Virus record (IMG/VR): IMGVR_UViG_3300008116_000004
Strand: one strand, 5' to 3'
Source of the DNA: a virus
DNA: 64,000 nt
In this document: positions 1 to 64,000 of the stretch, piece after piece
Layout of the letters: every line of letters begins with the position of its first letter
How positions within the stretch are numbered: position 1 is the stretch's first letter
The notes under the pieces: generated by a model
What the model was told of the DNA's origin: nothing
What the model saw: only the letters and a program-made list of their open reading frames with translations
Database searches by the model: none
Made by a program: the position numbers and the translations under genes

Positions 1-265
1 CAACCCAAGAAAGAGATGGTCCTTGTAATGTAAAAACTGCAATAAAAAGAAAAATATTACGCACCCAATCACTATTAAACTTAAATGCTTTATGTGTTAA
101 GTAGCGATGGTTGATCATACCTATTCCGATACCACCCATTATAACTGCTATACCATAAGCAATCAACCAATGATACCATGATGCATACATTATCATAGGT
201 ATAAAGGAAAGATGAGCAATTAATTGAGTTATTAATACAATATAGGAATCTAAAGTATATTTCAT
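1..265 (-). CDS. Membrane fatty-acid desaturase (delta-9/DesC-Ole1-like), N-terminal part; runs off the window edge
   Basis: Not in the ORF track. Manual translation from ATG at 265: MKYTLDSYIVLITQLIAH...GIGIGMINHRYLTHKAF...FTLQGPSLSWV. Hydrophobic helices, first His box HRxxxH and the QGP..W motif of delta-9 desaturases. Confidence 0.85.
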   Translation of the reverse strand, partial: MKYTLDSYIVLITQLIAHLSFIPMIMYASWYHWLIAYGIAVIMGGIGIGMINHRYLTHKAFKFNSDWVRNIFLFIAVFTLQGPSLSWV

Positions 266-273
266 TAGTTTAT

Positions 274-1431
274 TTATAGACTTGAAAAAGCTAATGTAAT
301 ATTAGTACCACCAAAACCAAACGAGTTGTTTAAGGTTACTTTTTGTTTGCTATTGTAGATTTCCGTAGGCAGATTAATATCTTTTTTAGATATAGAATTA
401 TCTAATTCGTCTAAATTCCAATTAGGTATTACCACATCATGTTTTAATGCTAAAAGACATGCAAGTGTCTCTATTGCACCTGCTGCACCAAAAAGATGTC
501 CATGTAAACTCTTTGTAGAACTGACTGGTATATATTTTGCTTTATCACCAAACAAACTAATTATACTCTGCAATTCAACTATATCACCTGTTGGTGTGCC
601 TGTACCATGTGCGTTAATATAGGTAATATCGTCAAACAAAATATTTTTAGTTGCAATTTGCATTGCTTTTATTTGTCCTGGTGTGTTAGGTTTAGTAACG
701 GATTCAGAACCATTAGTAGCACCATACCCTACTATTTCACCGTAAATATTAGCATTTCTTTTCAATGCGTGATCAAGCTCTTCTAATATAAAAATTACTG
801 AACCCTCAGACATAGTAATACCGTTTCTGTTTTTTGAGAACGGTTTGCAGTCATCACTTAATGCATTCATTGCTTTCCAGAATGCAAATTGTAATTCATT
901 AATACAAGCTTCCGCACCACCAGCTGCAAGACAATCATACTCCCCATATGCAATTTTTTTATATGCTTCACCGATTGCAGTTGATGCAGATGCACATGCT
1001 GTAGAATATGTAAAAGCTGGACCTGTTATATTCTCTTTTAAAGCAATAAAGTTAGCACCCATATTAACCACTGAGCAAACTAATGCGGTAGGTTTTACTT
1101 TATTCTTAGCAAATAAACTTCTATAAGATTCTTCGTATGTTAATGCACCACCACCATAACCAACACCTAAAAATATACCTTCTGGTTGTACGGAGCTATC
1201 ATTTTTTGCATCTAAGAAAGAAAGGTATGCCAGTCGTGTAAATCTATCAGTGACGTTTAAATCAAATCTATCAAAATGTGAATCTATATTATCTTTAACT
1301 ATATAAGCAGCCGATCCAAATATATACTCTTTGGTACCCTGCTTACCAGTAAAGAGTGATTCTTTAATTTCTGATAAATTATTACCAATAGGTGTTCTAC
1401 TACCTACACCCGTAACTACAACACGTCTCAT
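274..1431 (-). CDS. fabF: Beta-ketoacyl-ACP synthase II (FabF/KAS II-like)
   Basis: RRVVVTG start, TACAS catalytic Cys, NAHGTGT and GHLFGAAG His residues (Cys-His-His triad), C-terminal NSFGFGGTN. Confidence 0.93.
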   Translation of the reverse strand: MRRVVVTGVGSRTPIGNNLSEIKESLFTGKQGTKEYIFGSAAYIVKDNIDSHFDRFDLNVTDRFTRLAYLSFLDAKNDSSVQPEGIFLGVGYGGGALTYEESYRSLFAKNKVKPTALVCSVVNMGANFIALKENITGPAFTYSTACASASTAIGEAYKKIAYGEYDCLAAGGAEACINELQFAFWKAMNALSDDCKPFSKNRNGITMSEGSVIFILEELDHALKRNANIYGEIVGYGATNGSESVTKPNTPGQIKAMQIATKNILFDDITYINAHGTGTPTGDIVELQSIISLFGDKAKYIPVSSTKSLHGHLFGAAGAIETLACLLALKHDVVIPNWNLDELDNSISKKDINLPTEIYNSKQKVTLNNSFGFGGTNITLAFSSL

Positions 1432-1685
1432 TCTTTATCGATATTTTCGTAGAGGTAATCGATCAATTCTTCAATAGTTGTAGCACCACTTTCAATAGTA
1501 ATAGTATTAATTTTAAAGATATCTTCTAATTCAGACATAAAAGTTATTACTTCTAGTGAGTCTAGCTTTTCATTTAATTCTTTAAGACGGGATAACGGAT
1601 AGCTTCTATCAAATGTGCTAAGATCAATACCGTAACTTTTATTAAAGTGATCAAAAACTACTTTTGCGATCTCTTCTTTGGTCAT
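1428..1685 (-). CDS. Acyl carrier protein-like
   Basis: Small acidic protein with LDSLE phosphopantetheine-Ser motif followed by ELEDIF; GGAG SD before ATG at 1685; ATGA overlap with fabF. Confidence 0.8.
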   Translation of the reverse strand: MTKEEIAKVVFDHFNKSYGIDLSTFDRSYPLSRLKELNEKLDSLEVITFMSELEDIFKINTITIESGATTIEELIDYLYENIDKE

Positions 1686-1705
1686 TATAATCTCCATAAT
1701 ATAGT

Positions 1706-2040
1706 GTGAGGTGTTTCTGTTTCCAAGCACACCTCACGAAGCTCATGTGACTCAGGCTGCTAGAGCGTAAGCACCATATGCATTGTTATCGTTTGCATTT
1801 ACGAGTTTGCATCAGTCTCAGGTTAGCCTTTACTACACCTGTCGATCCTGTTTCGCCCCCATCAAAGATACACTGTGAGACACCGCTTTGCTCAGTGCGA
1901 ACAGTTATATACTAGTCTCTTCCGCCTTACCCTCTTTATAATAGGAGGACTGTTGCACCCAACGACCAGTGTATCCGTGGTGGAGGCGGCGGGTACTGCC
2001 CCCGCGTCCAGAATGTCTATTCTACTTCCGTCAACGACAT
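1706..2040 (-). ncRNA. ssrA: Circularly permuted (two-piece) tmRNA, alphaproteobacterial type
   Basis: Acceptor piece GGACGCGGGGGCAGTACCCGCCGCCTCCACCA ends at 1978; 117-nt intervening segment; coding piece begins GGGGGCGAAACAGGATCGAC at 1860; tag ORF 1796-1752 reads ANDNNAYGAYALAA*; terminal hairpin 1706-1737. Outer ends approximate. Confidence 0.93.
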
Positions 2041-2048
2041 CAGCTCTT

Positions 2049-2082
2049 TATTTATAGTATAGTTAAAAATTAAAATCAACTG
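2049..2082 (-). promoter_or_regulatory. Composite sigma70-like / T4 late promoter for tmRNA
   Basis: Minus strand CAGTTGATT-N17-TATAAATA; the -10 coincides with the T4 late consensus TATAAATA. Confidence 0.55.
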
Positions 2083-2286
2083 TTAAATCTTACCCCAATC
2101 GATCTTATTCCATATTCTCTCATTAATAAAATAAGACAAAGTCCATAAACAGTTAATAATAATAGTAGGTATAATTGCATCAGCCATATTCTGACCAGTA
2201 ACAAGAAGCATGATATAAGTTGTCATAATTACAAACAACCTGTAAATTAACGACTTAACAATCGTTCTTTTAAGAGTAGCTTTCAT
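2083..2286 (-). CDS. Small membrane protein (DUF2061-like)
   Basis: RTIVKSLIYR...ERIWNKIDWG pattern; two hydrophobic segments. Confidence 0.6.
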   Translation of the reverse strand: MKATLKRTIVKSLIYRLFVIMTTYIMLLVTGQNMADAIIPTIIINCLWTLSYFINERIWNKIDWGKI

Positions 2287-2981
2287 ACGTTATACTTCTC
2301 TTTATACTCTTGTCTTACTTGCATTAGTTTATTAACATATACATCTCTACGATCTTCAAATATCTGCGGCACTTCATTATCAACAGAAATTAAAATAACT
2401 ATTCTACTTACTGGTATATTATATCTCTCTTCAAACATAATAGCATATGCAGAGGCTTGACAAAAGTAATTAAGAATATAATCTCTGTTTTTATGTTTAC
2501 GAGCTGTCTTAAAATCAATAATAGAAAGTTTACCTTTCCATTCTGCAACACAGTCTACAGTACCTGCCATCTGAAGATGATCGGAATACATTCTTGTTTC
2601 TTGCAATCTTACATTATCAATATGATTATCTAAGAGAGGTTTTAACTCTTTAAAATTTAAAGAGTCGTTATAGTTATACTTAGAATAATCTATCTCATCA
2701 TTGTTAATGTAATCTTCACATAATTGATGAATACGAGTACCTCTAGTAGCAGCTTGTGTGCTGATACGAGTAGCTTCTTCTTCACCTACTTTTCTTCTCC
2801 ATTCCTGAATAGCTTTCTGATTCATAATACCTGTAACTGTAGTAACAGACGGATATAATAAACCTTCTGGCGTTTTATAATATCTACCAGAGTCTGTATT
2901 AACCTGTTCAAGTATATTATTTACTTCAGGAATCTCGATATGATTAAAAGTTTTTCTTTGTTTTAAAATATTTTCTAGCAT
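2283..2981 (-). CDS. PD-(D/E)XK exonuclease (T4-like phage exonuclease)
   Basis: YPSVTTV, RGTRIH, AGTVDC, IIDFKT, QASAY motifs. Confidence 0.85.
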   Translation of the reverse strand: MLENILKQRKTFNHIEIPEVNNILEQVNTDSGRYYKTPEGLLYPSVTTVTGIMNQKAIQEWRRKVGEEEATRISTQAATRGTRIHQLCEDYINNDEIDYSKYNYNDSLNFKELKPLLDNHIDNVRLQETRMYSDHLQMAGTVDCVAEWKGKLSIIDFKTARKHKNRDYILNYFCQASAYAIMFEERYNIPVSRIVILISVDNEVPQIFEDRRDVYVNKLMQVRQEYKEKYNV

Positions 2982-2982
2982 G

Positions 2983-3672
2983 TTACTTTATAAAATGATA
3001 ATCACCATCAGGTCCATTATCACTAAAAGCATTATCGTCAACTAAAATAAATCCCTTAGAACGTATATAATCAATAATAATATCTTTATGTGGTGCACCT
3101 TTGTTGTATTCTACTTTTTGTAATTCCATAATAAGATGTTTTGTATGCTGTAAACAGATATCAGCACCTTTAAGTACGTCTAGTTCTGCACCTTGTACAT
3201 CTATCTTAATCAGATCTGGTAAAGGAAAGTTTTTATTTTTAACTACATTATCTAAAGTAGATGTAGTATATTCTTTAATATGAGATTCGTTAAAATAATG
3301 TTCTGCACCAGAATTAAATTTAGGGTTTTCTCTGTAGTAAGAATTTCCACCAGGAAAAAAATTGTTCTGATAGAATTTAACTATATTACCAGTAGCGTCT
3401 GATAGTACACCGATGTTATAACCAGCAATATCAGAATCTTTAAAAATAAATTCTACTTCAGGCATTGCTTCAAAGCAGTAGAAGTTAGATGTAGGCCATA
3501 TTTGTTTTGCTTCATTTGTCCAGTGAAGTACACAAGCACCTATATCGTAAACTACCTCAGGTACAAACTTATAGTAGTTTTTAATTCTACTAAGATAGTT
3601 AGAATGCACCTGAGGTAGTAATTTTTTTTCGCTTAATTCTTTAAGATGTTTTTCAATTTCATTCATAATCAA
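2983..3672 (-). CDS. FkbM-family SAM methyltransferase
   Basis: VYDIGAC, FEAMP, DLIKIDVQGAELDVLKG. Confidence 0.85.
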   Translation of the reverse strand: MIMNEIEKHLKELSEKKLLPQVHSNYLSRIKNYYKFVPEVVYDIGACVLHWTNEAKQIWPTSNFYCFEAMPEVEFIFKDSDIAGYNIGVLSDATGNIVKFYQNNFFPGGNSYYRENPKFNSGAEHYFNESHIKEYTTSTLDNVVKNKNFPLPDLIKIDVQGAELDVLKGADICLQHTKHLIMELQKVEYNKGAPHKDIIIDYIRSKGFILVDDNAFSDNGPDGDYHFIK

Positions 3673-4445
3673 TTTAAGTAAGTAGATACTGTATCAGTCT
3701 CCTTATTAATATATCTTCTATTTTCCATAGCAGTCTTTTTAATAATAAAGTCTTTTACTAGTCCTGATCTTACAATATCCTCTTCTACAAATTCTACTGA
3801 ACTAAAATATTTATTCATTCTCTCTAGTATTTTCATAAATTTAAGAATACCAGATCTTTCATCATCATATACTAGATCAGTTTGTCTATAATCTCCACAG
3901 AAAATTATTCTTGAATTTTTACCTACACGTGTTATAACAGTGCATAGTTCACTATAGGTCATATTTTGACATTCATCTACTATAATTATAGTATTATCTA
4001 AAGTTGTTCCTCTTAGAAATGATGTTGTCTGGAAGTCTATTATACCTTTACCTTTAAGTATCTCATATGCATCACCTCTACCGTAAAGTTCTGAGCATAT
4101 TGATTGATAAGGTAGTTCAAATATTTTTGATTTTTCTTTTATTGAACCGGGAAGAAATCCCATATCTCGGGAAGGCACCACTGATCGTATCAGTGTAATA
4201 TTATTGTAGTCTTTATACTGTTCTATTTCTGAAAGAGCAAGGTAGAGTGAAATGAATGATTTGCCGGTACCAGGCAATCCATGTATTAAAATGTTTCTAC
4301 CATTTGAAAAGTCTTTGAACACACACTCCTGATTTTTTGTTTTGGGGATAATCGATTTGAGTATTAGGTTATTTTTTACTTGTTTAGCCTCTTGACGCTT
4401 TTGTTGTTTAATTAATCTCTTTTCAGCGCGTGTGAGTCTTTCCAT
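3669..4445 (-). CDS. phoH: PhoH-family ATPase
   Basis: GLPGTGKS Walker A, MGFLPG, FLRGTT, IIVDECQN, GDYRQTD, DIVRSGLV. Confidence 0.93.
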   Translation of the reverse strand: MERLTRAEKRLIKQQKRQEAKQVKNNLILKSIIPKTKNQECVFKDFSNGRNILIHGLPGTGKSFISLYLALSEIEQYKDYNNITLIRSVVPSRDMGFLPGSIKEKSKIFELPYQSICSELYGRGDAYEILKGKGIIDFQTTSFLRGTTLDNTIIIVDECQNMTYSELCTVITRVGKNSRIIFCGDYRQTDLVYDDERSGILKFMKILERMNKYFSSVEFVEEDIVRSGLVKDFIIKKTAMENRRYINKETDTVSTYLN

Positions 4446-4460
4446 GTGGTACCTCTTTTT

Positions 4461-4694
4461 TTACCAGGTGTTGACGGTACTCCCTCTATGTGCTCTTTTC
4501 ACTTTCTTTAAAACATCACGAAAACCTCCATCAGGTTTTCTCAAACCTAATCGAGTTGGATCTGCAATAGCAGGAGCCGATAATACTTGTTGAAGATGTG
4601 GGTTGTTTTCTACGTAGGCATCGTATTCAGAGATCGGCATGGATATGTCGAACTCTTTACCAGTTTTAGTATCATAAAACGTATAATTAGCCAT
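4461..4694 (-). CDS. FmdB-like small protein (T4-like conserved)
   Basis: MANYTFYDTKTGKEFD...KPDGGFRDVLKKV pattern. Confidence 0.5.
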   Translation of the reverse strand: MANYTFYDTKTGKEFDISMPISEYDAYVENNPHLQQVLSAPAIADPTRLGLRKPDGGFRDVLKKVKRAHRGSTVNTW

Positions 4695-4884
4695 TAACTA
4701 AAATGCCTTTCGACTTCCAATAATCCTGGATGTCTTTTTTATTTAGGGGATCTAACCCTTTAGAAAGCATTTCTTCTTCAACTAAATCTTGTAAATATGC
4801 TTTTTCATTAAGATTTCTAGGATTATAATACTCATCTATCAACTTATCTACTGTTACTTTAGTACTGTTAAGAATCTGAGACAC
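4687..4884 (-). CDS. Hypothetical protein
   Basis: Tiled ORF in the operon. Confidence 0.55.
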   Translation of the reverse strand: MSQILNSTKVTVDKLIDEYYNPRNLNEKAYLQDLVEEEMLSKGLDPLNKKDIQDYWKSKGILVNG

Positions 4885-5053
4885 CTAACATCTCCCTAAG
4901 TTTGTGTTGAACTCTTTTAAGAGCAGCTGGTTCGTGTTCATTGAATACTATGAGGGTCTCTTGAACACCTTTTTTGCGACCCTCAAGCCAATAATAGAAT
5001 GCTACCACTGCAATAAGCAGAGTATATAAAACTGCGCTTGTTATATTATCCAT
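4868..5053 (-). CDS. Hypothetical membrane-anchored protein
   Basis: N-terminal TM helix; tiled ORF. Confidence 0.55.
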   Translation of the reverse strand: MDNITSAVLYTLLIAVVAFYYWLEGRKKGVQETLIVFNEHEPAALKRVQHKLREMLGVSDS

Positions 5054-5250
5054 TAGTCGTCTTCGTATGATAAGAGTTTATCAAGATCTTTTGAGCGTAA
5101 AGCATTATCATAATTACGGTAATGCTTCTGCATTTTTTCTCGTTTTACTTCTCTAAAACTGAGATTTTCTTCTTCTGTAATGTAACTGTTATTAAAAGTC
5201 TTTTTTTTATTTTTAAATTCTGTTTTATGGAATTTAGTAGAGTTGTTCAT
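5053..5250 (-). CDS. Hypothetical protein
   Basis: Tiled ORF. Confidence 0.55.
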   Translation of the reverse strand: MNNSTKFHKTEFKNKKKTFNNSYITEEENLSFREVKREKMQKHYRNYDNALRSKDLDKLLSYEDD

Positions 5251-5675
5251 TCTGGAATAAGCCCTGGAAATGCTAGGTTAACTACTTCTTTTGTAATGCC
5301 CTTAAAAGGACATTTTTTATCTTTCATGCTTAAAAGAAGCTTAGCATCATCTGCACTTACATTTTCAAGCATCTGGATAAAAATCTGTTCTCGCCTCATC
5401 GGCTTAAGATTCGGATTTCCACCTTCTACTAACAAATAAAAGCGAGGCACTTCGTTAATAAATGCCTTAGGTTCATCAAATTTATTTGGAATATAAGGTG
5501 GTACACCTTCTGGTAAAAGAAATTTAACATTAGGATCGAACCAGCCTGCAAGCACAGTTCGCACTGCTAAATTATTATTAAGTTTAAGCGCTTGCACTCG
5601 TTCTTCTTTTTTCTTCAATTCATTAATTTTAGCAAATAACTTTGCTACACCATCAATCTTATATTGAAATGACAT
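5247..5675 (-). CDS. Conserved T4-like phage hypothetical protein
   Basis: FDPNVKFLLPEGVPPY, RREQIFIQMLE; typically next to RNase H in T4-like phages. Confidence 0.65.
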   Translation of the reverse strand: MSFQYKIDGVAKLFAKINELKKKEERVQALKLNNNLAVRTVLAGWFDPNVKFLLPEGVPPYIPNKFDEPKAFINEVPRFYLLVEGGNPNLKPMRREQIFIQMLENVSADDAKLLLSMKDKKCPFKGITKEVVNLAFPGLIPE

Positions 5676-6535
5676 TAGAAATCACCTATATTTTCCATCA
5701 TATTTTTAAGTTTATAATTAATAAAATAGTTAAACAGTTTACTCTTATCCTTACCTTGTTCGCTGAGATATTTATTAATAACTTCGGTTCGAATACTATC
5801 TGGTACCATTGATAGATCCACCATATGCTTATTACGCATAAAGTTTCTATCTGTAGTACTATCTAAGAGCACTGCACCATCATTGTAGATCTTATTAATC
5901 TTTTTCTGAGTAAGAGGTTTCTGACGTTTATCAGCTACAAAAGTATCATCATCAGATAATACATTTGGTATACCATCACCAACATCACCTTTAAGAATAT
6001 GCTCTACAAGAAAGCGCTCTGGATTATCATGTGTAATCCATTTCTTTCTTACTGGGTCATATTGCTTAACGTTAGACTGTGTTTGTAATTGAACGAAGTC
6101 TTTATCACCAGAAAGGATAATAATCTTATGTACATCGTTAGTATGTTTGACTAGTGATGCAATAATATCATCAGCTTCAGCTGTATCGACCTGAATGACA
6201 GGATAGGGCAAATTATCTTTTATTTCTTGTTTAATTTTATTAAAGATATCAAATATATTAGTCCAATTTAATTCAGACTCTTCACGATTCTTTTTACGGT
6301 TGGCTTTGTAGTAAGGGAAGATCTGCTTACGCCAATAGTTCTTATCATCACATGCTATAATCATCTCACCATATTCTTCACCAAACTTCTGTTTGTATGA
6401 ACGAAGTGAGTTGATCACCATATGACGAAACAATCCTTCTTCGATAGGAATGTTCGTATGATTTCCAATCTGCATCATCAGATTAGATATCATGACTTGG
6501 TTAAAATCAACGATAATCATTTTAAATGTTTCCAC
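5675..6535 (-). CDS. rnh: T4-type RNase H (5'-3' exonuclease)
   Basis: IIVDFNQ, YWRK..FPYYKANR, EADDII, SGDKDFVQL, GDVGDGIPN. Confidence 0.93.
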   Translation of the reverse strand: METFKMIIVDFNQVMISNLMMQIGNHTNIPIEEGLFRHMVINSLRSYKQKFGEEYGEMIIACDDKNYWRKQIFPYYKANRKKNREESELNWTNIFDIFNKIKQEIKDNLPYPVIQVDTAEADDIIASLVKHTNDVHKIIILSGDKDFVQLQTQSNVKQYDPVRKKWITHDNPERFLVEHILKGDVGDGIPNVLSDDDTFVADKRQKPLTQKKINKIYNDGAVLLDSTTDRNFMRNKHMVDLSMVPDSIRTEVINKYLSEQGKDKSKLFNYFINYKLKNMMENIGDF

Positions 6536-6572
6536 ATAAATCTGTACTATAATATATTATATAGTTATTAAT

Positions 6573-6962
6573 TTATGTGTGCAAGTTATTTTCTTCAATT
6601 ATTCTATCCAATTCTTTCTTAGCATCTGCTTCTAGTGTGATTGTAGCTTCTGCTAAGTCTTGAAACGAATGATTCAGATCTTTTGTTGTATAAACCATAG
6701 CACGGATTGCTTCTTCTAAGAAAACTACCGATTTTACTACACTTTCATCTGGTTTAATTGTGAGACCATAAGATGTAAGTACTGCAAAGACTGCTTCGAA
6801 AGCATCTGCTGTTACTTCATCACAATATGTACGTCTCACTTGTTCAACATGATCTATAGTCTGTTCAAGATTATTTGGAAAAGGACTGTTAGATTTTGTT
6901 GGAAATTGTATAATGTTGTCCATATTTCTGCCATATAGTATGGTGACATTATTATTTATCAT
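6573..6962 (-). CDS. Hypothetical protein
   Basis: ORF track; probable start at MDNIIQFP. Confidence 0.55.
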   Translation of the reverse strand: MINNNVTILYGRNMDNIIQFPTKSNSPFPNNLEQTIDHVEQVRRTYCDEVTADAFEAVFAVLTSYGLTIKPDESVVKSVVFLEEAIRAMVYTTKDLNHSFQDLAEATITLEADAKKELDRIIEENNLHT

Positions 6963-7350
6963 ACTTTATAGCTTGTATGATTACTGCAGCTGCCACCGTT
7001 TTTTTATCTTTAGTAATAGAAGCAATAATAGATGGTCTATAATTATTTGGTACTATAGCACTCAATCTATTTGATGCTCCACCAAAGAGTTTTATTTCGG
7101 GTGCACCTGATGTGTTATAAAACAAAACTATATCTTTAGGTCTTACGTTATTATCAAATCCAGTACCTAAAGCTTTTGCGCACGCTTCTTTAATTGCAAA
7201 ACGTTTAGCATAATAAACAGCTTCGTTTGTATCTTCAGTAATTTCTTCTTGAGAAAAATTATTTTTGATAAATCTTTCTCTGATTGATCTCTTTAATATA
7301 TCTTTAATTCTAGATACATTACAGAGATCAATTCCAATTCCTATAATCAT
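6952..7350 (-). CDS. acpS: Holo-ACP synthase (4'-phosphopantetheinyl transferase)
   Basis: MIIGIGIDL, AKRFAIKEACAKALGTG, SGAP; C-terminal SITKD resembles the rhizobial ITDD type. Confidence 0.92.
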   Translation of the reverse strand: MIIGIGIDLCNVSRIKDILKRSIRERFIKNNFSQEEITEDTNEAVYYAKRFAIKEACAKALGTGFDNNVRPKDIVLFYNTSGAPEIKLFGGASNRLSAIVPNNYRPSIIASITKDKKTVAAAVIIQAIKYDK

Positions 7351-8468
7351 TTAACTACTTTAAGTAGAATTACATTGTTGTTAATTCTATCTGAAAATGT
7401 GATAGGATCTGATGAGATATCATCCATAAGTTTACGAAGTACTATCTTACCTCCAGAAAGTACTTTCTTGATATACTCTTCTGGTTTACGACCGATACGT
7501 TTAGTTACGGAAGAATCGCTATCAAAGCCATCAATAGAAGTGCGCCGTACACTGAGACCAGCAGGCCCACGAGCCCTAAACACGCTAAGAGTTTTGTACT
7601 TAGTATTAAAGGTCCAAAGTTCTTGAGAGCCGATAACCGTTGCGGGGTCACACGATTGTAATTTATACTCATTGCTTTCTTTCTGATATTGGAAATGTTT
7701 CAAGAGTTTTTCTGTGGTAGGAGCTTTCTTCTTACGAGGAGCACGAGCTTTCTTTACATTACCTGCAAAGCGCTCGCAGTCCTCGATAAGCTTAGCGACA
7801 TATGCTAACTTAGCTTTTAATTGAGGCTTCGTATAGTGAGTGTAGCCCTCATTGTCTTCGACAACAGCGTAAGCATACTCATCACGAAGAGGCCTATAAA
7901 ATTCAGCAATTCTGTTCGCATGTTGAGCCGGTATCTCATTTTTCTGTAACCACTCATAAATGTTGACCTGTTCACCTGAATCAAGAATAGCTTCTACATC
8001 ACCAATAATATCTGAAACGCGTTCTTTGATACGTTCCTGAATAGACGGTTTAACTTTAAGTTCAGCAGGTTTTACTTCTACCTCCTCACCTATGTTAGTC
8101 ATATTTCTAATATCATCTATAACACGTTTATATTCAAAGTCTTTAAGATGTGCTTTATTATTAGATGCAATACGGCACATCCATGCAGACGTCAAGGGTA
8201 AACGCTTCTCAGGTATACGATCAATAGCCTTAATCATATCCTTATCAGTCTTAAAATATTCTTTGAGGTAAGCACGAGCTTCCTCATTCTCACACATAGT
8301 ATTATACCATGTGAATGCTCGGATTAACTCAACGGTACCTGGATTAATACCTACCTTAGGTTCATCACCAAGATACTTCCAGTTAACCAGATAGGTTTCT
8401 GACTTAGTAGTACGTTTAGTCTTTTTCGTTTTGACTTTAAGTAATGACTTAGCCATTGTACCTCTCAC
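7347..8468 (-). CDS. Conserved hypothetical phage protein (basic)
   Basis: 373-aa ORF, Lys-rich, no recognised catalytic motif. Confidence 0.6.
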   Translation of the reverse strand: MRGTMAKSLLKVKTKKTKRTTKSETYLVNWKYLGDEPKVGINPGTVELIRAFTWYNTMCENEEARAYLKEYFKTDKDMIKAIDRIPEKRLPLTSAWMCRIASNNKAHLKDFEYKRVIDDIRNMTNIGEEVEVKPAELKVKPSIQERIKERVSDIIGDVEAILDSGEQVNIYEWLQKNEIPAQHANRIAEFYRPLRDEYAYAVVEDNEGYTHYTKPQLKAKLAYVAKLIEDCERFAGNVKKARAPRKKKAPTTEKLLKHFQYQKESNEYKLQSCDPATVIGSQELWTFNTKYKTLSVFRARGPAGLSVRRTSIDGFDSDSSVTKRIGRKPEEYIKKVLSGGKIVLRKLMDDISSDPITFSDRINNNVILLKVVK

Positions 8469-8483
8469 GTTACAGTAAGATAG

Positions 8484-8503
8484 GGGGCCGGTTTCCCGGC
8501 CCC
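8484..8503 (-). terminator. GC-rich hairpin (GAAA loop on the minus strand), probable terminator
   Basis: ggggccgg-tttc-ccggcccc just downstream of 8514-8741. Confidence 0.6.
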
Positions 8504-8513
8504 TTTATGTATA

Positions 8514-8741
8514 TTAAGCGGCTACTTGCTGTGAAGCAGTCTTACGAGTCTTTGCGACACCAGAAACTACTTCCATAGCAAACTGAGCCTTTGCCTTCTT
8601 GATATGAAGCTTGGCATTACCAGGCTTCAAACCCATCTGCCCAGTAAGATCAGAGAAGATAGTCTTCTCATCTGAACCAAGCTTCAGAGCACCAAGAATA
8701 AAAGAACGAACCGAACCTTTAGCATTACGAATGTTACGCAT
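8514..8741 (-). CDS. Early small basic protein
   Basis: AAGGAGA SD; own upstream promoter cassette. Confidence 0.65.
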   Translation of the reverse strand: MRNIRNAKGSVRSFILGALKLGSDEKTIFSDLTGQMGLKPGNAKLHIKKAKAQFAMEVVSGVAKTRKTASQQVAA

Positions 8742-8857
8742 GTCAATTTCTCCTTTGTTATGCGTTTCTCACTACATTGTTATAGTCGCATCTTTTCCTT
8801 ATTAGTGCAACTATTCTTTGCCACTTGGCAAAGCCTTGGATGCTCATAGAGCAAAAC

Positions 8858-9025
8858 TCACTCACACACAATATAAGATCTCTTACAAGATGATGGGTAC
8901 CAATCAAAATTGCCTAGTTTTCTTTTTATAAAAAACATAGCTTGAGATTCATTAGAAGCAAGAATTTTATGACTCTTATACACTTTTAAATCTCTATTTC
9001 TAAATTTAAAACGGTACACAAACAT
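8858..9025 (-). CDS. Early small protein (55 aa)
   Basis: Manual ORF MFVYRFKFRNRDLK...; GGAGA SD and promoter TTGCAA-N17-TACATT upstream. Confidence 0.55.
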   Translation of the reverse strand: MFVYRFKFRNRDLKVYKSHKILASNESQAMFFIKRKLGNFDWYPSSCKRSYIVCE

Positions 9026-9081
9026 TTGTATCTCCATCTCATCATATTACTAATGTAACGGTATTTGGAAATAATTGCAAC

Positions 9082-9231
9082 TTATTTTTTTCCGACATAT
9101 TCCATTACATAAGTCTCAGATCCATCAGGGTGTCTATGTGAACGGATAATAACCCATCCGTTTCCCTGCAACTCACGAAGGCGCTTTACACAATAGCGCG
9201 GCTGACCTGTAAATGTCTTAGTCATTATCAT
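9082..9231 (-). CDS. Early small protein (49 aa)
   Basis: Manual ORF MIMTKTFTGQPRYCVKRLRELQGNGW...; GGAGA SD and TTGCAT-N17-TATGAT promoter. Confidence 0.6.
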   Translation of the reverse strand: MIMTKTFTGQPRYCVKRLRELQGNGWVIIRSHRHPDGSETYVMEYVGKK

Positions 9232-9293
9232 ATCTCCATTTCTCATATTATTATCATAGTATTTTTCTGAAAATAATGCAACTTATATTTTCT

Positions 9294-9420
9294 TCAATGA
9301 TTTCAATGAGTTAGCGTTTATCCAGTAAATCCTTGAAATCATTGAGTTTTTTTGGATCTGAAATTATCCAATGATTTCAATGAATATGTCACGGATTCGC
9401 TAAGTCCTTGAAAAACAAGG
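9294..9420. repeat. Four alternating-orientation ~15-23 bp repeats (CAATGATTTCAATGA core)
   Basis: 9294-9316 forward, 9333-9345 reverse, 9369-9383 forward, 9398-9420 reverse degenerate (revcomp CCTTGTTTTTCAAGGACTTAGCG vs TCAATGATTTCAATGAGTTAGCG). Confidence 0.8.
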
Positions 9421-9491
9421 CGTTTTTTTAGGAAAAAAACAGTTGACTTATTTACTAAAATATACGAATATTAATTATAAGGAGAAATGAG

Positions 9492-9584
9492 ATGAACGCA
9501 ATTTTAGCCTATCTTCCCTGGATATCATTAGGATTTGGTATACTTGCTATTACTGCAATTTATGAGTATCTTACAGAAAAATAA
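9492..9584 (+). CDS. 30-aa single-TM peptide
   Basis: MNAILAYLPWISLGFGILAITAIYEYLTEK; AAGGAGA SD; stop overlaps the next promoter -35. Confidence 0.55.
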   Translation: MNAILAYLPWISLGFGILAITAIYEYLTEK

Positions 9585-9644
9585 GTTGCATTAATTTCCT
9601 AAAACCGCTACATTAATAATATGATGAATGAGAGGAAAGAAAAG

Positions 9645-9902
9645 ATGTCGACTTTTGAAAATGTTCGTGAATGGGAAATGCAATGCTACGGTATGCTTTC
9701 ATCAGATATTGAAAAGAATATCTTGAATTCACCGATGGCAAAATTGATGTCGATGGAAATGATTGCAATGTCGATGCTTTCAGATGCTCAGGAATTGCTT
9801 GAGCGTAATCAGAATAACCGTGCTCGTCAGCATATCAATATTGCAAAATACATTCTTGGCGAGATCATGGACCGTAATTATCGTAAATCAGAGGTTGCTT
9901 AA
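9645..9902 (+). CDS. Early hypothetical protein
   Basis: GAGG SD; MSTFENVREWE; SMLSDAQE..ARQHINIAKY. Confidence 0.65.
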   Translation: MSTFENVREWEMQCYGMLSSDIEKNILNSPMAKLMSMEMIAMSMLSDAQELLERNQNNRARQHINIAKYILGEIMDRNYRKSEVA

Positions 9903-9903
9903 T

Positions 9904-10194
9904 ATGTATCGTGAATCTGAGAAAGAAGTTCATCAATACCTTGATGAGTACTTTGCTACTCATGATGTATGGACTCATGACGATGATCATCTAAGTCGTT
10001 TTCATCGTTCATGGGTTCGTAAAAACTCAGACAAATTTTATATCAACAAGGTATCTGAAATTATGACTGGTCAGCCTATTTACCGTTATGGTAACAAGAC
10101 TGGTACTCAGTATGGTTCTCGTGGTAAACACATTGGTTGGGGTGGATCCTATTGGTCTCACACCTGGCAAATTAGAAAGCGTAATGGAGCCTAA
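9904..10194 (+). CDS. Early hypothetical protein
   Basis: GAGGT SD; start revised to MYRESEK. Confidence 0.6.
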   Translation: MYRESEKEVHQYLDEYFATHDVWTHDDDHLSRFHRSWVRKNSDKFYINKVSEIMTGQPIYRYGNKTGTQYGSRGKHIGWGGSYWSHTWQIRKRNGA

Positions 10195-10195
10195 T

Positions 10196-10384
10196 ATGAC
10201 AATACTAGCCCTATCAGAAGACTACTTCCGTATGCAGCAGAACTACATCGACCAATACGTGGTTACGAGCCAGAATAGGAACTATGTTAAGAAGCGTATA
10301 GACCTATTGGTTAAGGATGGCTGGAAACTTAAATCTCAGTCTGTAGATAAAGATGGTTTTATTCGTTCAGTAATGGTGAAGTGA
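10196..10384 (+). CDS. Early hypothetical protein
   Basis: GGAG SD; start revised to MTILALS. Confidence 0.55.
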   Translation: MTILALSEDYFRMQQNYIDQYVVTSQNRNYVKKRIDLLVKDGWKLKSQSVDKDGFIRSVMVK

Positions 10385-10626
10385 TGCTTCAGTTAAATTA
10401 TAAGAGAACGCTTTCCAACGGTAAAGAAGTTGGTGTGTATAATGAAAAGGTATCAGGTGGTATACTAGACTATTACATTGGACCATTTGATACATTAGAA
10501 GAGTGTAAACAGTATTGTGAAGACTATACTGAAGCTACACGTATGGGTTATAACGGACGTGCTAGCTTTGTTTACATAGATGGTAAACATTATGCTGCAT
10601 GCTCACGCTGGTTATCTTGTGATTAG
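10381..10626 (+). CDS. Early hypothetical protein
   Basis: YIGPFDTLEEC motif; tiled ORF. Confidence 0.6.
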   Translation: MMLQLNYKRTLSNGKEVGVYNEKVSGGILDYYIGPFDTLEECKQYCEDYTEATRMGYNGRASFVYIDGKHYAACSRWLSCD

Positions 10627-10634
10627 GAGTTATT

Positions 10635-10832
10635 ATGGTAGACAATATCACTGAGTTAAAAGAGTATCTTTACTTACGTATTGATGCTGCAAAAGTGCTA
10701 GCAGAAGAACCGATGCCTGACTGGTATAATATGCATGATTATTCATCAGGGTTTTATAATGGGCGGAAAATAGCTGCACAAGATAAAATAGATCTTATTC
10801 AAGAAATTCTCGACCGGTTAGAAAAACTCTAA
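10635..10832 (+). CDS. Early hypothetical protein
   Basis: AGGAG SD. Confidence 0.6.
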   Translation: MVDNITELKEYLYLRIDAAKVLAEEPMPDWYNMHDYSSGFYNGRKIAAQDKIDLIQEILDRLEKL

Positions 10833-10843
10833 CCGGTTTTTTA
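10813..10843 (+). terminator. Intrinsic terminator
   Basis: accggttaga-aaaac-tctaaccggt followed by a T-run. Confidence 0.7.
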
Positions 10844-10873
10844 TTATCTAAATAATAAAAAAGGAGATAATTA

Positions 10874-11053
10874 ATGGAAGTTAAAACTAATAAAAATGGT
10901 GATAGAGTTTTTACTTTAACAGCTGCGAAAGAAGCTGCAGGTAATATTATACCTAATCATAAAATTAAAGGTTGGATATTAGAAAGTCTTACAGAAGAAA
11001 ATAACATGGTAACTTTTACTATGAGATTACCGTTTAAATTAATTAAAAAGTAA
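10874..11053 (+). CDS. Hypothetical protein (59 aa)
   Basis: Manual ORF MEVKTNKNGDRVF...; AAGGAGA SD. Confidence 0.55.
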   Translation: MEVKTNKNGDRVFTLTAAKEAAGNIIPNHKIKGWILESLTEENNMVTFTMRLPFKLIKK

Positions 11054-11983
11054 TTATAGAAGCGTTCTTAAAAACGTTTCCCATTCATTCTTTCTTTTAT
11101 CCCATCCGTAGAAATAGTCAAAATACTCTTTTTGAAAATCTAAGTATGGTGTATCACCATCTGCATTGTTTTTAATTGCTTCAATAGCATTATTTAATGT
11201 GTGTGCAAATTGTACTGCATGCATATTTTTATTTTCATTCCACTGATACATCATAGCAAAATTACCACATGTTTCAGGTAATGCACCATAATTTGGACAT
11301 ACTACTAAATTTTTAGCAGACATTGCTTCTATAACTGATATACCAGAAGTTTCTAACCATATACATGGATATGCATATATGTGAGACTTCTTTAATGCTT
11401 TTCTAACTTCTTCATTAGAAACACCACCATGATATGTTATTTTTGGATTACTTCGACAGCGATCAAAAAGTTCTTTATATCTAATGTCTTGATCTTTCCA
11501 ACCATACACACTAAAAGAAGAATAAACGTCTAAATGTATATTGTCATGAATTTTACACAGTTCTTCGAATACTGGTACTAATATTTCTAAACCACGATGA
11601 GGTGTAGTGTGGTAAATAAGATTAACAGTACCATTATATTCTTTTTTACCTACTTCAATAGGTTCAATTGCATTTTTTAAAACAATACATTGACTGTAAG
11701 GTACGTTAGATGCAAGATTATATAACTGCATTTGCCAGTCAGAAACGCAAACTATTTTATCAAATCTTTTAAGCTTTTCTGGATCTTTTAAATGTTCTGA
11801 CTCTGGATCAAAAGGGAGATCATGCAACCAGAGAATACGTTTTTTATCTGGATTAATATCTCTCACACGTGATAAAATAATCTGAAATTTATCGAGTAGA
11901 TCTTTTGGTAGGTCGCGATAGAGGCGCTCTTGCATTAGCTCAGAGCCGCCTCTTGCGTTCTTACTTAATTCATTTCTTTCCAT
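11054..11983 (-). CDS. Glycosyltransferase (GT-B, GT4-like)
   Basis: RGGSE, LWLHD, YHTTPHRGL, ETSGISVIEAMSA, GALPET. Confidence 0.85.
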   Translation of the reverse strand: MERNELSKNARGGSELMQERLYRDLPKDLLDKFQIILSRVRDINPDKKRILWLHDLPFDPESEHLKDPEKLKRFDKIVCVSDWQMQLYNLASNVPYSQCIVLKNAIEPIEVGKKEYNGTVNLIYHTTPHRGLEILVPVFEELCKIHDNIHLDVYSSFSVYGWKDQDIRYKELFDRCRSNPKITYHGGVSNEEVRKALKKSHIYAYPCIWLETSGISVIEAMSAKNLVVCPNYGALPETCGNFAMMYQWNENKNMHAVQFAHTLNNAIEAIKNNADGDTPYLDFQKEYFDYFYGWDKRKNEWETFLRTLL

Positions 11984-12004
11984 AACAAACCTATAATAAA
12001 AGAA

Positions 12005-12364
12005 TCAATCTTGTTTTTTAAATACCGATTTTGGTAACTTCAATTCAACTTTTTCGTCTTGTAATCCAACCAATGTATGAGCAGTGAATGATAAGATGCT
12101 CCATGCTCCAAATCCAACAACTACAGATGCTGCAATCATGTTATCTGAAGTAGGATTCCAATTTAACCATTCTATAAGAACTGGAGAGAACACGATAGCT
12201 GTCATAACACTAAGGCCTGATCTAACAGCAGCATCCCAAACGTTACAAGGTTTATAAAATGCCATGAATGACACTCCGCCGATAAGACCGCCAAGACCAG
12301 TCATAAGTTTAGCCATTAGCGGTGTAGATATTGGATCTGACATCGTTATTCCTATTATTAGCAA
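12005..12364 (-). CDS. Three-TM membrane protein, possible holin
   Basis: Three hydrophobic helices and a charged C-terminus. Confidence 0.45.
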   Translation of the reverse strand: MLIIGITMSDPISTPLMAKLMTGLGGLIGGVSFMAFYKPCNVWDAAVRSGLSVMTAIVFSPVLIEWLNWNPTSDNMIAASVVVGFGAWSILSFTAHTLVGLQDEKVELKLPKSVFKKQD

Positions 12365-12385
12365 TTTAAGAAAATGCTTATAATA

Positions 12386-12658
12386 TTATTTATTAATGCT
12401 AATAATTGAGTCAAATCTAAAAGAACGCCAACCTTCTTTATCTACATCCCATACTGAAATAATATTTTCATTTATTTTTTTATCACGATCTGTTTTCTTT
12501 TCATGAGGTTTAATAAATGCATCCATAAGCGTGCATTTCATATCACGCTCAGAACCATCAGTTTTTGTAAATTTAATATTTACAATACCTGAATGTAGCA
12601 TATTCATAACGTTAGTTTTAGATAGCTCCATCACCGTATCCACCGGCTGTCTCCTCAA
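12386..12658 (-). CDS. WYL/Sm-like SH3-barrel protein (T4-like conserved)
   Basis: FTKTDGSERDMKCTL...VWDVDKEGWRSFR. Confidence 0.75.
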   Translation of the reverse strand: MRRQPVDTVMELSKTNVMNMLHSGIVNIKFTKTDGSERDMKCTLMDAFIKPHEKKTDRDKKINENIISVWDVDKEGWRSFRFDSIISINK

Positions 12659-12869
12659 GATATTCTTTCAATTCTTCATAACCACCAATACGTTTGCCAT
12701 CAATTGTAATGATCGGTACCGTTCTCACTCCTGGAAACATTTCAGTTATTTCTGTGAGACCTACATCCTCACCTACTGAATAGTATTTGTAATTGATACC
12801 TTTACTGTTAAGTAATTCTTTAGCTTTCACACACCAATTACAATTCTGTTTACCATATACCTCAATCAT
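12618..12869 (-). CDS. Glutaredoxin
   Basis: CNWC active site, RTVP, IGGYEEL. Confidence 0.9.
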   Translation of the reverse strand: MIEVYGKQNCNWCVKAKELLNSKGINYKYYSVGEDVGLTEITEMFPGVRTVPIITIDGKRIGGYEELKEYLEETAGGYGDGAI

Positions 12870-13149
12870 TTGACATCCTTATTCCCATATCTTTATCTGA
12901 TCTTTTCCATGGTCCAAAAGCTGCAGGATGATTGCCTTCAACTCTAATAAAAGGTTTATTGGTTTCATTTTTATTAGGGTTAGGAATAGTTACCATTGTC
13001 TTTCTTCCTCTTGCCCATTGCTTAAGCTGAGCAGATAACTTATCAGTATATGTACGATCGCGTCTCATAGCTTTAACTGTTTCTCTAGAAACACTTCCAT
13101 ACTTTCCTTTTGAAACGTATGTCTTTCTTTTACTAGCTGCCATAATCAA
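12862..13149 (-). CDS. Conserved hypothetical basic protein
   Basis: YVSKG, VTIPNPNKNETNKPFIRV. Confidence 0.6.
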   Translation of the reverse strand: MIMAASKRKTYVSKGKYGSVSRETVKAMRRDRTYTDKLSAQLKQWARGRKTMVTIPNPNKNETNKPFIRVEGNHPAAFGPWKRSDKDMGIRMSND

Positions 13150-13370
13150 TCATCCTCTGAAACTTCGGTTATTAATTTTTCTATAACACTCATACAAGCA
13201 ATACACTTAAAGTATACCATACTTGCAGAAGGGTTTCTACCGTTTAAAGCAAAGTTTGTGAGAACTAAGGATCTGTTACCTGAACCGCATTTAGGACAGT
13301 TACCAACCACTACAGGTACATTACTACCTGCCTCAGCACAGACCCTTATTTGTTCATCACTTCTTTGCAT
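13146..13370 (-). CDS. Zinc-ribbon protein
   Basis: CPKC...CIAC. Confidence 0.55.
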   Translation of the reverse strand: MQRSDEQIRVCAEAGSNVPVVVGNCPKCGSGNRSLVLTNFALNGRNPSASMVYFKCIACMSVIEKLITEVSEDD

Positions 13371-13593
13371 TCTTCTTTGTATTCTTTACTTTTGCCTTTG
13401 GAGCAGCTGCTTTTGCTTTTTTAGCTGGTTTTGCTTCAGCCTTGATAGCTTCTGCAATCTTTGTTTCTACTTCCTTAAGTTCTGGTGTAGAAGCAGTTGT
13501 AGTTTTTGCTTCTACCTTTGCGATTGTAGGAGGAGTAACCTGTTCATCATTAGTTAAACCTATACCTAACAATTCTTTAATAAATGTCCACAT
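13357..13593 (-). CDS. Small protein with Lys/Ala-rich histone-like tail
   Basis: AGGAGA SD before MWTFIKE; C-terminal KPAKKAKAAAPKAK. Confidence 0.55.
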   Translation of the reverse strand: MWTFIKELLGIGLTNDEQVTPPTIAKVEAKTTTASTPELKEVETKIAEAIKAEAKPAKKAKAAAPKAKVKNTKKNAKK

Positions 13594-14134
13594 TTTTAGT
13601 CTCCTGTTCATATCCATATTTACAAATAAAATAACTATCAATTATATCAGAAGAAGGATTCCATTGCTTATCTGTTAATGCTAACTTCTTCTTGATATTA
13701 TATCCAGTGTTTTCTTCAAACACGTCTTGTAGAAGTTGCTTGTTAGCGTTTCCTTTACCAGTAGCATACTTCTTTATCACTGTAGGAGGGACTATAGTAT
13801 AATCATAGCACCTTCTAAACAGAAAGTGTTTAAGTAAACCTGCATTCTCGGCTATATTAAACACCCTACCTGTCGATCCCATTGAGTATCCTTCCATGTA
13901 CACTTTGGCATCTTCAGGAATCTTATTAATTGCCCACTTAGCAATATTAAAATATCTTTGCTCGTCACTGTAATGGTCATCATGTAACTCACCTTGTATA
14001 TTATCAAAATCTATACTTAGTTTTTTATTATCCGTTAAATAATAAAATTTGCACTTTGAGAAACCAAAATTTTTAGAATCACAAACACATACACATGGTG
14101 AAGTTAAACTATAATCAATCCCTACTATTATCAT
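13577..14134 (-). CDS. RuvC-like Holliday junction resolvase/nuclease
   Basis: IVGIDYSLTSP, MEGYS, IAENAG, KKYATGKGNANK, DIIDS. Confidence 0.8.
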   Translation of the reverse strand: MIIVGIDYSLTSPCVCVCDSKNFGFSKCKFYYLTDNKKLSIDFDNIQGELHDDHYSDEQRYFNIAKWAINKIPEDAKVYMEGYSMGSTGRVFNIAENAGLLKHFLFRRCYDYTIVPPTVIKKYATGKGNANKQLLQDVFEENTGYNIKKKLALTDKQWNPSSDIIDSYFICKYGYEQETKNVDIY

Positions 14135-14358
14135 TCATCATCTTCATAATCATAATTATAATCGTCTTCGTCTTCTACACCCTCATCTTCTATATAGTTA
14201 GCTGCGACCTCATCAAAAATAAGATCAATATCTAATGCCTGTCTAAGATCTTCTTCACTGTAGGAGAGGCTTTCTAACATTCTATCGTACAAAATTCTAC
14301 GGATATCGGTATTCTGTACAGTGCTGGAGATTATATCAACAATTTGCTCCCAATCCAT
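14131..14358 (-). CDS. Acidic hypothetical protein
   Basis: Tiled ORF with a D/E-rich tail. Confidence 0.55.
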   Translation of the reverse strand: MDWEQIVDIISSTVQNTDIRRILYDRMLESLSYSEEDLRQALDIDLIFDEVAANYIEDEGVEDEDDYNYDYEDDE

Positions 14359-14533
14359 TTCTCTTATCCTTTAGTTGTTCTATGATCGATTTTTTCTGAT
14401 CATCTGTATATATACGCCATTCTTTTATTTGTTTTTTTGTCCTACCGCAGCCTATACAAAACTCTGCGGTAGGATCTAATTTACATATTTTTATGCAAGG
14501 TGTTAGAATAGTTCGCATCCGCCACCCACACAA
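14336..14533 (-). CDS. DUF1289-family Cys protein
   Basis: TPCIKICKLD...CIGCGRT..QI.EW. Confidence 0.8.
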   Translation of the reverse strand: MCGWRMRTILTPCIKICKLDPTAEFCIGCGRTKKQIKEWRIYTDDQKKSIIEQLKDKRNGLGANC

Positions 14534-16716
14534 GCAGCAGATCCAATAGTATCAACATCAATATACTTAACTTCTTTCAATTCATCTTCCCATTTAATAT
14601 CTAGAATAGTCTGTTGGATCTTTTCCCACTTATGGAGTAGATATACATCCTTAAAGCAGTATTCAGCCTTCTTGATATCACCATTAAAGTAATTGGTAGC
14701 AAACTTTTTAAATCTACGAATCCAATCTTTCTTAAGAGTATTCTGATGATTATCTGCAGATAGATCTTCACCCCAGCCGTTTGCAGTCATACATGCAAGC
14801 CAAAGATTGTCAAATGACTTTAATGCTTCAACAATAAGACCAGATGCCATGATTGCCCCTGCACCATATTTTTCAGTAAGCTGGGCTGCATTTAACACCT
14901 GAGTGTTTGGTGCTTGGAAGTAATCCTTATCACCTGTCATTGGTAGAAATGAAATACCAGCAAAATAATCGCGATTTTTATATACATAATCTTCGATCTC
15001 ATCCCAGTTGTCAACAATGACAGTATTAGAAACATTATGACGTATGCCGGGATGAGCGCATCTTTCAATATTTGTTCCAGCATTGACCCAGAACTCCTGT
15101 GCTCTCTTAATCAAATCTAAATGCTTAATACCAATAAGATCATCCTTGAAGATAGAACCTTCTTTAGCAACAACAGGGAAAGAAACTACGTAGTCAGTCT
15201 TACCTGCTGACCATGCAGACTCTTCTACCATGTTAGGATTTATTCTCTTGATAAGCTTTGCAACTTCAGTATCTTTGTTTAACTGAATATTACGGATATA
15301 CATTGGTGCATGATCAGCATGAATACCAGAAGCAGTCATCAATAGGACAGAGGCATTCCCGGAAGGCTTAACACAAGTAGTACGAGCAGCAGGGTTAATC
15401 CCAAGTAATCCAGCCACTTCTCTATTTGTTTCTTTGACAATTTCAGCTCCTTTTTGTAAAATCTTTTCATCAAAAAGTGTCTTTGGGTTATTCATCCAAC
15501 CTGTAACTGATACTCCTAATAGTGCTTCACGATCAAAGATAGCCTTTGATGTAGGTGAGAGGAATTTAAAGTCTGTATAACCTGCTTGTAGCGTACCTAG
15601 GATAGCAGCTGCACGACATGCCTTGTAGAATGTTTCTTCATTATCACATTGACCGCCATTGATCTCAGTTAGGTTACAGCCTTGCCAGCCTGACTTACCC
15701 TCAATCTGAGGATACATTCCGATTTCAACACATGGATTGGTTGTGATATCTTTATCATCAACGAAGAAGAATCCTGGTTCACCAAACTGCTTAATTGATG
15801 TCATAAGAGATGCAAATTGTTCTTTAGTTATTTCGTTGCGAACAATAACAGCACTATTGTTAGAACGACCACGCTGTGGATTATCAATATACCAATTACC
15901 AGTCTTAGCAGATGCCATCTCTTGATCGTCTGCAGAGAAAAGACAGATAGTAGCAGAACGGCGGACCCCGCCAGAGAGAACTGCATCAGCAGCATGCATA
16001 ACAATATCGTAAACATGGATTGGTCTCAGTGTTGTTGATTTTTCGTTAAGAGTGAGTCCGGTTAAAATATATTCAATACGGTCTAGTGAACGACGTAAAG
16101 GTTCTGAACCTGGCGCTTTAAACCCACCAGAGATCTTCGCACCCTTTGGACGAATCATAGAGAGGTCAAATGCTACCTTACGACCTGCATACTCTGGATA
16201 TTTACCACCATTCTCAAAGAATGAAGACATAAGAACGTCTAGTGCAGTTGCCCATCCTTCAATACTATCTTCTACTGTGTGAAGCTTTGGTGCTTTTGTG
16301 CGGTTGACAATCTTAGGTAGTTTACCAACGTGATGTGATTGAACTGAGAAACCAGCACCTGCACCACAAAGAAGAATATAGAATACTTCACCGAAGAACT
16401 CTGGACGATCAGCATATGAAGAAGTACAATTATACATTTTCATCTGATGACGAATGAGCTGTTCACCACCGAACTGCAATGCACGTTGTGCACCAAGAAC
16501 GAGTTTTTGTTTATATGCAGCTGCAGCCTCATCCATAAATGCCATTAACTTAGATGACATTTTATCTGCATAGAAACCAGAATGCATTTTCATAACACGG
16601 TCAACAGCCTCTGACCAAGTTTCGTATCTACCTTCATCTTCTTTAAAACGAGCATACCCCTCGTAGAACTTAGCATCTGAAAGTAATTTTTTAGTATCTT
16701 TATAAGCTGCGACCAT
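14503..16716 (-). CDS. nrdJ: Class II (B12-dependent) ribonucleotide reductase
   Basis: YNC, GGVRRSA, TNPCVEI, CNLTEIN, TTCVKPSG, C-terminal CVGGGC; no adjacent beta subunit. Confidence 0.85.
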   Translation of the reverse strand: MVAAYKDTKKLLSDAKFYEGYARFKEDEGRYETWSEAVDRVMKMHSGFYADKMSSKLMAFMDEAAAAYKQKLVLGAQRALQFGGEQLIRHQMKMYNCTSSYADRPEFFGEVFYILLCGAGAGFSVQSHHVGKLPKIVNRTKAPKLHTVEDSIEGWATALDVLMSSFFENGGKYPEYAGRKVAFDLSMIRPKGAKISGGFKAPGSEPLRRSLDRIEYILTGLTLNEKSTTLRPIHVYDIVMHAADAVLSGGVRRSATICLFSADDQEMASAKTGNWYIDNPQRGRSNNSAVIVRNEITKEQFASLMTSIKQFGEPGFFFVDDKDITTNPCVEIGMYPQIEGKSGWQGCNLTEINGGQCDNEETFYKACRAAAILGTLQAGYTDFKFLSPTSKAIFDREALLGVSVTGWMNNPKTLFDEKILQKGAEIVKETNREVAGLLGINPAARTTCVKPSGNASVLLMTASGIHADHAPMYIRNIQLNKDTEVAKLIKRINPNMVEESAWSAGKTDYVVSFPVVAKEGSIFKDDLIGIKHLDLIKRAQEFWVNAGTNIERCAHPGIRHNVSNTVIVDNWDEIEDYVYKNRDYFAGISFLPMTGDKDYFQAPNTQVLNAAQLTEKYGAGAIMASGLIVEALKSFDNLWLACMTANGWGEDLSADNHQNTLKKDWIRRFKKFATNYFNGDIKKAEYCFKDVYLLHKWEKIQQTILDIKWEDELKEVKYIDVDTIGSAACVGGGCELF

Positions 16717-16717
16717 T

Positions 16718-16882
16718 TTAGACCTCTTTTTGTTCTTCTTTTTTCTTTAAAATAACTCTACCTTCTTCAATAATCCATTCAAGCTTAGTCTCAAGATTCC
16801 AACCAAGCTCGTTAATTAATTCTTCTGGTAATTCTATATACAATTCGTTATCAATATCTTGTTTGATTTCTCTAATATACAT
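16718..16882 (-). CDS. AbrB/MazE-like swapped-hairpin small protein
   Basis: Manual ORF MYIREIKQDIDNELYIELPEELINELGWNLETKLEW... Confidence 0.6.
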   Translation of the reverse strand: MYIREIKQDIDNELYIELPEELINELGWNLETKLEWIIEEGRVILKKKEEQKEV

Positions 16883-16884
16883 GA

Positions 16885-17469
16885 TTAAGCTCTTTTGTAA
16901 AAAGCTGTATTAAATGCAATTGAGATTCTATCTTCACCTGATAGATTTTGTGTTACTTCATGTTCAATCCAGCTAGGAAATATTACAAGCTGACCTACCT
17001 GTGGTGATATATTCCATTTAGAGCAATTTTGCTCATTATACGATTTTAATACATCTCTAGGTGTAAACAAGGGTTGTAGATTAGATGGATGCTTAAGTAC
17101 TAAATCACCTGAATATTCCGGTACCTTGATATAATACACACCTGACATGTAAGAATCTGGGTGAATATGTGGTGCATTATAACTATATTGATGATTAATA
17201 TTAACCCACATACTTTCTATTTTAAGATCTAGTTCATCTTTATAGTTTATATTAATTCGTAAAGCATCTAATCTCGAATTAATTTCCTCAACCAAGAGTT
17301 GCACTTCTGGCATTTCATCTATAAAATCACTTTGCCATCCACCTCTATTAGTATATTTTCTGCCATCGGTTGTTCTTTGCAATTCTTGTGCAAATATTTC
17401 TAAACCAGTATTATCAATTTCTAATGTATCTACACACAGCAGACTAGAAAATATATTATGAAGATACAT
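16885..17469 (-). CDS. 2OG-Fe(II) oxygenase (TIGR02466-like)
   Basis: GGWQS, WVNIN, HIHP, SGVYY, FPSWIEHEV, RISIAFN. Confidence 0.85.
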   Translation of the reverse strand: MYLHNIFSSLLCVDTLEIDNTGLEIFAQELQRTTDGRKYTNRGGWQSDFIDEMPEVQLLVEEINSRLDALRININYKDELDLKIESMWVNINHQYSYNAPHIHPDSYMSGVYYIKVPEYSGDLVLKHPSNLQPLFTPRDVLKSYNEQNCSKWNISPQVGQLVIFPSWIEHEVTQNLSGEDRISIAFNTAFYKRA

Positions 17470-18515
17470 TAGACTTTACTCCACTGTTGTAGTCTCATCT
17501 TTGCAGCAAGACCTGAAAACGTATTAGAATCAATAATAGATTGAATAGCAGGACCAGATAGACCCTGCTTTAAAACCATATCATTTATATCTTTGTATTC
17601 AATAAATTCTGGCCAGATACAGACATTATAGCCTTGATCCACGGCTTTTGAAATCTTCTTAACAATTTCTTTGTTTCGTGGTTCATTATCATATACTACT
17701 ACTATTTTATCTCTATCTGTTATATTATTCAAGTTAATATCAGAGCCTGCCATTGCAATACAATTATCTAAGAAAAGACTATCAATTGGACCTTCAACTA
17801 CGTAGACCTTTTTAGTCTTATCGATAGAATCTAGTCCAAATACCTTTTCTTTTGTCTCGTCTAAGATAATTGTAGAATAACGCATGTTCGTGGTCTTACT
17901 AAGCGATCTACCAGTAAAACCGAAAACATAACCCTTTGAATCAATGAATGGGAAAACTATACGTGGCTCATCAAGTGCTAATGCTTTTTCGCTAAACTTG
18001 CCTGGCAGTATCGAGTTTACCCAGTAGTAGTATGTAGGCGAGTAGTAAATTCGATAATGAGTATTCGGAGGAATTTTTCTCTCTTGTACATAGATTTTTG
18101 CTGGGTGATTAGGTTTTAACTGTGAAATCTTAGATAATTCTTTAAAAGGATCAAAAGAATCTATACGCCTGCTAGAGAATTTCTCGATAGCAGGTACGAA
18201 AAAATTATCTATGTTGTTATTTGCACCACCCGTCTCTTTTAAAACTTCCAACCGGTATTCGGTATGTAAGGTGGTATTCTGAGATTTCATAAAGTTATTT
18301 AAAGTGGTACTAGCACCACAGTTAAAACACTTGAAGTTAATATGACCTTTATGTTCATAGAAATGTCCACGTGTTTTAAAACGATTAGTGGCAGAATCAC
18401 CACATAACGGACATCTAAACTGTGCAATATAAGGTTTAGTTTTCTTTACTTTAAACTGCTGTAATTGCGTTCCAAGTAACGAAGCGTATTTCTGATCAAT
18501 CCACAATATACTCAT
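17469..18515 (-). CDS. DNA primase (T4 gp61-like)
   Basis: FRCPLCGDS and CFNCG zinc finger, VVEGPIDSLF, DNEPRN, KDINDM. Confidence 0.93.
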   Translation of the reverse strand: MSILWIDQKYASLLGTQLQQFKVKKTKPYIAQFRCPLCGDSATNRFKTRGHFYEHKGHINFKCFNCGASTTLNNFMKSQNTTLHTEYRLEVLKETGGANNNIDNFFVPAIEKFSSRRIDSFDPFKELSKISQLKPNHPAKIYVQERKIPPNTHYRIYYSPTYYYWVNSILPGKFSEKALALDEPRIVFPFIDSKGYVFGFTGRSLSKTTNMRYSTIILDETKEKVFGLDSIDKTKKVYVVEGPIDSLFLDNCIAMAGSDINLNNITDRDKIVVVYDNEPRNKEIVKKISKAVDQGYNVCIWPEFIEYKDINDMVLKQGLSGPAIQSIIDSNTFSGLAAKMRLQQWSKV

Positions 18516-18575
18516 TATTACTATTCCTTTGATGGGACAGTAGTATTATAGAGTAACTATAGAGAAATGCAACTG

Positions 18576-18854
18576 TTATTTTTGTTCGTTGACAGTTTTT
18601 TCTGCATCATCGTAAAACTGCTTAACTGCATCAAGTTTTTGTTTGCAGGTTACATTATTCTTTTGCAGTTTTAGGATAAGAGCTCCAACTTGTTTATTAG
18701 TCAAAGTATCAGCTTTAGGAAACTTAGTTTCTACCGGGCATGTATACATATCATCTGGTGCTTTAACAATTTTATATTCTGGTGCTAGTAATTGTACAGC
18801 TGTCTGTGAACATCCGGTTAATAATAATGGAAATAATAAAATTAATCTTTTCAT
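18576..18854 (-). CDS. Lipoprotein, probable o-spanin
   Basis: Lipobox LLTGC; downstream of a TM coiled-coil gene. Confidence 0.6.
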   Translation of the reverse strand: MKRLILLFPLLLTGCSQTAVQLLAPEYKIVKAPDDMYTCPVETKFPKADTLTNKQVGALILKLQKNNVTCKQKLDAVKQFYDDAEKTVNEQK

Positions 18855-19255
18855 TTCTTTTTCTCACCATAAGCTGCATCTAGCTGTTTTACAATACTCT
18901 TAAGGTATGGAACTGCATCATCTGATACTGGTGCAGTTGTAGGAGTCTTTGGTTTTGACTCTTCATCTGCTTTCTTTTCAATTTCATCTAGTTGTTTCTT
19001 TGCATCAGCTTCTTGCTGTGCAATAATTTCTCTTATACGATCAGCATTAGTTTTGATAGTTTCTGTCTTTTCCTTGAACTCTTCTTCTTTTTTGTTGAAG
19101 AGTTCTTGCTGCATCATATTAAACTTCTCGGTAGCCTCATTCCATAAATTATGATCATGAATTGCTAACCAGGTAAAGAAAGAGCTGGATAGTAAAACTA
19201 CTATACCAATTATCTGCCCTATTCTATTACCCATAAAGAAACTTAAGAATGCCAT
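18851..19255 (-). CDS. Probable i-spanin
   Basis: N-terminal TM helix plus long coiled coil. Confidence 0.55.
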   Translation of the reverse strand: MAFLSFFMGNRIGQIIGIVVLLSSSFFTWLAIHDHNLWNEATEKFNMMQQELFNKKEEEFKEKTETIKTNADRIREIIAQQEADAKKQLDEIEKKADEESKPKTPTTAPVSDDAVPYLKSIVKQLDAAYGEKKK

Positions 19256-20016
19256 TATTTTTCCTTAGATATTTTCTCGATATAATTTGCATATTCTGTT
19301 ATACTATGATCAGCAAAGTTATCAATCTTACCTTTTTTAAGACCATCTCTCATTCCTCTAAAACGATCTTTTATTCTTTGCCATCCAGTAGGATTTCTTA
19401 ACTTACCATATGCATTAAGATAATGTTCAGTACCGTGGTGCTTGTAACCCATAATGGTAAATGGCACTCTTGTAACGATATCGTTATTATTAACCCATCT
19501 ATGATGTTTTACACCCAATGAGTTAGCATATTTTGGCCAACCAACTCTTGGTGAACCATATGTGTAGAGTTCTTCCGGGTCTGCTAATGACTTATCAAAT
19601 AGACATCTGCTCGCCATAATAGTTGCCATTGCAGCACCTAGTGAATGACCACAGAACCAAAGTGTAGTGGATGAATCAAGACTTTGAATATCTTCTTTTA
19701 CCAGTGGCCAAAGATCATCAACTTCCTTCTTAAATCCTTTATGAACTCTTGAAACTGTTTCTGATATTACAGGCCATGCACGAAGATCTGCTTTAATATC
19801 GTTCCATTGAGTAGGTTGTGTACCACGGCAGGATATTACACAATCTGTTTTGTTTTGAAATCTATAACTTTGTGCACCATCTACATCATAATATTCTACT
19901 TGATCGAATCCAAGCTTCTTAGCTTCTTTAGTAACCTTCTTTTGATCTAAGTAAGATATTTCGGAAAGACGTGCAAACAATAAACTACGTTGAATAAAGT
20001 CTAGATCTTTTATCAT
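19255..20016 (-). CDS. Class 3 lipase
   Basis: RGT, VHKGF, GHSLGAA nucleophile elbow, TYGSPRVG, DIVTRVP, DHSI. Confidence 0.88.
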   Translation of the reverse strand: MIKDLDFIQRSLLFARLSEISYLDQKKVTKEAKKLGFDQVEYYDVDGAQSYRFQNKTDCVISCRGTQPTQWNDIKADLRAWPVISETVSRVHKGFKKEVDDLWPLVKEDIQSLDSSTTLWFCGHSLGAAMATIMASRCLFDKSLADPEELYTYGSPRVGWPKYANSLGVKHHRWVNNNDIVTRVPFTIMGYKHHGTEHYLNAYGKLRNPTGWQRIKDRFRGMRDGLKKGKIDNFADHSITEYANYIEKISKEK

Positions 20017-20022
20017 AGTGTA

Positions 20023-20520
20023 TTACCTACGTAATATTGGCGCCAATATAATATTTCTTCTTTTATACTTTCTAGCCGCTTTTACAGGAACACCTAGTGT
20101 GTCTGGTGTAAGCCCAGCAATACCTGCTACTGTATTGACTGGAGCATGATCTTCTGCAAGTTCTGCTAATCTTAATTCTTCCATAGTAGTCTTAAGTTGA
20201 TCTTCTAAACCAAACATACCATTAATAAATGTTTCTTCATTCATTTTCTTAATAGGAGCAGTTCTGAGAAGTAACAAAGCTGCTGCCATAGTAGCTATTC
20301 TTGTACTACCACCTGGGACTTTAGCAATAAGTTTTTTTAAATTAATTACCATAGTATCAAAAAATCCCAATGCTTTCTTATCATCAGGAGAAAAATACTT
20401 TCTATCTCTTAGAAAATTACCCTTGTCATCAATAAGACCTCTGTCATATGCTGGCATCTTATCAAAAGGTGTAATAAGTTTTTTAATGAATTGATATACT
20501 AAAAATGTATCAACTACCAT
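20023..20520 (-). CDS. Conserved T4-like protein (probably virion-associated)
   Basis: YQFIKKLITPF..MPAY..GLIDDKG motif common in T4-like phages. Confidence 0.6.
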   Translation of the reverse strand: MVVDTFLVYQFIKKLITPFDKMPAYDRGLIDDKGNFLRDRKYFSPDDKKALGFFDTMVINLKKLIAKVPGGSTRIATMAAALLLLRTAPIKKMNEETFINGMFGLEDQLKTTMEELRLAELAEDHAPVNTVAGIAGLTPDTLGVPVKAARKYKRRNIILAPILRR

Positions 20521-20912
20521 CAGATTTTCCTTAGTTCGTTTAGTATTCTTTCATCTACTACAATATCTTTAGTATTTATTGTTCTATTTTCAACACCAAT
20601 ATTCTGTATAGTTTCTGGTAAAAGGTTTAGAAAAACTAGAAAGGATTTAAGTTGAGATTCCATTCCTTTACACTTTAAAAAGAGCATTTTTACTGTGGCT
20701 TGTGGACCAAAAACGTTGCATAATATAGTAATATGGTTTAAAATAAGACGTTCTTTCAAATCACCTTCTTCAACGTATCTATTAAGAAGTCTCTTAATAT
20801 ACTTAATTCTCTTTAGATCATCATAGAATTCTACAGTATCATAGCACTGTGGATTATCGTAGTGTCTAGCAGCAAATAATAAAAAATTAAATTCGTCAAG
20901 TTTATCAATCAT
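20520..20912 (-). CDS. Conserved T4-like hypothetical protein
   Basis: FAARHYDNPQC..EFYDDLKRIKYIKRL, ERLILNH. Confidence 0.65.
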   Translation of the reverse strand: MIDKLDEFNFLLFAARHYDNPQCYDTVEFYDDLKRIKYIKRLLNRYVEEGDLKERLILNHITILCNVFGPQATVKMLFLKCKGMESQLKSFLVFLNLLPETIQNIGVENRTINTKDIVVDERILNELRKI

Positions 20913-20915
20913 ATA

Positions 20916-22067
20916 TTAGAAATCGCTTAATGCTACTTTTTTCCAACTATTAGTTCCAACACATATGTAAATATTATTACTATCCCAGCTGGCTTGACCT
21001 GCAATACCTACAGAGTTATTAGCTTTAGTAGCTAAGGGTAGTATAAACGATATAGAAGTATTAACAGATACAGCAGTAGAATTAATTACCATTTTAGAAT
21101 CTACATTGGTAGTACCACCAGCATGTAATATTAATGAAGTACCTGTATTTGCAGTACCGATAGTTAGATCACCACCTTTATTATAAACATAAGAATCATT
21201 AGGACCACCTATGCTATAACTGGAATTACTATAATTACTACTATTAATACCTATATCAATATAAGGACCTGCATCACCATCTATATCACCTATATCATTA
21301 TACATAACTACATCTGTAGATGCATTATTACTTGCACTAGCATTTTTAACTGCTACTTGCGCGTAAGTGTCAACTGATGTATAAAATATAGGTACAGCTC
21401 TTTGTGTGTTAATATGACGCCATACTGACCCATCAAAAATCCACTCATCGCCAGCACCCTTTCCAATTAAATCATATGTAGAAACAAAAGTGCCTGTTAC
21501 TGGGTTTTCAATATAATTGCTACCGTATGCGTTACCGGAAAAAGTAGTAACTTTTACTTTATATTGACCACCATCATTAATATTTTTTATAAAATAACTT
21601 TTACCGGAGATTGCAGCAGGTGAAGATGCACTATCTGGTAAAATTATTCTTATATCTTGACTTATATTATTAGGGTCAGCAAATACAATATAATCATGTT
21701 TTTCTGCAAGATAAGTGTTAGAGGAATTAACAAGAGTATAGTCTTGCACACCAGAAAAAGCTGACCATATTGCACTATTGACTTGATCATCCCAACTTAA
21801 CAAGTAACCTTCATTTGTGTTTGAAGAAGGTAAAATAGAAAGTGTGTTTGCAGATAAAACACCGTTAGAGATAGTTAATCCATCACCAACTTTTATAGTA
21901 CCTCTAACTGTACTGTTAGCGTAATTTAAACTATTAGTTACACTGGTAGCAAAATTAGTAAGTGTAACTTTATTAGTAGAGGGTGACCCACCTGGATCAT
22001 GAACTACCATTAGTAGGTCTGTATTAGCAACGCTTGTTATAGCGTTTAGTTCTGAAATCTTAGGCAT
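20916..22067 (-). CDS. Virion structural / tail fibre-like protein
   Basis: MPKISEL start, S/N/T-rich, C-terminal WDSNNIYICVGTNSWKKVAL. Confidence 0.6.
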   Translation of the reverse strand: MPKISELNAITSVANTDLLMVVHDPGGSPSTNKVTLTNFATSVTNSLNYANSTVRGTIKVGDGLTISNGVLSANTLSILPSSNTNEGYLLSWDDQVNSAIWSAFSGVQDYTLVNSSNTYLAEKHDYIVFADPNNISQDIRIILPDSASSPAAISGKSYFIKNINDGGQYKVKVTTFSGNAYGSNYIENPVTGTFVSTYDLIGKGAGDEWIFDGSVWRHINTQRAVPIFYTSVDTYAQVAVKNASASNNASTDVVMYNDIGDIDGDAGPYIDIGINSSNYSNSSYSIGGPNDSYVYNKGGDLTIGTANTGTSLILHAGGTTNVDSKMVINSTAVSVNTSISFILPLATKANNSVGIAGQASWDSNNIYICVGTNSWKKVALSDF

Positions 22068-22089
22068 TAGTCACCCTCTATATTAGTTA

Positions 22090-22932
22090 TCAAGAATCAG
22101 GAAGTACTGAATCTTCGCCGTCACCAGACATTGAGCCCATTGCAACTAGTGTTTCATACTGAACACGTCCAGCACGGTTACCAGAACCTACTGTACGTAC
22201 TACCCAACCAGCGTGTGCAATACCCTTATTGCTACCACCACCAACAACGGCTGCACCTGTTGCTGTATCACCTTGTAGAGTGTGACCAGTTTCTGTTAGA
22301 CCCTTTGTAAGCGTGATTCTTGAACCACCTGAAGTAGTAGCAAGTGCTACAACAGTTGAATTTGCAAACTGAATGTAGTACTTAGTACCTGATGTAAGAC
22401 CACCAACTGCTGTATTACCAGTTGCTACTGTATAAGTTACAGGATCACCTGCAACAAATGCACCAGCAGATCCTAATGCAATAGTACTATTTGCACCACC
22501 ACCTGTACCTCCAGTTACTGCAGAGTTAGCATTAAAAGTGTTTGCAGTAGGAGCAGCAAAAGTAATAGAAGGATTAGTTTCATAAGATGAACCAGCATTG
22601 CTGATATTTGATCCACCAATCTTACCAGTATTGTTTGCTGTACCAGTAGCTGCAGCACTTGAACCGCCACCACCTGTGAAAGTAACAGTAGAGTTAGAAG
22701 TATAACCAGAACCTGCATTAGTTACAATAATCTGAATAACACCACCAGAACCAACACCAATTTCTGTAGTATCAACACCAAATTGACCTACTGTTAATCC
22801 GCTAACAATAGCATCGGCTGTTACGTTACCAAATAGAGCAGTTCTATTTGAAGAATTAGGTGCAAGATTAAATCCTGTACCTGCCCACAGCACTGAATTT
22901 GCTGCTGAGTCGTCGTTTTTCCATTGTGACAT
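22090..22932 (-). CDS. Virion structural protein (G/T/A-rich)
   Basis: NAGSGYT repeats, AHAGWV, GRVQYETLVAM. Confidence 0.65.
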   Translation of the reverse strand: MSQWKNDDSAANSVLWAGTGFNLAPNSSNRTALFGNVTADAIVSGLTVGQFGVDTTEIGVGSGGVIQIIVTNAGSGYTSNSTVTFTGGGGSSAAATGTANNTGKIGGSNISNAGSSYETNPSITFAAPTANTFNANSAVTGGTGGGANSTIALGSAGAFVAGDPVTYTVATGNTAVGGLTSGTKYYIQFANSTVVALATTSGGSRITLTKGLTETGHTLQGDTATGAAVVGGGSNKGIAHAGWVVRTVGSGNRAGRVQYETLVAMGSMSGDGEDSVLPDS

Positions 22933-23006
22933 TTGATTTTCTCCTTTGAGTAGAATTACAGACTTCTACCCAGTATTTATGGATTCTATAGTATCTAATG
23001 TACTAA

Positions 23007-23444
23007 TTATTGTTTAGATGTTGCTCTTAACATCCATTGGTGTTTTCTATGAATTTCCATACGACCTTGAAGGAAATTGGAAAGACCTATCTCACCTGCT
23101 TCATTAGCAAGTTTATCTAATTCACCAATTAAAAACATCACTTTAGTATTATCTTCCATAGCAACTCTTATCATCTGACTAGCAGGGAGTGTTTCAAATT
23201 GATCACTTACTACACTGAGTGCTGAAAATCTACCTAGAGAACCAGGTGCATATGCTTGTAATGCTCTAAGATGCTCTGCATAATTATCTACACTACCATG
23301 AACATCTGAATAAAGATCACCAAATAATTCATGATATTGAGGGAAGTTTGGACCCTCTACATTCCAATGAAAGAAATGCAATTTAAGATAGAATGAAAAA
23401 TTAGATGCATGTAATATTTTTAGTTTTTCAATAAGCTGTTCCAT
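23007..23444 (-). CDS. dps: Dps (DNA-protecting mini-ferritin)
   Basis: HFFHWNVEGPNFPQYHELF, D..AEH, HRKHQWML. Confidence 0.9.
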   Translation of the reverse strand: MEQLIEKLKILHASNFSFYLKLHFFHWNVEGPNFPQYHELFGDLYSDVHGSVDNYAEHLRALQAYAPGSLGRFSALSVVSDQFETLPASQMIRVAMEDNTKVMFLIGELDKLANEAGEIGLSNFLQGRMEIHRKHQWMLRATSKQ

Positions 23445-23626
23445 TAAGTTCCTCCGTTGCCACCGCCGTTCCCGCCTCCGGAGCTTGAACTTTTACCTGG
23501 TGGGTGTCTTTCTATTTTACCTGATGCCATACGAATTCCTACCATAGGAGGATTCCATGTTTTTCTTTTTCCTGTAGTTCCAGCTGGAACTGATAATTCT
23601 GATATAAATTGTTTAAACGTTACCAC
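23444..23626 (-). CDS. Small putative internal head protein
   Basis: N-terminus MVTFKQFISE resembles the T4 capsid-targeting sequence. Confidence 0.55.
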   Translation of the reverse strand: MVTFKQFISELSVPAGTTGKRKTWNPPMVGIRMASGKIERHPPGKSSSSGGGNGGGNGGT

Positions 23627-24000
23627 GCTTTACAACTCCAATATCTAGCTTTATGTCTAGGACCTGGACTATCACAATTATGTCTTGCACGGAATGATCT
23701 TCTACGTGCAGGTATATTCTTTTTAATTCTCATATTAGGATCACCAAAGTTAACCTTAACTACGTTACCTTTATCATTTCTAACGTAAACAGCTCTCTTT
23801 TTTGGTCCATCTGGTGTAAGGAATGGTTTACCTAATTTAACTTTACGTCCACCGTGTTCTGCTTCTTCTTCTATTTCGTTCCAGTCTTCGTAAAGCTCAT
23901 CACCTGATACAACAAAATCTTCTTCGATGAGTTCATGAATTTCCATTTCCTCATCTAATAGACAGCCATTTTCTTCTGAATGTTCTTTAAAGGTTTTCAT
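23620..24000 (-). CDS. Putative internal head protein (conserved phage domain)
   Basis: MKTFKEHSEE; GRKVKLGKPF, VNFGDPNM, ARYWSC. Confidence 0.65.
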   Translation of the reverse strand: MKTFKEHSEENGCLLDEEMEIHELIEEDFVVSGDELYEDWNEIEEEAEHGGRKVKLGKPFLTPDGPKKRAVYVRNDKGNVVKVNFGDPNMRIKKNIPARRRSFRARHNCDSPGPRHKARYWSCKAW

Positions 24001-24301
24001 TTTTATTTTTCTCTTTTACTATACCTTTATGAGATACATCATGCACTTTATATCCCATTTTATGGTATTTCATTTGTGTTTTAAAAATTGCATCGTGTTT
24101 ATTTTTAGCACGTATTTTATCTTTAAAGTATTCTTTATTACCATCTTTAGAAGCAGTAGTGTGTACCTTATGCTCTGGTTCTTGAAAGTTGGATATATCT
24201 TTAACCAGAACATTCTTTCTTTTTACTTTAAGTTCAGCAGTCTTCTGTCTTAAAGTAAGAGCTTCATTTAATTGATCTAAAAATTCTCTAAAAGTAATCA
24301 T
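23987..24301 (-). CDS. Putative internal head protein
   Basis: MITFREFLDQLNE N-terminus. Confidence 0.55.
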   Translation of the reverse strand: MITFREFLDQLNEALTLRQKTAELKVKRKNVLVKDISNFQEPEHKVHTTASKDGNKEYFKDKIRAKNKHDAIFKTQMKYHKMGYKVHDVSHKGIVKEKNKNENL

Positions 24302-27300
24302 TTTACCTTACCCACATCAGTTCTTCTTCTTACTTTTTCTACTGCTTTATTTAATGTTTCGGATGCAACAGGTGTTTTACTTTTAATACCAGTAAGTGTT
24401 CTAATTTTGTTAACTTTACCAATCAGTTCATTAGATAGTTCATTGAGAGTTTCTTCATTTGTACTTTTCCAACCACCACCTTTTGATTTATACCATTTTG
24501 CAGCCCAGCCGTTAGCATATGCAGAAGGATATACATCAAACTTACTTTTTGCTAAAGCTTTAGCTCTTGACCATAATTCAGGGTTGGTAGGTTTATTTTT
24601 CTCGTTTATTATTTCTTCAGATACAGGGGGTATTTTGCTACGCAGTTTATCTAGAGGATCAGAACGAAGCATCTTTCCTCCGCTACCATCTAGATCTGCA
24701 TCACCTTTTTTTAATTTACCTGATCTTGTAAAATGAAAACCTTTAGGAGCACTCTTAGTTTCCTTTATATTATTTTCTTCTTTTTGAGGACCAGGATTTT
24801 TACCTTTTTTCTTACCTGCTTTAATTAGAGCAATTGCAATAGCAGCTTGTTGTGCAGGATTTGCTGCTTCAGATTGTGTTTTATTGAGATCTCTAATTGT
24901 TTTAAGATGAGGATCTTCAATATAAGAATGTTCTTTTTCTAAACCCATACGTTTAGCATTAGTCATAATAAGATCAGCGATATGCTCTGCTTTTTCTATA
25001 TCGTCTTTATCTGAGTGACCAATTGCTACCACTTGTTTTTCTAATCTAAACAGAAGATCATGTAACATCATATTCTCAACTGCAAGATGAGACATCTGTG
25101 TTTTATTTTCTATACCTGTGTACAATTTTACTGCACTTGGACATATATCAAAGTGCTTAGTAGTATAACTACCAAATGTAACCTGACCTGAAGGAGTCAT
25201 TTCTACTTCTTCTGTTCTTACGTTGATAGGTGCACCACCTTTACCAGGGCGGTCAGCTACTGGATCTTCTCTTCTTTTTCTACGTGCAGCTAATGCACGA
25301 TCATCTTTATCCATTGCTCTTGCTTTTGCAATAGGAAGACATTTTGGTTTACCTTCACCTGGTTCTCTTGCACAATCACCTTTAATATTACCTTTAGTGT
25401 CCATGCGGACCCATTTATCTTTAAACCACTGGCGGAGATCTTCTTTTACTTCTTTTTTTTTATTTTCTTTATCAATAATAGCCTGATAGTCTGCAGCGTT
25501 TTGCTTTAAAGCAGCTGCTGCAGTATCTATTTTCTTACCAATACCTGGTCTTGCTTTCTCTATTTTTTCCCACGGTGATTTATAACCTTTACCATATGCT
25601 TCTGATTTAAACATATCTGGAGTATAATCATTTACATTAGGTAACTTTAAAGGTATTTTTGATTTAAAATCTGGTATAGTAGCTTTTGGTAATTTTAAAG
25701 CCTGTTTAGCAGTATCATTTGAAGGTGATGACATGTTGCTAGGTGGACCTTTACCAAAAGATGCTTCTGGTTGTTCATCAATTATTTGCTTTTTAATAGC
25801 TTGATGACGATAAGGTCTATCATCTGTTTTACGATCTTCACCTTTTCTAACTACTAGATCTATATCTTTACGTTCTTGACCAGAACGAGGAACTGCTTCT
25901 CTATTTTTACCAAATTGCTCATCAAAAACATTATCTAGATCTTCTTTTACATTCTCTTTTGCAGCCATTTCTATTTCTTTATCTAACGCATCTTTTTCAC
26001 GCATTCTTTTAAAGAAATCAGGATTATATCTATTCTTTACTGCATTGACTGCAAGAGTAACATCATCTTCAACTGCTATTTCTTTTTTTGCTTCTTCTAT
26101 TTCTTTTTCACCGGGTGTATCGTTTTTGTATATTTTAGTCAAAGATGATGTACCCCATTCTCTTTTATGGGTGTTACTACGGTCTATATCTTCTATTACT
26201 ACATCATAAATTGCATTTAGAAATTCGTATGACTCTAATAGATTTGATATATCAAGATCTTCTTTTGTAAATCTTCTTGATTCTTTTTTTCTAACCTGAG
26301 GTACTAGTCTCATTGCTAGTCTACGGATTGCTGCTTTTCTCTTTGAAACAATGTTTTCTATTCTCTGTTTTTCTGCAGCAGAAAGAGATTCAGGATCACG
26401 ACCACCTGCTAGTTTTGATTTCATCTTTTTAATTGCAAGTTTACGTGCTCTGTTTGTAATAACTTTTGTATTTGCTCTTCTTAACATAGAGCGTTTTCTA
26501 GCTAATTCAATACGGCTTTGGTAGCGGCGCATAATCATTGCTCTCTTCATTCTTTGTTGAAGAGTAATTTCGTCTAGTTGTTCTTCTTCTGTAAACAACT
26601 CATCAAATAAATCGTCTAGATCTTCTTTAATGGATTTAATGTGATCAGCAATTTCTTCAGCATGTGAATGCAATGCTTTCGGAAGACCTGATTTAAATGC
26701 TTTCATATTACCTGATCTTGCATGTTCACGCATCTTAGTACCAGACATACCTTCAGTACCTTCTGCATCTGGATCTCTATGACCTGCAGAAACCACTTTA
26801 ATTGACTTAAAATTATAATGACCTTCTTTGCCGTTATACTGATGAAGTTTCTTATGATAATCATCTACACGGTCTGAACCCGCTACCATTACTAAATGAT
26901 GGTAACCAGCATCATGCAGTTTCTTAGCCTGATGTAAGAAGGATGGGTGTTCTTTATCAGAAGAAGATACAGAAGTAGTTGGTTTAACTACCTTCTTAAG
27001 ATAACCTACTTTTTTCTCTTTAGGAAGAGGATTCTTACCATTACCTTCAGAATGTGATGCAATAATATGTGCATCACCTTTATGTTCTGAAGCTACCGAT
27101 TCTACTTTATGAATAAGCTTTTCGTGTCCAACAGTAGGAGGGTTATAACGGCCAAATGCCATAACTGCTGTTTTCTCTTTTTCTTCTTGAATAGGATTAA
27201 TAGTGATTTGATCAGGTTTAGAACCAGTCATAGTTCTTGACTTGGAAATAACGTCTTTAACAACAGTAGTTTTAAGCTTTTTTGAGCTAACCTGTGTGTT

Positions 27301-27330
27301 TTGATTGTTGTCTTTATTCTGATCTGACAT
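24298..27330 (-). CDS. Large multidomain protein with N-terminal cytidyltransferase-like domain; probable protease-processed head polyprotein
   Basis: AFGRYNPPTVGH, VAGSDRV, GMSGTKMR; later modules (EDLRQWFKDKWV, YPSAYANGW) separated by (I/L/V)xE sites. Confidence 0.7.
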   Translation of the reverse strand: MSDQNKDNNQNTQVSSKKLKTTVVKDVISKSRTMTGSKPDQITINPIQEEKEKTAVMAFGRYNPPTVGHEKLIHKVESVASEHKGDAHIIASHSEGNGKNPLPKEKKVGYLKKVVKPTTSVSSSDKEHPSFLHQAKKLHDAGYHHLVMVAGSDRVDDYHKKLHQYNGKEGHYNFKSIKVVSAGHRDPDAEGTEGMSGTKMREHARSGNMKAFKSGLPKALHSHAEEIADHIKSIKEDLDDLFDELFTEEEQLDEITLQQRMKRAMIMRRYQSRIELARKRSMLRRANTKVITNRARKLAIKKMKSKLAGGRDPESLSAAEKQRIENIVSKRKAAIRRLAMRLVPQVRKKESRRFTKEDLDISNLLESYEFLNAIYDVVIEDIDRSNTHKREWGTSSLTKIYKNDTPGEKEIEEAKKEIAVEDDVTLAVNAVKNRYNPDFFKRMREKDALDKEIEMAAKENVKEDLDNVFDEQFGKNREAVPRSGQERKDIDLVVRKGEDRKTDDRPYRHQAIKKQIIDEQPEASFGKGPPSNMSSPSNDTAKQALKLPKATIPDFKSKIPLKLPNVNDYTPDMFKSEAYGKGYKSPWEKIEKARPGIGKKIDTAAAALKQNAADYQAIIDKENKKKEVKEDLRQWFKDKWVRMDTKGNIKGDCAREPGEGKPKCLPIAKARAMDKDDRALAARRKRREDPVADRPGKGGAPINVRTEEVEMTPSGQVTFGSYTTKHFDICPSAVKLYTGIENKTQMSHLAVENMMLHDLLFRLEKQVVAIGHSDKDDIEKAEHIADLIMTNAKRMGLEKEHSYIEDPHLKTIRDLNKTQSEAANPAQQAAIAIALIKAGKKKGKNPGPQKEENNIKETKSAPKGFHFTRSGKLKKGDADLDGSGGKMLRSDPLDKLRSKIPPVSEEIINEKNKPTNPELWSRAKALAKSKFDVYPSAYANGWAAKWYKSKGGGWKSTNEETLNELSNELIGKVNKIRTLTGIKSKTPVASETLNKAVEKVRRRTDVGKVK

Positions 27331-27371
27331 TATATTTCTCTTTTGAAATTGTTATTTTATATTTATTGTTC

Positions 27372-28724
27372 TTAATAAACTTCACGCCACTGCATGTTTA
27401 CACCGACATATGTCGAATTTGATGAAGAAAGATTGGTAGCAGTGACAACAAATACTTGTGAATTGTTGCTGTAGTAATTTTGAGCAATATAGTTCTTTTT
27501 AGCTGTACTTGGCATATTTGGATTTGTTATACCTGATGATGAGGTAGTAGAAGCAGCTCTTGGATTATTAGCAGCAGCAAATCCACCATCCATTACTTCA
27601 CCGTCATTATAATTAGTAGCTGTTGCATTATACTGTATACCACTAGAAGGATGAACATCCACCCAAGAACCACCTGTAATTACTGACGTATTTGCAAGTT
27701 TAATTACATCATATCTAACATTCTCATCAGTAGAAAGAATAGTAATATTGCCTAATCTTGCAATCATTCTGTTTGAATAGCCGTTGAAGGTATCCTTTAA
27801 TTTAATAGCCATAATCGGTGTTGTATTACCACCTGCAAGTAATCTTAGCCCACTATGCCATGCAAAATCTTGACCTGATTCTAGATAACCACCTTCAGAT
27901 ATTACTGTAGAACATATCTGATCCATATAAGCATTAGCTGTTCTTGTACCCGTATTAAATATCTCACATCTAATTGGTAGATTGGGACTACTCATATAAA
28001 CTTTATCTAGGTTGTTACTATTATAAAATTCATGAGCGGGTATAAACTTACCATCATGAACAAAACCAGTACGAACTCTACCAACACCCAGCCATTGAAA
28101 ATCTATAAAAACAATTTGTGTTTTAGTAATGTCAATATTAAAACCGGAAGGACCGTTTCCATCACAAGTATCTACATTCCAATCAGCCTGTGTAACTTTT
28201 CTGCTATCATCGGGTGAACCACCAGTATAAGTTCTAATACAAAAACTTATTTGACCGTTACCAGCTTGTTCAAAGTAAATACCGTTGTTATCATCATAAT
28301 AACCTGTGCGTTTAGTAACATTGGTATTTGCACCATAAAAATTAAAAGTAGTTTTAATTAACTGACTCTTGCCTGGCAAATATTGATGGTAGAATTTTGT
28401 CTGGTGAACAACGCTGCTGGTTGAATTGTTTGCAGTAGTAAGACGTGCACAAGCTTGATTAGGTAAAAAAGTTACTGTGCCGTTTGCTGCTAAAATATCT
28501 TCAAATGCAGGATCAATACCATAAAGATGTTTGTAATCACCTAAAGTAAATGCATCTGATGTTCTTAATCTACCAAATGCGTCTGATTGTCCTGCTTCTA
28601 ATGCTACTGGAAATCTATTATATTCATCATAAAAGGCACCATTACTATCAGCAGTCATTACGACTTCAAATATAGTATTACCGTCGGCTAAAAATCTTTT
28701 AGTATCGCGTCTATACTGAGCCAT
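27372..28724 (-). CDS. Conserved virion structural protein
   Basis: DAFGRLRTS, YLPGKSQ, IDFQWLGVGRVR. Confidence 0.6.
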   Translation of the reverse strand: MAQYRRDTKRFLADGNTIFEVVMTADSNGAFYDEYNRFPVALEAGQSDAFGRLRTSDAFTLGDYKHLYGIDPAFEDILAANGTVTFLPNQACARLTTANNSTSSVVHQTKFYHQYLPGKSQLIKTTFNFYGANTNVTKRTGYYDDNNGIYFEQAGNGQISFCIRTYTGGSPDDSRKVTQADWNVDTCDGNGPSGFNIDITKTQIVFIDFQWLGVGRVRTGFVHDGKFIPAHEFYNSNNLDKVYMSSPNLPIRCEIFNTGTRTANAYMDQICSTVISEGGYLESGQDFAWHSGLRLLAGGNTTPIMAIKLKDTFNGYSNRMIARLGNITILSTDENVRYDVIKLANTSVITGGSWVDVHPSSGIQYNATATNYNDGEVMDGGFAAANNPRAASTTSSSGITNPNMPSTAKKNYIAQNYYSNNSQVFVVTATNLSSSNSTYVGVNMQWREVY

Positions 28725-29258
28725 TTATTTTTTCCATGCTTTAGTAGCAGCAAAATTAGCTGCTGAAAACTCACCTCTATTGACTAATTTAATTGATCCA
28801 CCATTATGATGTGCAACATATCCTTCTGGATGTGTTTCTTTACCATCAATATGATGCTCCATTCCACCTTCAGTTTTATTCGCTTTGTTCAAACCATGAA
28901 CTAGAATATTTTTAGCAGCCTGAATATGATGGTGTAATTTTAATGCATTATCAAAATGCTTTTCATTCTCATCATGATGTTTAAGATCAGCATTCATTGT
29001 TTCTTTCTTCTTTGCTTTTGCAGTAGGAGTAGAAACACTATCGATTGCTTTTTGATGTCTTGCTTGAATATGTGAACGTAAACCTTTAGTAGTAGGCTTA
29101 TCACCAGATCTTACTGTTTGATTAATATATGTAGTAAGATGTTCTGAATGTTTATTTACAACATTATGGAAGTCATGAGGCATCTTATCATGTAATTCTT
29201 TTGCTTTTGCCATATGATGTTCAAAAGCATCAGATTGTTCTTTAGATAGATTACTCAT
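28725..29258 (-). CDS. His-rich protein, C-terminal half of a DUF6267-like family
   Basis: PEGYV...KLVNRGEFSAANF C-terminal motif. Confidence 0.6.
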   Translation of the reverse strand: MSNLSKEQSDAFEHHMAKAKELHDKMPHDFHNVVNKHSEHLTTYINQTVRSGDKPTTKGLRSHIQARHQKAIDSVSTPTAKAKKKETMNADLKHHDENEKHFDNALKLHHHIQAAKNILVHGLNKANKTEGGMEHHIDGKETHPEGYVAHHNGGSIKLVNRGEFSAANFAATKAWKK

Positions 29259-29902
29259 AGTTTAGCCTCAGGTGAAATTAAATGAACATCTTTATGCTGT
29301 TTAAAGTTATGATGATCTACATGAGGTGTAGCATGCATACCCTCTAGAGTCTTACCTTCATACTTTGTATGGACAGCAACTCCAATTTTTGAGTTAACAG
29401 CTTTCTTACCTTCTTCTGATCCTTTATGAATAGAATAGGTAATAGTATTTGGTTTAAAACTTACTTTGTGATCAGTATGATGCATCTCATCATGTGAGTG
29501 CATAAAGTCACCCTGGTAAACACCCTTCTTAGGAGTTACCTTAGGAAGATGTTCTAATGCTTGTCCTAATTTCTTTGCAAGACCAGGTGAATGACCGTGG
29601 TTCTTTTCTATATCTGAATGTGAATAATTAATCTTAGGATTCTTATTAAATGCTGACTTAGATGCAACGAAGAACTTACCTGACTCTGGATGATGTCCAA
29701 ATACTACAGAAGGTGAACCATCTAGTTTAGTTGTAATATGAGAAGAATGTTTTTGACCTTTTAATGCCTTATGAACATCATGTAAAGCATGAAATGCATG
29801 TGTAAAGCCTTGATGAGACAATACTGCATTATCTTCGGGGTGATCTAGATGCTTTAATTTAGCACCTGCTTCTTCTGTAATATAAGTTAAAAAAGTTAAC
29901 AT
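29255..29902 (-). CDS. His-rich protein, N-terminal half of a DUF6267-like family (ligase/nucleotidyltransferase-like KxDG)
   Basis: MLTFLTYITEE, HLDHPED, TTKLDGSPS, FFVASKS, QGDFM, FKPNTITY. Confidence 0.65.
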   Translation of the reverse strand: MLTFLTYITEEAGAKLKHLDHPEDNAVLSHQGFTHAFHALHDVHKALKGQKHSSHITTKLDGSPSVVFGHHPESGKFFVASKSAFNKNPKINYSHSDIEKNHGHSPGLAKKLGQALEHLPKVTPKKGVYQGDFMHSHDEMHHTDHKVSFKPNTITYSIHKGSEEGKKAVNSKIGVAVHTKYEGKTLEGMHATPHVDHHNFKQHKDVHLISPEAKL

Positions 29903-29903
29903 T

Positions 29904-30581
29904 TTACTTCTTTAAGAATGATGGATCTTTCTCAAGATCATGTGATGACTTATCGGCATTTTTTAAACTCATAACAATAAGAGCACCGTATTTTCTCTTA
30001 CCAGTTGCTTTATCTGTGCTTCTTGCTTTCATACGTGCTCTAAGTTGTGTGTCACCAGATAGTTCAGGCACACCTGTTTTAGCAACATCTTTACCAGTAT
30101 GATAAGTTCCATGACCACCGATATGAATGTATGGTGTTTTTCTATCTTGACCATAATGAGCCTGAATACCTGCAGAACCTTTTTCTGTATGATACACATT
30201 ACCCATCTTAAGATCTTTGTGATAATCACCAGAAGGTTTACCCCATTGCTTATTCACATGATGGAGAAATCCTGACTTCTCAATATGTGCAGCTGTTGCA
30301 GGATATTTTTCTTTAGATTTTTCACTAATATGCCAACCCTTATCTGGGTGATGATGGAGTTCTAATTGACCCATCATAGCATTCTTATCTTTCTTAATTT
30401 CAAGATTATGATTTTTACCACCAACATGGATACTTGAATCTGGAGCATCACCACTCGAACCGGCAGATGTGTGTCCAGGTGTTAATACACCATGTTTTTC
30501 TAGATGCTTGTTAATCTTTTCTTCATAATCAAAGCCGCCTTTGGCATGTGCTTCTGTAATAAAAGAGAGGAAAGTATGCAT
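29904..30581 (-). CDS. His-rich PD-(D/E)XK-like putative internal head protein
   Basis: Start revised to MHTFLSFITE (GGAGA SD); APD...LEIK nuclease-like motif. Confidence 0.5.
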   Translation of the reverse strand: MHTFLSFITEAHAKGGFDYEEKINKHLEKHGVLTPGHTSAGSSGDAPDSSIHVGGKNHNLEIKKDKNAMMGQLELHHHPDKGWHISEKSKEKYPATAAHIEKSGFLHHVNKQWGKPSGDYHKDLKMGNVYHTEKGSAGIQAHYGQDRKTPYIHIGGHGTYHTGKDVAKTGVPELSGDTQLRARMKARSTDKATGKRKYGALIVMSLKNADKSSHDLEKDPSFLKK

Positions 30582-30620
30582 AGGATTCTCCAGATAGTTT
30601 ATATGATATTTATCCAAACA

Positions 30621-30647
30621 AAAAAGAGGGTATTTCTACCCTCTTTT
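30621..30647 (-). terminator. Intrinsic terminator
   Basis: aaaaagagggta-tttc-taccctctttt. Confidence 0.7.
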
Positions 30648-30667
30648 CTAGGAGATTACTTGTAATA

Positions 30668-30883
30668 TTACAGTCCTATCATCTTAGAACTGTAACTAAA
30701 TGAACCTTTGAAATCAGTACGTAGCCATTCTTCTAGAATCTCGAAACGAAGAGCAGAATCAGACTCACCAGCATTCTCGAGATCAGTCTTTGCTTTCTTA
30801 CAGAATTCTACTAAAGACTTGTACGAAATCTTATCTGAATCTGAAAGAGCAGCCTTATGGGTCTTAGCATTACGTTGAAACAT
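30668..30883 (-). CDS. Hypothetical protein
   Basis: GGAGG SD; own upstream CAGTTGAT promoter. Confidence 0.6.
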   Translation of the reverse strand: MFQRNAKTHKAALSDSDKISYKSLVEFCKKAKTDLENAGESDSALRFEILEEWLRTDFKGSFSYSSKMIGL

Positions 30884-30943
30884 AGGAAAGCCTCCATTAC
30901 CTATAATATGATAATAGAGGCTTCTTATTAAAAAATCAACTGA

Positions 30944-31867
30944 TTAGTTTACACTTGAGAGAGTCTTCTTGACTTCTGCTTTCTGTGCAGCTGTCAATGG
31001 AATATAGTCAAGTGCTTCTGCATCCTTATCGTGTGCAAGTCCGTATTCAAAGAACTTCTTTGCAATTGCAACTGCAGCTGCATCATCGTTCTGCTTGTGC
31101 ATTACGATATATGAAGTTGCAACCATTGGCCAAGTTGACTGGAATGCTTTAAGACCTGGTGATACCTTCTTACCATCTGTACCAATCATATCAGCAACTT
31201 GTAGGTCGTTTTGCTTGGCAAATGCATACTCGACGTAACCGATCGAACCATTAGTTTGGTATACATTATTTGCAACACCATCATTTCCTTTACCACCGAT
31301 TGTGTTACCAGCCCATTCTACAGTTGAACCAAAACCGTAGTTCTTCTTCCAATCAGCATTTGCTTCAGAAAGAAACTTTGTGAAGTTCCAAGTTGTACCT
31401 GAACCATCTGAACGACGAATCTTAATGATACCGAGATCAGGAAGCTTTACGCCAGGATTGATTTCTGCAATTTCTTTATCATTCCACTTTGTAATTTTAC
31501 CTGAATAAATCTTTGCTAGGATGTCAGCAGTAAGAGTAAGGCGTTCTACATCTTTAAGATTAAAGATAGGAACGATACCACCAACGATCATAGGAAACTG
31601 TACTTGACCTTTCTTTTCAAGGTCTTCTGGCTTTACTGGAATGTCAGTTGCACCAAATATTACTGTCTTTGCATCAATCTGCTTGATACCTGCACCAGAA
31701 CCAACTCCCTGATAATTTACAGCGTTGTTAGTTTCTTTCTTAAAGCTATCTGCCCACTTTACATAAATTGGTTGTGGAAAAGTAGCACCTGCACCATTAA
31801 CTTCACCTGCAAAGGCTGAAGTAGCGATAAACATAGATCCGATTACGGCAAGAATGTTCTTTAACAT
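30944..31867 (-). CDS. pstS: Phosphate ABC transporter periplasmic binding protein
   Basis: Signal peptide, GAGATFP, GSGAG, RSDGSGTT, GNDGVA, IGYVEY. Confidence 0.95.
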   Translation of the reverse strand: MLKNILAVIGSMFIATSAFAGEVNGAGATFPQPIYVKWADSFKKETNNAVNYQGVGSGAGIKQIDAKTVIFGATDIPVKPEDLEKKGQVQFPMIVGGIVPIFNLKDVERLTLTADILAKIYSGKITKWNDKEIAEINPGVKLPDLGIIKIRRSDGSGTTWNFTKFLSEANADWKKNYGFGSTVEWAGNTIGGKGNDGVANNVYQTNGSIGYVEYAFAKQNDLQVADMIGTDGKKVSPGLKAFQSTWPMVATSYIVMHKQNDDAAAVAIAKKFFEYGLAHDKDAEALDYIPLTAAQKAEVKKTLSSVN

Positions 31868-31885
31868 GTTAACTCCTGAGTTAAT

Positions 31886-31915
31886 AAAAAAGGGACGAGA
31901 TTTCTCCCGTCCCTT
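31886..31915 (-). terminator. Intrinsic terminator between the OMP gene and pstS
   Basis: Minus strand GGGACGGGA-GAAA-TCTCGTCCC followed by TTTTTT. Confidence 0.7.
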
Positions 31916-31930
31916 ATATAGATCCCTAGT

Positions 31931-31988
31931 ATGAAAGTTTTATGAAATTTCACGTTTTTATGAAAGATTTATAAAACTTTTTCAAACT
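31931..31988 (-). promoter_or_regulatory. Tandem Pho-box-like repeats upstream of pstS
   Basis: Minus strand ATTTCAT-AAAA-CTTTCAT and GTTTTAT-AAAT-CTTTCAT; 11-bp spaced half-sites resembling CTGTCAT-N4-CTGTCAT. Confidence 0.7.
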
Positions 31989-31994
31989 ATTTTA

Positions 31995-32633
31995 TTAGAA
32001 ATTAAGTGCATAACCTACTGTTACTGAATCTCCAGTAGAAGTCCAGCTCTTGTCATATGAACGAGCTGCTGAAATGTTTACTGATTGATCCTTAGCAAAC
32101 TTGTAAGTCAAGCCTGTACCAACTTGTTGTGACTCATAGCTGTAAGCAGCATCGAATGAGTTACGATAACGATAGTTGGCAGCATTGATAACAATGTTAT
32201 CAGTAAGACTGTAGTCCATACCTGCACGAAGTGCATAGTAGCCATAATTGGCACCACTGGTAAATCTTTGACCAATGCCTGCACCAGCCTTAGCAGTAAA
32301 ACCAGCAAAAACTGGAAGCTTATAGCCAGCTTGTGCTTCAATAGTCTGCTTCAATGCTCCGGCATCAGCTGCCTGTGATGTTCCAGCAGCAACGCCTGCT
32401 GAAAAGCCACCGCCGAGATTACGTGAGTATGCTACAGAATAGTTAGTAGCAGTTGACTTGCTATATTCACCTGTGTTATAGTCGAAACCATATCCAGCTG
32501 AAATCGTATTGTCTGCAGATGCTGCAGGTGCTGCTGCAGTTGCTGCAGGAGCGGCCTTCTTATTAGGAAGGTCTGTAGCATATGCGCCAGTTGCAAAAGC
32601 AATAGCGGCTGCAGTAATAAGTAGCTTCTTCAT
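31995..32633 (-). CDS. Outer-membrane beta-barrel protein (porin-like)
   Basis: Signal peptide then ATDLPNKKAAPA (rhizobial OMP-like), alternating aromatic strands, C-terminal Phe. Confidence 0.75.
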   Translation of the reverse strand: MKKLLITAAAIAFATGAYATDLPNKKAAPAATAAAPAASADNTISAGYGFDYNTGEYSKSTATNYSVAYSRNLGGGFSAGVAAGTSQAADAGALKQTIEAQAGYKLPVFAGFTAKAGAGIGQRFTSGANYGYYALRAGMDYSLTDNIVINAANYRYRNSFDAAYSYESQQVGTGLTYKFAKDQSVNISAARSYDKSWTSTGDSVTVGYALNF

Positions 32634-32660
32634 TAATTACTCCTTGGTTAAAGTTATGGG

Positions 32661-33158
32661 TTAGCCTTCAACAATTAAATTATGTCCAGTGAGCTTTTCT
32701 TGTCTCGTCCACTGGATTACTAACCCGATTGCACGTCCGTGGGCTTCGATTTCCCATGGCGTATCCCAATAATCGACCTTTGCAGTATCAACGTATTTGC
32801 CGTTGAACTTGTAGACCTTCGGTCTACTACAAAGCTCGTAGTACTCTCCTTTAGCCCATTGCTTGACGTGTACTAGCTCATGAGCTAAGGTATTTAGCAG
32901 AAGAGATATCTTTTGATTAGGATCTATTTGTATAGTAAACTCACGAGAATTGCGATGGGTATCTTCCCATATACAATTTCCGTACTGATTTTGATTTTTA
33001 AACAAGTCTTTCTTAAAATGTATGTCAATAATTAACTTATCACGCATATATTTTGTAAAAAACTTCTTAAGGACAAAATTAGTAAGACTCTTTAACTTAC
33101 TATAATCACTCTTAGAAACATACTTAGCATTATGAAACTTAATCATGAATACCTCCAA
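32661..33158 (-). CDS. Zincin metallopeptidase-like protein
   Basis: LAHELVHVKQ, PWEIEA. Confidence 0.75.
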   Translation of the reverse strand: MEVFMIKFHNAKYVSKSDYSKLKSLTNFVLKKFFTKYMRDKLIIDIHFKKDLFKNQNQYGNCIWEDTHRNSREFTIQIDPNQKISLLLNTLAHELVHVKQWAKGEYYELCSRPKVYKFNGKYVDTAKVDYWDTPWEIEAHGRAIGLVIQWTRQEKLTGHNLIVEG

Positions 33159-33176
33159 TAACTAATATTAGTATGT

Positions 33177-33842
33177 TCAGTTATTAAAATCAATAAGATT
33201 ATCTAGTGAAGGATATATTTTTATAAGTTCGTTCCAGCATTCTAATGCTATAAGTTGATGTTCTTTCTGGGTACCATTTGCACATCTTAACTGACAATAA
33301 TGTATCCAAGAACGCACAGAACCAGCCATATAGAGACGACTAACAGTAAGTCCTTCTGGGAGTACTGCTCTTGCTTGTTCTTTTGCAATTCCGTTATCGA
33401 TTGCCCATTTGTATGCAATGTTTGCTGCATCAATGACGTATTGTTGTCGCCCTGTCCATTGAAATGATAGGTCGTCGTTGTTTGCTTCAATTGAGTTTTG
33501 TCTGTTTTTTGTATCTTGGAGACGGGCTTCACGGACTGTGAATCCGAGATCATCGGTCGGATCTGCATATCTTTGCGAGAATTCCTGGAAAGAAAATGAA
33601 CGGTGTCGTAAAATTTGTCTAGCGATATCACGAGTCGTATTAATCTCCATAGTAACATGAGCCATCTCAAAAGGTGACCAATGTTTATGTTTTACCAAAT
33701 ACTTAAGAAGACGATCTGATGTTTCTGTATTATGTTGATTTGATGGGTTAGAGACTCTTGCAACATATGCAATGAAATCACTAGGATTCATAGTATTGTT
33801 TTCGTCAGCAAGTTGGGTGTACGCTACTACTTTTACTGACAT
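33177..33842 (-). CDS. thyX: Flavin-dependent thymidylate synthase
   Basis: HWSPFE, RHRSFSFQEFSQRY, EQARAVLP. Confidence 0.95.
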   Translation of the reverse strand: MSVKVVAYTQLADENNTMNPSDFIAYVARVSNPSNQHNTETSDRLLKYLVKHKHWSPFEMAHVTMEINTTRDIARQILRHRSFSFQEFSQRYADPTDDLGFTVREARLQDTKNRQNSIEANNDDLSFQWTGRQQYVIDAANIAYKWAIDNGIAKEQARAVLPEGLTVSRLYMAGSVRSWIHYCQLRCANGTQKEHQLIALECWNELIKIYPSLDNLIDFNN

Positions 33843-33843
33843 A

Positions 33844-34137
33844 TCAGTCTCTCAAAAAGTCATAAGACTTAATCATGATAGATTCTTTAACTGGATAAAA
33901 GTCATTACCATTCACACCCTGCATAATATAATCACCATAGTATGCCTTCATTGCACCCTCAAGAGTCATAATTAACACACAAGGTTCATCATCACGATCG
34001 AGATGAGTAATAAATGCTTTATTATCAGACCATTTACGCAATTCCTCATCTGTTAGTTCAGGAGTAAATTGTATTGCTTTTTGAATAAATGGTTTCTTTT
34101 TTACAATATATTCATGAATCATTTTTAATACTCTCAA
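33844..34137 (-). CDS. PGDYG-like hypothetical protein
   Basis: TLEG...GDYI..GV.G..YPVK. Confidence 0.6.
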   Translation of the reverse strand: MRVLKMIHEYIVKKKPFIQKAIQFTPELTDEELRKWSDNKAFITHLDRDDEPCVLIMTLEGAMKAYYGDYIMQGVNGNDFYPVKESIMIKSYDFLRD

Positions 34138-34333
34138 TCATTTTAACTACATCTTTAGGAGATTGTTCTACTTCCCATTGAACACCAGTATATCCACCAA
34201 ATACAAATGTCTTAAGACTACCACCTGGTTGAGGTGCTGCATCATAGACTGCTGTAATATGATCAACATTAATGTAGATTGGATTACCTTTGTGTGCTTC
34301 TACATCATTAGTCAATCTAATAAATTTTGCCAT
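34112..34333 (-). CDS. FlbD/SwrD-like small protein
   Basis: FIRLT...PIYINVDHI...V.QSP pattern. Confidence 0.45.
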   Translation of the reverse strand: MAKFIRLTNDVEAHKGNPIYINVDHITAVYDAAPQPGGSLKTFVFGGYTGVQWEVEQSPKDVVKMIESIKNDS

Positions 34334-34361
34334 AATATATCCTTTGTTAATAAAATGGTAA

Positions 34362-34444
34362 TGGTAGGCGCGGCCGGACTTGAACCGGCAAGCCGAAGCA
34401 ACGAATTTTAAGTCCGTCGAGTTTACCTATTTCTCCACGCGCCC
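34362..34444 (-). tRNA. tRNA-Leu(TAA)
   Basis: Cloverleaf with long V-arm, loop CT-TAA-AA, encoded CCA. Confidence 0.93.
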
Positions 34445-34446
34445 AT

Positions 34447-34523
34447 TGGCGATCACGCCTGGACTCGAACCAGGACTCTGCCGCTTAGAAGGCGGCTGCT
34501 TTGTCCAGTTAAGCTACGTGACC
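34447..34523 (-). tRNA. tRNA-Arg(TCT)
   Basis: GCCGC-CT-TCT-AA-GCGGC; CCA. Confidence 0.95.
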
Positions 34524-34526
34524 ATC

Positions 34527-34820
34527 TCAATAAAGATTAATGTTTAATTTTTCACGAAAGTATTTTTTAAGTTCTTTTTCAAAGAACTCTGGTGAAGTTG
34601 TCATATAAGTTGTATATAGTTTTGTAATATCGTCATCTTTATGATGAAGTTTACCGTATACAGTATAGCCTCGTTCTTGAACTATATCAATAAGATCTTG
34701 ATCTTTTGTACCCGGTTCATAAACAACAAAGCCACGACTTTTAAGCTCATCTACTAGATCATAGTCATCAATATCATCTAAGTCAAAATCAACATCAACT
34801 GTTTGTGTAATAGTTGGCAT
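34527..34820 (-). CDS. Hypothetical protein
   Basis: Internal repeat DLVDELKSRGFVVY / DLIDIVQERGYTVY. Confidence 0.55.
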   Translation of the reverse strand: MPTITQTVDVDFDLDDIDDYDLVDELKSRGFVVYEPGTKDQDLIDIVQERGYTVYGKLHHKDDDITKLYTTYMTTSPEFFEKELKKYFREKLNINLY

Positions 34821-34821
34821 A

Positions 34822-35067
34822 TCACTTGTACCTTTTGTTTATCTCATCAATCCTAATATTAAGATACTCTATAATGAAATCTTTTGCAACTGATTTTTCA
34901 AAGTATATCTTGGCATAGTTAAGTTCATCAACAAAGGCAGCTTTTTTCATCTGATCTACTGAATAATTATAAGGCAGATCAGTCCCAGAGTGCCTCAAAG
35001 TACTTGCCGAAAAGCCTAAATCCGTTTGATTTTCTTGCATTCCACTTCTCCCAGCCTTCTTTGTCAA
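34822..35067 (-). CDS. Hypothetical protein (start uncertain)
   Basis: ORF track; overlaps the upstream gene. Confidence 0.4.
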   Translation of the reverse strand: MTKKAGRSGMQENQTDLGFSASTLRHSGTDLPYNYSVDQMKKAAFVDELNYAKIYFEKSVAKDFIIEYLNIRIDEINKRYK

Positions 35068-35563
35068 ACTTATGTGTATGATTAGGACCTTCTACCATTT
35101 CCCAATAATGTTCTTTCTTGGGTTTAGACTCTGGTGTTTCACCCATCTTATATAAAGTTTCGTCTAATACATTACCTTCAATATCCACTTTTCTCCAGAG
35201 TATATCTGTTTCACCTGTATGAAACTGATCATCTGCTCTATCATCAATCTTTTGTGCAAATGCCCAGATCATCTCATCAAGCACCCAATCCCAACGTTTA
35301 TGAAAATTATCATCAGTATCATATTCGTTCTTTTTAGGAGGTGCAGATGAAGAACGAAGTTCTTCTGGGACATCCTCGTCATCGACTAATGGTGCACCAT
35401 GCTTTGTTGCTTGAAGCTGAACAAGTAAAGGGTGAATGATAATAGAAAGAGTATGATCCATTGACCATGTATCCCACTTATCAATCTGAATTTTTATCTT
35501 ACGTTCAGCACCAAATTTTCTAGGGTATTTTCCAAGTGATACTTTCATCAGAATACAATCCAC
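34979..35563 (-). CDS. Conserved T4-like hypothetical protein
   Basis: WDTWSMDHTL, RWDWVLDEMIWAF, GFRLFGKYF..LWD. Confidence 0.7.
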   Translation of the reverse strand: MDCILMKVSLGKYPRKFGAERKIKIQIDKWDTWSMDHTLSIIIHPLLVQLQATKHGAPLVDDEDVPEELRSSSAPPKKNEYDTDDNFHKRWDWVLDEMIWAFAQKIDDRADDQFHTGETDILWRKVDIEGNVLDETLYKMGETPESKPKKEHYWEMVEGPNHTHKFDKEGWEKWNARKSNGFRLFGKYFEALWD

Positions 35564-36327
35564 CCGTTTTCTTCATCTATCATATACTTGTCGGTATTCT
35601 TCAACCCCTTGATAAAACCATTAGGAGGGATCATATTATATCTAGCAGTTTTATCATCTGGTTGTGTATGAGATTTCTTTTGTTCTACTGGTACAATAAC
35701 TGGTGCAGGATCTACAACATACATCGGCATCCTAAAAAGATTACGAACACCCATAATATGATCGATAGAAAGACCTAAGATATGATAACCTTGATTTTTT
35801 TGTTCATTATAATTTAAGAGAGTTTGTAGGCAGTTTCTTGCTGTATTAGGAGTTATTGCATAAGCATGCGTGCCTTCAAATTTTTCTATCTGTACTCTTG
35901 TAAATGGTTCATCGATACATTCATAGTCATCTCTATGATCAACTCTGTAACCTAAAAACAACCATTCATTATCTTGTACATCTGCATCTAAAAAGTTACG
36001 CTTAACAATAGCATCGTGCTCAAATACTGCTACTGCTCCTGTATGTTCTGATGCAATCTTTTTCCATATAGAAAGGTGGCCTGTCAGACACAATTGTTCT
36101 TTAAACCATATATTAAGAACATCGTTTGTTGCTTCATGACCGTCAACTCGAGGATCTACTTTAAATCCCCAGTTGTCATATATTTCTTTTGTTGTGGTAG
36201 GAAGTTTCATACCTTTAAAAGGTGTAACAGGGATGCCATGCTCTTCACAAGATTTCTTACACTCCTCCATATACTTTATAGCATCAGGAGTATCAATGTA
36301 TAAAATATAAGCATGCTCAATTTTCAT
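35548..36327 (-). CDS. Glycosyltransferase (GT25-like)
   Basis: CLTGHLSIWKKI, VFEHDA, GTHAYAITP. Confidence 0.7.
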   Translation of the reverse strand: MKIEHAYILYIDTPDAIKYMEECKKSCEEHGIPVTPFKGMKLPTTTKEIYDNWGFKVDPRVDGHEATNDVLNIWFKEQLCLTGHLSIWKKIASEHTGAVAVFEHDAIVKRNFLDADVQDNEWLFLGYRVDHRDDYECIDEPFTRVQIEKFEGTHAYAITPNTARNCLQTLLNYNEQKNQGYHILGLSIDHIMGVRNLFRMPMYVVDPAPVIVPVEQKKSHTQPDDKTARYNMIPPNGFIKGLKNTDKYMIDEENGWIVF

Positions 36328-36345
36328 AGGTCACCTATTATAAAA

Positions 36346-36420
36346 TGGTTGCGGGGGATGGAGTTGAACCACCGACCTTCGGATTATGAGTCCGACGCTC
36401 TTCCTCTGCGCTACCCCGCG
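36346..36420 (-). tRNA. Initiator tRNA-fMet(CAT)
   Basis: CGCGGGG start, C1:A72 mismatch, CT-CAT-AA loop. Confidence 0.9.
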
Positions 36421-36618
36421 TCAACTTTGTTTATGTGATCTCTTGTACCACTTACACCAGCCTTCAGGATCAATATCACCTGCTACTGCTGTACACTTAT
36501 TAGGTTCTCTCCACATTGTGCAATTTTTACAAATTTGCCCTTCATGTGGGTGTGCTTGATAACTAGCTTCTTGTTTAGATGCTTTTTCTTCGTTAAGAAA
36601 TTCTGTAAAGCTTTTCAT
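36421..36618 (-). CDS. High-potential iron-sulfur protein (HiPIP) with capsid-targeting-like N-terminus
   Basis: YQ..P...QICKNC..W...KC.AV.GDI.P.GWC.WY: four Cys in HiPIP spacing; leader MKSFTEFLNEE. Confidence 0.82.
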   Translation of the reverse strand: MKSFTEFLNEEKASKQEASYQAHPHEGQICKNCTMWREPNKCTAVAGDIDPEGWCKWYKRSHKQS

Positions 36619-37013
36619 TAAGCATCTCTTGAAATATAATGCATACGAACTTTTTCTGGCTTAAAATATTTGTCTACTGTTTCAATTACTGTATCATTAT
36701 TAAACGGTTTACATGAAAAAACATCAATATAAAAATTACCGTTTGACTCAACAAAATGACCTGTAATGTTTGATGTCTCAATCATCTGGCAAAAAGAAAT
36801 ACCTGACTTAGAAAGATCATGAGTAGCGAAACGTTCAATCCAAGGTTCACCGAAGGCAACCATATCGATAGCAACTACTAGTTCCTTAATAAACTTATAG
36901 ACGTTATCTTTAGAACTAATTAGTTCTTTATCACCATTTGTACAATCAAGTAAAAGATGGTAGCCCCATGTATCTTTCATTCTGGTTTCCTTTTCTGGGT
37001 AAATGTAAAACAT
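36618..37013 (-). CDS. speD: S-adenosylmethionine decarboxylase-like proenzyme
   Basis: WGYHLLLDC, GIS..QMIETSNITGHF, YIDVFSCK. Confidence 0.75.
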   Translation of the reverse strand: MFYIYPEKETRMKDTWGYHLLLDCTNGDKELISSKDNVYKFIKELVVAIDMVAFGEPWIERFATHDLSKSGISFCQMIETSNITGHFVESNGNFYIDVFSCKPFNNDTVIETVDKYFKPEKVRMHYISRDA

Positions 37014-37019
37014 TATTTA

Positions 37020-37532
37020 TTACCCTGCTTTCTTAACAGGTCTACGAATATCAACTACTTGACTGGCTGGGTAAGAAGATATTTTAACTGAATCATCTTG
37101 ATTACCACCTAATAATTGAATATACTTTTCACCATTCTCAACATGATAACCATAAAAGAATGCAACATGTCTACCACTACCACCTGTTCTTCTAAGAAGA
37201 ACTATATCACCTGGTTGTGGTTCTTTTACCTTACTACCGTAGTTATGATAACTAGATGCTAACAAACTATTAGTAGAGTGATAACCTGTTTGTTCTAATA
37301 CAAAATTAATAAACCCAGCACACCAAGGCGTCTGCACCGGGTCTATCTCTAAAATTTCTTTTAGCTCTTTTCTATTCTTTCTAGCTTCGTAGCCATTGTA
37401 TCCCATGGCTACCTTTAATATATCTGGCTGCTTAGCAAACATACCGTTGAAATCAACAGAGAATGTTAATTCAAATGCTAACGCCTTGACAGGTAACAGA
37501 CATATGAGTAGAGTTGCTAGAAATTTTTTCAT
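37020..37532 (-). CDS. TIGR02594/NlpC-P60-like cell-wall peptidase
   Basis: Signal peptide, TPWCAGFIN, PGDIV, HVAFF, LGGNQ. Confidence 0.8.
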   Translation of the reverse strand: MKKFLATLLICLLPVKALAFELTFSVDFNGMFAKQPDILKVAMGYNGYEARKNRKELKEILEIDPVQTPWCAGFINFVLEQTGYHSTNSLLASSYHNYGSKVKEPQPGDIVLLRRTGGSGRHVAFFYGYHVENGEKYIQLLGGNQDDSVKISSYPASQVVDIRRPVKKAG

Positions 37533-37999
37533 TGTAAATGGGTAAGCATTTTTCTGCAGTATGCGGTCTTATTCGATCTTGGAACCTGACCACTGCTATA
37601 AAACGATGCTGCTTTGCAGATATCGTTGTTCGTTCTATCCAAAGCATAACGAAGATATGCCATGCTATACTCTAAGTTAACTTCAGGCTTGTAAAGTTCA
37701 GTACACTTACCCTTAAATCCCTCTGACTTCGCGGTACCACAGCGAATTTGACCAAGGCCAATTTCACCTAGTTTACCGGTAGCATTGGGATCATAATTTG
37801 ATTCCAGACTGACAATAGCATGCGCTAAGTCTTTTGGAACATTATGTCTTTCTGCGATTATATCTACTAGTAATTGTATATCCGATTTATTAAACGATGT
37901 ATTTTTCGATGTATTAGCGCCGTATGATGCAGAAGACATACTAACCCCTATTACGAGGGCTAATAGTACTTTCTTCATTTTTCTTCCTTTGGTTGACAC
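37529..37999 (-). CDS. Lytic transglycosylase (SLT domain)
   Basis: AIVSLESNYDPNA, GLGQI, NLEYSMAYL; signal peptide from MKKVLL. Confidence 0.85.
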   Translation of the reverse strand: MSTKGRKMKKVLLALVIGVSMSSASYGANTSKNTSFNKSDIQLLVDIIAERHNVPKDLAHAIVSLESNYDPNATGKLGEIGLGQIRCGTAKSEGFKGKCTELYKPEVNLEYSMAYLRYALDRTNNDICKAASFYSSGQVPRSNKTAYCRKMLTHLQ

Positions 38000-38063
38000 A
38001 AAGGCTTCTAACCTTGTGCTTCTCGTGCTAGAAGGAGCACGATTGAATATTTATTTTATTTGA

Positions 38064-38831
38064 TTATTGTAAAGACGGCCACTGTTTCTTATCTGGATCA
38101 GTATTTTCAAGTACTTTAAGATCACCAGGAATCAATGGACTGAAGTCAATTTTTGTTTCTTGTTCTACTTTCTGAACAGAAACTACGTATTTTGGAAGAT
38201 CTTTAACTTCCAACTTTTCATTAGGAAAGATAAACGCAATCATTTTTTTATTAGTAGGATCAATAATAACTTTAAAGAGTCTTGTAGGTACTGCTACTTT
38301 ATTAGTACCAATAGTCTTATATCCGTTATCGTAAATAGAACCTTGAATAACATACAAGTCAGCACCTGACACAACCCAGTTACGTACGAATACTTCTAGC
38401 TGTTTCCAGATACCTCTGTTGTTGCCTGGATTCTGAGGTACCATATTTGAAAGAAGAAACGATTCAGACATGGCTTGTTTGTTAGCACCGTTATTAGCAG
38501 CTGGACTCATATGGCCACGATCATATCCTGCACCATTATAGTCTTGTAATGTTGACTGATGTTCTGGTTTAATTTCAGGATCTGGTCTAAAGTCTTCTGT
38601 GCGAGGTTCTTCACCAATACGATCTTTAGATACGTGTTCGGCAACATAAAGAGGATTCTTATATACTGTACTATAAGCCACTGCATAACTTGAACGACAT
38701 AGATACTGAATATTTTCTTTTACTAATGGTTCAGGTGCACCCCATTTAACATGTTGTGGACACTTATCGTCAATGGGGTTAGCAAATGCTAATGTTGGAA
38801 AAAATAGTAAAGCTAATAATAACTTTTTCAT
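38064..38831 (-). CDS. DNA/RNA non-specific endonuclease (NucA-like), secreted
   Basis: Signal peptide, YDRGH, SNMVPQ, NRGIW. Confidence 0.9.
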   Translation of the reverse strand: MKKLLLALLFFPTLAFANPIDDKCPQHVKWGAPEPLVKENIQYLCRSSYAVAYSTVYKNPLYVAEHVSKDRIGEEPRTEDFRPDPEIKPEHQSTLQDYNGAGYDRGHMSPAANNGANKQAMSESFLLSNMVPQNPGNNRGIWKQLEVFVRNWVVSGADLYVIQGSIYDNGYKTIGTNKVAVPTRLFKVIIDPTNKKMIAFIFPNEKLEVKDLPKYVVSVQKVEQETKIDFSPLIPGDLKVLENTDPDKKQWPSLQ

Positions 38832-38841
38832 CCTGTATTCC

Positions 38842-39876
38842 TTATGTAATCAGCCAATCTGGTCGGCTTAGTGTCCAATCGACAACTTGTTTAATTCGTT
38901 CAGTCAATTCAATCTTAGGTTCCCAACCCATTGCCTTCATTCTCTCGCCACTAAGAGCGTATCTGAGATCATGACCAGGACGAGATGAATGAAAGTCGAC
39001 CAATTCGTACTTCAATTCTTTACCCTGGCAATCAGCAATGATTTGAGCTAATTGTAGATTATTTATTTCTTGCTTTCCAACAATATTGAACTTAGGACAT
39101 TTAACACCACTTGTCGTAGTGTCATTAGGATCATTGTTTGTATCTGCATTATTAATTAAAAACATAATTGCATCTGCAACATCTACCGCATGAATATAAT
39201 GACGGCTTCCTGGAATTGTTTTTGATGCATCAGAATGTACAGTGATTGTTTCACCATCTCTGATCTTCTTAATGCATTTAGGAATATACTTTTCTGGATG
39301 TTGCCTTTCACCAAACACATTCATTGTATGAGTTACAATGATTGGTAATTTGTAAGTGTTATGATAAGCTACTGCAAGTTCTTCACCACCAGCTTTTGTT
39401 GCTGAATATGGGTTAGTAGAATTGTAACGATCATACTCATCATAGTTTACACCTTTAGGTGCAGGACCAAACACTTCATCAGTCGAGAAGTAAATAAACT
39501 TTTCTAATGATCCATTACATCCTCTAGCATATTCTAAGATATTACATGTTGCCACAACATTATCAAGAACAAACTCCATGGGATAATCAATAGACCTATC
39601 CACATGACTACCAGCGGCCAGATGAACAATAATGTCAACTGGGCCAATACGGGAAGCAGTGAGAGGAGTAATAGCTGCCTTGAGGTCATGATATACAACC
39701 TTAACTCTATGTTTGTGAGGGTTATCTTTTACTAGATCATGTAGACGATTTAAGTTACCTGAAAAATCTAGACGATCTAGAGTAACTATATTCCAATCAG
39801 TATTATTTAAAAAATAATTTACAACATGATGAGCTACAAAACCAGCACCACCAGTAATTAAAACATTCTTACTCAT
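38842..39876 (-). CDS. dTDP-glucose 4,6-dehydratase-like NDP-sugar dehydratase
   Basis: TGGAGF, SHVDRSI, STDEVFG, YSATK, RPGHDLRYA. Confidence 0.88.
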   Translation of the reverse strand: MSKNVLITGGAGFVAHHVVNYFLNNTDWNIVTLDRLDFSGNLNRLHDLVKDNPHKHRVKVVYHDLKAAITPLTASRIGPVDIIVHLAAGSHVDRSIDYPMEFVLDNVVATCNILEYARGCNGSLEKFIYFSTDEVFGPAPKGVNYDEYDRYNSTNPYSATKAGGEELAVAYHNTYKLPIIVTHTMNVFGERQHPEKYIPKCIKKIRDGETITVHSDASKTIPGSRHYIHAVDVADAIMFLINNADTNNDPNDTTTSGVKCPKFNIVGKQEINNLQLAQIIADCQGKELKYELVDFHSSRPGHDLRYALSGERMKAMGWEPKIELTERIKQVVDWTLSRPDWLIT

Positions 39877-40460
39877 AATTTTACCTCATATAACCAACTA
39901 TCCCAACCAATATTATCATATACTTTAATATTATCTTTACCAAAAATTTCATTCACTGCTATGTATACACCATGATCAGGATGGTCAGGAGGTGATGCAT
40001 AATCATGACCACCTATAAACCCACTCTTTTTAATTTTAGGTAACCATGCAAGCAAATCTTTTTTTACATTTTCATACTTATGAGATGCATCTATAAAAAC
40101 AAAATCAACTGAGTTGTCCTTAAACAATTTAGCTGCCTGCACACTATGTTTCTTGTATGTTGTAATATGATCTTTTATAGGTTTTATATTGGAAAGATAT
40201 TCTTCATATAATGTATTATCTTTTATTGAATTGTTTTCCATTATTTGTGGTTCACCTGGAGAACCTATAAAAGTATCAACAGCATAAAATTTAATATTTT
40301 TATTTTTATTGATAGACTCGACTACTGCATAACTAATTGATTTTCCTTTCCAAACTCCTACTTCTACGAAAATAGAATTATCAGAAAGTTTTTCTATCAT
40401 ATCATCATACAATTTTTCAAAGTTAAAAAAACCTTGAATATTATGATAAATGTGTTCCAT
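39873..40460 (-). CDS. Class I SAM methyltransferase (Methyltransf_24-like)
   Basis: VEVGVWKGKS, FVFIDASH, GHDY. Confidence 0.85.
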   Translation of the reverse strand: MEHIYHNIQGFFNFEKLYDDMIEKLSDNSIFVEVGVWKGKSISYAVVESINKNKNIKFYAVDTFIGSPGEPQIMENNSIKDNTLYEEYLSNIKPIKDHITTYKKHSVQAAKLFKDNSVDFVFIDASHKYENVKKDLLAWLPKIKKSGFIGGHDYASPPDHPDHGVYIAVNEIFGKDNIKVYDNIGWDSWLYEVKL

Positions 40461-41089
40461 TATTCTGCAACAATAAATGCATTGCCAAACTGATGAGTTT
40501 TTGTCCAGTTACCTTTAAGGTGTCCCATCTGATAGTCAAAGAACTTGATTTTGAAACCAGCTTCACCAAGAGCCTTCAACCAAAACTCTTCAGGTTCTCT
40601 GATCACATGAGTGATGTCCATTTCGTATTGACGAATACGAAACTTTTTATTATCACCTAACGGTACAGCAACTAAAATATTTCTACAACGGATGCGAAAT
40701 GCTTTTAGGATACCTGGTAGCACATCATAAGGAACATGCTCTAGGACATCTTTAGCCATAATGAGATCATAGTTACCTTTAATATCATCTACACTATTAA
40801 TGATGCTAAGATAATCTTTTACTTCTGGCATACCTGCATTAACTGCGTATTCGGAAATATCTACACCGTAAGCTTCTTTGCCAAGAAGTCTCATGGCATA
40901 GACCATGAAGCCTTTTGCACAACCAAAGTCAAGCACTGTTTCAAAATTAACTTTTTCGATAATAGATGTAGCTTCACGAATTGTGCGCTCAGGCATCCAG
41001 CGATAGTTTTCATAACCACTAATGTGATTATTAATACCATCTTCATAATATTTTTCATCAAATATATTCATATTAAAATCCTTAAGCAA
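40460..41089 (-). CDS. Class I SAM methyltransferase
   Basis: VLDFGCAKG, GVDIS, DVLEH. Confidence 0.85.
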   Translation of the reverse strand: MLKDFNMNIFDEKYYEDGINNHISGYENYRWMPERTIREATSIIEKVNFETVLDFGCAKGFMVYAMRLLGKEAYGVDISEYAVNAGMPEVKDYLSIINSVDDIKGNYDLIMAKDVLEHVPYDVLPGILKAFRIRCRNILVAVPLGDNKKFRIRQYEMDITHVIREPEEFWLKALGEAGFKIKFFDYQMGHLKGNWTKTHQFGNAFIVAE

Positions 41090-42170
41090 ATTCGTTATGT
41101 CTTGTTTCCGTTACAATATCGTCGATAAGTTCGTTTTGTAGAGCATACTTACAGAATGAGCAAGCATGATGTCTACGCTTAGTATTAATATCACCGTCAA
41201 TCGAATTATAGTAATCTAAGATACCATCGATGTCAGCAATTTTAAACTCAGCATTAACATGATATCCGTTCTCGGGTGCAAGTTCTGCTGATGGGCAAAC
41301 ATAAACGTTACCATCTGTAAACACGCAAGGCTTAACCATATGCATGTAACAATTATCGTTACGACGAGTGCCTTTGAAGTTAAAGTCTGAAAGGAAAGCA
41401 AACTTCAATGGACCATTCTCTGCTTCGAAGTTATTAAGAATGCCTCGAATCTTTTCAATGTCCTTAGCAGTTTCCTTTGGATCCTTGATAGCATTAAATG
41501 CAATGCGGCAAGGTATCTTCTTCTCTTCTACCCACTTAAGCATACGAATAAAGTTTTCTTCCTTATAGGTATTCTTAGCAAGAACTTTCTTACCTGCAAG
41601 TTCACTATTAGTCTCTGTCCACTGACCAGTAATGTTAGGGTTGGTAGAAGTTTCTAGTGCACCATCCCAAACATATGCAGCTGAGATTTCAATATTAGTA
41701 AGACCTTCAAATACTGAAAGGTCATAATCATATCCTTCGTCAAACCCGTACATACCAAGACGTACCCAGGATACTTTATCCCAATTCTTAATCTTCTTAA
41801 GACGCGAACCGTTTGTTACAATACCAATCTTAATTCCTTTTGCATGAATGTAATCAATCATGAAGTTAAGATCAGGATGAAGAGTAGGTTCGCCACCACC
41901 AGTAAATTCCATACCAAGAACACCAAGTTCAGCAAACTGATCTACGGCTTTAATCATCTGTTCCTTGGTAAGCATTTCCTTCAAGTTACGATTAGCAAAG
42001 CAGCAGAATGAACAAGTCAGATTGCAAGGATTGCAAGGTGACATATGGAACATTACAGGCTTTGGTCTTCCTCCTTTTTGGATAATAGAAAGCCTATCCA
42101 TATGCTTAAGAAGCTTAACATGATTACTTGTGTAGCTTCTACCTTGAACTTTTGTTTCCATCTCGTGCAT
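41082..42170 (-). CDS. Radical SAM protein with C-terminal SPASM/twitch-like Cys cluster
   Basis: CNLTCSFC, TGGGEPTL, C-terminal CY...DGNVYVC...CSFC. Confidence 0.88.
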   Translation of the reverse strand: MHEMETKVQGRSYTSNHVKLLKHMDRLSIIQKGGRPKPVMFHMSPCNPCNLTCSFCCFANRNLKEMLTKEQMIKAVDQFAELGVLGMEFTGGGEPTLHPDLNFMIDYIHAKGIKIGIVTNGSRLKKIKNWDKVSWVRLGMYGFDEGYDYDLSVFEGLTNIEISAAYVWDGALETSTNPNITGQWTETNSELAGKKVLAKNTYKEENFIRMLKWVEEKKIPCRIAFNAIKDPKETAKDIEKIRGILNNFEAENGPLKFAFLSDFNFKGTRRNDNCYMHMVKPCVFTDGNVYVCPSAELAPENGYHVNAEFKIADIDGILDYYNSIDGDINTKRRHHACSFCKYALQNELIDDIVTETRHNEFA

Positions 42171-42181
42171 AATATTTTTCC

Positions 42182-42781
42182 TTATTGTTTAATCCAGTAC
42201 CAGACATTATCTGCACATGTTGCTATTGGAGGGTAGTCACCTTCAGATCTAAATTTATTTAGAGCAGCATTCACTCCAGGCAATCCATAATCATGCCCGG
42301 AAAAGATACCGCCTTTTCTTACTTTATTATAAAAGTTTTTACAATCTCTATAAACAGCTTCTTCTGAATGATCACCATCTATAAAAATATAATCTAGAGA
42401 TTCATCAGAATAATCTTGTAAAATATTCTCACATTTATCTTTTACTATGATAATTCTACCTTCAAACTGTTCTGTGTTCTTAACAGCTGCTTGGTATTGA
42501 GCATCTAATATATCTTCTCCAATATACGAATTCCAATCTTGATAAGGAAGATATGGATCAACTCCTATAAGATGAAGGTTAGGTATATTAGAAAGAAAAT
42601 GATTAATGTTCCAACCGCTTGCTACCCCGATCTCCATACCTATTATAGGAGTATCTTCATCTATTGTAAGTTGTTTTACTACAGGTACTAGCCCAGAAGC
42701 AGAAATGTATTTTTTTTGCTCCCATTCATTTTTTTCTACAAGTTCAGATATTAACCATGGATATAAATTTGAGTTTGTCAT
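42182..42781 (-). CDS. Class I SAM methyltransferase (Methyltransf_24-like)
   Basis: MEIGVASG, YIFIDGDH, SGHDY. Confidence 0.85.
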   Translation of the reverse strand: MTNSNLYPWLISELVEKNEWEQKKYISASGLVPVVKQLTIDEDTPIIGMEIGVASGWNINHFLSNIPNLHLIGVDPYLPYQDWNSYIGEDILDAQYQAAVKNTEQFEGRIIIVKDKCENILQDYSDESLDYIFIDGDHSEEAVYRDCKNFYNKVRKGGIFSGHDYGLPGVNAALNKFRSEGDYPPIATCADNVWYWIKQ

Positions 42782-43566
42782 TTTCTTTTCACTTCTTCGT
42801 AAATTGTATAATCTATACCAAATAATGGTGTAACATATTCATGATAATGCTGCATCATAAAATCTGGATAAACACTATTAAAAATATGATACATTTCTCT
42901 ATTAGCTTCGTCTACCTTATAATATGAGGGTGTATACCCTTTAAATGATGCAGGAGGGTGATAAACTGAACTACTATGAACCACCATAGCTTTTTCTTTT
43001 AATACTTTAGAAAGAATAACATCAAAACCGTAACCACTTTTAAAGTCATGCAATTTCCACAACTCAAGTAATGTTGGAATACAGGATGTGTGCACAAAGT
43101 TACACATTCCTTCTACAAATCTTGTAATAGAATATTCTAGGTCTTCTCTTTGATGCAGAATATGATGTGAACTTTCAGAGCCTTTGTAGGTAGATAATTG
43201 AAATAATTTAATTCTATTATCATAAGCAAGCTTAATTGCTCTATTAATATTATCAATATCTGTTATTAAATCATCATCAAAAAAACCGATATACTCATAA
43301 TCAGTCCAGTCAAATTCTTGTAAAAATTTATGAGCGATTTGCCACTTAAACCCTTTGTTTTCCCAGCTAATATAATCATATGTATTAGGTTCTATTTCAA
43401 TATCATTATATCTATAGAGTACAGTTTCATACAAACGTTCTGGTTTAGTATATCTCCAGTGATTATCTGAATCGTAAGCTTCTGGATAAAAATTAATAGG
43501 TATACCTACTGAACTAAAAATGAGACTTTTCTTCATCTGTATTTTTCTTCTATAGATTGTTTCCAC
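42778..43566 (-). CDS. Glycosyltransferase-like (DUF707-like)
   Basis: GFKW, YIGFFDDD, FVE, SGYGFD. Confidence 0.65.
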   Translation of the reverse strand: METIYRRKIQMKKSLIFSSVGIPINFYPEAYDSDNHWRYTKPERLYETVLYRYNDIEIEPNTYDYISWENKGFKWQIAHKFLQEFDWTDYEYIGFFDDDLITDIDNINRAIKLAYDNRIKLFQLSTYKGSESSHHILHQREDLEYSITRFVEGMCNFVHTSCIPTLLELWKLHDFKSGYGFDVILSKVLKEKAMVVHSSSVYHPPASFKGYTPSYYKVDEANREMYHIFNSVYPDFMMQHYHEYVTPLFGIDYTIYEEVKRK

Positions 43567-44387
43567 ATCGAATTACGATTATATTGGTGAACTATAAAAT
43601 AATCAATACCTGAAGAAGTTTTTACCATACCGTTTTCAAATTTAGGATTAGCTTCAATATTAACTCTCGAATAATCTTTATATGGGTCTGCAACTGTACC
43701 TACTTGACAAGCCCAGCCACTATCATGACTTACATAACGAGTAATTAGTTTATAAGGGATAGTTGAGAGTAGTACGTTATAAGCTGCTTGATCTGAACCA
43801 CCACCACCAGGTACATGTTGTTGTTTTCCAGTACATAAAGAGTAGATCGAGAAGAAAAGATCACTCATAGCTTCAGTTTTACCAGCCATAACTCCAGCGT
43901 TGTATATTGAGATGTCTTTTAACTTCTCATACACTTCTTCACCAAATGCTAATTTCATATTATTAGCACCCCATACCTCATCTTTATATCTTATATTTTC
44001 TGAAGAAGAAATAATATGTTTAGTTGATATACTATCTATTAAACTAAAATAAACGTATTTGCTGGGATCTTTCTGAAAGATCACATCAGTAACATCCGTA
44101 GTAATAATAAAATCATATTTTTCTTTTCTATCTTGTAGTATTGCATAGTAAACATAAAATCTTACAACACAGACATGTTCATTAGGTTCTAATTTTCTCA
44201 GAGAAATTACTTCAAAATTATTTTGTTCAAATTTTTGTTCAAGTTCTTTATTGTCACCAAAAATAATAATAAGTTTATCCCCAGAATAGCCGCTTTGATT
44301 AAGAGAATTAACCCAAAATTTACATTTATCCCAAGTAAGATCAGAGGTAATAGATCCTAGTACTAGACTACTCACAATTCGCCCCAT
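43533..44387 (-). CDS. GT-A fold glycosyltransferase-like
   Basis: TDVTDVIFQKDP, YNAGV, DQAAYN, IVHQY. Confidence 0.7.
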   Translation of the reverse strand: MGRIVSSLVLGSITSDLTWDKCKFWVNSLNQSGYSGDKLIIIFGDNKELEQKFEQNNFEVISLRKLEPNEHVCVVRFYVYYAILQDRKEKYDFIITTDVTDVIFQKDPSKYVYFSLIDSISTKHIISSSENIRYKDEVWGANNMKLAFGEEVYEKLKDISIYNAGVMAGKTEAMSDLFFSIYSLCTGKQQHVPGGGGSDQAAYNVLLSTIPYKLITRYVSHDSGWACQVGTVADPYKDYSRVNIEANPKFENGMVKTSSGIDYFIVHQYNRNSMWKQSIEEKYR

Positions 44388-45109
44388 ACTTTTAAATAAT
44401 CACTTTGTTGAAAATTATTATTATTATTTACATCTTTAATTTTTTTTGCAGCAAATGCTATGTAGTGTGAGTTAGGTGATGTTTTAAATTCTTGTCTATC
44501 ACCTTTTTTAGGTTCAGGTATATGATACATGTCAAACGATTCATCTGAAGTCAATTCATAAATGTCCAAACTAAGTTGTTCATAACCTGCTTGTTCTGAA
44601 AAAACTGTTCTAAAAAATTCTGGGCTAAATTGATAAAAACCATGTCCTGCAAAATTATTACATGTGGTAATAATTGCTACTACCCCACCTACCTTTAGCA
44701 TAATTTTGTAATTATCAATCACTGTTTTAATATCATAGATATGTTCAATAGTACCTGCGTCTAAAATATAATCGAAAGTATTATGGTATATCTCGTCGAC
44801 TGGTTTATTCATATCATGAACTATAGAACAACCTTCATAAGGTGAATAATCTATTGTATCTACACTATCAGCACCTAGTAGTCTAAATAGTTTTTCTGTA
44901 TGACCATCACCACCATTAACAGTATCTTCTGCTGTAAAATTAATGTCATGGTCTGATAAAATTTTATTACTAATTGCTGCTTTCCTGCCAGATCTATCTG
45001 CCCAGGAACCTGCATAGTGGAGACCTTGTCTTCCAATCTGCAGTGTTTTGCCTTTTACATATTGTTTATGATCAGCAATAAAGTTCAAACACGAAATATC
45101 AATACCCAT
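44372..45109 (-). CDS. SAM methyltransferase-like
   Basis: IDYS.YEG, DAGTIEH, GHGFYQFSPE. Confidence 0.7.
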   Translation of the reverse strand: MGIDISCLNFIADHKQYVKGKTLQIGRQGLHYAGSWADRSGRKAAISNKILSDHDINFTAEDTVNGGDGHTEKLFRLLGADSVDTIDYSPYEGCSIVHDMNKPVDEIYHNTFDYILDAGTIEHIYDIKTVIDNYKIMLKVGGVVAIITTCNNFAGHGFYQFSPEFFRTVFSEQAGYEQLSLDIYELTSDESFDMYHIPEPKKGDRQEFKTSPNSHYIAFAAKKIKDVNNNNNFQQSDYLKVWGEL

Positions 45110-45127
45110 AACAACCTCATAATAAAG

Positions 45128-45151
45128 AAAAGGGGCGCAGAGTGCGCCCCT
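45128..45151 (-). terminator. Intrinsic terminator
   Basis: ggggcgca-gag-tgcgcccc with a U-tract on the minus strand. Confidence 0.7.
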
Positions 45152-45166
45152 GTGTAGTATTATTTA

Positions 45167-45748
45167 TTATTGTTCTTTCTTAATTTTATTCAAGAGATGG
45201 TTAAGAACAACACCGTAGATAGGAAGAATAATAACAAGACTTACAATAGTCTTGAATACAACATCGGCATTTGCAATTGCAAGCCAGTTAGCTGCCATAT
45301 ACTCGTTAGTGCTGTTATAGAATGCTGCACCAAAGAAAGCATATGTGTCAACAATGTTTGCAAAGATACCTGAAACTAATGGTGCAACCCACCAAGAAGA
45401 ATACTTTTCTCTTACTTTCTGGAATACTGTTACGTCAAACAATTGACCAATAAGATATGCTACTGCTGACGCAACACCGATACGCCAATCAGAAAGAGCA
45501 GCACTAACTACTGCCGCAGGAATAAAAGCCATACCAACAACTACTCTTGATTGATGTTTATTGGTAAGACGTGTAGTCAAATCAGTTGCTACAAGAACTA
45601 ATGGGAAGAGGAACATTGCCCATGTTACTTTAAGTCCAAAAATTTCTAATGGAAACTGAACAATATAATTTGCAAGTCCGATAATGAATACATGGACAAG
45701 CATAAGTTTTAATGCTAGATTTTTATTTACTTCTGCAAAGTTAATCAT
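45167..45748 (-). CDS. VUT-family (YhhQ-like) queuosine-precursor transporter
   Basis: [10 protein letters not shown]...ATDLT.R, AS..AY.IGQLFDV.VF, N.VDT..FF; multi-TM. Confidence 0.85.
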
Positions 45749-46863
45749 ATAGTATTCCTTTCAAATACATTATTGTATTGCTGGGTTACTCTAACAAATG
45801 TAGTACACTTGCTGAGATACTTCAACTTTGAGGCTCCAACATAGGTGCATGCGGACCTCAAACCACCTAAAATATCTCGTACTGTATCGGAAGCTTTTCC
45901 TTTATACGGTACGAGTACCTCTCTTCCTTCTGAAGATCGGTAATCCTTAAGACCACCAAAGTGTTTATCATTGGCAGCCTTGGAACTCATTCCATAGAAC
46001 TTTACGAATTTCTTTTCTTCTGTGATTGGTTTGTATGTATCCCAATCACGATCATATGACCACTCACCTGTACTGAGATACTTAGTAACAATATCACCAC
46101 CACCTTCATCGTGGCCGGCAAGCATGCCACCAAGCATTACAAAGTCAGCACCAGCTGCAAATGCTTTAGCAACATCGCCAGGAGAAGTACAACCACCATC
46201 AGCTATGATATGCCCACCAAGTCCATGAGCAGCGTCAGCGCACTCGATAACAGCTGAGAGCTGCGGATAACCAACACCTGTTTTAATGCGGGTAGTGCAA
46301 ACAGAACCAGGACCAATGCCTACTTTAACGATATCAGCTCCAGCAAGGATCAACTCCTCTGTAATATCACCGGTAACAACATTACCTGCAATGATTGTAA
46401 GTAAAGGATAATTATCTCTTACATGTTTAACTACATCAATAAAACGTTCTGTATATCCGTTTGCAACATCAATACAAACATATTTTAGTTTACTACTATG
46501 TCTATAAACATAGTGAAGTTTATTAAGATCATCTTCACCTATACCAATACTCATAGCGGTATGATCATTAACGTCATGATCAATTATAGAAGCATCATGT
46601 AAAAACTCTACTACTTCTTCTGGAGAATAGTGTTTAACAAGACAGGTAAACATATTGAAGTTTGATAACTCGACTGCCATACGACGAGTACCAACACCAT
46701 CCATATTTGCAGCGATAATAGGAACTCCGCAATAGTTAAGTTGACTATTGCGGAAAGTATATTCACGTTCTAGTGATACTGTTTTTCTAGAAGTAAGTGT
46801 ACTACGTTTAGGTCTTAGTAGTACATCTTTAAAGTCAAGTTTTTGATCATTATCGATACGCAT
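45745..46863 (-). CDS. guaC: GMP reductase
   Basis: [39 protein letters not shown]; no CBS domains. Confidence 0.92.
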
Positions 46864-46962
46864 TAGTCTACTGTACCGATAATCTTAAATGAACGACCAA
46901 TCCAAAATCCAACATACCACTTCTTTGTAAAGACATCATATCGCTTAACCATTTTATTCTCC

Positions 46963-47253
46963 TTAGAGTGACCAACGAGTTTTCTGGGTGATCTTATCGC
47001 GTTTAACTGGTCTGTCATAGCACTCAACGAACCCCATTAAGATACGAATCTGATTTTCAATAGGATACGACCAGTCACCCCAGTCATATACTGAATCTTC
47101 TTCTTTAGTGCACTTACGCAAATACTCTAAGTAACCATTAGTACATGCGTCTGCGTATTCTTTTTCATCAGAATCATTACGTACTGAAACGCGATGATAT
47201 AGACGGTAAGCTAGCCAAAGACGTTTAATATGATATTCGAGTTTGTTTTCCAT
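46963..47253 (-). CDS. Hypothetical protein
   Basis: ORF track. Confidence 0.55.
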   Translation of the reverse strand: MENKLEYHIKRLWLAYRLYHRVSVRNDSDEKEYADACTNGYLEYLRKCTKEEDSVYDWGDWSYPIENQIRILMGFVECYDRPVKRDKITQKTRWSL

Positions 47254-47275
47254 ATTATAATTATGGCTTATCTTA

Positions 47276-47989
47276 TTAAATAAATCCAGTACGATGTTTG
47301 TTCTCTTCCTTAATCTTTGCTAAAAGACTAGGCATTTCCCTGTTGTAAACAATTGATTCTCTATTTAGAATCTCATTAGAATCTTTAATCGTAGAAGTTG
47401 TAACTGCAAATGGTGTATGGTAGAACGTATTAGTAATATGATAGTTTTGATTAAGTTTATAGAACATTGTGTCGTATATGAAATTATCACCCCAGTACAA
47501 GTCTAGTCCTTCAATGATAGGGACGTATACGTCTTTATGGAAAAACATAAGTGTACCTAGACCGAAATGAAATCTATAGTCATAAGGTGTTGCACATTGT
47601 AAGAGAGTAATTTCACCAGTCGTAATAGGAATCTGATTGAAGTCTTTTACATTACCAGGACAAATACCACACAATCCTATATTAGGATTAAGGAACTGAT
47701 CCATACGATGAAATAATTTAAGATCAACTATTACATCATCGTTAATAAGACATATCTTATCATATTTGGCAATCTGTGTTCCTATGTTCCATGCTGGATT
47801 AACATAGATGTTCTTACCATATGATATACAGTTTACTTTAGAATGTGTAAATATGTTACTAGTAGGTGTTACAGCTGGATCATTATCAATAATAATAATT
47901 TCACCAATGGAAGGTACTTCAACCATATCTTCTACAAATTTAAGAAATGGTGGATACTTCCACATTGTAGGCACAACAACTGTTATCAT
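47276..47989 (-). CDS. GT2-like glycosyltransferase
   Basis: TVVVPT, IIIDN, VNPAWN, LINDD. Confidence 0.8.
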   Translation of the reverse strand: MITVVVPTMWKYPPFLKFVEDMVEVPSIGEIIIIDNDPAVTPTSNIFTHSKVNCISYGKNIYVNPAWNIGTQIAKYDKICLINDDVIVDLKLFHRMDQFLNPNIGLCGICPGNVKDFNQIPITTGEITLLQCATPYDYRFHFGLGTLMFFHKDVYVPIIEGLDLYWGDNFIYDTMFYKLNQNYHITNTFYHTPFAVTTSTIKDSNEILNRESIVYNREMPSLLAKIKEENKHRTGFI

Positions 47990-48006
47990 AACTACCTCAT
48001 AATAAA

Positions 48007-48097
48007 TGGCGGAGGGTATAGGATTCGAACCTATGGGACCGTGTTAGGGACCGACTCGTTAGCAATGAGCTGCTTTCGACCACTCAGCCAACCCTCC
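48007..48097 (-). tRNA. tRNA-Ser(GCT)
   Basis: TT-GCT-AA loop, long V-arm, G73-CCA. Confidence 0.9.
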
Positions 48098-48101
48098 AAT
48101 T

Positions 48102-48653
48102 CTATATTACTTTTAAAAACTTTTCTATGCCTTTGTTAATATTTTCTTGCCAGTGATTTGCTGAGTTTTCATCTGCATAATCTGTTAAATATTTGTAACA
48201 CGAAAAAGGTTTGTTCATTAAATTACAAACTTTTGCTATTGCATATGCTTCCATATCAACCGCATCTGTTTTTAATTCAGGTGAAGACATTACAAAATTA
48301 TCACCTGTGCTTAAAGTATAATGTGAATTACTGATAGTAATTGATCCGCTGTTTTTTTCAAACGGGGTATGACCTAGTTCTGCTAACGGTCTTGCATCCA
48401 TATCTCTTTGATACAAAGTGCCAATCTCAATAAGCTGTCCTATAAGATCTTTGTTAAGAGCTCCTGCAGTACCATAATTAATAATTCTAGTACATTTAGG
48501 ATCTATACATGCTTCTACTGCAGCAATTGTAGCATTAATTTTACCTACCCCGGTATATTTAATATACAAATCTGTACTATTAAATGGAAGCTCTTGCTCT
48601 AACGCTACTAGTATATAAATCACTTCAATTCCATCTGATATGCACTCATACAC
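48102..48653 (-). CDS. MTA/SAH nucleosidase-like (PNP_UDP_1 family)
   Basis: TGVGKINA, NYGTAG, STGDNF, VDMEAYA. Confidence 0.8.
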   Translation of the reverse strand: MYECISDGIEVIYILVALEQELPFNSTDLYIKYTGVGKINATIAAVEACIDPKCTRIINYGTAGALNKDLIGQLIEIGTLYQRDMDARPLAELGHTPFEKNSGSITISNSHYTLSTGDNFVMSSPELKTDAVDMEAYAIAKVCNLMNKPFSCYKYLTDYADENSANHWQENINKGIEKFLKVI

Positions 48654-49480
48654 ATATCTTCTAAAGTGCGCTTACCGTAATACTTTACCGACTTATCTTC
48701 AGGCATAATAAGTTCTGCAGTATCACCAGATCTTCTCGGTCCTTCTATAACCTGGAAGTCAACATCCGAAACAATTTTCATTGCATCTATAACTTCTCTA
48801 ACAGTATGACCGATACCACTACCAATGCATTCATAATTTGAATTACTAGGATTTTCAATAGAGTTAACTATACAATCTGCAAGATCAGAAACGTGAACAT
48901 AGTCTCTAATACAAGTACCATCACGGGTATCCCAGTCAGTGCCATTTATAGTAATAAAAGGTCTTTTACCTGCTGCTGCTTCTGCTGCAATACGTATCAA
49001 ATGAGTAGCATTACCAATTTGTCTAAACTCACCGTTATTACCAGCAACATTAAAGAATCTAAAAATGCTATAATTCTTACCGTATGCTTTAATAATATTT
49101 TCTGCAAGTAATTTTGATTGTGCATATGGTGATATAGGATTAAACGCTGATGCTGTAGATGCAAAAATAAAATTATCTGAAGAATATTTTATAAGTGTAT
49201 TAAATGTACCTTCAACATTTGTCTTAACGTACTTCCAAGGAACTCTTACTGACTCTTCAATATCAATAGCACCAGCAAGGTGGACAATTGCATCATAATC
49301 ACCACGGTGATCTTTACGAACTACATCATGTAGGTATGCTGGTTTGTTTAAATATTTTTCAATATCATTGGAAGACCTGCTGATGTCTAGACCTTCAACA
49401 TGATAACCATGTTCAGCTAAAGCCTTAACTGTATGTGAACCAATATAACCATAAGCACCTGTTACTAAGATTTTTTTCAT
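48620..49480 (-). CDS. galE: UDP-glucose 4-epimerase-like
   Basis: TGAYGYIGSH, YAQSK, RFFNVAG, DGTCIRDYVHV. Confidence 0.85.
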   Translation of the reverse strand: MKKILVTGAYGYIGSHTVKALAEHGYHVEGLDISRSSNDIEKYLNKPAYLHDVVRKDHRGDYDAIVHLAGAIDIEESVRVPWKYVKTNVEGTFNTLIKYSSDNFIFASTASAFNPISPYAQSKLLAENIIKAYGKNYSIFRFFNVAGNNGEFRQIGNATHLIRIAAEAAAGKRPFITINGTDWDTRDGTCIRDYVHVSDLADCIVNSIENPSNSNYECIGSGIGHTVREVIDAMKIVSDVDFQVIEGPRRSGDTAELIMPEDKSVKYYGKRTLEDMCMSAYQMELK

Positions 49481-49890
49481 TATGGTAACGCTGCTCTCTT
49501 TCTTAAATCTGTAGTTGAAAATCTATGTTTACGACTATTGTAAATAATTTCAATATTATTATCTAGGCAATACTCTTTACCGGTAAAATCTTTATTACGA
49601 TATTCTTCTCCTACAAATCTTACATTGACTGGAAATATTGTAAGAATATCTAACAAGTCTTTTTCTGTTTCATAAACTATAATTTGATCGACATGCTTAA
49701 CTGCTGCTAACTGTATTTGTCTTTCTACAATCGATTGTGCAGGTTTGTTTTTAGTATCTGGTCTATCTATAGTAGGATCGGTCTGTAACCCTACAATGAG
49801 ATAATCACAGTATTGTTTTGTTTCTTCTAGCATTAAAATATGACCTGCATGAAGAAGATCGAATGTTGAAAATGTTACACCAATTTTCAT
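49480..49890 (-). CDS. Cytidylyltransferase (TagD/RfaE-like)
   Basis: FDLLHAGH, RKHRFSTT. Confidence 0.88.
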   Translation of the reverse strand: MKIGVTFSTFDLLHAGHILMLEETKQYCDYLIVGLQTDPTIDRPDTKNKPAQSIVERQIQLAAVKHVDQIIVYETEKDLLDILTIFPVNVRFVGEEYRNKDFTGKEYCLDNNIEIIYNSRKHRFSTTDLRKRAALP

Positions 49891-49898
49891 AATACACC

Positions 49899-50624
49899 TT
49901 AATTAAATTTTCTAAGATAGTCTAAGCTAATTCTTCCAGATTCAAAATCATTATAACCTGATTTAAGTATTAAGTTAAAATCTCCTGCAAGTCCACACCT
50001 TCTACCATCCTGTAGCTTATTTAGATTAGGATTAGGAACTGTACCATGAGGTAAATTACCAGGCCACATTACTAATAGTCCTTCACGGGGTGGAATAAAA
50101 AAACTATTATAGTTAGTAACGTTACGTTCTTTTAAAAATGTTTTATCTTGCTCAAATCTATCATCATCCATCATACCTGAAAATAACTGATTTGGTCTAT
50201 GAACATTTTTAAATGATAAACAATCTGCGTCTTCTGGAACTTCAAGATAATATACAAATGAAATATCTGAATTAGAATGAATATGATAGTTCATATGATT
50301 GCCAGGTTTATCTAAAATAGACAACCATGTTTTAGTAATATAATATTCAAACACATCACTTTTAACACCTAACAAATCTACATAAGATTTTGCATGTATC
50401 GATATCTGTCTAAAAAAATCTTGGAAAAGAGAATTATGGTGTATATTGATTTTGCCAATATGTTCACCCGTCATTCTATAGATATCGTTTTGTTCATCTA
50501 ATGTTTCAAAGTTATAAGGTTCTATATTATCTAATATAACTTTATTATACTCTCTATAATTATTTAGTTGTGCTGTATAGATTACTGTAGGGAATATAAG
50601 ATGAGCTTCAGTTTCATCAAGCAT
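49899..50624 (-). CDS. 2OG-Fe(II) oxygenase (TIGR02466-like)
   Basis: FPT, HIHS, SFVYY, WPGNLPHG. Confidence 0.75.
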   Translation of the reverse strand: MLDETEAHLIFPTVIYTAQLNNYREYNKVILDNIEPYNFETLDEQNDIYRMTGEHIGKINIHHNSLFQDFFRQISIHAKSYVDLLGVKSDVFEYYITKTWLSILDKPGNHMNYHIHSNSDISFVYYLEVPEDADCLSFKNVHRPNQLFSGMMDDDRFEQDKTFLKERNVTNYNSFFIPPREGLLVMWPGNLPHGTVPNPNLNKLQDGRRCGLAGDFNLILKSGYNDFESGRISLDYLRKFN

Positions 50625-50823
50625 TATCTATTTCTTTTTCTAGCCACTCAATTTCTTTTTTAACTTGAAGTTTCTTTATTTTTAGATCTTTTATTTTAAG
50701 ATCTGGATCGTAATGAATATAAGATTCGTTAATCTGATTTTCTAAATCTTTATGCTTTTCTTTAAGACTTTTAATATGATGTTTAAGTTTTTCTATGTTC
50801 ATATAAGTCTCCATTTTACACAT
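50617..50823 (-). CDS. YdcH/DUF465-like coiled-coil protein
   Basis: LKEKHKDLE..I...LKIKKLQVK.EI. Confidence 0.7.
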   Translation of the reverse strand: MCKMETYMNIEKLKHHIKSLKEKHKDLENQINESYIHYDPDLKIKDLKIKKLQVKKEIEWLEKEIDNA

Positions 50824-50977
50824 AATACCTAAATATATAGGAGTTGATTATTAACTTCAACTGAATAATTATGTGCGCTTGAAATAAATTATAAGATTCG
50901 CGCAATTTAATCATGTTTATATCATTATGAATGACTGATTGATTGAATTAAAATGTTCAACCAATGAGGGAATAAAC

Positions 50978-53344
50978 ATGTCTTTTTTACGTAAAATAGC
51001 TATAGCTTTTGTGGCAGTACTTTCTACATTGACTGTTGCTAAAGCTGATATTGCCGACGGGCAATTTAGTACAAATCAAATATTCGATGTGCAATATTAT
51101 TGGTCAGGAACTACTCTTAACGCTTCTAACTTTATTGCTCCATATGATCAGAACTTTACTCATCCTACTGTAACTTCTGGTCAATACTTTCAATTCTTTA
51201 ATAGTACTACTAATCCAGGGACTTATGGTCTAGGTCTTTATAACAGTGATGGTACTCTTGCACAAGTGCTGCATGATACTGGTACACTTCAAGCTATTGG
51301 TCCAGATGCATTGTTTTATATTGGTTCTGGCTTCTTTGGCACAGTAATCACAACATCAGCTGGTTATAATTATGGTGATAATGCAAGTTTTACTAACATG
51401 GACACTTCTGTATCTGGTACTGATACTACTAGTTATACATGGGCAAGTACAACTCCATTAGCTGCAGGTCAAACTGCAAGTTCTGGTTCTGGTAGTGGTT
51501 CAGGGAGCAGTGTTAGCAACCCAACTAATATGAATTTTGCAACTGGTGATCTAACTGGTTGGACTTCTGGTGGTGGCACTGGAACACAAACATCTTCTTA
51601 TACAGGTACTGGTGTTGGTGTTGCTGTAGTCCAAGGAATGCAAAATTTTAATGCAGGTGGTACTCACTCATGGACTATTACACCACCTACGGGTGACTAC
51701 ATGGTCAGTTTACAACCAACCGGAACACAACAAAGTGGAACTAATGATTTTCAAACAATGGCAACTGCATTAGGTCTTAGTGCTACCAGTGTTACTGAAA
51801 TTCAAAATGCAATGACAGCAACCGGCAACGGTCTTCCAACAAATGCTGCATGGTTATATCAGGATTTAGTATTGTCTAATGGAACTACATTCAACGTTGC
51901 ATGGCAATATGTTTCATCGGACTACGAACCATTTAATGATGGTAGCTTAACATCTCTTGTTAATACTACTGGTACTACAGTTGCAACTGTAAATGGTGAA
52001 AATAAAGAATATGCTCTTCTTGGATTTACTAATGCAGGAACTGGTAACTATTCAGTAGGATCATATGGTGCTACTGGATGGCAACTTGCAACTTATCTTG
52101 TTAATGAAAACGGAACATACAGATTAGGCTTTGGATCATTCAATCTTTCAGATACTGCTCTAAGTCCTATTCTTTTTGTAACTCAATATCAAGGTACAAC
52201 TCTTGATCACGGTGTTGCATTTGGTCCTATTGCTCCTAATCCAGGAAGTAATGCTCCTAACAATTCAGGAGGTGGTAGTGGTACACCTACAATAGTAAGC
52301 ACCGCACCAGGTGCTGATATCGTTACATCAACATCAACTGTTGGTGCAACTGTATCACAAGATACTGTAAATTATACTGCAGCATCTTCTGGTGACACAA
52401 AGACTATCACACAAACTACTGTAACTGCTCACACAACACCAACAACTACTGTTACTATTACAACACCTACTACTGTAGATACTTACAGTGATGGTTCTAC
52501 AGTAACTACTAACGGTACACCTGTAACAACAACCACTACTGTAAGTACTGTTACTTTTGATACTGCTAATGTAGAAGAAACTGCTTATGTTGGTGGTGGA
52601 AATAGTGCATACAATAATGCAATAGTAAAACCATTCTTTGTCGATCCATTAGGTATTCCAGAAGGATCATGGGCTGATGTTTCATTGTCTTCTGGTAATA
52701 ATATTGGTAGTACTAATGTAAACTTTGGTTATCAAAAGACTGTCGAAAATGTTACTGCAGGTGTTGCAGGTTCAGCCGGTAAGGTCGCATCAAGCGGTCT
52801 TAACAATTCATCTGTAACTGGTGATACATATGCAGCAACTGCTTATGTGTTAAATAAGTCTGATGTTGTAGACGTAAAAGGATCAATTGGTTTTGGAATT
52901 GGTAATTATATTGTTAATAATTCAATTGCAAACTTTGGTCTATCTAATCAAACTAAGTCACAACAAAAAACAGCATATGCTGATCTTGCATTTTATTCTC
53001 CAGAAAAGTATGCAGGATGGACACCATTTGCTGGTGTGACTGTTCTTAATAGTGATATTGGTAATGTTGAGGAAACTGGTTCATCATTACTATCAAGTGG
53101 TACTGTTGCATCAAATAAGACATACACAATGCCTTATGTCGGTGTTAAGAACGAAGTATCACCTGGTGTAGTAGTTGAAGTAAAAGCAACTCAAACAGAA
53201 CCATATGGTACTGTTGTATCAGGTAAAGTAACTGCTAAGAATAAAATCACAGACAATGTTTCTCTAAATCTTACTGTAGGTGCTGACAAAGGTCAGAACT
53301 ATGATAGTTTAGCAGTAATGTTAGGTCTTGTAGTTAACTTCTAA
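50978..53344 (+). CDS. Autotransporter-like outer-membrane protein
   Basis: Signal peptide (start revised to 50978, GAGG SD), T/S/G-rich passenger with Thr-rich stalk, C-terminal beta-strand region ending in Phe. Confidence 0.65.
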   Translation: MSFLRKIAIAFVAVLSTLTVAKADIADGQFSTNQIFDVQYYWSGTTLNASNFIAPYDQNFTHPTVTSGQYFQFFNSTTNPGTYGLGLYNSDGTLAQVLHDTGTLQAIGPDALFYIGSGFFGTVITTSAGYNYGDNASFTNMDTSVSGTDTTSYTWASTTPLAAGQTASSGSGSGSGSSVSNPTNMNFATGDLTGWTSGGGTGTQTSSYTGTGVGVAVVQGMQNFNAGGTHSWTITPPTGDYMVSLQPTGTQQSGTNDFQTMATALGLSATSVTEIQNAMTATGNGLPTNAAWLYQDLVLSNGTTFNVAWQYVSSDYEPFNDGSLTSLVNTTGTTVATVNGENKEYALLGFTNAGTGNYSVGSYGATGWQLATYLVNENGTYRLGFGSFNLSDTALSPILFVTQYQGTTLDHGVAFGPIAPNPGSNAPNNSGGGSGTPTIVSTAPGADIVTSTSTVGATVSQDTVNYTAASSGDTKTITQTTVTAHTTPTTTVTITTPTTVDTYSDGSTVTTNGTPVTTTTTVSTVTFDTANVEETAYVGGGNSAYNNAIVKPFFVDPLGIPEGSWADVSLSSGNNIGSTNVNFGYQKTVENVTAGVAGSAGKVASSGLNNSSVTGDTYAATAYVLNKSDVVDVKGSIGFGIGNYIVNNSIANFGLSNQTKSQQKTAYADLAFYSPEKYAGWTPFAGVTVLNSDIGNVEETGSSLLSSGTVASNKTYTMPYVGVKNEVSPGVVVEVKATQTEPYGTVVSGKVTAKNKITDNVSLNLTVGADKGQNYDSLAVMLGLVVNF

Positions 53345-53349
53345 TAGCT

Positions 53350-53382
53350 AAAAAAAAGAGCGGGAATAAAATCCCGCTCTTT
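53350..53382. terminator. Bidirectional terminator
   Basis: A-run, aagagcggga-ataaaa-tcccgctctt, T-run between convergent units. Confidence 0.75.
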
Positions 53383-53389
53383 CTATGTT

Positions 53390-53466
53390 TGGTGCGCATG
53401 GAGGGACTTGAACCCCCAAAACCTAGTTTCTAAGACTAGTACGTATACCAATTCCGTCACACGCGC
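53390..53466 (-). tRNA. tRNA-Leu(TAG) with short (5-nt) variable loop
   Basis: CTAGT-CT-TAG-AA-ACTAG, Leu-type D-loop, A73, 77 nt total. Confidence 0.88.
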
Positions 53467-53470
53467 TAAT

Positions 53471-53546
53471 TGGTGGACCTTATCGGACTCGAACCGATCA
53501 CCTATAGCTTGCAAAGCTATCGCTCTCCCAGATGAGCTAAAGGCCC
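53471..53546 (-). tRNA. tRNA-Ala(TGC)
   Basis: G3:U70; TT-TGC-AA. Confidence 0.95.
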
Positions 53547-53551
53547 TTGAA

Positions 53552-53625
53552 TGGAGCGGGTAACCAGACTCGAACTGGTTTCTACAGCTTGGAAGGCTGG
53601 GGCACAACCCATATACCATACCCGC
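53552..53625 (-). tRNA. tRNA-Gly(TCC)
   Basis: CT-TCC-AA; U73. Confidence 0.92.
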
Positions 53626-53632
53626 AATTAGT

Positions 53633-54109
53633 TTAAGCTGCCATTAATTCTTTCAATCTGTCCGCTGCATATGATGCTGCAAAAGCATTAGGCTTGACCA
53701 TAGGTACCACATTACACATACCACGAATATATCCGGTAGCTTCTGAAATAACACAAGAAGAACCATGATGCTCATCAGGATTGATATCAAGGTGTACTTC
53801 CACATGGCGATCCTCCAACACATCGGCCAACTTCATATACAATTCGGCAACCTTATAAACTTCATTCATTAAACGCATACGAGGTTTATCTCGTTGCTGA
53901 TCGAAGTCACGTTCACGTTGAACTTCTCCAAAGATCTTACATCCACGTTTACCATCAATATGAACAACGACAGCAAGAGTATAATCAGCATGCCATACAT
54001 TATTAATCATGAAACGCTCAGAGTCTGCACCAACATACACTTTTGTTTCTGGTGATTGTGCTAGAATATATTGTTTAACTTCTTCGATATTCATTTCTTT
54101 ACGTAACAT
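53633..54109 (-). CDS. RNase H-like YkuK-family protein
   Basis: VYVGADS, RLMNEV, EVHLDIN, KPNAFAASYAAD. Confidence 0.8.
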   Translation of the reverse strand: MLRKEMNIEEVKQYILAQSPETKVYVGADSERFMINNVWHADYTLAVVVHIDGKRGCKIFGEVQRERDFDQQRDKPRMRLMNEVYKVAELYMKLADVLEDRHVEVHLDINPDEHHGSSCVISEATGYIRGMCNVVPMVKPNAFAASYAADRLKELMAA

Positions 54110-54120
54110 GACCGCTCTCC

Positions 54121-54720
54121 TCAGTCTATATAAAATCCCTTCCTATTATAGTCAGGGGATTCAACAAATCTTAAATTACCTGATACTGATATATGTTCAT
54201 CTTTCCATACTGGTATTGCAATTGAATTACCATGTACAAAGTCAGGATTTTTTCTAAGATGTATTTCTATTGGATTTCCATCGATATATTCTATATTAAT
54301 ATATTCGTATTTTTTAATCAACGGAAAAAATATGGAAGGTAGAGGTATAATATCATCTACTTTTACCCATTTACTAAAACGCCAAAGTTCTTCTGAGTTT
54401 CTATGACCTTCGACTGTTAGTACTTGTCTACCTTCTTTGTAGTCAATACTTAAATGTCTACCTTTGAATACCTCACACCAGAAGTATCCAAATGGTAAAT
54501 GACTAGTATCATCTTTTATGTAATGAAATTCTGCACCACGACCCATACCTGGAATATTAACACATGGTCTTACGATATAAGTATCAGGTCTAGGTACAAC
54601 CATACCTACTGGGCCGCAATTGTATTTTAGCTTTCTTGCAACTATTAACTTATCGAATATCCAAAGATCTTCATCTTTAGCATTCTTCCATGCAATAGCT
54701 TCTACTTCATAGTCTTCCAT
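54121..54720 (-). CDS. ATP-grasp-like phage protein
   Basis: YIVRPCVN..GMG.GA, FWCEVF.G.HLSIDY, NIEYI....IEIH.R.NPDF. Confidence 0.55.
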   Translation of the reverse strand: MEDYEVEAIAWKNAKDEDLWIFDKLIVARKLKYNCGPVGMVVPRPDTYIVRPCVNIPGMGRGAEFHYIKDDTSHLPFGYFWCEVFKGRHLSIDYKEGRQVLTVEGHRNSEELWRFSKWVKVDDIIPLPSIFFPLIKKYEYINIEYIDGNPIEIHLRKNPDFVHGNSIAIPVWKDEHISVSGNLRFVESPDYNRKGFYID

Positions 54721-54736
54721 GGCATACTCAAAGAAA

Positions 54737-54811
54737 TGGAGCGGAGAATGGGATTCGAACCCACGACCGTCTGCTTGGCAAGCAGAAGCTCTACCCCTGA
54801 GCTACCTCCGC
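54737..54811 (-). tRNA. tRNA-Gly(GCC)
   Basis: TT-GCC-AA; U73. Confidence 0.95.
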
Positions 54812-54840
54812 ATTATAAATATTTATTTGAGGGATACACT

Positions 54841-55137
54841 ATGAAAAAATTATTACTTGCAGTCCCATTTATGTTATTACCATTTAGTTCTTTTGCCGCT
54901 GAGCCATCTGGTCAAGTTGCTAAAAAACCCGTTCTATGTTTTGCATTAGACGAGATACTCAACCATCTTAAATCTGAATATGGTGAAATAGTATCAAGAA
55001 AATTTGGTAAAATTGATTTTTTTGAAACTGATGCAATGTTGTTAGAGAACACAGAAAAAGGTTCTTGGACTATTATTGAATATAAAGATAATGTAGGGTG
55101 TGTTATTGCATCTGGTAAAGGTGCAAATAAAGTCTAG
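54841..55137 (+). CDS. Secreted hypothetical protein with late promoter
   Basis: Start revised to MKKLLLAVP; TATAAATA at 54814-54821; signal peptide and two Cys. Confidence 0.65.
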   Translation: MKKLLLAVPFMLLPFSSFAAEPSGQVAKKPVLCFALDEILNHLKSEYGEIVSRKFGKIDFFETDAMLLENTEKGSWTIIEYKDNVGCVIASGKGANKV

Positions 55138-56294
55138 TTTATATATTTTTGTAAAGTATTGCGTATACCTAATTGAGTAAGATTTTGATTAAAAGAAATT
55201 GGATTCCAAGTACCATATTCAAATTTTTCTTTTAAATAGCCAAATTTTATAGTATCACTTTGTAAAATCATATCTACTAATTTTGAATTCTTTATTGCCT
55301 GATCTATTTTCAATTTACCATTATTTTTTGCCATTGACCAAAATCTAGTATCAAACGAAGATCCAGCATAATAATGCAGCATGATCATAGCTTCTACTTC
55401 GTTAATAGTATCAAAATAAAGATTATTAACCCTGTCTAGTGAAGCTTCACCTGTCCATAAACTAAAAGCAGATCTTTGAATTAAGTCCATAGTAGAAATT
55501 GATGTTGCTTCTAATGGTTCTAAAAAGAATGATGCATTACCGTTATAAGATATTCTTTTACTGTAATTTTCTTTTCTATAATAATTGCCAAAAGAAAATG
55601 TATTGGTAATTCCGCTAGGTACTAGATTAAACTCCTCAAAAATATTCTTTACATCTTCTTTTACTTCTTCTAATGTATTAATATTATTATTGTACAAGTA
55701 ACCAATAGAACATCTGTTCTGTAGGGGTATACCAAATACCCAACCATATGGTCTAGCTATAGTTAATGTATATTGAAATCTAGGATATTCCCACATACAT
55801 TGATTGACGTGCACTGAATTAACTGGAATATAATTTGATTCTATAAAATTATCTTTATTAATTTCCGGTTTACCAGAACAATCCATTATAAAGTCTGCAT
55901 CTATTTGATCTGATAATACATTTTTTTCTATAAATTTAAAACGTTTATTATTTTGCACTAATGAAAAAATATATTCTTGAAATTTAACTGCATTAAAATG
56001 TATACCAATATTAGGGGGAGAAAAATGATGATGAAATTCTTTTACGTTAGTTCCCCAGTTTTGTTTGTATATAGATTCTTTTACTGTACCGTCTAACTTT
56101 TTTAAATCTTGATAGGTAAACCCTATATTCTCATAAAGTGCTAGTGGAAAAACTAAATTAGACCCTTCACCAACTGCTTGTGGTTTAATATTATGGTCAA
56201 AATACCAATCAATATCCCAATCAGTCCAACGCATAAAATGAGTTGCTGAAAAAGCTCCTGCAGTACCTTTACCTATGATTGCTAATTTTTTCAT
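55134..56294 (-). CDS. Flavin-dependent tryptophan halogenase-like protein
   Basis: IIGKGTAG, VGEG, DCSG, GWVFGIPL, GNASFFLEPLEATS; start revised because the track ORF extends into tRNA-Val. Confidence 0.8.
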   Translation of the reverse strand: MKKLAIIGKGTAGAFSATHFMRWTDWDIDWYFDHNIKPQAVGEGSNLVFPLALYENIGFTYQDLKKLDGTVKESIYKQNWGTNVKEFHHHFSPPNIGIHFNAVKFQEYIFSLVQNNKRFKFIEKNVLSDQIDADFIMDCSGKPEINKDNFIESNYIPVNSVHVNQCMWEYPRFQYTLTIARPYGWVFGIPLQNRCSIGYLYNNNINTLEEVKEDVKNIFEEFNLVPSGITNTFSFGNYYRKENYSKRISYNGNASFFLEPLEATSISTMDLIQRSAFSLWTGEASLDRVNNLYFDTINEVEAMIMLHYYAGSSFDTRFWSMAKNNGKLKIDQAIKNSKLVDMILQSDTIKFGYLKEKFEYGTWNPISFNQNLTQLGIRNTLQKYIN

Positions 56295-56311
56295 TTTTTC
56301 TTTTTTGTAAT

Positions 56312-56386
56312 TGGTGGGTGATGAGAGGGTCGAACTCCCGACATTCTCGGTGTAAACGAGACGCTCTACCACTGAGCTAATCACCC
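56312..56386 (-). tRNA. tRNA-Val(TAC)
   Basis: TT-TAC-AC; CCA. Confidence 0.95.
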
Positions 56387-56517
56387 AAAATCATTACATG
56401 CACAAGTCTTCATACTTAGTAGTGAACTGTCTATGTTTAGATTGCTCGCCATTAATATGATTGTACCACATAAAGTATAAAAAGTCTACTATTTTTTTCA
56501 TTTCATCTTCCTTTAAA

Positions 56518-56592
56518 TGGCACCAGGACCCAGCAACGATCTGGGAACTTCGGTTTTGGAGACCGACATTTTGCCAATTAAACTATCCCGGC
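56518..56592 (-). tRNA. tRNA-Trp(CCA), atypical T-loop
   Basis: TCGGT-CT-CCA-AA-ACCGA; T-loop ATCGTTG. Confidence 0.85.
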
Positions 56593-56867
56593 TCTTTCTC
56601 TATTACGACACCGATATATTTCTTATTAACCAACACTCCTAAGAATGTTCCTAGAAACGCTCCAAGACCAGCAGGTATCAAAAGCATATTATTACCTACA
56701 TAGCCAATAATTGCAACACTATGTACTAAGAAAATAAACACACTAGTACTTGCAGATGCTATTGCACTATCATTCTGAATATGTCTAATATAGATAGCAT
56801 TGATAAAATCAACAATAAACATAGATAGGAATGCAAGCACTGCATTCAATAACAAAGAATCAAACAT
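56583..56867 (-). CDS. Small three-TM membrane protein
   Basis: Hydrophobic; GAFLGTF. Confidence 0.6.
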   Translation of the reverse strand: MFDSLLLNAVLAFLSMFIVDFINAIYIRHIQNDSAIASASTSVFIFLVHSVAIIGYVGNNMLLIPAGLGAFLGTFLGVLVNKKYIGVVIEKEPG

Positions 56868-56868
56868 G

Positions 56869-57537
56869 TTATCTCTTAATTAATTCATTAGTAAAATCTA
56901 AAAGAAGATCCCAATTAGAAGTCTTCTCTGGTTGCCATTTCTTCTTCATCCACGAATGACAACTATACCAGTTCTCATCTGCTTCCGGGTGTGAGCCAAT
57001 TAATCCTACGCGTCCCTGATAACCAGCCATAACATCGCCGTTAGGATAAGTAGCCACAACATCCATTCTACCGTTACCAACAATGCTACATCCATCATAC
57101 CAATAAATCCTCTCTTCATTACCTAACCAACTAACTTCGAGATCTTTTGGATGTGGTCTTCTTGTTTTTGAACCAGGGCGCCCCATAAATTGGACACAAT
57201 CACGACCTTTAACTAGGTCTAAGTATTTGCTTCCTGCCCAATAGGCACCCATACAAATACCAAGATAATGACCGCCATTATTAATATATTCTCTAATAGT
57301 ATCTTTATGATGTTTCATCACTTTATCAAAAGTGTCTACATCACCTACACCACCAGGAACAGCAATAACATCTACATCGTCAAAAAAATTATCATAAGGT
57401 ATTTTATGACGAGTAAAGATTTTAAATGTGTGCTGAGATTGTAATGCATTAATGATAGCATTAACGCCATCAACTGAGCATCTAGGATGATCTAAGAACA
57501 GCGCAATCTTACCCATTACAACCTCATTATTATACAA
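56869..57537 (-). CDS. BPL_N / class I glutamine amidotransferase-like protein
   Basis: VPGG, GGHYLGICMGAY, IGSHPE (Cys-His-Glu). Confidence 0.8.
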   Translation of the reverse strand: MYNNEVVMGKIALFLDHPRCSVDGVNAIINALQSQHTFKIFTRHKIPYDNFFDDVDVIAVPGGVGDVDTFDKVMKHHKDTIREYINNGGHYLGICMGAYWAGSKYLDLVKGRDCVQFMGRPGSKTRRPHPKDLEVSWLGNEERIYWYDGCSIVGNGRMDVVATYPNGDVMAGYQGRVGLIGSHPEADENWYSCHSWMKKKWQPEKTSNWDLLLDFTNELIKR

Positions 57538-57541
57538 CTAT

Positions 57542-58246
57542 TTATCGGAAGACATTACTTAATTTGTATAGGTAGCTTTTCAGTTTATAATGTTCTTTAT
57601 CTGTTATTAATCTAAAAACGTGATCGTATTCTTCGTCTTTTACTGGAACTATTTTAACTAGAGGTGTCCCAGCTTTCAATATTTCTTTCTTACCTAATGC
57701 ATGCCAATAAACTTGTACATTAATATTATTTGATAACTGAGTATCTAAGAGTCCTGGTATTACACTAAATCTTGTTTCATTATCATACCATACTGGTAAG
57801 AATAAAACTTTATAACCTTTTGGTACATTAACATACCAAGGTGTACTAAATTTCAAGACAGTTTGAAGTGTATTAGGTCTTGGAAAATGTTCAAAAAATA
57901 TTTTTTCGTTAAAAAAATCAATTTCTTTTTTTGTAACACCTTTGAAATTTAAATTTTTTATAACATAATCATCAGCATTTAATGGTGCATTCCACTCAAA
58001 CCATTCACCGGTATTGTTTGCTTCTATCGAAAAATCTTGCCAAGTTCTAATAATATAACCAGTTTTACTATAGTCTATTATACCTGGGCAGTTTTTAATA
58101 TTAGCTTTAGCATCTGGAGATATTTTTACTTTCTTAAATGTTTCAATAAAGTTTGTTTTACTTAATTGAGGAGGATAGTGTTCAAGAGCTACAGGTATAT
58201 CTGTATAAAATTCTATAATAGGTTTAGTCTTAAACATATTAAACAT
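57542..58246 (-). CDS. Hypothetical protein (DUF6065-like), paralog A
   Basis: KNCPGI, GYII, PWY, IPGLLD, KAGTPL. Confidence 0.6.
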   Translation of the reverse strand: MFNMFKTKPIIEFYTDIPVALEHYPPQLSKTNFIETFKKVKISPDAKANIKNCPGIIDYSKTGYIIRTWQDFSIEANNTGEWFEWNAPLNADDYVIKNLNFKGVTKKEIDFFNEKIFFEHFPRPNTLQTVLKFSTPWYVNVPKGYKVLFLPVWYDNETRFSVIPGLLDTQLSNNINVQVYWHALGKKEILKAGTPLVKIVPVKDEEYDHVFRLITDKEHYKLKSYLYKLSNVFR

Positions 58247-58261
58247 AACTACTCCACTAAA

Positions 58262-58338
58262 TGGCGACCGCTACCGGGCTCGAACCGGCGACCTCTAGCG
58301 TGACAGGCTAGCGCTCTGACCGACTGAGCTAAGCGGCC
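58262..58338 (-). tRNA. tRNA-Asp(GTC)
   Basis: CT-GTC-AC; G73. Confidence 0.95.
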
Positions 58339-58344
58339 TTGTAC

Positions 58345-58420
58345 TGGAGGGGAAGATGGGACTCGAACCCACATAAAAAGGTTTTGCAGACCTCTGCCTA
58401 GCCATTCGACGCACTTCCCC
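58345..58420 (-). tRNA. tRNA-Cys(GCA)
   Basis: CT-GCA-AA; U73. Confidence 0.92.
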
Positions 58421-58427
58421 AAATATA

Positions 58428-58507
58428 GAGACCGTTGACTCGCCGGATAGTCTCACTGGTTAATTCCAGGTGCCTGTTGCGCTTTTCTATAGAGGCGTGG
58501 CCGGTAC
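58428..58507. ncRNA. Candidate structured RNA between tRNA-Thr and tRNA-Cys
   Basis: GC-rich 80 nt: GAGAC/GTCTC stem whose loop GCCGG can pair with terminal CCGGT; CTGG/CCAG hairpin; no ORF. Confidence 0.4.
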
Positions 58508-58511
58508 ATAA

Positions 58512-58587
58512 TGGTGCCCACAACAAGATTCGAACTCGTGACCTACTGATTACTAATCAGTTGCTCTACCAACTGAGCTATGTGGGC
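58512..58587 (-). tRNA. tRNA-Thr(AGT)
   Basis: GCCC acceptor; ACTGA-TT-AGT-AA-TCAGT. Confidence 0.92.
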
Positions 58588-59312
58588 TAAAAATGATTAT
58601 TTTTTAATAAACTAAATTTCTTAAAAGTAGAAGCGTCTTCTTTTGTAACTTGCCTTACTGTAATATTATTTTTTTCCATCTTAAATGGTATAATTTTTAC
58701 AATAGGAGTGCCAGCTTTAAGTACTTCTTCTGTACCTAATTTATTCCACTGAATAGCGACATTTATCTGTTGATCTGTACCAGCTGGAAGTAATCCTGGT
58801 ATTACTGTAAATCTTTCTTCATTATCATACCAGACGGGTAAAAATAATGCACCATAATCTTTAGGAAGTTTTATACACCATCTTGTAGGTATCTGAAGAA
58901 TAAACTTTAAAGTATTATCTCTATAAAAATAAGGTGAATACATCTCTTTTGGAAAATGAGATATTTCATTATTAAAATATGTATTTTGTTTTAAATATTC
59001 TGATGCATATTTTTCAGTATTCGTAGCTGACTTCCATTCATAGTACTCACCATCTTCTGATGTGCGAATATGAATATCTTGCCACAATCTTATTACATGT
59101 CCATATTTGTAATATTCGATAATAGCAGGGCAGTTTTTTAAATTTACTTCTGAAGTATAATTAAGTTCTGGGTTTAGTTTTGATGGTTTAATATTCTTAA
59201 AGATATTTGCAATATCTTTTTTACCATTATCTGGTGGAAATGTTTCTAATAATTCTGGAATGATAGGGTAGAATTCTATCTTTGGTTTATTAAAAAAACT
59301 AAACAATGTCAC
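58587..59312 (-). CDS. Hypothetical protein (DUF6065-like), paralog B
   Basis: Shares KNCP, WQD, LFLPVWYDNE.RF.VIPGLL and KAGTP with 57542-58246. Confidence 0.6.
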   Translation of the reverse strand: MTLFSFFNKPKIEFYPIIPELLETFPPDNGKKDIANIFKNIKPSKLNPELNYTSEVNLKNCPAIIEYYKYGHVIRLWQDIHIRTSEDGEYYEWKSATNTEKYASEYLKQNTYFNNEISHFPKEMYSPYFYRDNTLKFILQIPTRWCIKLPKDYGALFLPVWYDNEERFTVIPGLLPAGTDQQINVAIQWNKLGTEEVLKAGTPIVKIIPFKMEKNNITVRQVTKEDASTFKKFSLLKNNHF

Positions 59313-59322
59313 ACCTTTAAAC

Positions 59323-59383
59323 TGGGCGGGAGAAAAGGATTTAACCTTTTAATTGCAGCTGCTGTTTCCAAACAGCTCTCCCG
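59323..59383 (-). ncRNA. tRNA-like RNA lacking an anticodon arm
   Basis: CGGGAGA/TCTCCCG acceptor stem + C-CCA, GCTGTTT-GG-AAACAGC arm, AAAGG-TTAAAT-CCTTT T-like arm; 61 nt. Confidence 0.65.
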
Positions 59384-59386
59384 ATA

Positions 59387-59461
59387 TGGTGCCCAAAGAG
59401 AGGATTGAACTCCCGACCTATCGCTTACAAGGCGATTGCACTACCGCTGTGCTATTTGGGC
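59387..59461 (-). tRNA. tRNA-Thr(TGT)
   Basis: CT-TGT-AA. Confidence 0.95.
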
Positions 59462-59506
59462 AATCATTTTATATGATAGATTAAATTATAATATAATGCA
59501 ACTATT

Positions 59507-60424
59507 TTAAGACCAGGTAGCTTTAAATCCACCAGATGCACCTGCTGCACCATTACCTAAATTACCTGCGGAACCTGCACCGCCTGACCCAACAGTATAT
59601 CTAATAACTAATCCCGGGGTAATTTGCGCTCTGGTAAAAGTTAAAGACGCATAAGCACCACTACCACCTGATCCACCAGCTGCTCTGTTAGGGTTTGCAT
59701 TTTTACCTGATTGAAAGTCACTATAACCACCTGATCCGCCACCACCTCCTGGTGCTCTACCAGGAGAACCGTTTTTACCATTTATATTATGCGCACCCCT
59801 TGTACCACCTGTACCACCGTTAGGAGCATTCCCACCATTAGCACCAGTACCACCACCTGCATCACCATTACCACCTGAATTGCCGTTTGTTTTTACTATT
59901 GTACTAGTAGTGAAAGTACCTGTATTAGAAGCAGTGCCGCCGCCACCACCAGAACCATTCTGGTTACCATATCTATAACCACTAGTTCCACCTCCACCAC
60001 CTGTTGCAGTAAGTGTAGAAGAATTTATTACTATAGAAGATGTACCACCACTCCCACCAGATGCTTTAACTGAATCATGATCTGCAGCACCTGCTCCACC
60101 CCCTGCACCCCATATTTCAAATTTTATATTGTTTCTAAAAACCGGTATAGTAAAAGATTTGTTAGATCCAGCTGTGTTATCTGTAGAAGAACCTGGTGGA
60201 GCAGGATCAGAAGAAGTTTTATCGTAGAAGTCAGAAAAACTTATAGGAGCTGTTGTTGTAAACCTACCTTGATTAAAAGGATAGAGTGATCCGTAAAAGG
60301 TTACACCTTTGTAATCGTTAACATCTCTTGTTTTACCTAAAGGATCATTACCTGAACCAAAAACATTAAATATTTCCGATACTGATATAGATTGACCTGA
60401 GGTAGGTGTATTAGCTGATGGCAT
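59507..60424 (-). CDS. Glycine-rich virion/fibre-associated protein
   Basis: PTSGQSISVS, ISFSDFY, WGAGGGAG and many Gly runs. Confidence 0.65.
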   Translation of the reverse strand: MPSANTPTSGQSISVSEIFNVFGSGNDPLGKTRDVNDYKGVTFYGSLYPFNQGRFTTTAPISFSDFYDKTSSDPAPPGSSTDNTAGSNKSFTIPVFRNNIKFEIWGAGGGAGAADHDSVKASGGSGGTSSIVINSSTLTATGGGGGTSGYRYGNQNGSGGGGGTASNTGTFTTSTIVKTNGNSGGNGDAGGGTGANGGNAPNGGTGGTRGAHNINGKNGSPGRAPGGGGGSGGYSDFQSGKNANPNRAAGGSGGSGAYASLTFTRAQITPGLVIRYTVGSGGAGSAGNLGNGAAGASGGFKATWS

Positions 60425-60432
60425 TTTTATTC

Positions 60433-60930
60433 TTACCTTTTAATATATAAAAGTTCTGACCCTTCGGGTACTGTAATGTTTGCCACTTTACCATTAGGTA
60501 TTCTTGCATAATTAAATTGCTTTAGTTGCTTATCATTAATTATTGCAGTACCTTTTACACATATTATATTTTGTTCTTCCTCTGTACCTTGTATGGATGT
60601 ACTTTGTTTAATAAGTACCATATCAAAAAATTTATCTGCAGGTATAGGGTTAATGCATATCCAAGTTGCACCTCTGTCACCTGCAACAAACTTATATGGT
60701 TTTTTATAAAAGTATCTAATATCCCAGGCATTAGATACATCTGATTTGTTATGATATGAACCGTCACCGTTATATACTGTACCACTACCTTCTAGTAAAT
60801 AGAATATTTGGCTAAATCTTGCATCTGAAGAGACATCTTCTTGAGTATACTCATAAAAGTCATTAGAGGTAATATGACCTCTACACATTGCAAAACCTTT
60901 ACAAACTGAAAGTGTGCTTATAAGTTTCAT
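60433..60930 (-). CDS. Cupin-like hypothetical protein
   Basis: YLLEGSG, ICVKGT..IND beta-strand pattern. Confidence 0.5.
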   Translation of the reverse strand: MKLISTLSVCKGFAMCRGHITSNDFYEYTQEDVSSDARFSQIFYLLEGSGTVYNGDGSYHNKSDVSNAWDIRYFYKKPYKFVAGDRGATWICINPIPADKFFDMVLIKQSTSIQGTEEEQNIICVKGTAIINDKQLKQFNYARIPNGKVANITVPEGSELLYIKR

Positions 60931-61271
60931 ATTTCAACTTCCAGTGAATCACCTAATTTTAATTCATCTGCAGTATGTATAGAATGAACAGGTCTAACAT
61001 CCGACATATTTAAATTATATTCTTTATTAGAAATACTTTCAAAAAAATCATGTGATAATTTATCTGATTTAATTTTTTGATCAAGATAATCAGAACCAAT
61101 AAGTGCTAATAGTTTTACTAACTCTTCTTCTGTATCAGCATTAAAATTTACTGAATTAAACGAATATGGTGTAGTTTCATAATGTTTACCTTCATGTAAA
61201 CAGCTAAAAGAAACTATAAGAGAATTACTCTCTCTATCATAATTTTCAATTTTTACTTTAACTGATTCCAT
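60927..61271 (-). CDS. Hypothetical protein
   Basis: AGGTGA SD; TATAAATA late promoter at about 61299-61306. Confidence 0.55.
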   Translation of the reverse strand: MESVKVKIENYDRESNSLIVSFSCLHEGKHYETTPYSFNSVNFNADTEEELVKLLALIGSDYLDQKIKSDKLSHDFFESISNKEYNLNMSDVRPVHSIHTADELKLGDSLEVEI

Positions 61272-61309
61272 AACATATCACCTTTTTGTTAATATGTTAT
61301 ATTTATAAA

Positions 61310-61355
61310 TGCAGGCTAACCGTGGCACTACGCGAGTCTATTAAGCGACCAACCT
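61310..61355 (-). ncRNA. Candidate small three-stem RNA
   Basis: AGGTTGG/TTAGCCT closing stem (G-U pairs on the minus strand) enclosing GTC/GAC and CGT/ACG hairpins. Confidence 0.35.
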
Positions 61356-61401
61356 TAATAAATATTACTGGCTCAATGTTGAGCTGTATGGAGGATCCAA
61401 G

Positions 61402-61635
61402 ATGGATATTCTAAAAACTATTAAAACATGGGCAGGTGCTCTTGCTGATGTGGCAGTATCAGTTCTCGCACTTATGATTGTTGTAGGTGTATTATTTAAG
61501 GGTATTGCAATTCCATTTCTACCTAACGTAGATGTTATTGCTAATGTAACATCAATTGTTAAGTCACTAGGCTCAGAAGGACTTGTTGGTTTAGTCGCTA
61601 TCTGGGTATTGCATAGTATATGGAAAAATAGATAA
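61402..61635 (+). CDS. Two-TM membrane protein
   Basis: GGAGG SD; LGSEGLVGL. Confidence 0.7.
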   Translation: MDILKTIKTWAGALADVAVSVLALMIVVGVLFKGIAIPFLPNVDVIANVTSIVKSLGSEGLVGLVAIWVLHSIWKNR

Positions 61636-61661
61636 TAGTTTAATTGAAAGTTTTTATTATT

Positions 61662-61692
61662 AAAGCTCTCATCGTAAGGTGAGAGCTTTTTT
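61662..61692. terminator. Terminator (probably bidirectional)
   Basis: aaagctctcatc-gtaa-ggtgagagcttttt. Confidence 0.7.
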
Positions 61693-61695
61693 ATT

Positions 61696-61771
61696 TGGTG
61701 CGGTGTACGGGAATCGAACCCATCTCTGGACCTTGAAAGGGTCTTATCCTAAACCGATAGACGAACACCGC
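61696..61771 (-). tRNA. tRNA-Glu(TTC)
   Basis: CT-TTC-AA. Confidence 0.9.
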
Positions 61772-61772
61772 A

Positions 61773-61846
61773 TGGCTGGGGGACAGGGACTCGAACCCCG
61801 ATAACAGGAATCAAAATCCTAGGTCCTACCATTAGACGATCCCCCA
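61773..61846 (-). tRNA. tRNA-Gln(TTG)
   Basis: U1-A72; TT-TTG-AT. Confidence 0.93.
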
Positions 61847-61852
61847 AAAAAA

Positions 61853-61926
61853 TGGTCCTCCGACAAGGTATCGATCCTTGGTCTCTCGATTATCAGTCGA
61901 GTGCTCTACCTTTGAGCTATCAGAGG
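61853..61926 (-). tRNA. tRNA-Ile(GAT), atypical T-loop
   Basis: CT-GAT-AA; T-loop ATCGATA. Confidence 0.88.
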
Positions 61927-61927
61927 A

Positions 61928-62002
61928 TGGTGCAAATAGTTGGAGTCGAACCAACCTTAAAAGCCTTATGAGGACTCCTCGACACCTTGCCGACCTACTT
62001 GC
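61928..62002 (-). tRNA. tRNA-CAT (Ile2/lysidine or elongator Met)
   Basis: CT-CAT-AA, paired G1-C72, A73; identity unresolved. Confidence 0.8.
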
Positions 62003-62003
62003 A

Positions 62004-62078
62004 TGGTACCGTCTCCCAGAATTGAACTGGATCTTTCAGAGCCACAATCTGACGTGACTACCACTACACTAAGACGGC
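62004..62078 (-). tRNA. tRNA-His(GTG) lacking G-1
   Basis: TT-GTG-GC; G1:U72, A73; the -1 base is T. Confidence 0.92.
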
Positions 62079-62079
62079 A

Positions 62080-62156
62080 TGGAGCTCCCAAGAGGACTCA
62101 AACCCCTAACCTCCACGTCCGTAGCGTGGCGCTCTATCCAGTTGAGCTATGGAAGC
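62080..62156 (-). tRNA. tRNA-Arg(ACG)
   Basis: CT-ACG-GA. Confidence 0.92.
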
Positions 62157-62159
62157 TTA

Positions 62160-62501
62160 TTAATTGCAGATTGTATTGTAAATCATTTGATCAGCAGCAG
62201 TCTTAATAGAATGAAATCTATCTAACACGTTATAGTTAACTCTTGGAGGATCATCTCTATAACTTTCTATAGCTACTAATGTTTTATACTGCTTGGTAAT
62301 ACAGTCCCACTCTACTTTGGCAAGTAACCATGTACGATCATATCGTAGGAGTTTTTGCCAGACTGTAACTCTATCTGCTAGTTTAATTGTAGGTTGTAAT
62401 ATTTTTATTTGATAATGTTTAGTAGTTTCAATCACTAACCATTCTTCTGCATAAGCAGGTAAATAAAATAACGAAAATAATATAACTAATATTTTTTTCA
62501 T
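62160..62501 (-). CDS. Secreted hypothetical protein
   Basis: Start revised to MKKILVIL (track ORF overlaps tRNA-Pro); signal peptide AYA-EEW, two Cys. Confidence 0.55.
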   Translation of the reverse strand: MKKILVILFSLFYLPAYAEEWLVIETTKHYQIKILQPTIKLADRVTVWQKLLRYDRTWLLAKVEWDCITKQYKTLVAIESYRDDPPRVNYNVLDRFHSIKTAADQMIYNTICN

Positions 62502-62518
62502 TAAATATTTATGTAAAT

Positions 62519-62595
62519 TGGTCTGCCTAGTAGGATTCGAACCTACGACCCCTTGACTCCAAATCAAGTGCGCTACCAGACTGCGCTACAGGCAG
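62519..62595 (-). tRNA. tRNA-Pro(TGG)
   Basis: C1-G72; TT-TGG-AG (A37). Confidence 0.92.
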
Positions 62596-62598
62596 ATA

Positions 62599-62949
62599 TT
62601 AAATTAAATTCTGTGCTAATACCATACAGCTTATCCATACCCATATAGTATTAAACCCTACAAGAGTAGGTAGTAGTTTTTTATTACTAGCCCATATTAA
62701 CGTTAAACTAGTTGCTAAAGTAAAGAAATATAACCACCATATTTGTATATTAAAAATTAAACCAGGAACAATAATGATTGCTTTTGCAAGCCAACTAGCA
62801 AACTCTACTTTGTTATAGTTAGTCCAATATTCTCTAGTAAACCACATCTTATAACAATTTTTAATATTATTAAAACCACTATGACTATATGTTATTGAAA
62901 TACTAATAAACCATAAAATGGTAGCAATAATTATTTGTTGTTGTGTCAT
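62599..62949 (-). CDS. Membrane protein
   Basis: Multiple TM helices; AAGGA SD. Confidence 0.6.
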   Translation of the reverse strand: MTQQQIIIATILWFISISITYSHSGFNNIKNCYKMWFTREYWTNYNKVEFASWLAKAIIIVPGLIFNIQIWWLYFFTLATSLTLIWASNKKLLPTLVGFNTIWVWISCMVLAQNLI

Positions 62950-62960
62950 AATAAATCCTT

Positions 62961-63036
62961 TGGTAGATCCATCCGGACTCGAACCGGAAACCTTTCGGTT
63001 AAAAGCCGCTTGCTCTACCTATTGAGCTATGGATCC
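62961..63036 (-). tRNA. tRNA-Lys(TTT)
   Basis: CT-TTT-AA. Confidence 0.9.
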
Positions 63037-63094
63037 AAAAGAAAAAGGGGAGCACTAAGCCCCCCTTTATGAACCCATAACGGTGACTTAGATA

Positions 63095-63349
63095 TTAAGC
63101 AAAAGCTTCTGCACCGAGAACTGCATAACCAGCAGCGACGACTCGACGTGAAGCCTTACCAAGACGGTACTTGTTGGTTACACGACCTTTAGTATCGGTG
63201 TGCTTGTTGAGGTAAATAGGGAAGCCTTCTGAACGAAGAGTATGGATAACTCCACGAGCATTAGCAATTCCAAAGCGAGCAGAAATCTGCTTGCCAGTAA
63301 GTTCTTCACCAGACATAAGAGCTTCGAGGACACGATTAGTAGTAGTCAT
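63095..63349 (-). CDS. Winged-helix DNA-binding protein
   Basis: VLEAL.SGEELT..QI.ARFG...R..I..LR.EG..IYLN; GGAGA SD at the revised start. Confidence 0.75.
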   Translation of the reverse strand: MTTTNRVLEALMSGEELTGKQISARFGIANARGVIHTLRSEGFPIYLNKHTDTKGRVTNKYRLGKASRRVVAAGYAVLGAEAFA

Positions 63350-63440
63350 ATGTTTTCTCCATAATATAGAAATGAGCACTGTGCTCTGTTATTAACATTA
63401 ATAATATACGATAGTTACATAATTAATGCAACAATAAATT

Positions 63441-63632
63441 AGCGATAGTCTTTTTTGTGTCAGGAAGACTATCAAACCCCGTATAGACAGCCCATCCCAC
63501 GTTTCGTCTATAGCGGAAGCAGAGTATACCGAGCAGGAGGCCCGAGTGGGTCTGCTACTAAACCTCACGCTTTGGTCTAGTTTGTCTGAAATTAAACGAC
63601 TACCCAGGTATGACTACCGTAGTATTCAGATC
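63441..63632 (-). ncRNA. Candidate multi-hairpin ncRNA downstream of tRNA-Tyr
   Basis: Stems TCTGAA/TTCAGA, ACTAGACC/GGTTTAGT, AGCAG/CTGCT, TATAGAC/GTCTATA, GATAGTCTT/AAGACTATC; elevated GC; no credible ORF. Confidence 0.5.
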
Positions 63633-63636
63633 AAAA

Positions 63637-63721
63637 TGGTGGGAGAGGAAGGACTCGAACCTACGAAGTCATAGACAAGAGATTTACAGTCTCCCCCCTT
63701 TGCCGCTCGGGACACTCTCCC
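63637..63721 (-). tRNA. tRNA-Tyr(GTA)
   Basis: CT-GTA-AA; long V-arm. Confidence 0.93.
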
Positions 63722-63731
63722 AAAAATTTAA

Positions 63732-63888
63732 AGCTGGGTTACTCATTCCCAGCAGTCGATCTTCAAACGTGTCGACAGGTTCAGGACTTAAGACGTCTGT
63801 GCAGATGGAACCTCAGCCGTCCACTAGCTATATCCTCACTCAATTGCACAGCCATTAGTGAGGGATTAATAGGGATTCCAACCCCTAC
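63732..63888 (-). ncRNA. Candidate pseudoknotted ncRNA between tRNA-Ser and tRNA-Tyr
   Basis: Stems TAGGG/CCCTA, CCTCACT/AGTGAGG, AGGTTC/GAACCT, GTCGA/TCGAC, GCTGGG/CCCAGC; loop CTGTGCA complementary to TGCACAG. Confidence 0.6.
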
Positions 63889-63893
63889 AATAT

Positions 63894-63983
63894 TGGCGGA
63901 AAGGGTGAGATTCGAACTCACGGTACCTTTGCAGGCACTTCGGTTTTCAAGACCGACGGATTAAACCACTCTCCCACCTTTCC
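63894..63983 (-). tRNA. tRNA-Ser(TGA)
   Basis: CT-TGA-AA; long V-arm. Confidence 0.93.
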
Positions 63984-63988
63984 AATAT

Positions 63989-64000
63989 TGGCTCCGTGGG
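63989..64000 (-). tRNA. Partial tRNA 3' end (possibly Asn)
   Basis: CCCACGGAGCCA at the window edge. Confidence 0.5.

Follow-up and report, generated by a model that had tools for sequence, protein, structure and literature searches.

An uncultured, T4-like freshwater phage was found to encode an acyl carrier protein (ACP), a FabF-like β-ketoacyl-ACP synthase (KAS), a membrane fatty-acid desaturase, and an AcpS-type holo-ACP synthase. The DNA analysed here, termed the window, is a stretch of 64,000 nucleotides (64 kb) from this phage (IMG/VR record IMGVR_UViG_3300008116_000004). The four proteins are identified and intact, their genes are linked, and their ancestry is phage-specific. The core of the cassette is a translationally coupled pair of a dedicated ACP and a FabF-like condensing enzyme. 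Several unrelated large phages share ACP, KAS, and desaturase as a unit, and hence phages appear to own this lipid-chain module. We infer its substrates, product, destination, and timing, and consider the chances about even that it is a late-expressed acyl-chain module that plugs into the host FAS II and makes elongated or unsaturated chains.

Organization of the cassette

The original prediction placed three coupled genes directly after a tmRNA, and an AcpS gene among replication genes. The tmRNA, ACP, KAS, desaturase, and AcpS genes were all located on the minus strand at the predicted positions (Table 1). The ACP stop codon overlaps the KAS start codon by 4 nt (ATGA), and 8 nt separate the KAS and desaturase genes. 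The ACP open reading frame spans 1428-1730(-); the ATG at 1685, which is preceded by a GGAG ribosome-binding site, is likely the true start.

Table 1 Features of the acyl-chain cassette and its surroundings in the window.
Feature	Position	Strand	Remarks
SCD/DesC-like Δ9-type membrane fatty-acid desaturase	2-265	-	First 88 of 257 codons; completed via contig L005
FabF-like β-ketoacyl-ACP synthase, 385 aa	274-1431	-	Phage-specific clade; PF00109 + PF02801
Divergent ACP, 85 aa	1428-1685	-	Ser43 in K-L-D-S-L; pI 4.4
Permuted (two-piece) alphaproteobacterial-type tmRNA	1705-2083	-	Rfam RF01849, 121 bits; directly upstream of the ACP gene
TATAAATA, putative T4-type late-promoter motif	2049-2056	-	Just upstream of the tmRNA core
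AcpS-type holo-ACP synthase, 132 aa	6952-7350	-	Among replication genes

The desaturase gene reaches approximately 510 nt beyond the left edge of the window, and inspection of that side had been proposed as a check. L005, an independent contig that is 100% identical to the window across the shared 1482 bases (window 1-1482) and extends beyond the edge, contains the full gene (L005:11167-11940), directly followed by T4 gp33, gp59, and gp32. Therefore, we concluded that the operon, which had been suspected to run on past the edge, ends at the desaturase, and that the region is not a host-phage chimera. The same gene order was observed in six independent assemblies, with T4 core genes on both sides of the cassette. 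In the phage of the window, the cassette lies between the tmRNA and gp33, a junction that varies among relatives. The GC3 of the module equals that of the neighbouring genes, and 58 blocks of the collection list the exact KAS protein of the window.

The tmRNA also matched the permuted model RF04321 (106 bits, 1752-2035), and was missed by ARAGORN. The same tmRNA-ACP arrangement is present in L002-L004. The motif TATAAATA occurs 4 times in the 64 kb against 12.8 expected, and is kept 318-372 nt upstream of the ACP ATG in L002, L003, L005, L014, and L016. It is likely the promoter for tmRNA-ACP-KAS(-desaturase), and its conservation suggests that the cassette is probably transcribed late in infection.

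Identity of the four proteins

The ACP of the window scored 17.7 bits against Pfam PP-binding, under the cut-off of 20.8, and its orthologue in L012 scored 24.7 bits, over the cut-off. A profile built from 15 phage ACP orthologues matched 101 ACPs in the PDB, with 2n50 as the top match (E 2.8e-9). The AF2 model (pLDDT 84) has four predicted helices with Ser43 at the N-terminus of helix II, and the best 50 Foldseek matches of this model were all carrier proteins (TM 0.6-0.8). D42 and S43 of the D-S-L motif are invariant, and the pI is 4.1-4.5. The profile, the model, and Foldseek thus agree with the original assignment as an ACP with a DSL serine; the predicted structure has the ACP-type fold with this serine at the start of helix II, where it is predicted to be phosphopantetheinylated. 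Because the protein is strongly divergent, falling below the Pfam cut-off, it may be rejected by host FabD/G/Z/I or acyltransferases.

AcpS scored 74.7 bits against TIGR00516 (cut-off 59.8) and 43.8 bits against PF01648. Its matches in the PDB are AcpS structures, and its GIDL and FAIKEA motifs align with those of Vibrio cholerae AcpS (3qmn). L002 and L014 carry the gene in the same place; it is missing from L003 and from records G001-G004, which comprise a complete 364-kb cassette phage and three other large records. AcpS is a lineage-specific accessory of one lineage only, and therefore the idea that the ACP depends on it, insulating the pathway from host FAS, is unsupported.

The KAS scored 124 bits against PF00109 and 106.9 bits against PF02801, and its top match in the PDB was the KAS II 1j3n. 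Cys146, His275, Lys307, and His312 align with the TACA, NAHGT, and STKS..GH motifs of 1j3n and are invariant in 21/21 members of the clade; the predicted intact Cys-His-His triad is hence present (Cys146/His275/His312), together with Lys307. These catalytic residues are unchanged across KAS proteins that are 47-98% identical. The score against fabF TIGR03150 was 316 bits, short of the equivalog cut-off of 493.75, and the 26 phage KAS sequences formed a single clade (SH-aLRT 100) on a long stem, so that the enzyme is FabF-like rather than FabF itself. The clade is known from metagenomes only: no close relative was found in cellular genomes of 185k species, where the best match was 39% identical, and the matches to the window KAS in phage databases at 30-42% identity were host FabF/FabB contamination within 'phage' records. 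Its nearest cellular relatives belong to dedicated ACP-KAS pairs within specialised lipid clusters rather than to housekeeping FabF, which points to a special product more than to bulk lipid. One such pair adjoins an LpxL-type lipid A acyltransferase and a P450, and another adjoins an aminotransferase, a hydrolase, and an ABC exporter.

A His-box desaturase missed by the ORF track at 1-265 had also been predicted. The 88-aa fragment alone gave no match in Pfam, NCBIfam, the PDB, or phage tblastn, and the complete 257-aa protein from L005 scored 77.8 bits against PF00487 (cut-off 29.7). Its motifs HRYLTH (53-58), HREHH (91-95), NIFSH (183-187), and HNNHH (218-222) align with the three His boxes and the NxxxH ligands of the di-iron centre of SCD1 (4zyo). 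His boxes 2 and 3, whose absence would have counted against the assignment, are accordingly both present in the L005 gene. The only sequence matches in the PDB were the SCD1 structures 4zyo and 4ymk. The ligands, nine His and one Asn, are invariant or nearly so in 21 homologues, and the catalytic residues are kept across proteins that are 23-78% identical. The motifs place the enzyme in the Δ9-type SCD/DesC family, with predicted Δ9 regiospecificity. Enzymes of the SCD/DesC type normally use acyl-CoA or acyl-lipids, not acyl-ACP, so that the desaturase could work without biochemical coupling to the ACP. No Fer2 gene that could serve as its electron donor was found in related viral records.

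Distribution of the cassette among phages

A co-occurrence survey across phages, as had been suggested, showed that ACP, KAS, and desaturase recur as a unit in several lineages. ACP and KAS stand side by side, or with a desaturase between them, in every locus holding both, and 4-nt overlaps were observed at nearly every cassette junction across the loci. The order ACP-desaturase-KAS was identified in at least 10 other distinct loci on several phage backbones, including the complete 364-kb phage; loci with the desaturase in this position are L011-13, L017-L025, and L094-96, and one phage has three tandem desaturases there. The desaturase follows KAS in the window, L260, and L261/262, and is lacking beside ACP-KAS in L002, L003, L014, L016, and L093.

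In the window's own lineage, half of the members have no desaturase. The window desaturase shares 23-29% identity with the cassette desaturases of other lineages and belongs to a different subfamily, which indicates that it was recruited independently; its relatives lie in radical-SAM and dioxygenase islands without ACP or KAS. A short SCD/DesC-type desaturase has thus, as judged from these sequences, been joined to the ACP-KAS core at least twice independently. These phages contain many scattered short desaturases (G003 has five copies and G002 four), and in L173, L175, and Mosig such desaturases are present with neither ACP nor KAS.

The search for other FAS and acyltransferase genes covered five related viral records (one 100% complete), all distinct from that of the window. 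FabD, FabG/I, FabA/Z, PlsC, and LpxL were all absent from these five records, in which PF03279, PF07977, and PF13561 also had no match. An AMP-binding (acyl-ACP ligase) gene was absent from the T4-like records and present in jumbo phages only, approximately 200 kb from the jumbo-phage cassette. The original prediction of a dedicated viral acyl-chain pathway is consistent with the conserved ACP/KAS/desaturase unit; however, given the absence of FabD, FabG/I, FabA/Z, and an acyltransferase from the five related records, the pathway is not self-contained.

Proposed function and alternative explanations

Here, we propose a model in which the module works together with the host FAS II. The apo-ACP would be phosphopantetheinylated by the phage AcpS where it is encoded, or else by the host AcpS, and host FabD would load malonate on it. 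The phage KAS would then join malonyl-ACP to host-derived acyl chains, and each round of elongation would be finished by host FabG, FabZ, and FabI. The O2-dependent di-iron desaturase would add a cis double bond with host reductant. Late in infection, the envelope lipids of the infected cell would then contain more acyl chains, which would also be longer and more unsaturated, and this could serve membrane supply or fluidity. Viral Δ9 desaturases are known to change lipid unsaturation (PMC5776448, in yeast; PMC7300359).

It is also possible, at clearly lower probability, that the cassette is a dedicated thiotemplated pathway, in which an ACP-bound chain is extended by KAS, desaturated on the ACP, and passed not to bulk lipid but to one defined acceptor, for example lipid A, a protein, or a small molecule. 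In most lineages the genes overlap in the order ACP-desaturase-KAS, which suggests that all three proteins act on one tethered intermediate, and the three tandem desaturases, the far divergence of the ACP from housekeeping AcpP, and the specialised neighbours of the cellular sister ACP-KAS pairs point the same way. On the other hand, the cassette has no linked gene for an acyltransferase, thioesterase, or acyl-ACP ligase, the five related records contain neither PlsC nor LpxL, and the AMP-binding gene of the jumbo phages is far from their cassette. Furthermore, part of the window's lineage manages without the desaturase, and we know of no short-class membrane SCD-type enzyme that acts on acyl-ACP. 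Of similar probability is a broader form of this idea, namely a thiotemplated lipid pathway owned by large aquatic phages, in which a phage-specific ACP carries a KAS-extended chain that one or more desaturases unsaturate while it is tethered. Late in infection, the resulting defined acyl group would be attached to a particular target, which may be lipid A, a different envelope lipid, or a protein. If so, the virus would make a specialised lipid of its own instead of boosting the bulk lipid synthesis of the host.

The scattered desaturases, those without ACP or KAS, the ACP-KAS pairs without desaturase, and the variable tmRNA-gp33 junction would also fit two sets of separate auxiliary genes at shared insertion-tolerant sites, the desaturase acting on existing membrane lipids like cyanophage vFADs and ACP-KAS supplying, for example, lipoate, biotin, or fatty-acid precursors. 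We regard this as improbable, since at least 10 distinct loci on several backbones have the desaturase inserted between ACP and KAS, with 4-nt overlaps, and a different subfamily was recruited beside ACP-KAS in the window's lineage; such repeated adjacency would hardly be expected if no functional link existed. Finally, a chimeric assembly or decaying, functionless host-derived genes can practically be dismissed, as, although the contaminated 'phage' records demonstrate that such artefacts occur, six independent assemblies agree on the arrangement, T4 core genes flank the module on both sides, its GC3 is that of its neighbours, the KAS clade is absent from cellular genomes, and the catalytic residues are invariant over deep divergence.

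Comparison with known systems

The rhizobial NodF/NodE and AcpXL with FabF1XL/FabF2XL are pairs of a dedicated ACP and a FabF-like KAS that borrow the housekeeping FabD/G/Z/I for one special unsaturated or very long chain. The phage cassette has the same architecture as NodF/NodE, i.e., ACP and KAS without other FAS genes in the five related viral records. The analogy to AcpXL/FabXL drawn in the original prediction holds insofar as the nearest cellular relatives of the phage KAS are likewise ACP-KAS pairs, one of them by an LpxL-type lipid A acyltransferase. However, judged from the cassette and the five related records, the phage genes do not make up an AcpXL/FabF1XL-FabF2XL/LpxXL system. A single KAS is present instead of two, and neither an LpxXL-type acyltransferase nor FabZXL or a dehydrogenase (PF03279, PF07977, PF13561) was found in the five related records. 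The KAS scored 173 bits against PRK06501 and 34 bits against PRK06519, which we took as XL-type KAS models, versus 316 bits against fabF, and its identity to any cellular KAS is at most 39%. In addition, the rhizobial pairs are not known to use an O2-dependent desaturase, whereas the phage cassette has one.

JamA, JamB, and JamC are the acyl-ACP ligase, membrane desaturase, and ACP of cyanobacterial natural-product pathways, and JamB acts on acyl-JamC. As in the phage cassette, the gene of an FA_desaturase-family membrane enzyme lies beside that of a dedicated carrier; the enzyme feeds a ketosynthase, as the phage desaturase may also do. In contrast to JamABC, the phage cassette has no adjoining acyl-ACP ligase, and its KAS is of the stand-alone FabF type, not a PKS module. 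The location of the AMP-binding gene, which is lacking in the T4-like records and approximately 200 kb off in the jumbo phage, speaks against a JamABC-type cassette.

The DesC-like vFAD of cyanophages (Roitman et al. 2017, PMC5776448) and the FADs of cryopeg-brine phages (Zhong et al. 2020, PMC7300359) were described as lone genes acquired from hosts, and were proposed to introduce double bonds into C16 chains and to make membranes more fluid (shown in yeast for the cyanophage enzyme, PMC5776448). They share with the window a phage-encoded membrane Δ9-type desaturase with three His boxes. Unlike these lone vFADs, the cassette desaturases are short (243-257 aa), belong to phage-wide subfamilies, and lie in or beside an ACP-KAS pair; tblastn of the desaturase against cyanophage genomes gave no match.

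The closest precedent is the report of fabF and a stearoyl-CoA desaturase in freshwater pelagimyophages ('fonsimyophages', group PMP-D), made in one sentence without analysis (Zaragoza-Solas et al. 2020, PMC7029224). Like the phage of the window, these are T4-like freshwater phages with fabF-like and SCD-like genes, and they probably carry the same or a sister gene set. The paper describes PMP-D as having no curli operon, and the phage of the window may belong to another lineage. The original claim that no described phage has the full set of carrier, activator, elongase, and desaturase stands for ACP and AcpS, which, like the operon structure and the other phage lineages found here, are not mentioned in that report, but not for FabF and the desaturase. 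The combination of FabF and desaturase in freshwater pelagimyophages had already been noted in 2020, but not the ACP-centred cassette.

Results

The window derives from an uncultured T4-like myophage. Its GC content was approximately 35% and even along its length, 24 tRNA genes were present, and the closest isolates by DNA comparison were Methylophilales phage Melnitz, pelagimyophages, and cyanomyophages. The minus strand carried, in the 5' to 3' direction, genes for a 373-aa conserved protein, holo-ACP synthase (AcpS), a 129-aa protein, RNase H, five small genes, PhoH, an FkbM-family methyltransferase, a PD-(D/E)XK nuclease, a DUF2061 membrane protein, a permuted tmRNA, ACP, a FabF-like ketosynthase (KAS), and the start of a desaturase. 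The methyltransferase was not at this position in two related loci (L003 and L014), and the DUF2061 protein adjoined the tmRNA. The tmRNA was detected with Rfam, although ARAGORN made no tmRNA call in the window. Melnitz, a phage with a similar tmRNA, has a betaproteobacterial methylotroph host; the tmRNA of the window was of the alpha-type.

The ACP stop and the KAS start overlapped (ATGA), and 8 nt separated the KAS stop from the desaturase ATG. The mechanical ORF of ACP began at a GTG within the 3' end of the tmRNA. The start codon is likely the ATG at 1685, approximately 20 nt past the tmRNA and with GGAG 7 nt upstream, which agrees with the gene calls of other assemblies (85-aa ACP). The T4 late-promoter consensus TATAAATA was depleted in the window (4 found vs 12.8 expected), and one copy lay just upstream of the tmRNA core. 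In 5/5 members of the lineage examined, this copy was conserved at 318-372 nt ahead of the ATG of ACP, and its position suggests that tmRNA, ACP, and KAS may be co-transcribed late in infection. A second copy overlapped the KAS stop and ended 5 nt ahead of the desaturase ATG; it lies too near the ATG for a normal leader and is probably coincidental, although the motif is depleted in the window. A scan for sigma-70 promoters gave 40 sites vs 37.6 expected, which equals chance.

Positions of the features in the window and in the compared contigs or loci (L-handles)
Feature	Position	Strand	Remarks
AcpS	6952-7350	-	TIGR00516, 74.7 bits (cut-off 59.8)
FkbM-family methyltransferase	2983-3672	-	Between PhoH and PD-(D/E)XK nuclease
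DUF2061 membrane protein	2083-2286	-	67 aa
Permuted alpha-type tmRNA	1705-2083	-	Rfam, 121 bits
TATAAATA	2049-2056	-	Just upstream of tmRNA core
GTG-initiated extension of ACP ORF	1686-1730	-	Within tmRNA 3' end
ACP	1428-1685	-	Pfam, 17.7 bits (cut-off 20.8)
KAS	274-1431	-	Both ketoacyl-synthase domains
Second TATAAATA	271-278	-	Probably coincidental
Desaturase, 88-aa fragment	2-265	-	Full gene read from L005
Cys-rich protein	36421-36618	-	65 aa
phrog_11543 homologue	34979-35563	-	Beside tRNA array
phrog_11543 protein	L017:4014-4724		ATGA overlap with KAS
phrog_11543 protein	L011:10192-10878; L012:10189-10926		Directly after KAS
Cassette with tandem desaturases	L025:7489-11784		145-kb T4-like phage
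Mosig desaturase relative	L015:5923-6573		Adjoins tail-fibre genes
Cellular ACP-KAS clusters	L212:1929-6524; L253:471-7113		Uncharacterised
tmRNA-ACP-KAS-desaturase-gp33	window, L260, L261/262		Window's lineage
tmRNA-ACP-KAS-gp33	L002, L003, L014, L016, L093		Window's lineage
ACP-desaturase-KAS	L011, L012/13, L017, L018 group, L021-L023, L024/25, L094, L095		Other backbones, ten distinct loci

The best NCBIfam model for KAS was fabF (316 bits, under the equivalog cut-off of 494), and its closest solved structures were those of KAS II (1j3n, 239 bits), with KAS I at approximately 190 bits. The motifs TACA, NAHGT, and STKS..GH aligned with KAS II structures, and C146, H275, K307, and H312 were unchanged across 21 clade members sharing 47-98% identity. 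Matches to KAS in the phage collection were host FabF/FabB in contaminated 'phage' records and not relatives. ACP, with a pI of 4.4, scored below the Pfam cut-off; a profile of 15 orthologues, all with invariant D42-S43, matched 101 ACPs in the PDB (best E 2.8e-9, over the full length). Its AF2 model was a four-helix structure (pLDDT 84) with Ser43 opening helix II, and the top 50/50 Foldseek matches to this model were carrier proteins. AcpS aligned with AcpS structures, including the GIDL and KEA motifs. No PHROGs family was found for KAS, ACP, or AcpS.

The 88-aa desaturase fragment by itself gave no match in Pfam, NCBIfam, PDB, phage tblastn, or an IMG/VR pattern scan, and phmmer against 1.8 billion representatives returned only 38 short, unnamed relatives. 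We reached the full gene by an exact-protein look-up of KAS, which led to six independent, identical contigs that pass the window edge; one of them, L005, was 100% identical to window positions 1-1482 and then continued leftward. The complete desaturase was 257 aa long and scored 77.8 bits with PF00487. It carried the motifs HRYLTH, HREHH, NIFSH, and HNNHH, so that His boxes 2 and 3 were present, and its only PDB sequence matches were human and mouse stearoyl-CoA desaturase. The elements named in the original prediction (ACP, KAS, desaturase, AcpS, and tmRNA) are thus real, each being supported by family, profile, or structure matches. A complex prediction for desaturase and ACP scored 0.07 (mark 0.32), which counts neither for nor against.

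In a search of 5.8 billion proteins, the phage KAS group comprised 34 metagenome-only clusters of 380-396 aa with 47-98% identity, below which identity fell steeply to approximately 40% with ordinary 410-aa FabF proteins. No relative above 39% identity was found among 185k species with one representative genome each. In the KAS tree, 26 phage sequences grouped as a single clade (SH-aLRT 100), whose stem measured 1.31 changes per site. Gene orders read with custom HMMs showed that the window's lineage carries ACP-KAS with or without a desaturase, and that ten distinct loci on other backbones have the order ACP-desaturase-KAS, with 4-nt overlaps at most gene junctions. Backbones with the ACP-KAS pair ranged from 140-kb T4-like phages to a 364-kb jumbo phage; one genome with the ACP-desaturase-KAS order, 364 kb long with terminal repeats, was rated 100% complete. 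A 145-kb T4-like phage encoded ACP, three tandem diverged desaturase paralogues, of which the first was below Pfam detection and found with a custom HMM, KAS, and then a PF10118 'metal-dependent hydrolase'. In two other lineages, a phrog_11543 protein directly followed KAS. Its homologue in the window lay 33 kb off; the AF2 model was poor (pLDDT 68) and had no Foldseek match. It may belong to the cassette as a fourth member, or its position may be coincidental, and we did not count it in the module.

The desaturase of the window shared only 23-29% identity with those of the ACP-desaturase-KAS cassettes and 36-44% with a separate set of short desaturases, indicating that a desaturase joined the ACP-KAS pair independently at least twice. 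The latter set occurred in marine pelagimyophage-like contigs, in islands of radical-SAM, TauD, and Asp/Arg-hydroxylase genes with neither ACP nor KAS, and its members may not all act on lipids. Islands with the closest relatives (L173, L175, and L176) also held 2OG-Fe and FMN-reductase genes, and a relative in phage Mosig adjoined tail-fibre genes. Scattered short desaturase paralogues numbered four in a 286-kb genome (G002, the contig of L018) and five in a 364-kb genome (G003, the contig of L019); these short SCD-like proteins are a large phage-specific expansion.

Partner genes were searched for in five whole cassette-carrying viral records, all from genomes other than the window's own. 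FabD, FabA/Z, FabG/I-type reductases, LpxL-type and PlsC-type acyltransferases, and a 2Fe-2S ferredoxin were absent from these five records. Among them, an AMP-binding enzyme (one) occurred only in the jumbo phages G002 and G003, far from the cassette. AcpS was found in one of the five (G005, from the same lineage as the window), as well as in the window and in L002. Host enzymes must therefore load the malonyl group, carry out the reductive cycle, and provide off-loading, and in most cassette phages the host must activate the carrier as well. The idea that a phage AcpS insulates the pathway from the host thereby loses its support. The window also encoded a Cys-rich protein, a possible electron carrier for the desaturase; no ferredoxin was found in the related phages searched.

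Discussion

Here, we propose that the module plugs into host FAS II, a reading to which we give an even chance. ACP would be converted to holo-ACP by phage or host AcpS and loaded with malonate by host FabD; the phage KAS would carry out condensation, host FabG/Z/I the reduction, and the desaturase would add a cis double bond. The expected outcome would be longer and more unsaturated acyl chains in the envelope late in infection. Should its product go to membranes, the module is relevant to how the envelope lipid and fluidity needed for large phage bursts are provided in tiny streamlined cells, perhaps in cold lakes.

It is also possible, though less likely, that the chain is desaturated on the carrier in a JamB/JamC-like manner and passed to one specific acceptor. 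The ACP-desaturase-KAS gene order and the tandem desaturases point in this direction, as do the cellular relatives of KAS. Groups sister to the phage clade were recovered with moderate support (SH-aLRT 81-90) at only 33-37% identity, and their KAS genes were not housekeeping fabF, each adjoining its own ACP gene. In an alphaproteobacterial MAG, the order was PlsC-like acyltransferase, ACP, KAS, P450, and LpxL-like (lipid A) acyltransferase; in a Burkholderiales MAG, DegT aminotransferase, alpha/beta hydrolase, ACP, and KAS lay next to HlyD and MacB-type ABC exporter genes. Descent of the phage KAS from a specialised ACP-KAS pair is therefore favoured, which keeps a dedicated product alive; however, no transferase was linked to the cassette. 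Membership in the AcpXL/LpxXL system and in the JamABC cassette was tested and rejected in both cases. If a dedicated product is made, the module would be the first thiotemplated lipid pathway encoded by a phage, as far as we found.

Melnitz has gp33 and gp59 directly after the tmRNA, and ACP-KAS(-desaturase) is thus an insertion at the tmRNA-gp33 junction. On contigs past the window edge, the desaturase was followed by gp33 (Trans_coact), gp59, gp32, and baseplate genes; the module therefore ends with the desaturase, and the suspected continuation of the operon did not materialise. That these are separate auxiliary genes sharing a common insertion site and no pathway seems unlikely to us. An artefact, whether chimeric assembly or decaying host genes, is highly improbable, and a host-phage chimera is excluded by the gene order that six assemblies of different samples share, the indexing of the exact KAS protein in 58 blocks of the collection, the T4 core genes on both flanks, and a module GC3 (0.18-0.23) equal to that of neighbouring genes.

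No paper describing an ACP-KAS-desaturase cassette in a phage came up in full-text literature searches. The proposed novelty of carrier, activator, elongase, and desaturase together is borne out only in part, since a single sentence of Zaragoza-Solas et al. (PMC7029224) lists 'fabF, stearoyl-CoA desaturase' as genes that only freshwater pelagimyophages have, with no ACP, AcpS, or analysis. Lone desaturases are known from cyanophages, for which work in yeast showed Delta9 activity (PMC5776448), and from cryopeg-brine phages (PMC7300359), and until now lipid genes of phages have been regarded as such lone, host-borrowed desaturases. The phage ACP and KAS are a phage-specific, deeply diverged clade and a fixed, coupled pair repeatedly joined by desaturases, which implies that viruses infecting abundant freshwater bacteria exert their own control over how long and how unsaturated acyl chains are.
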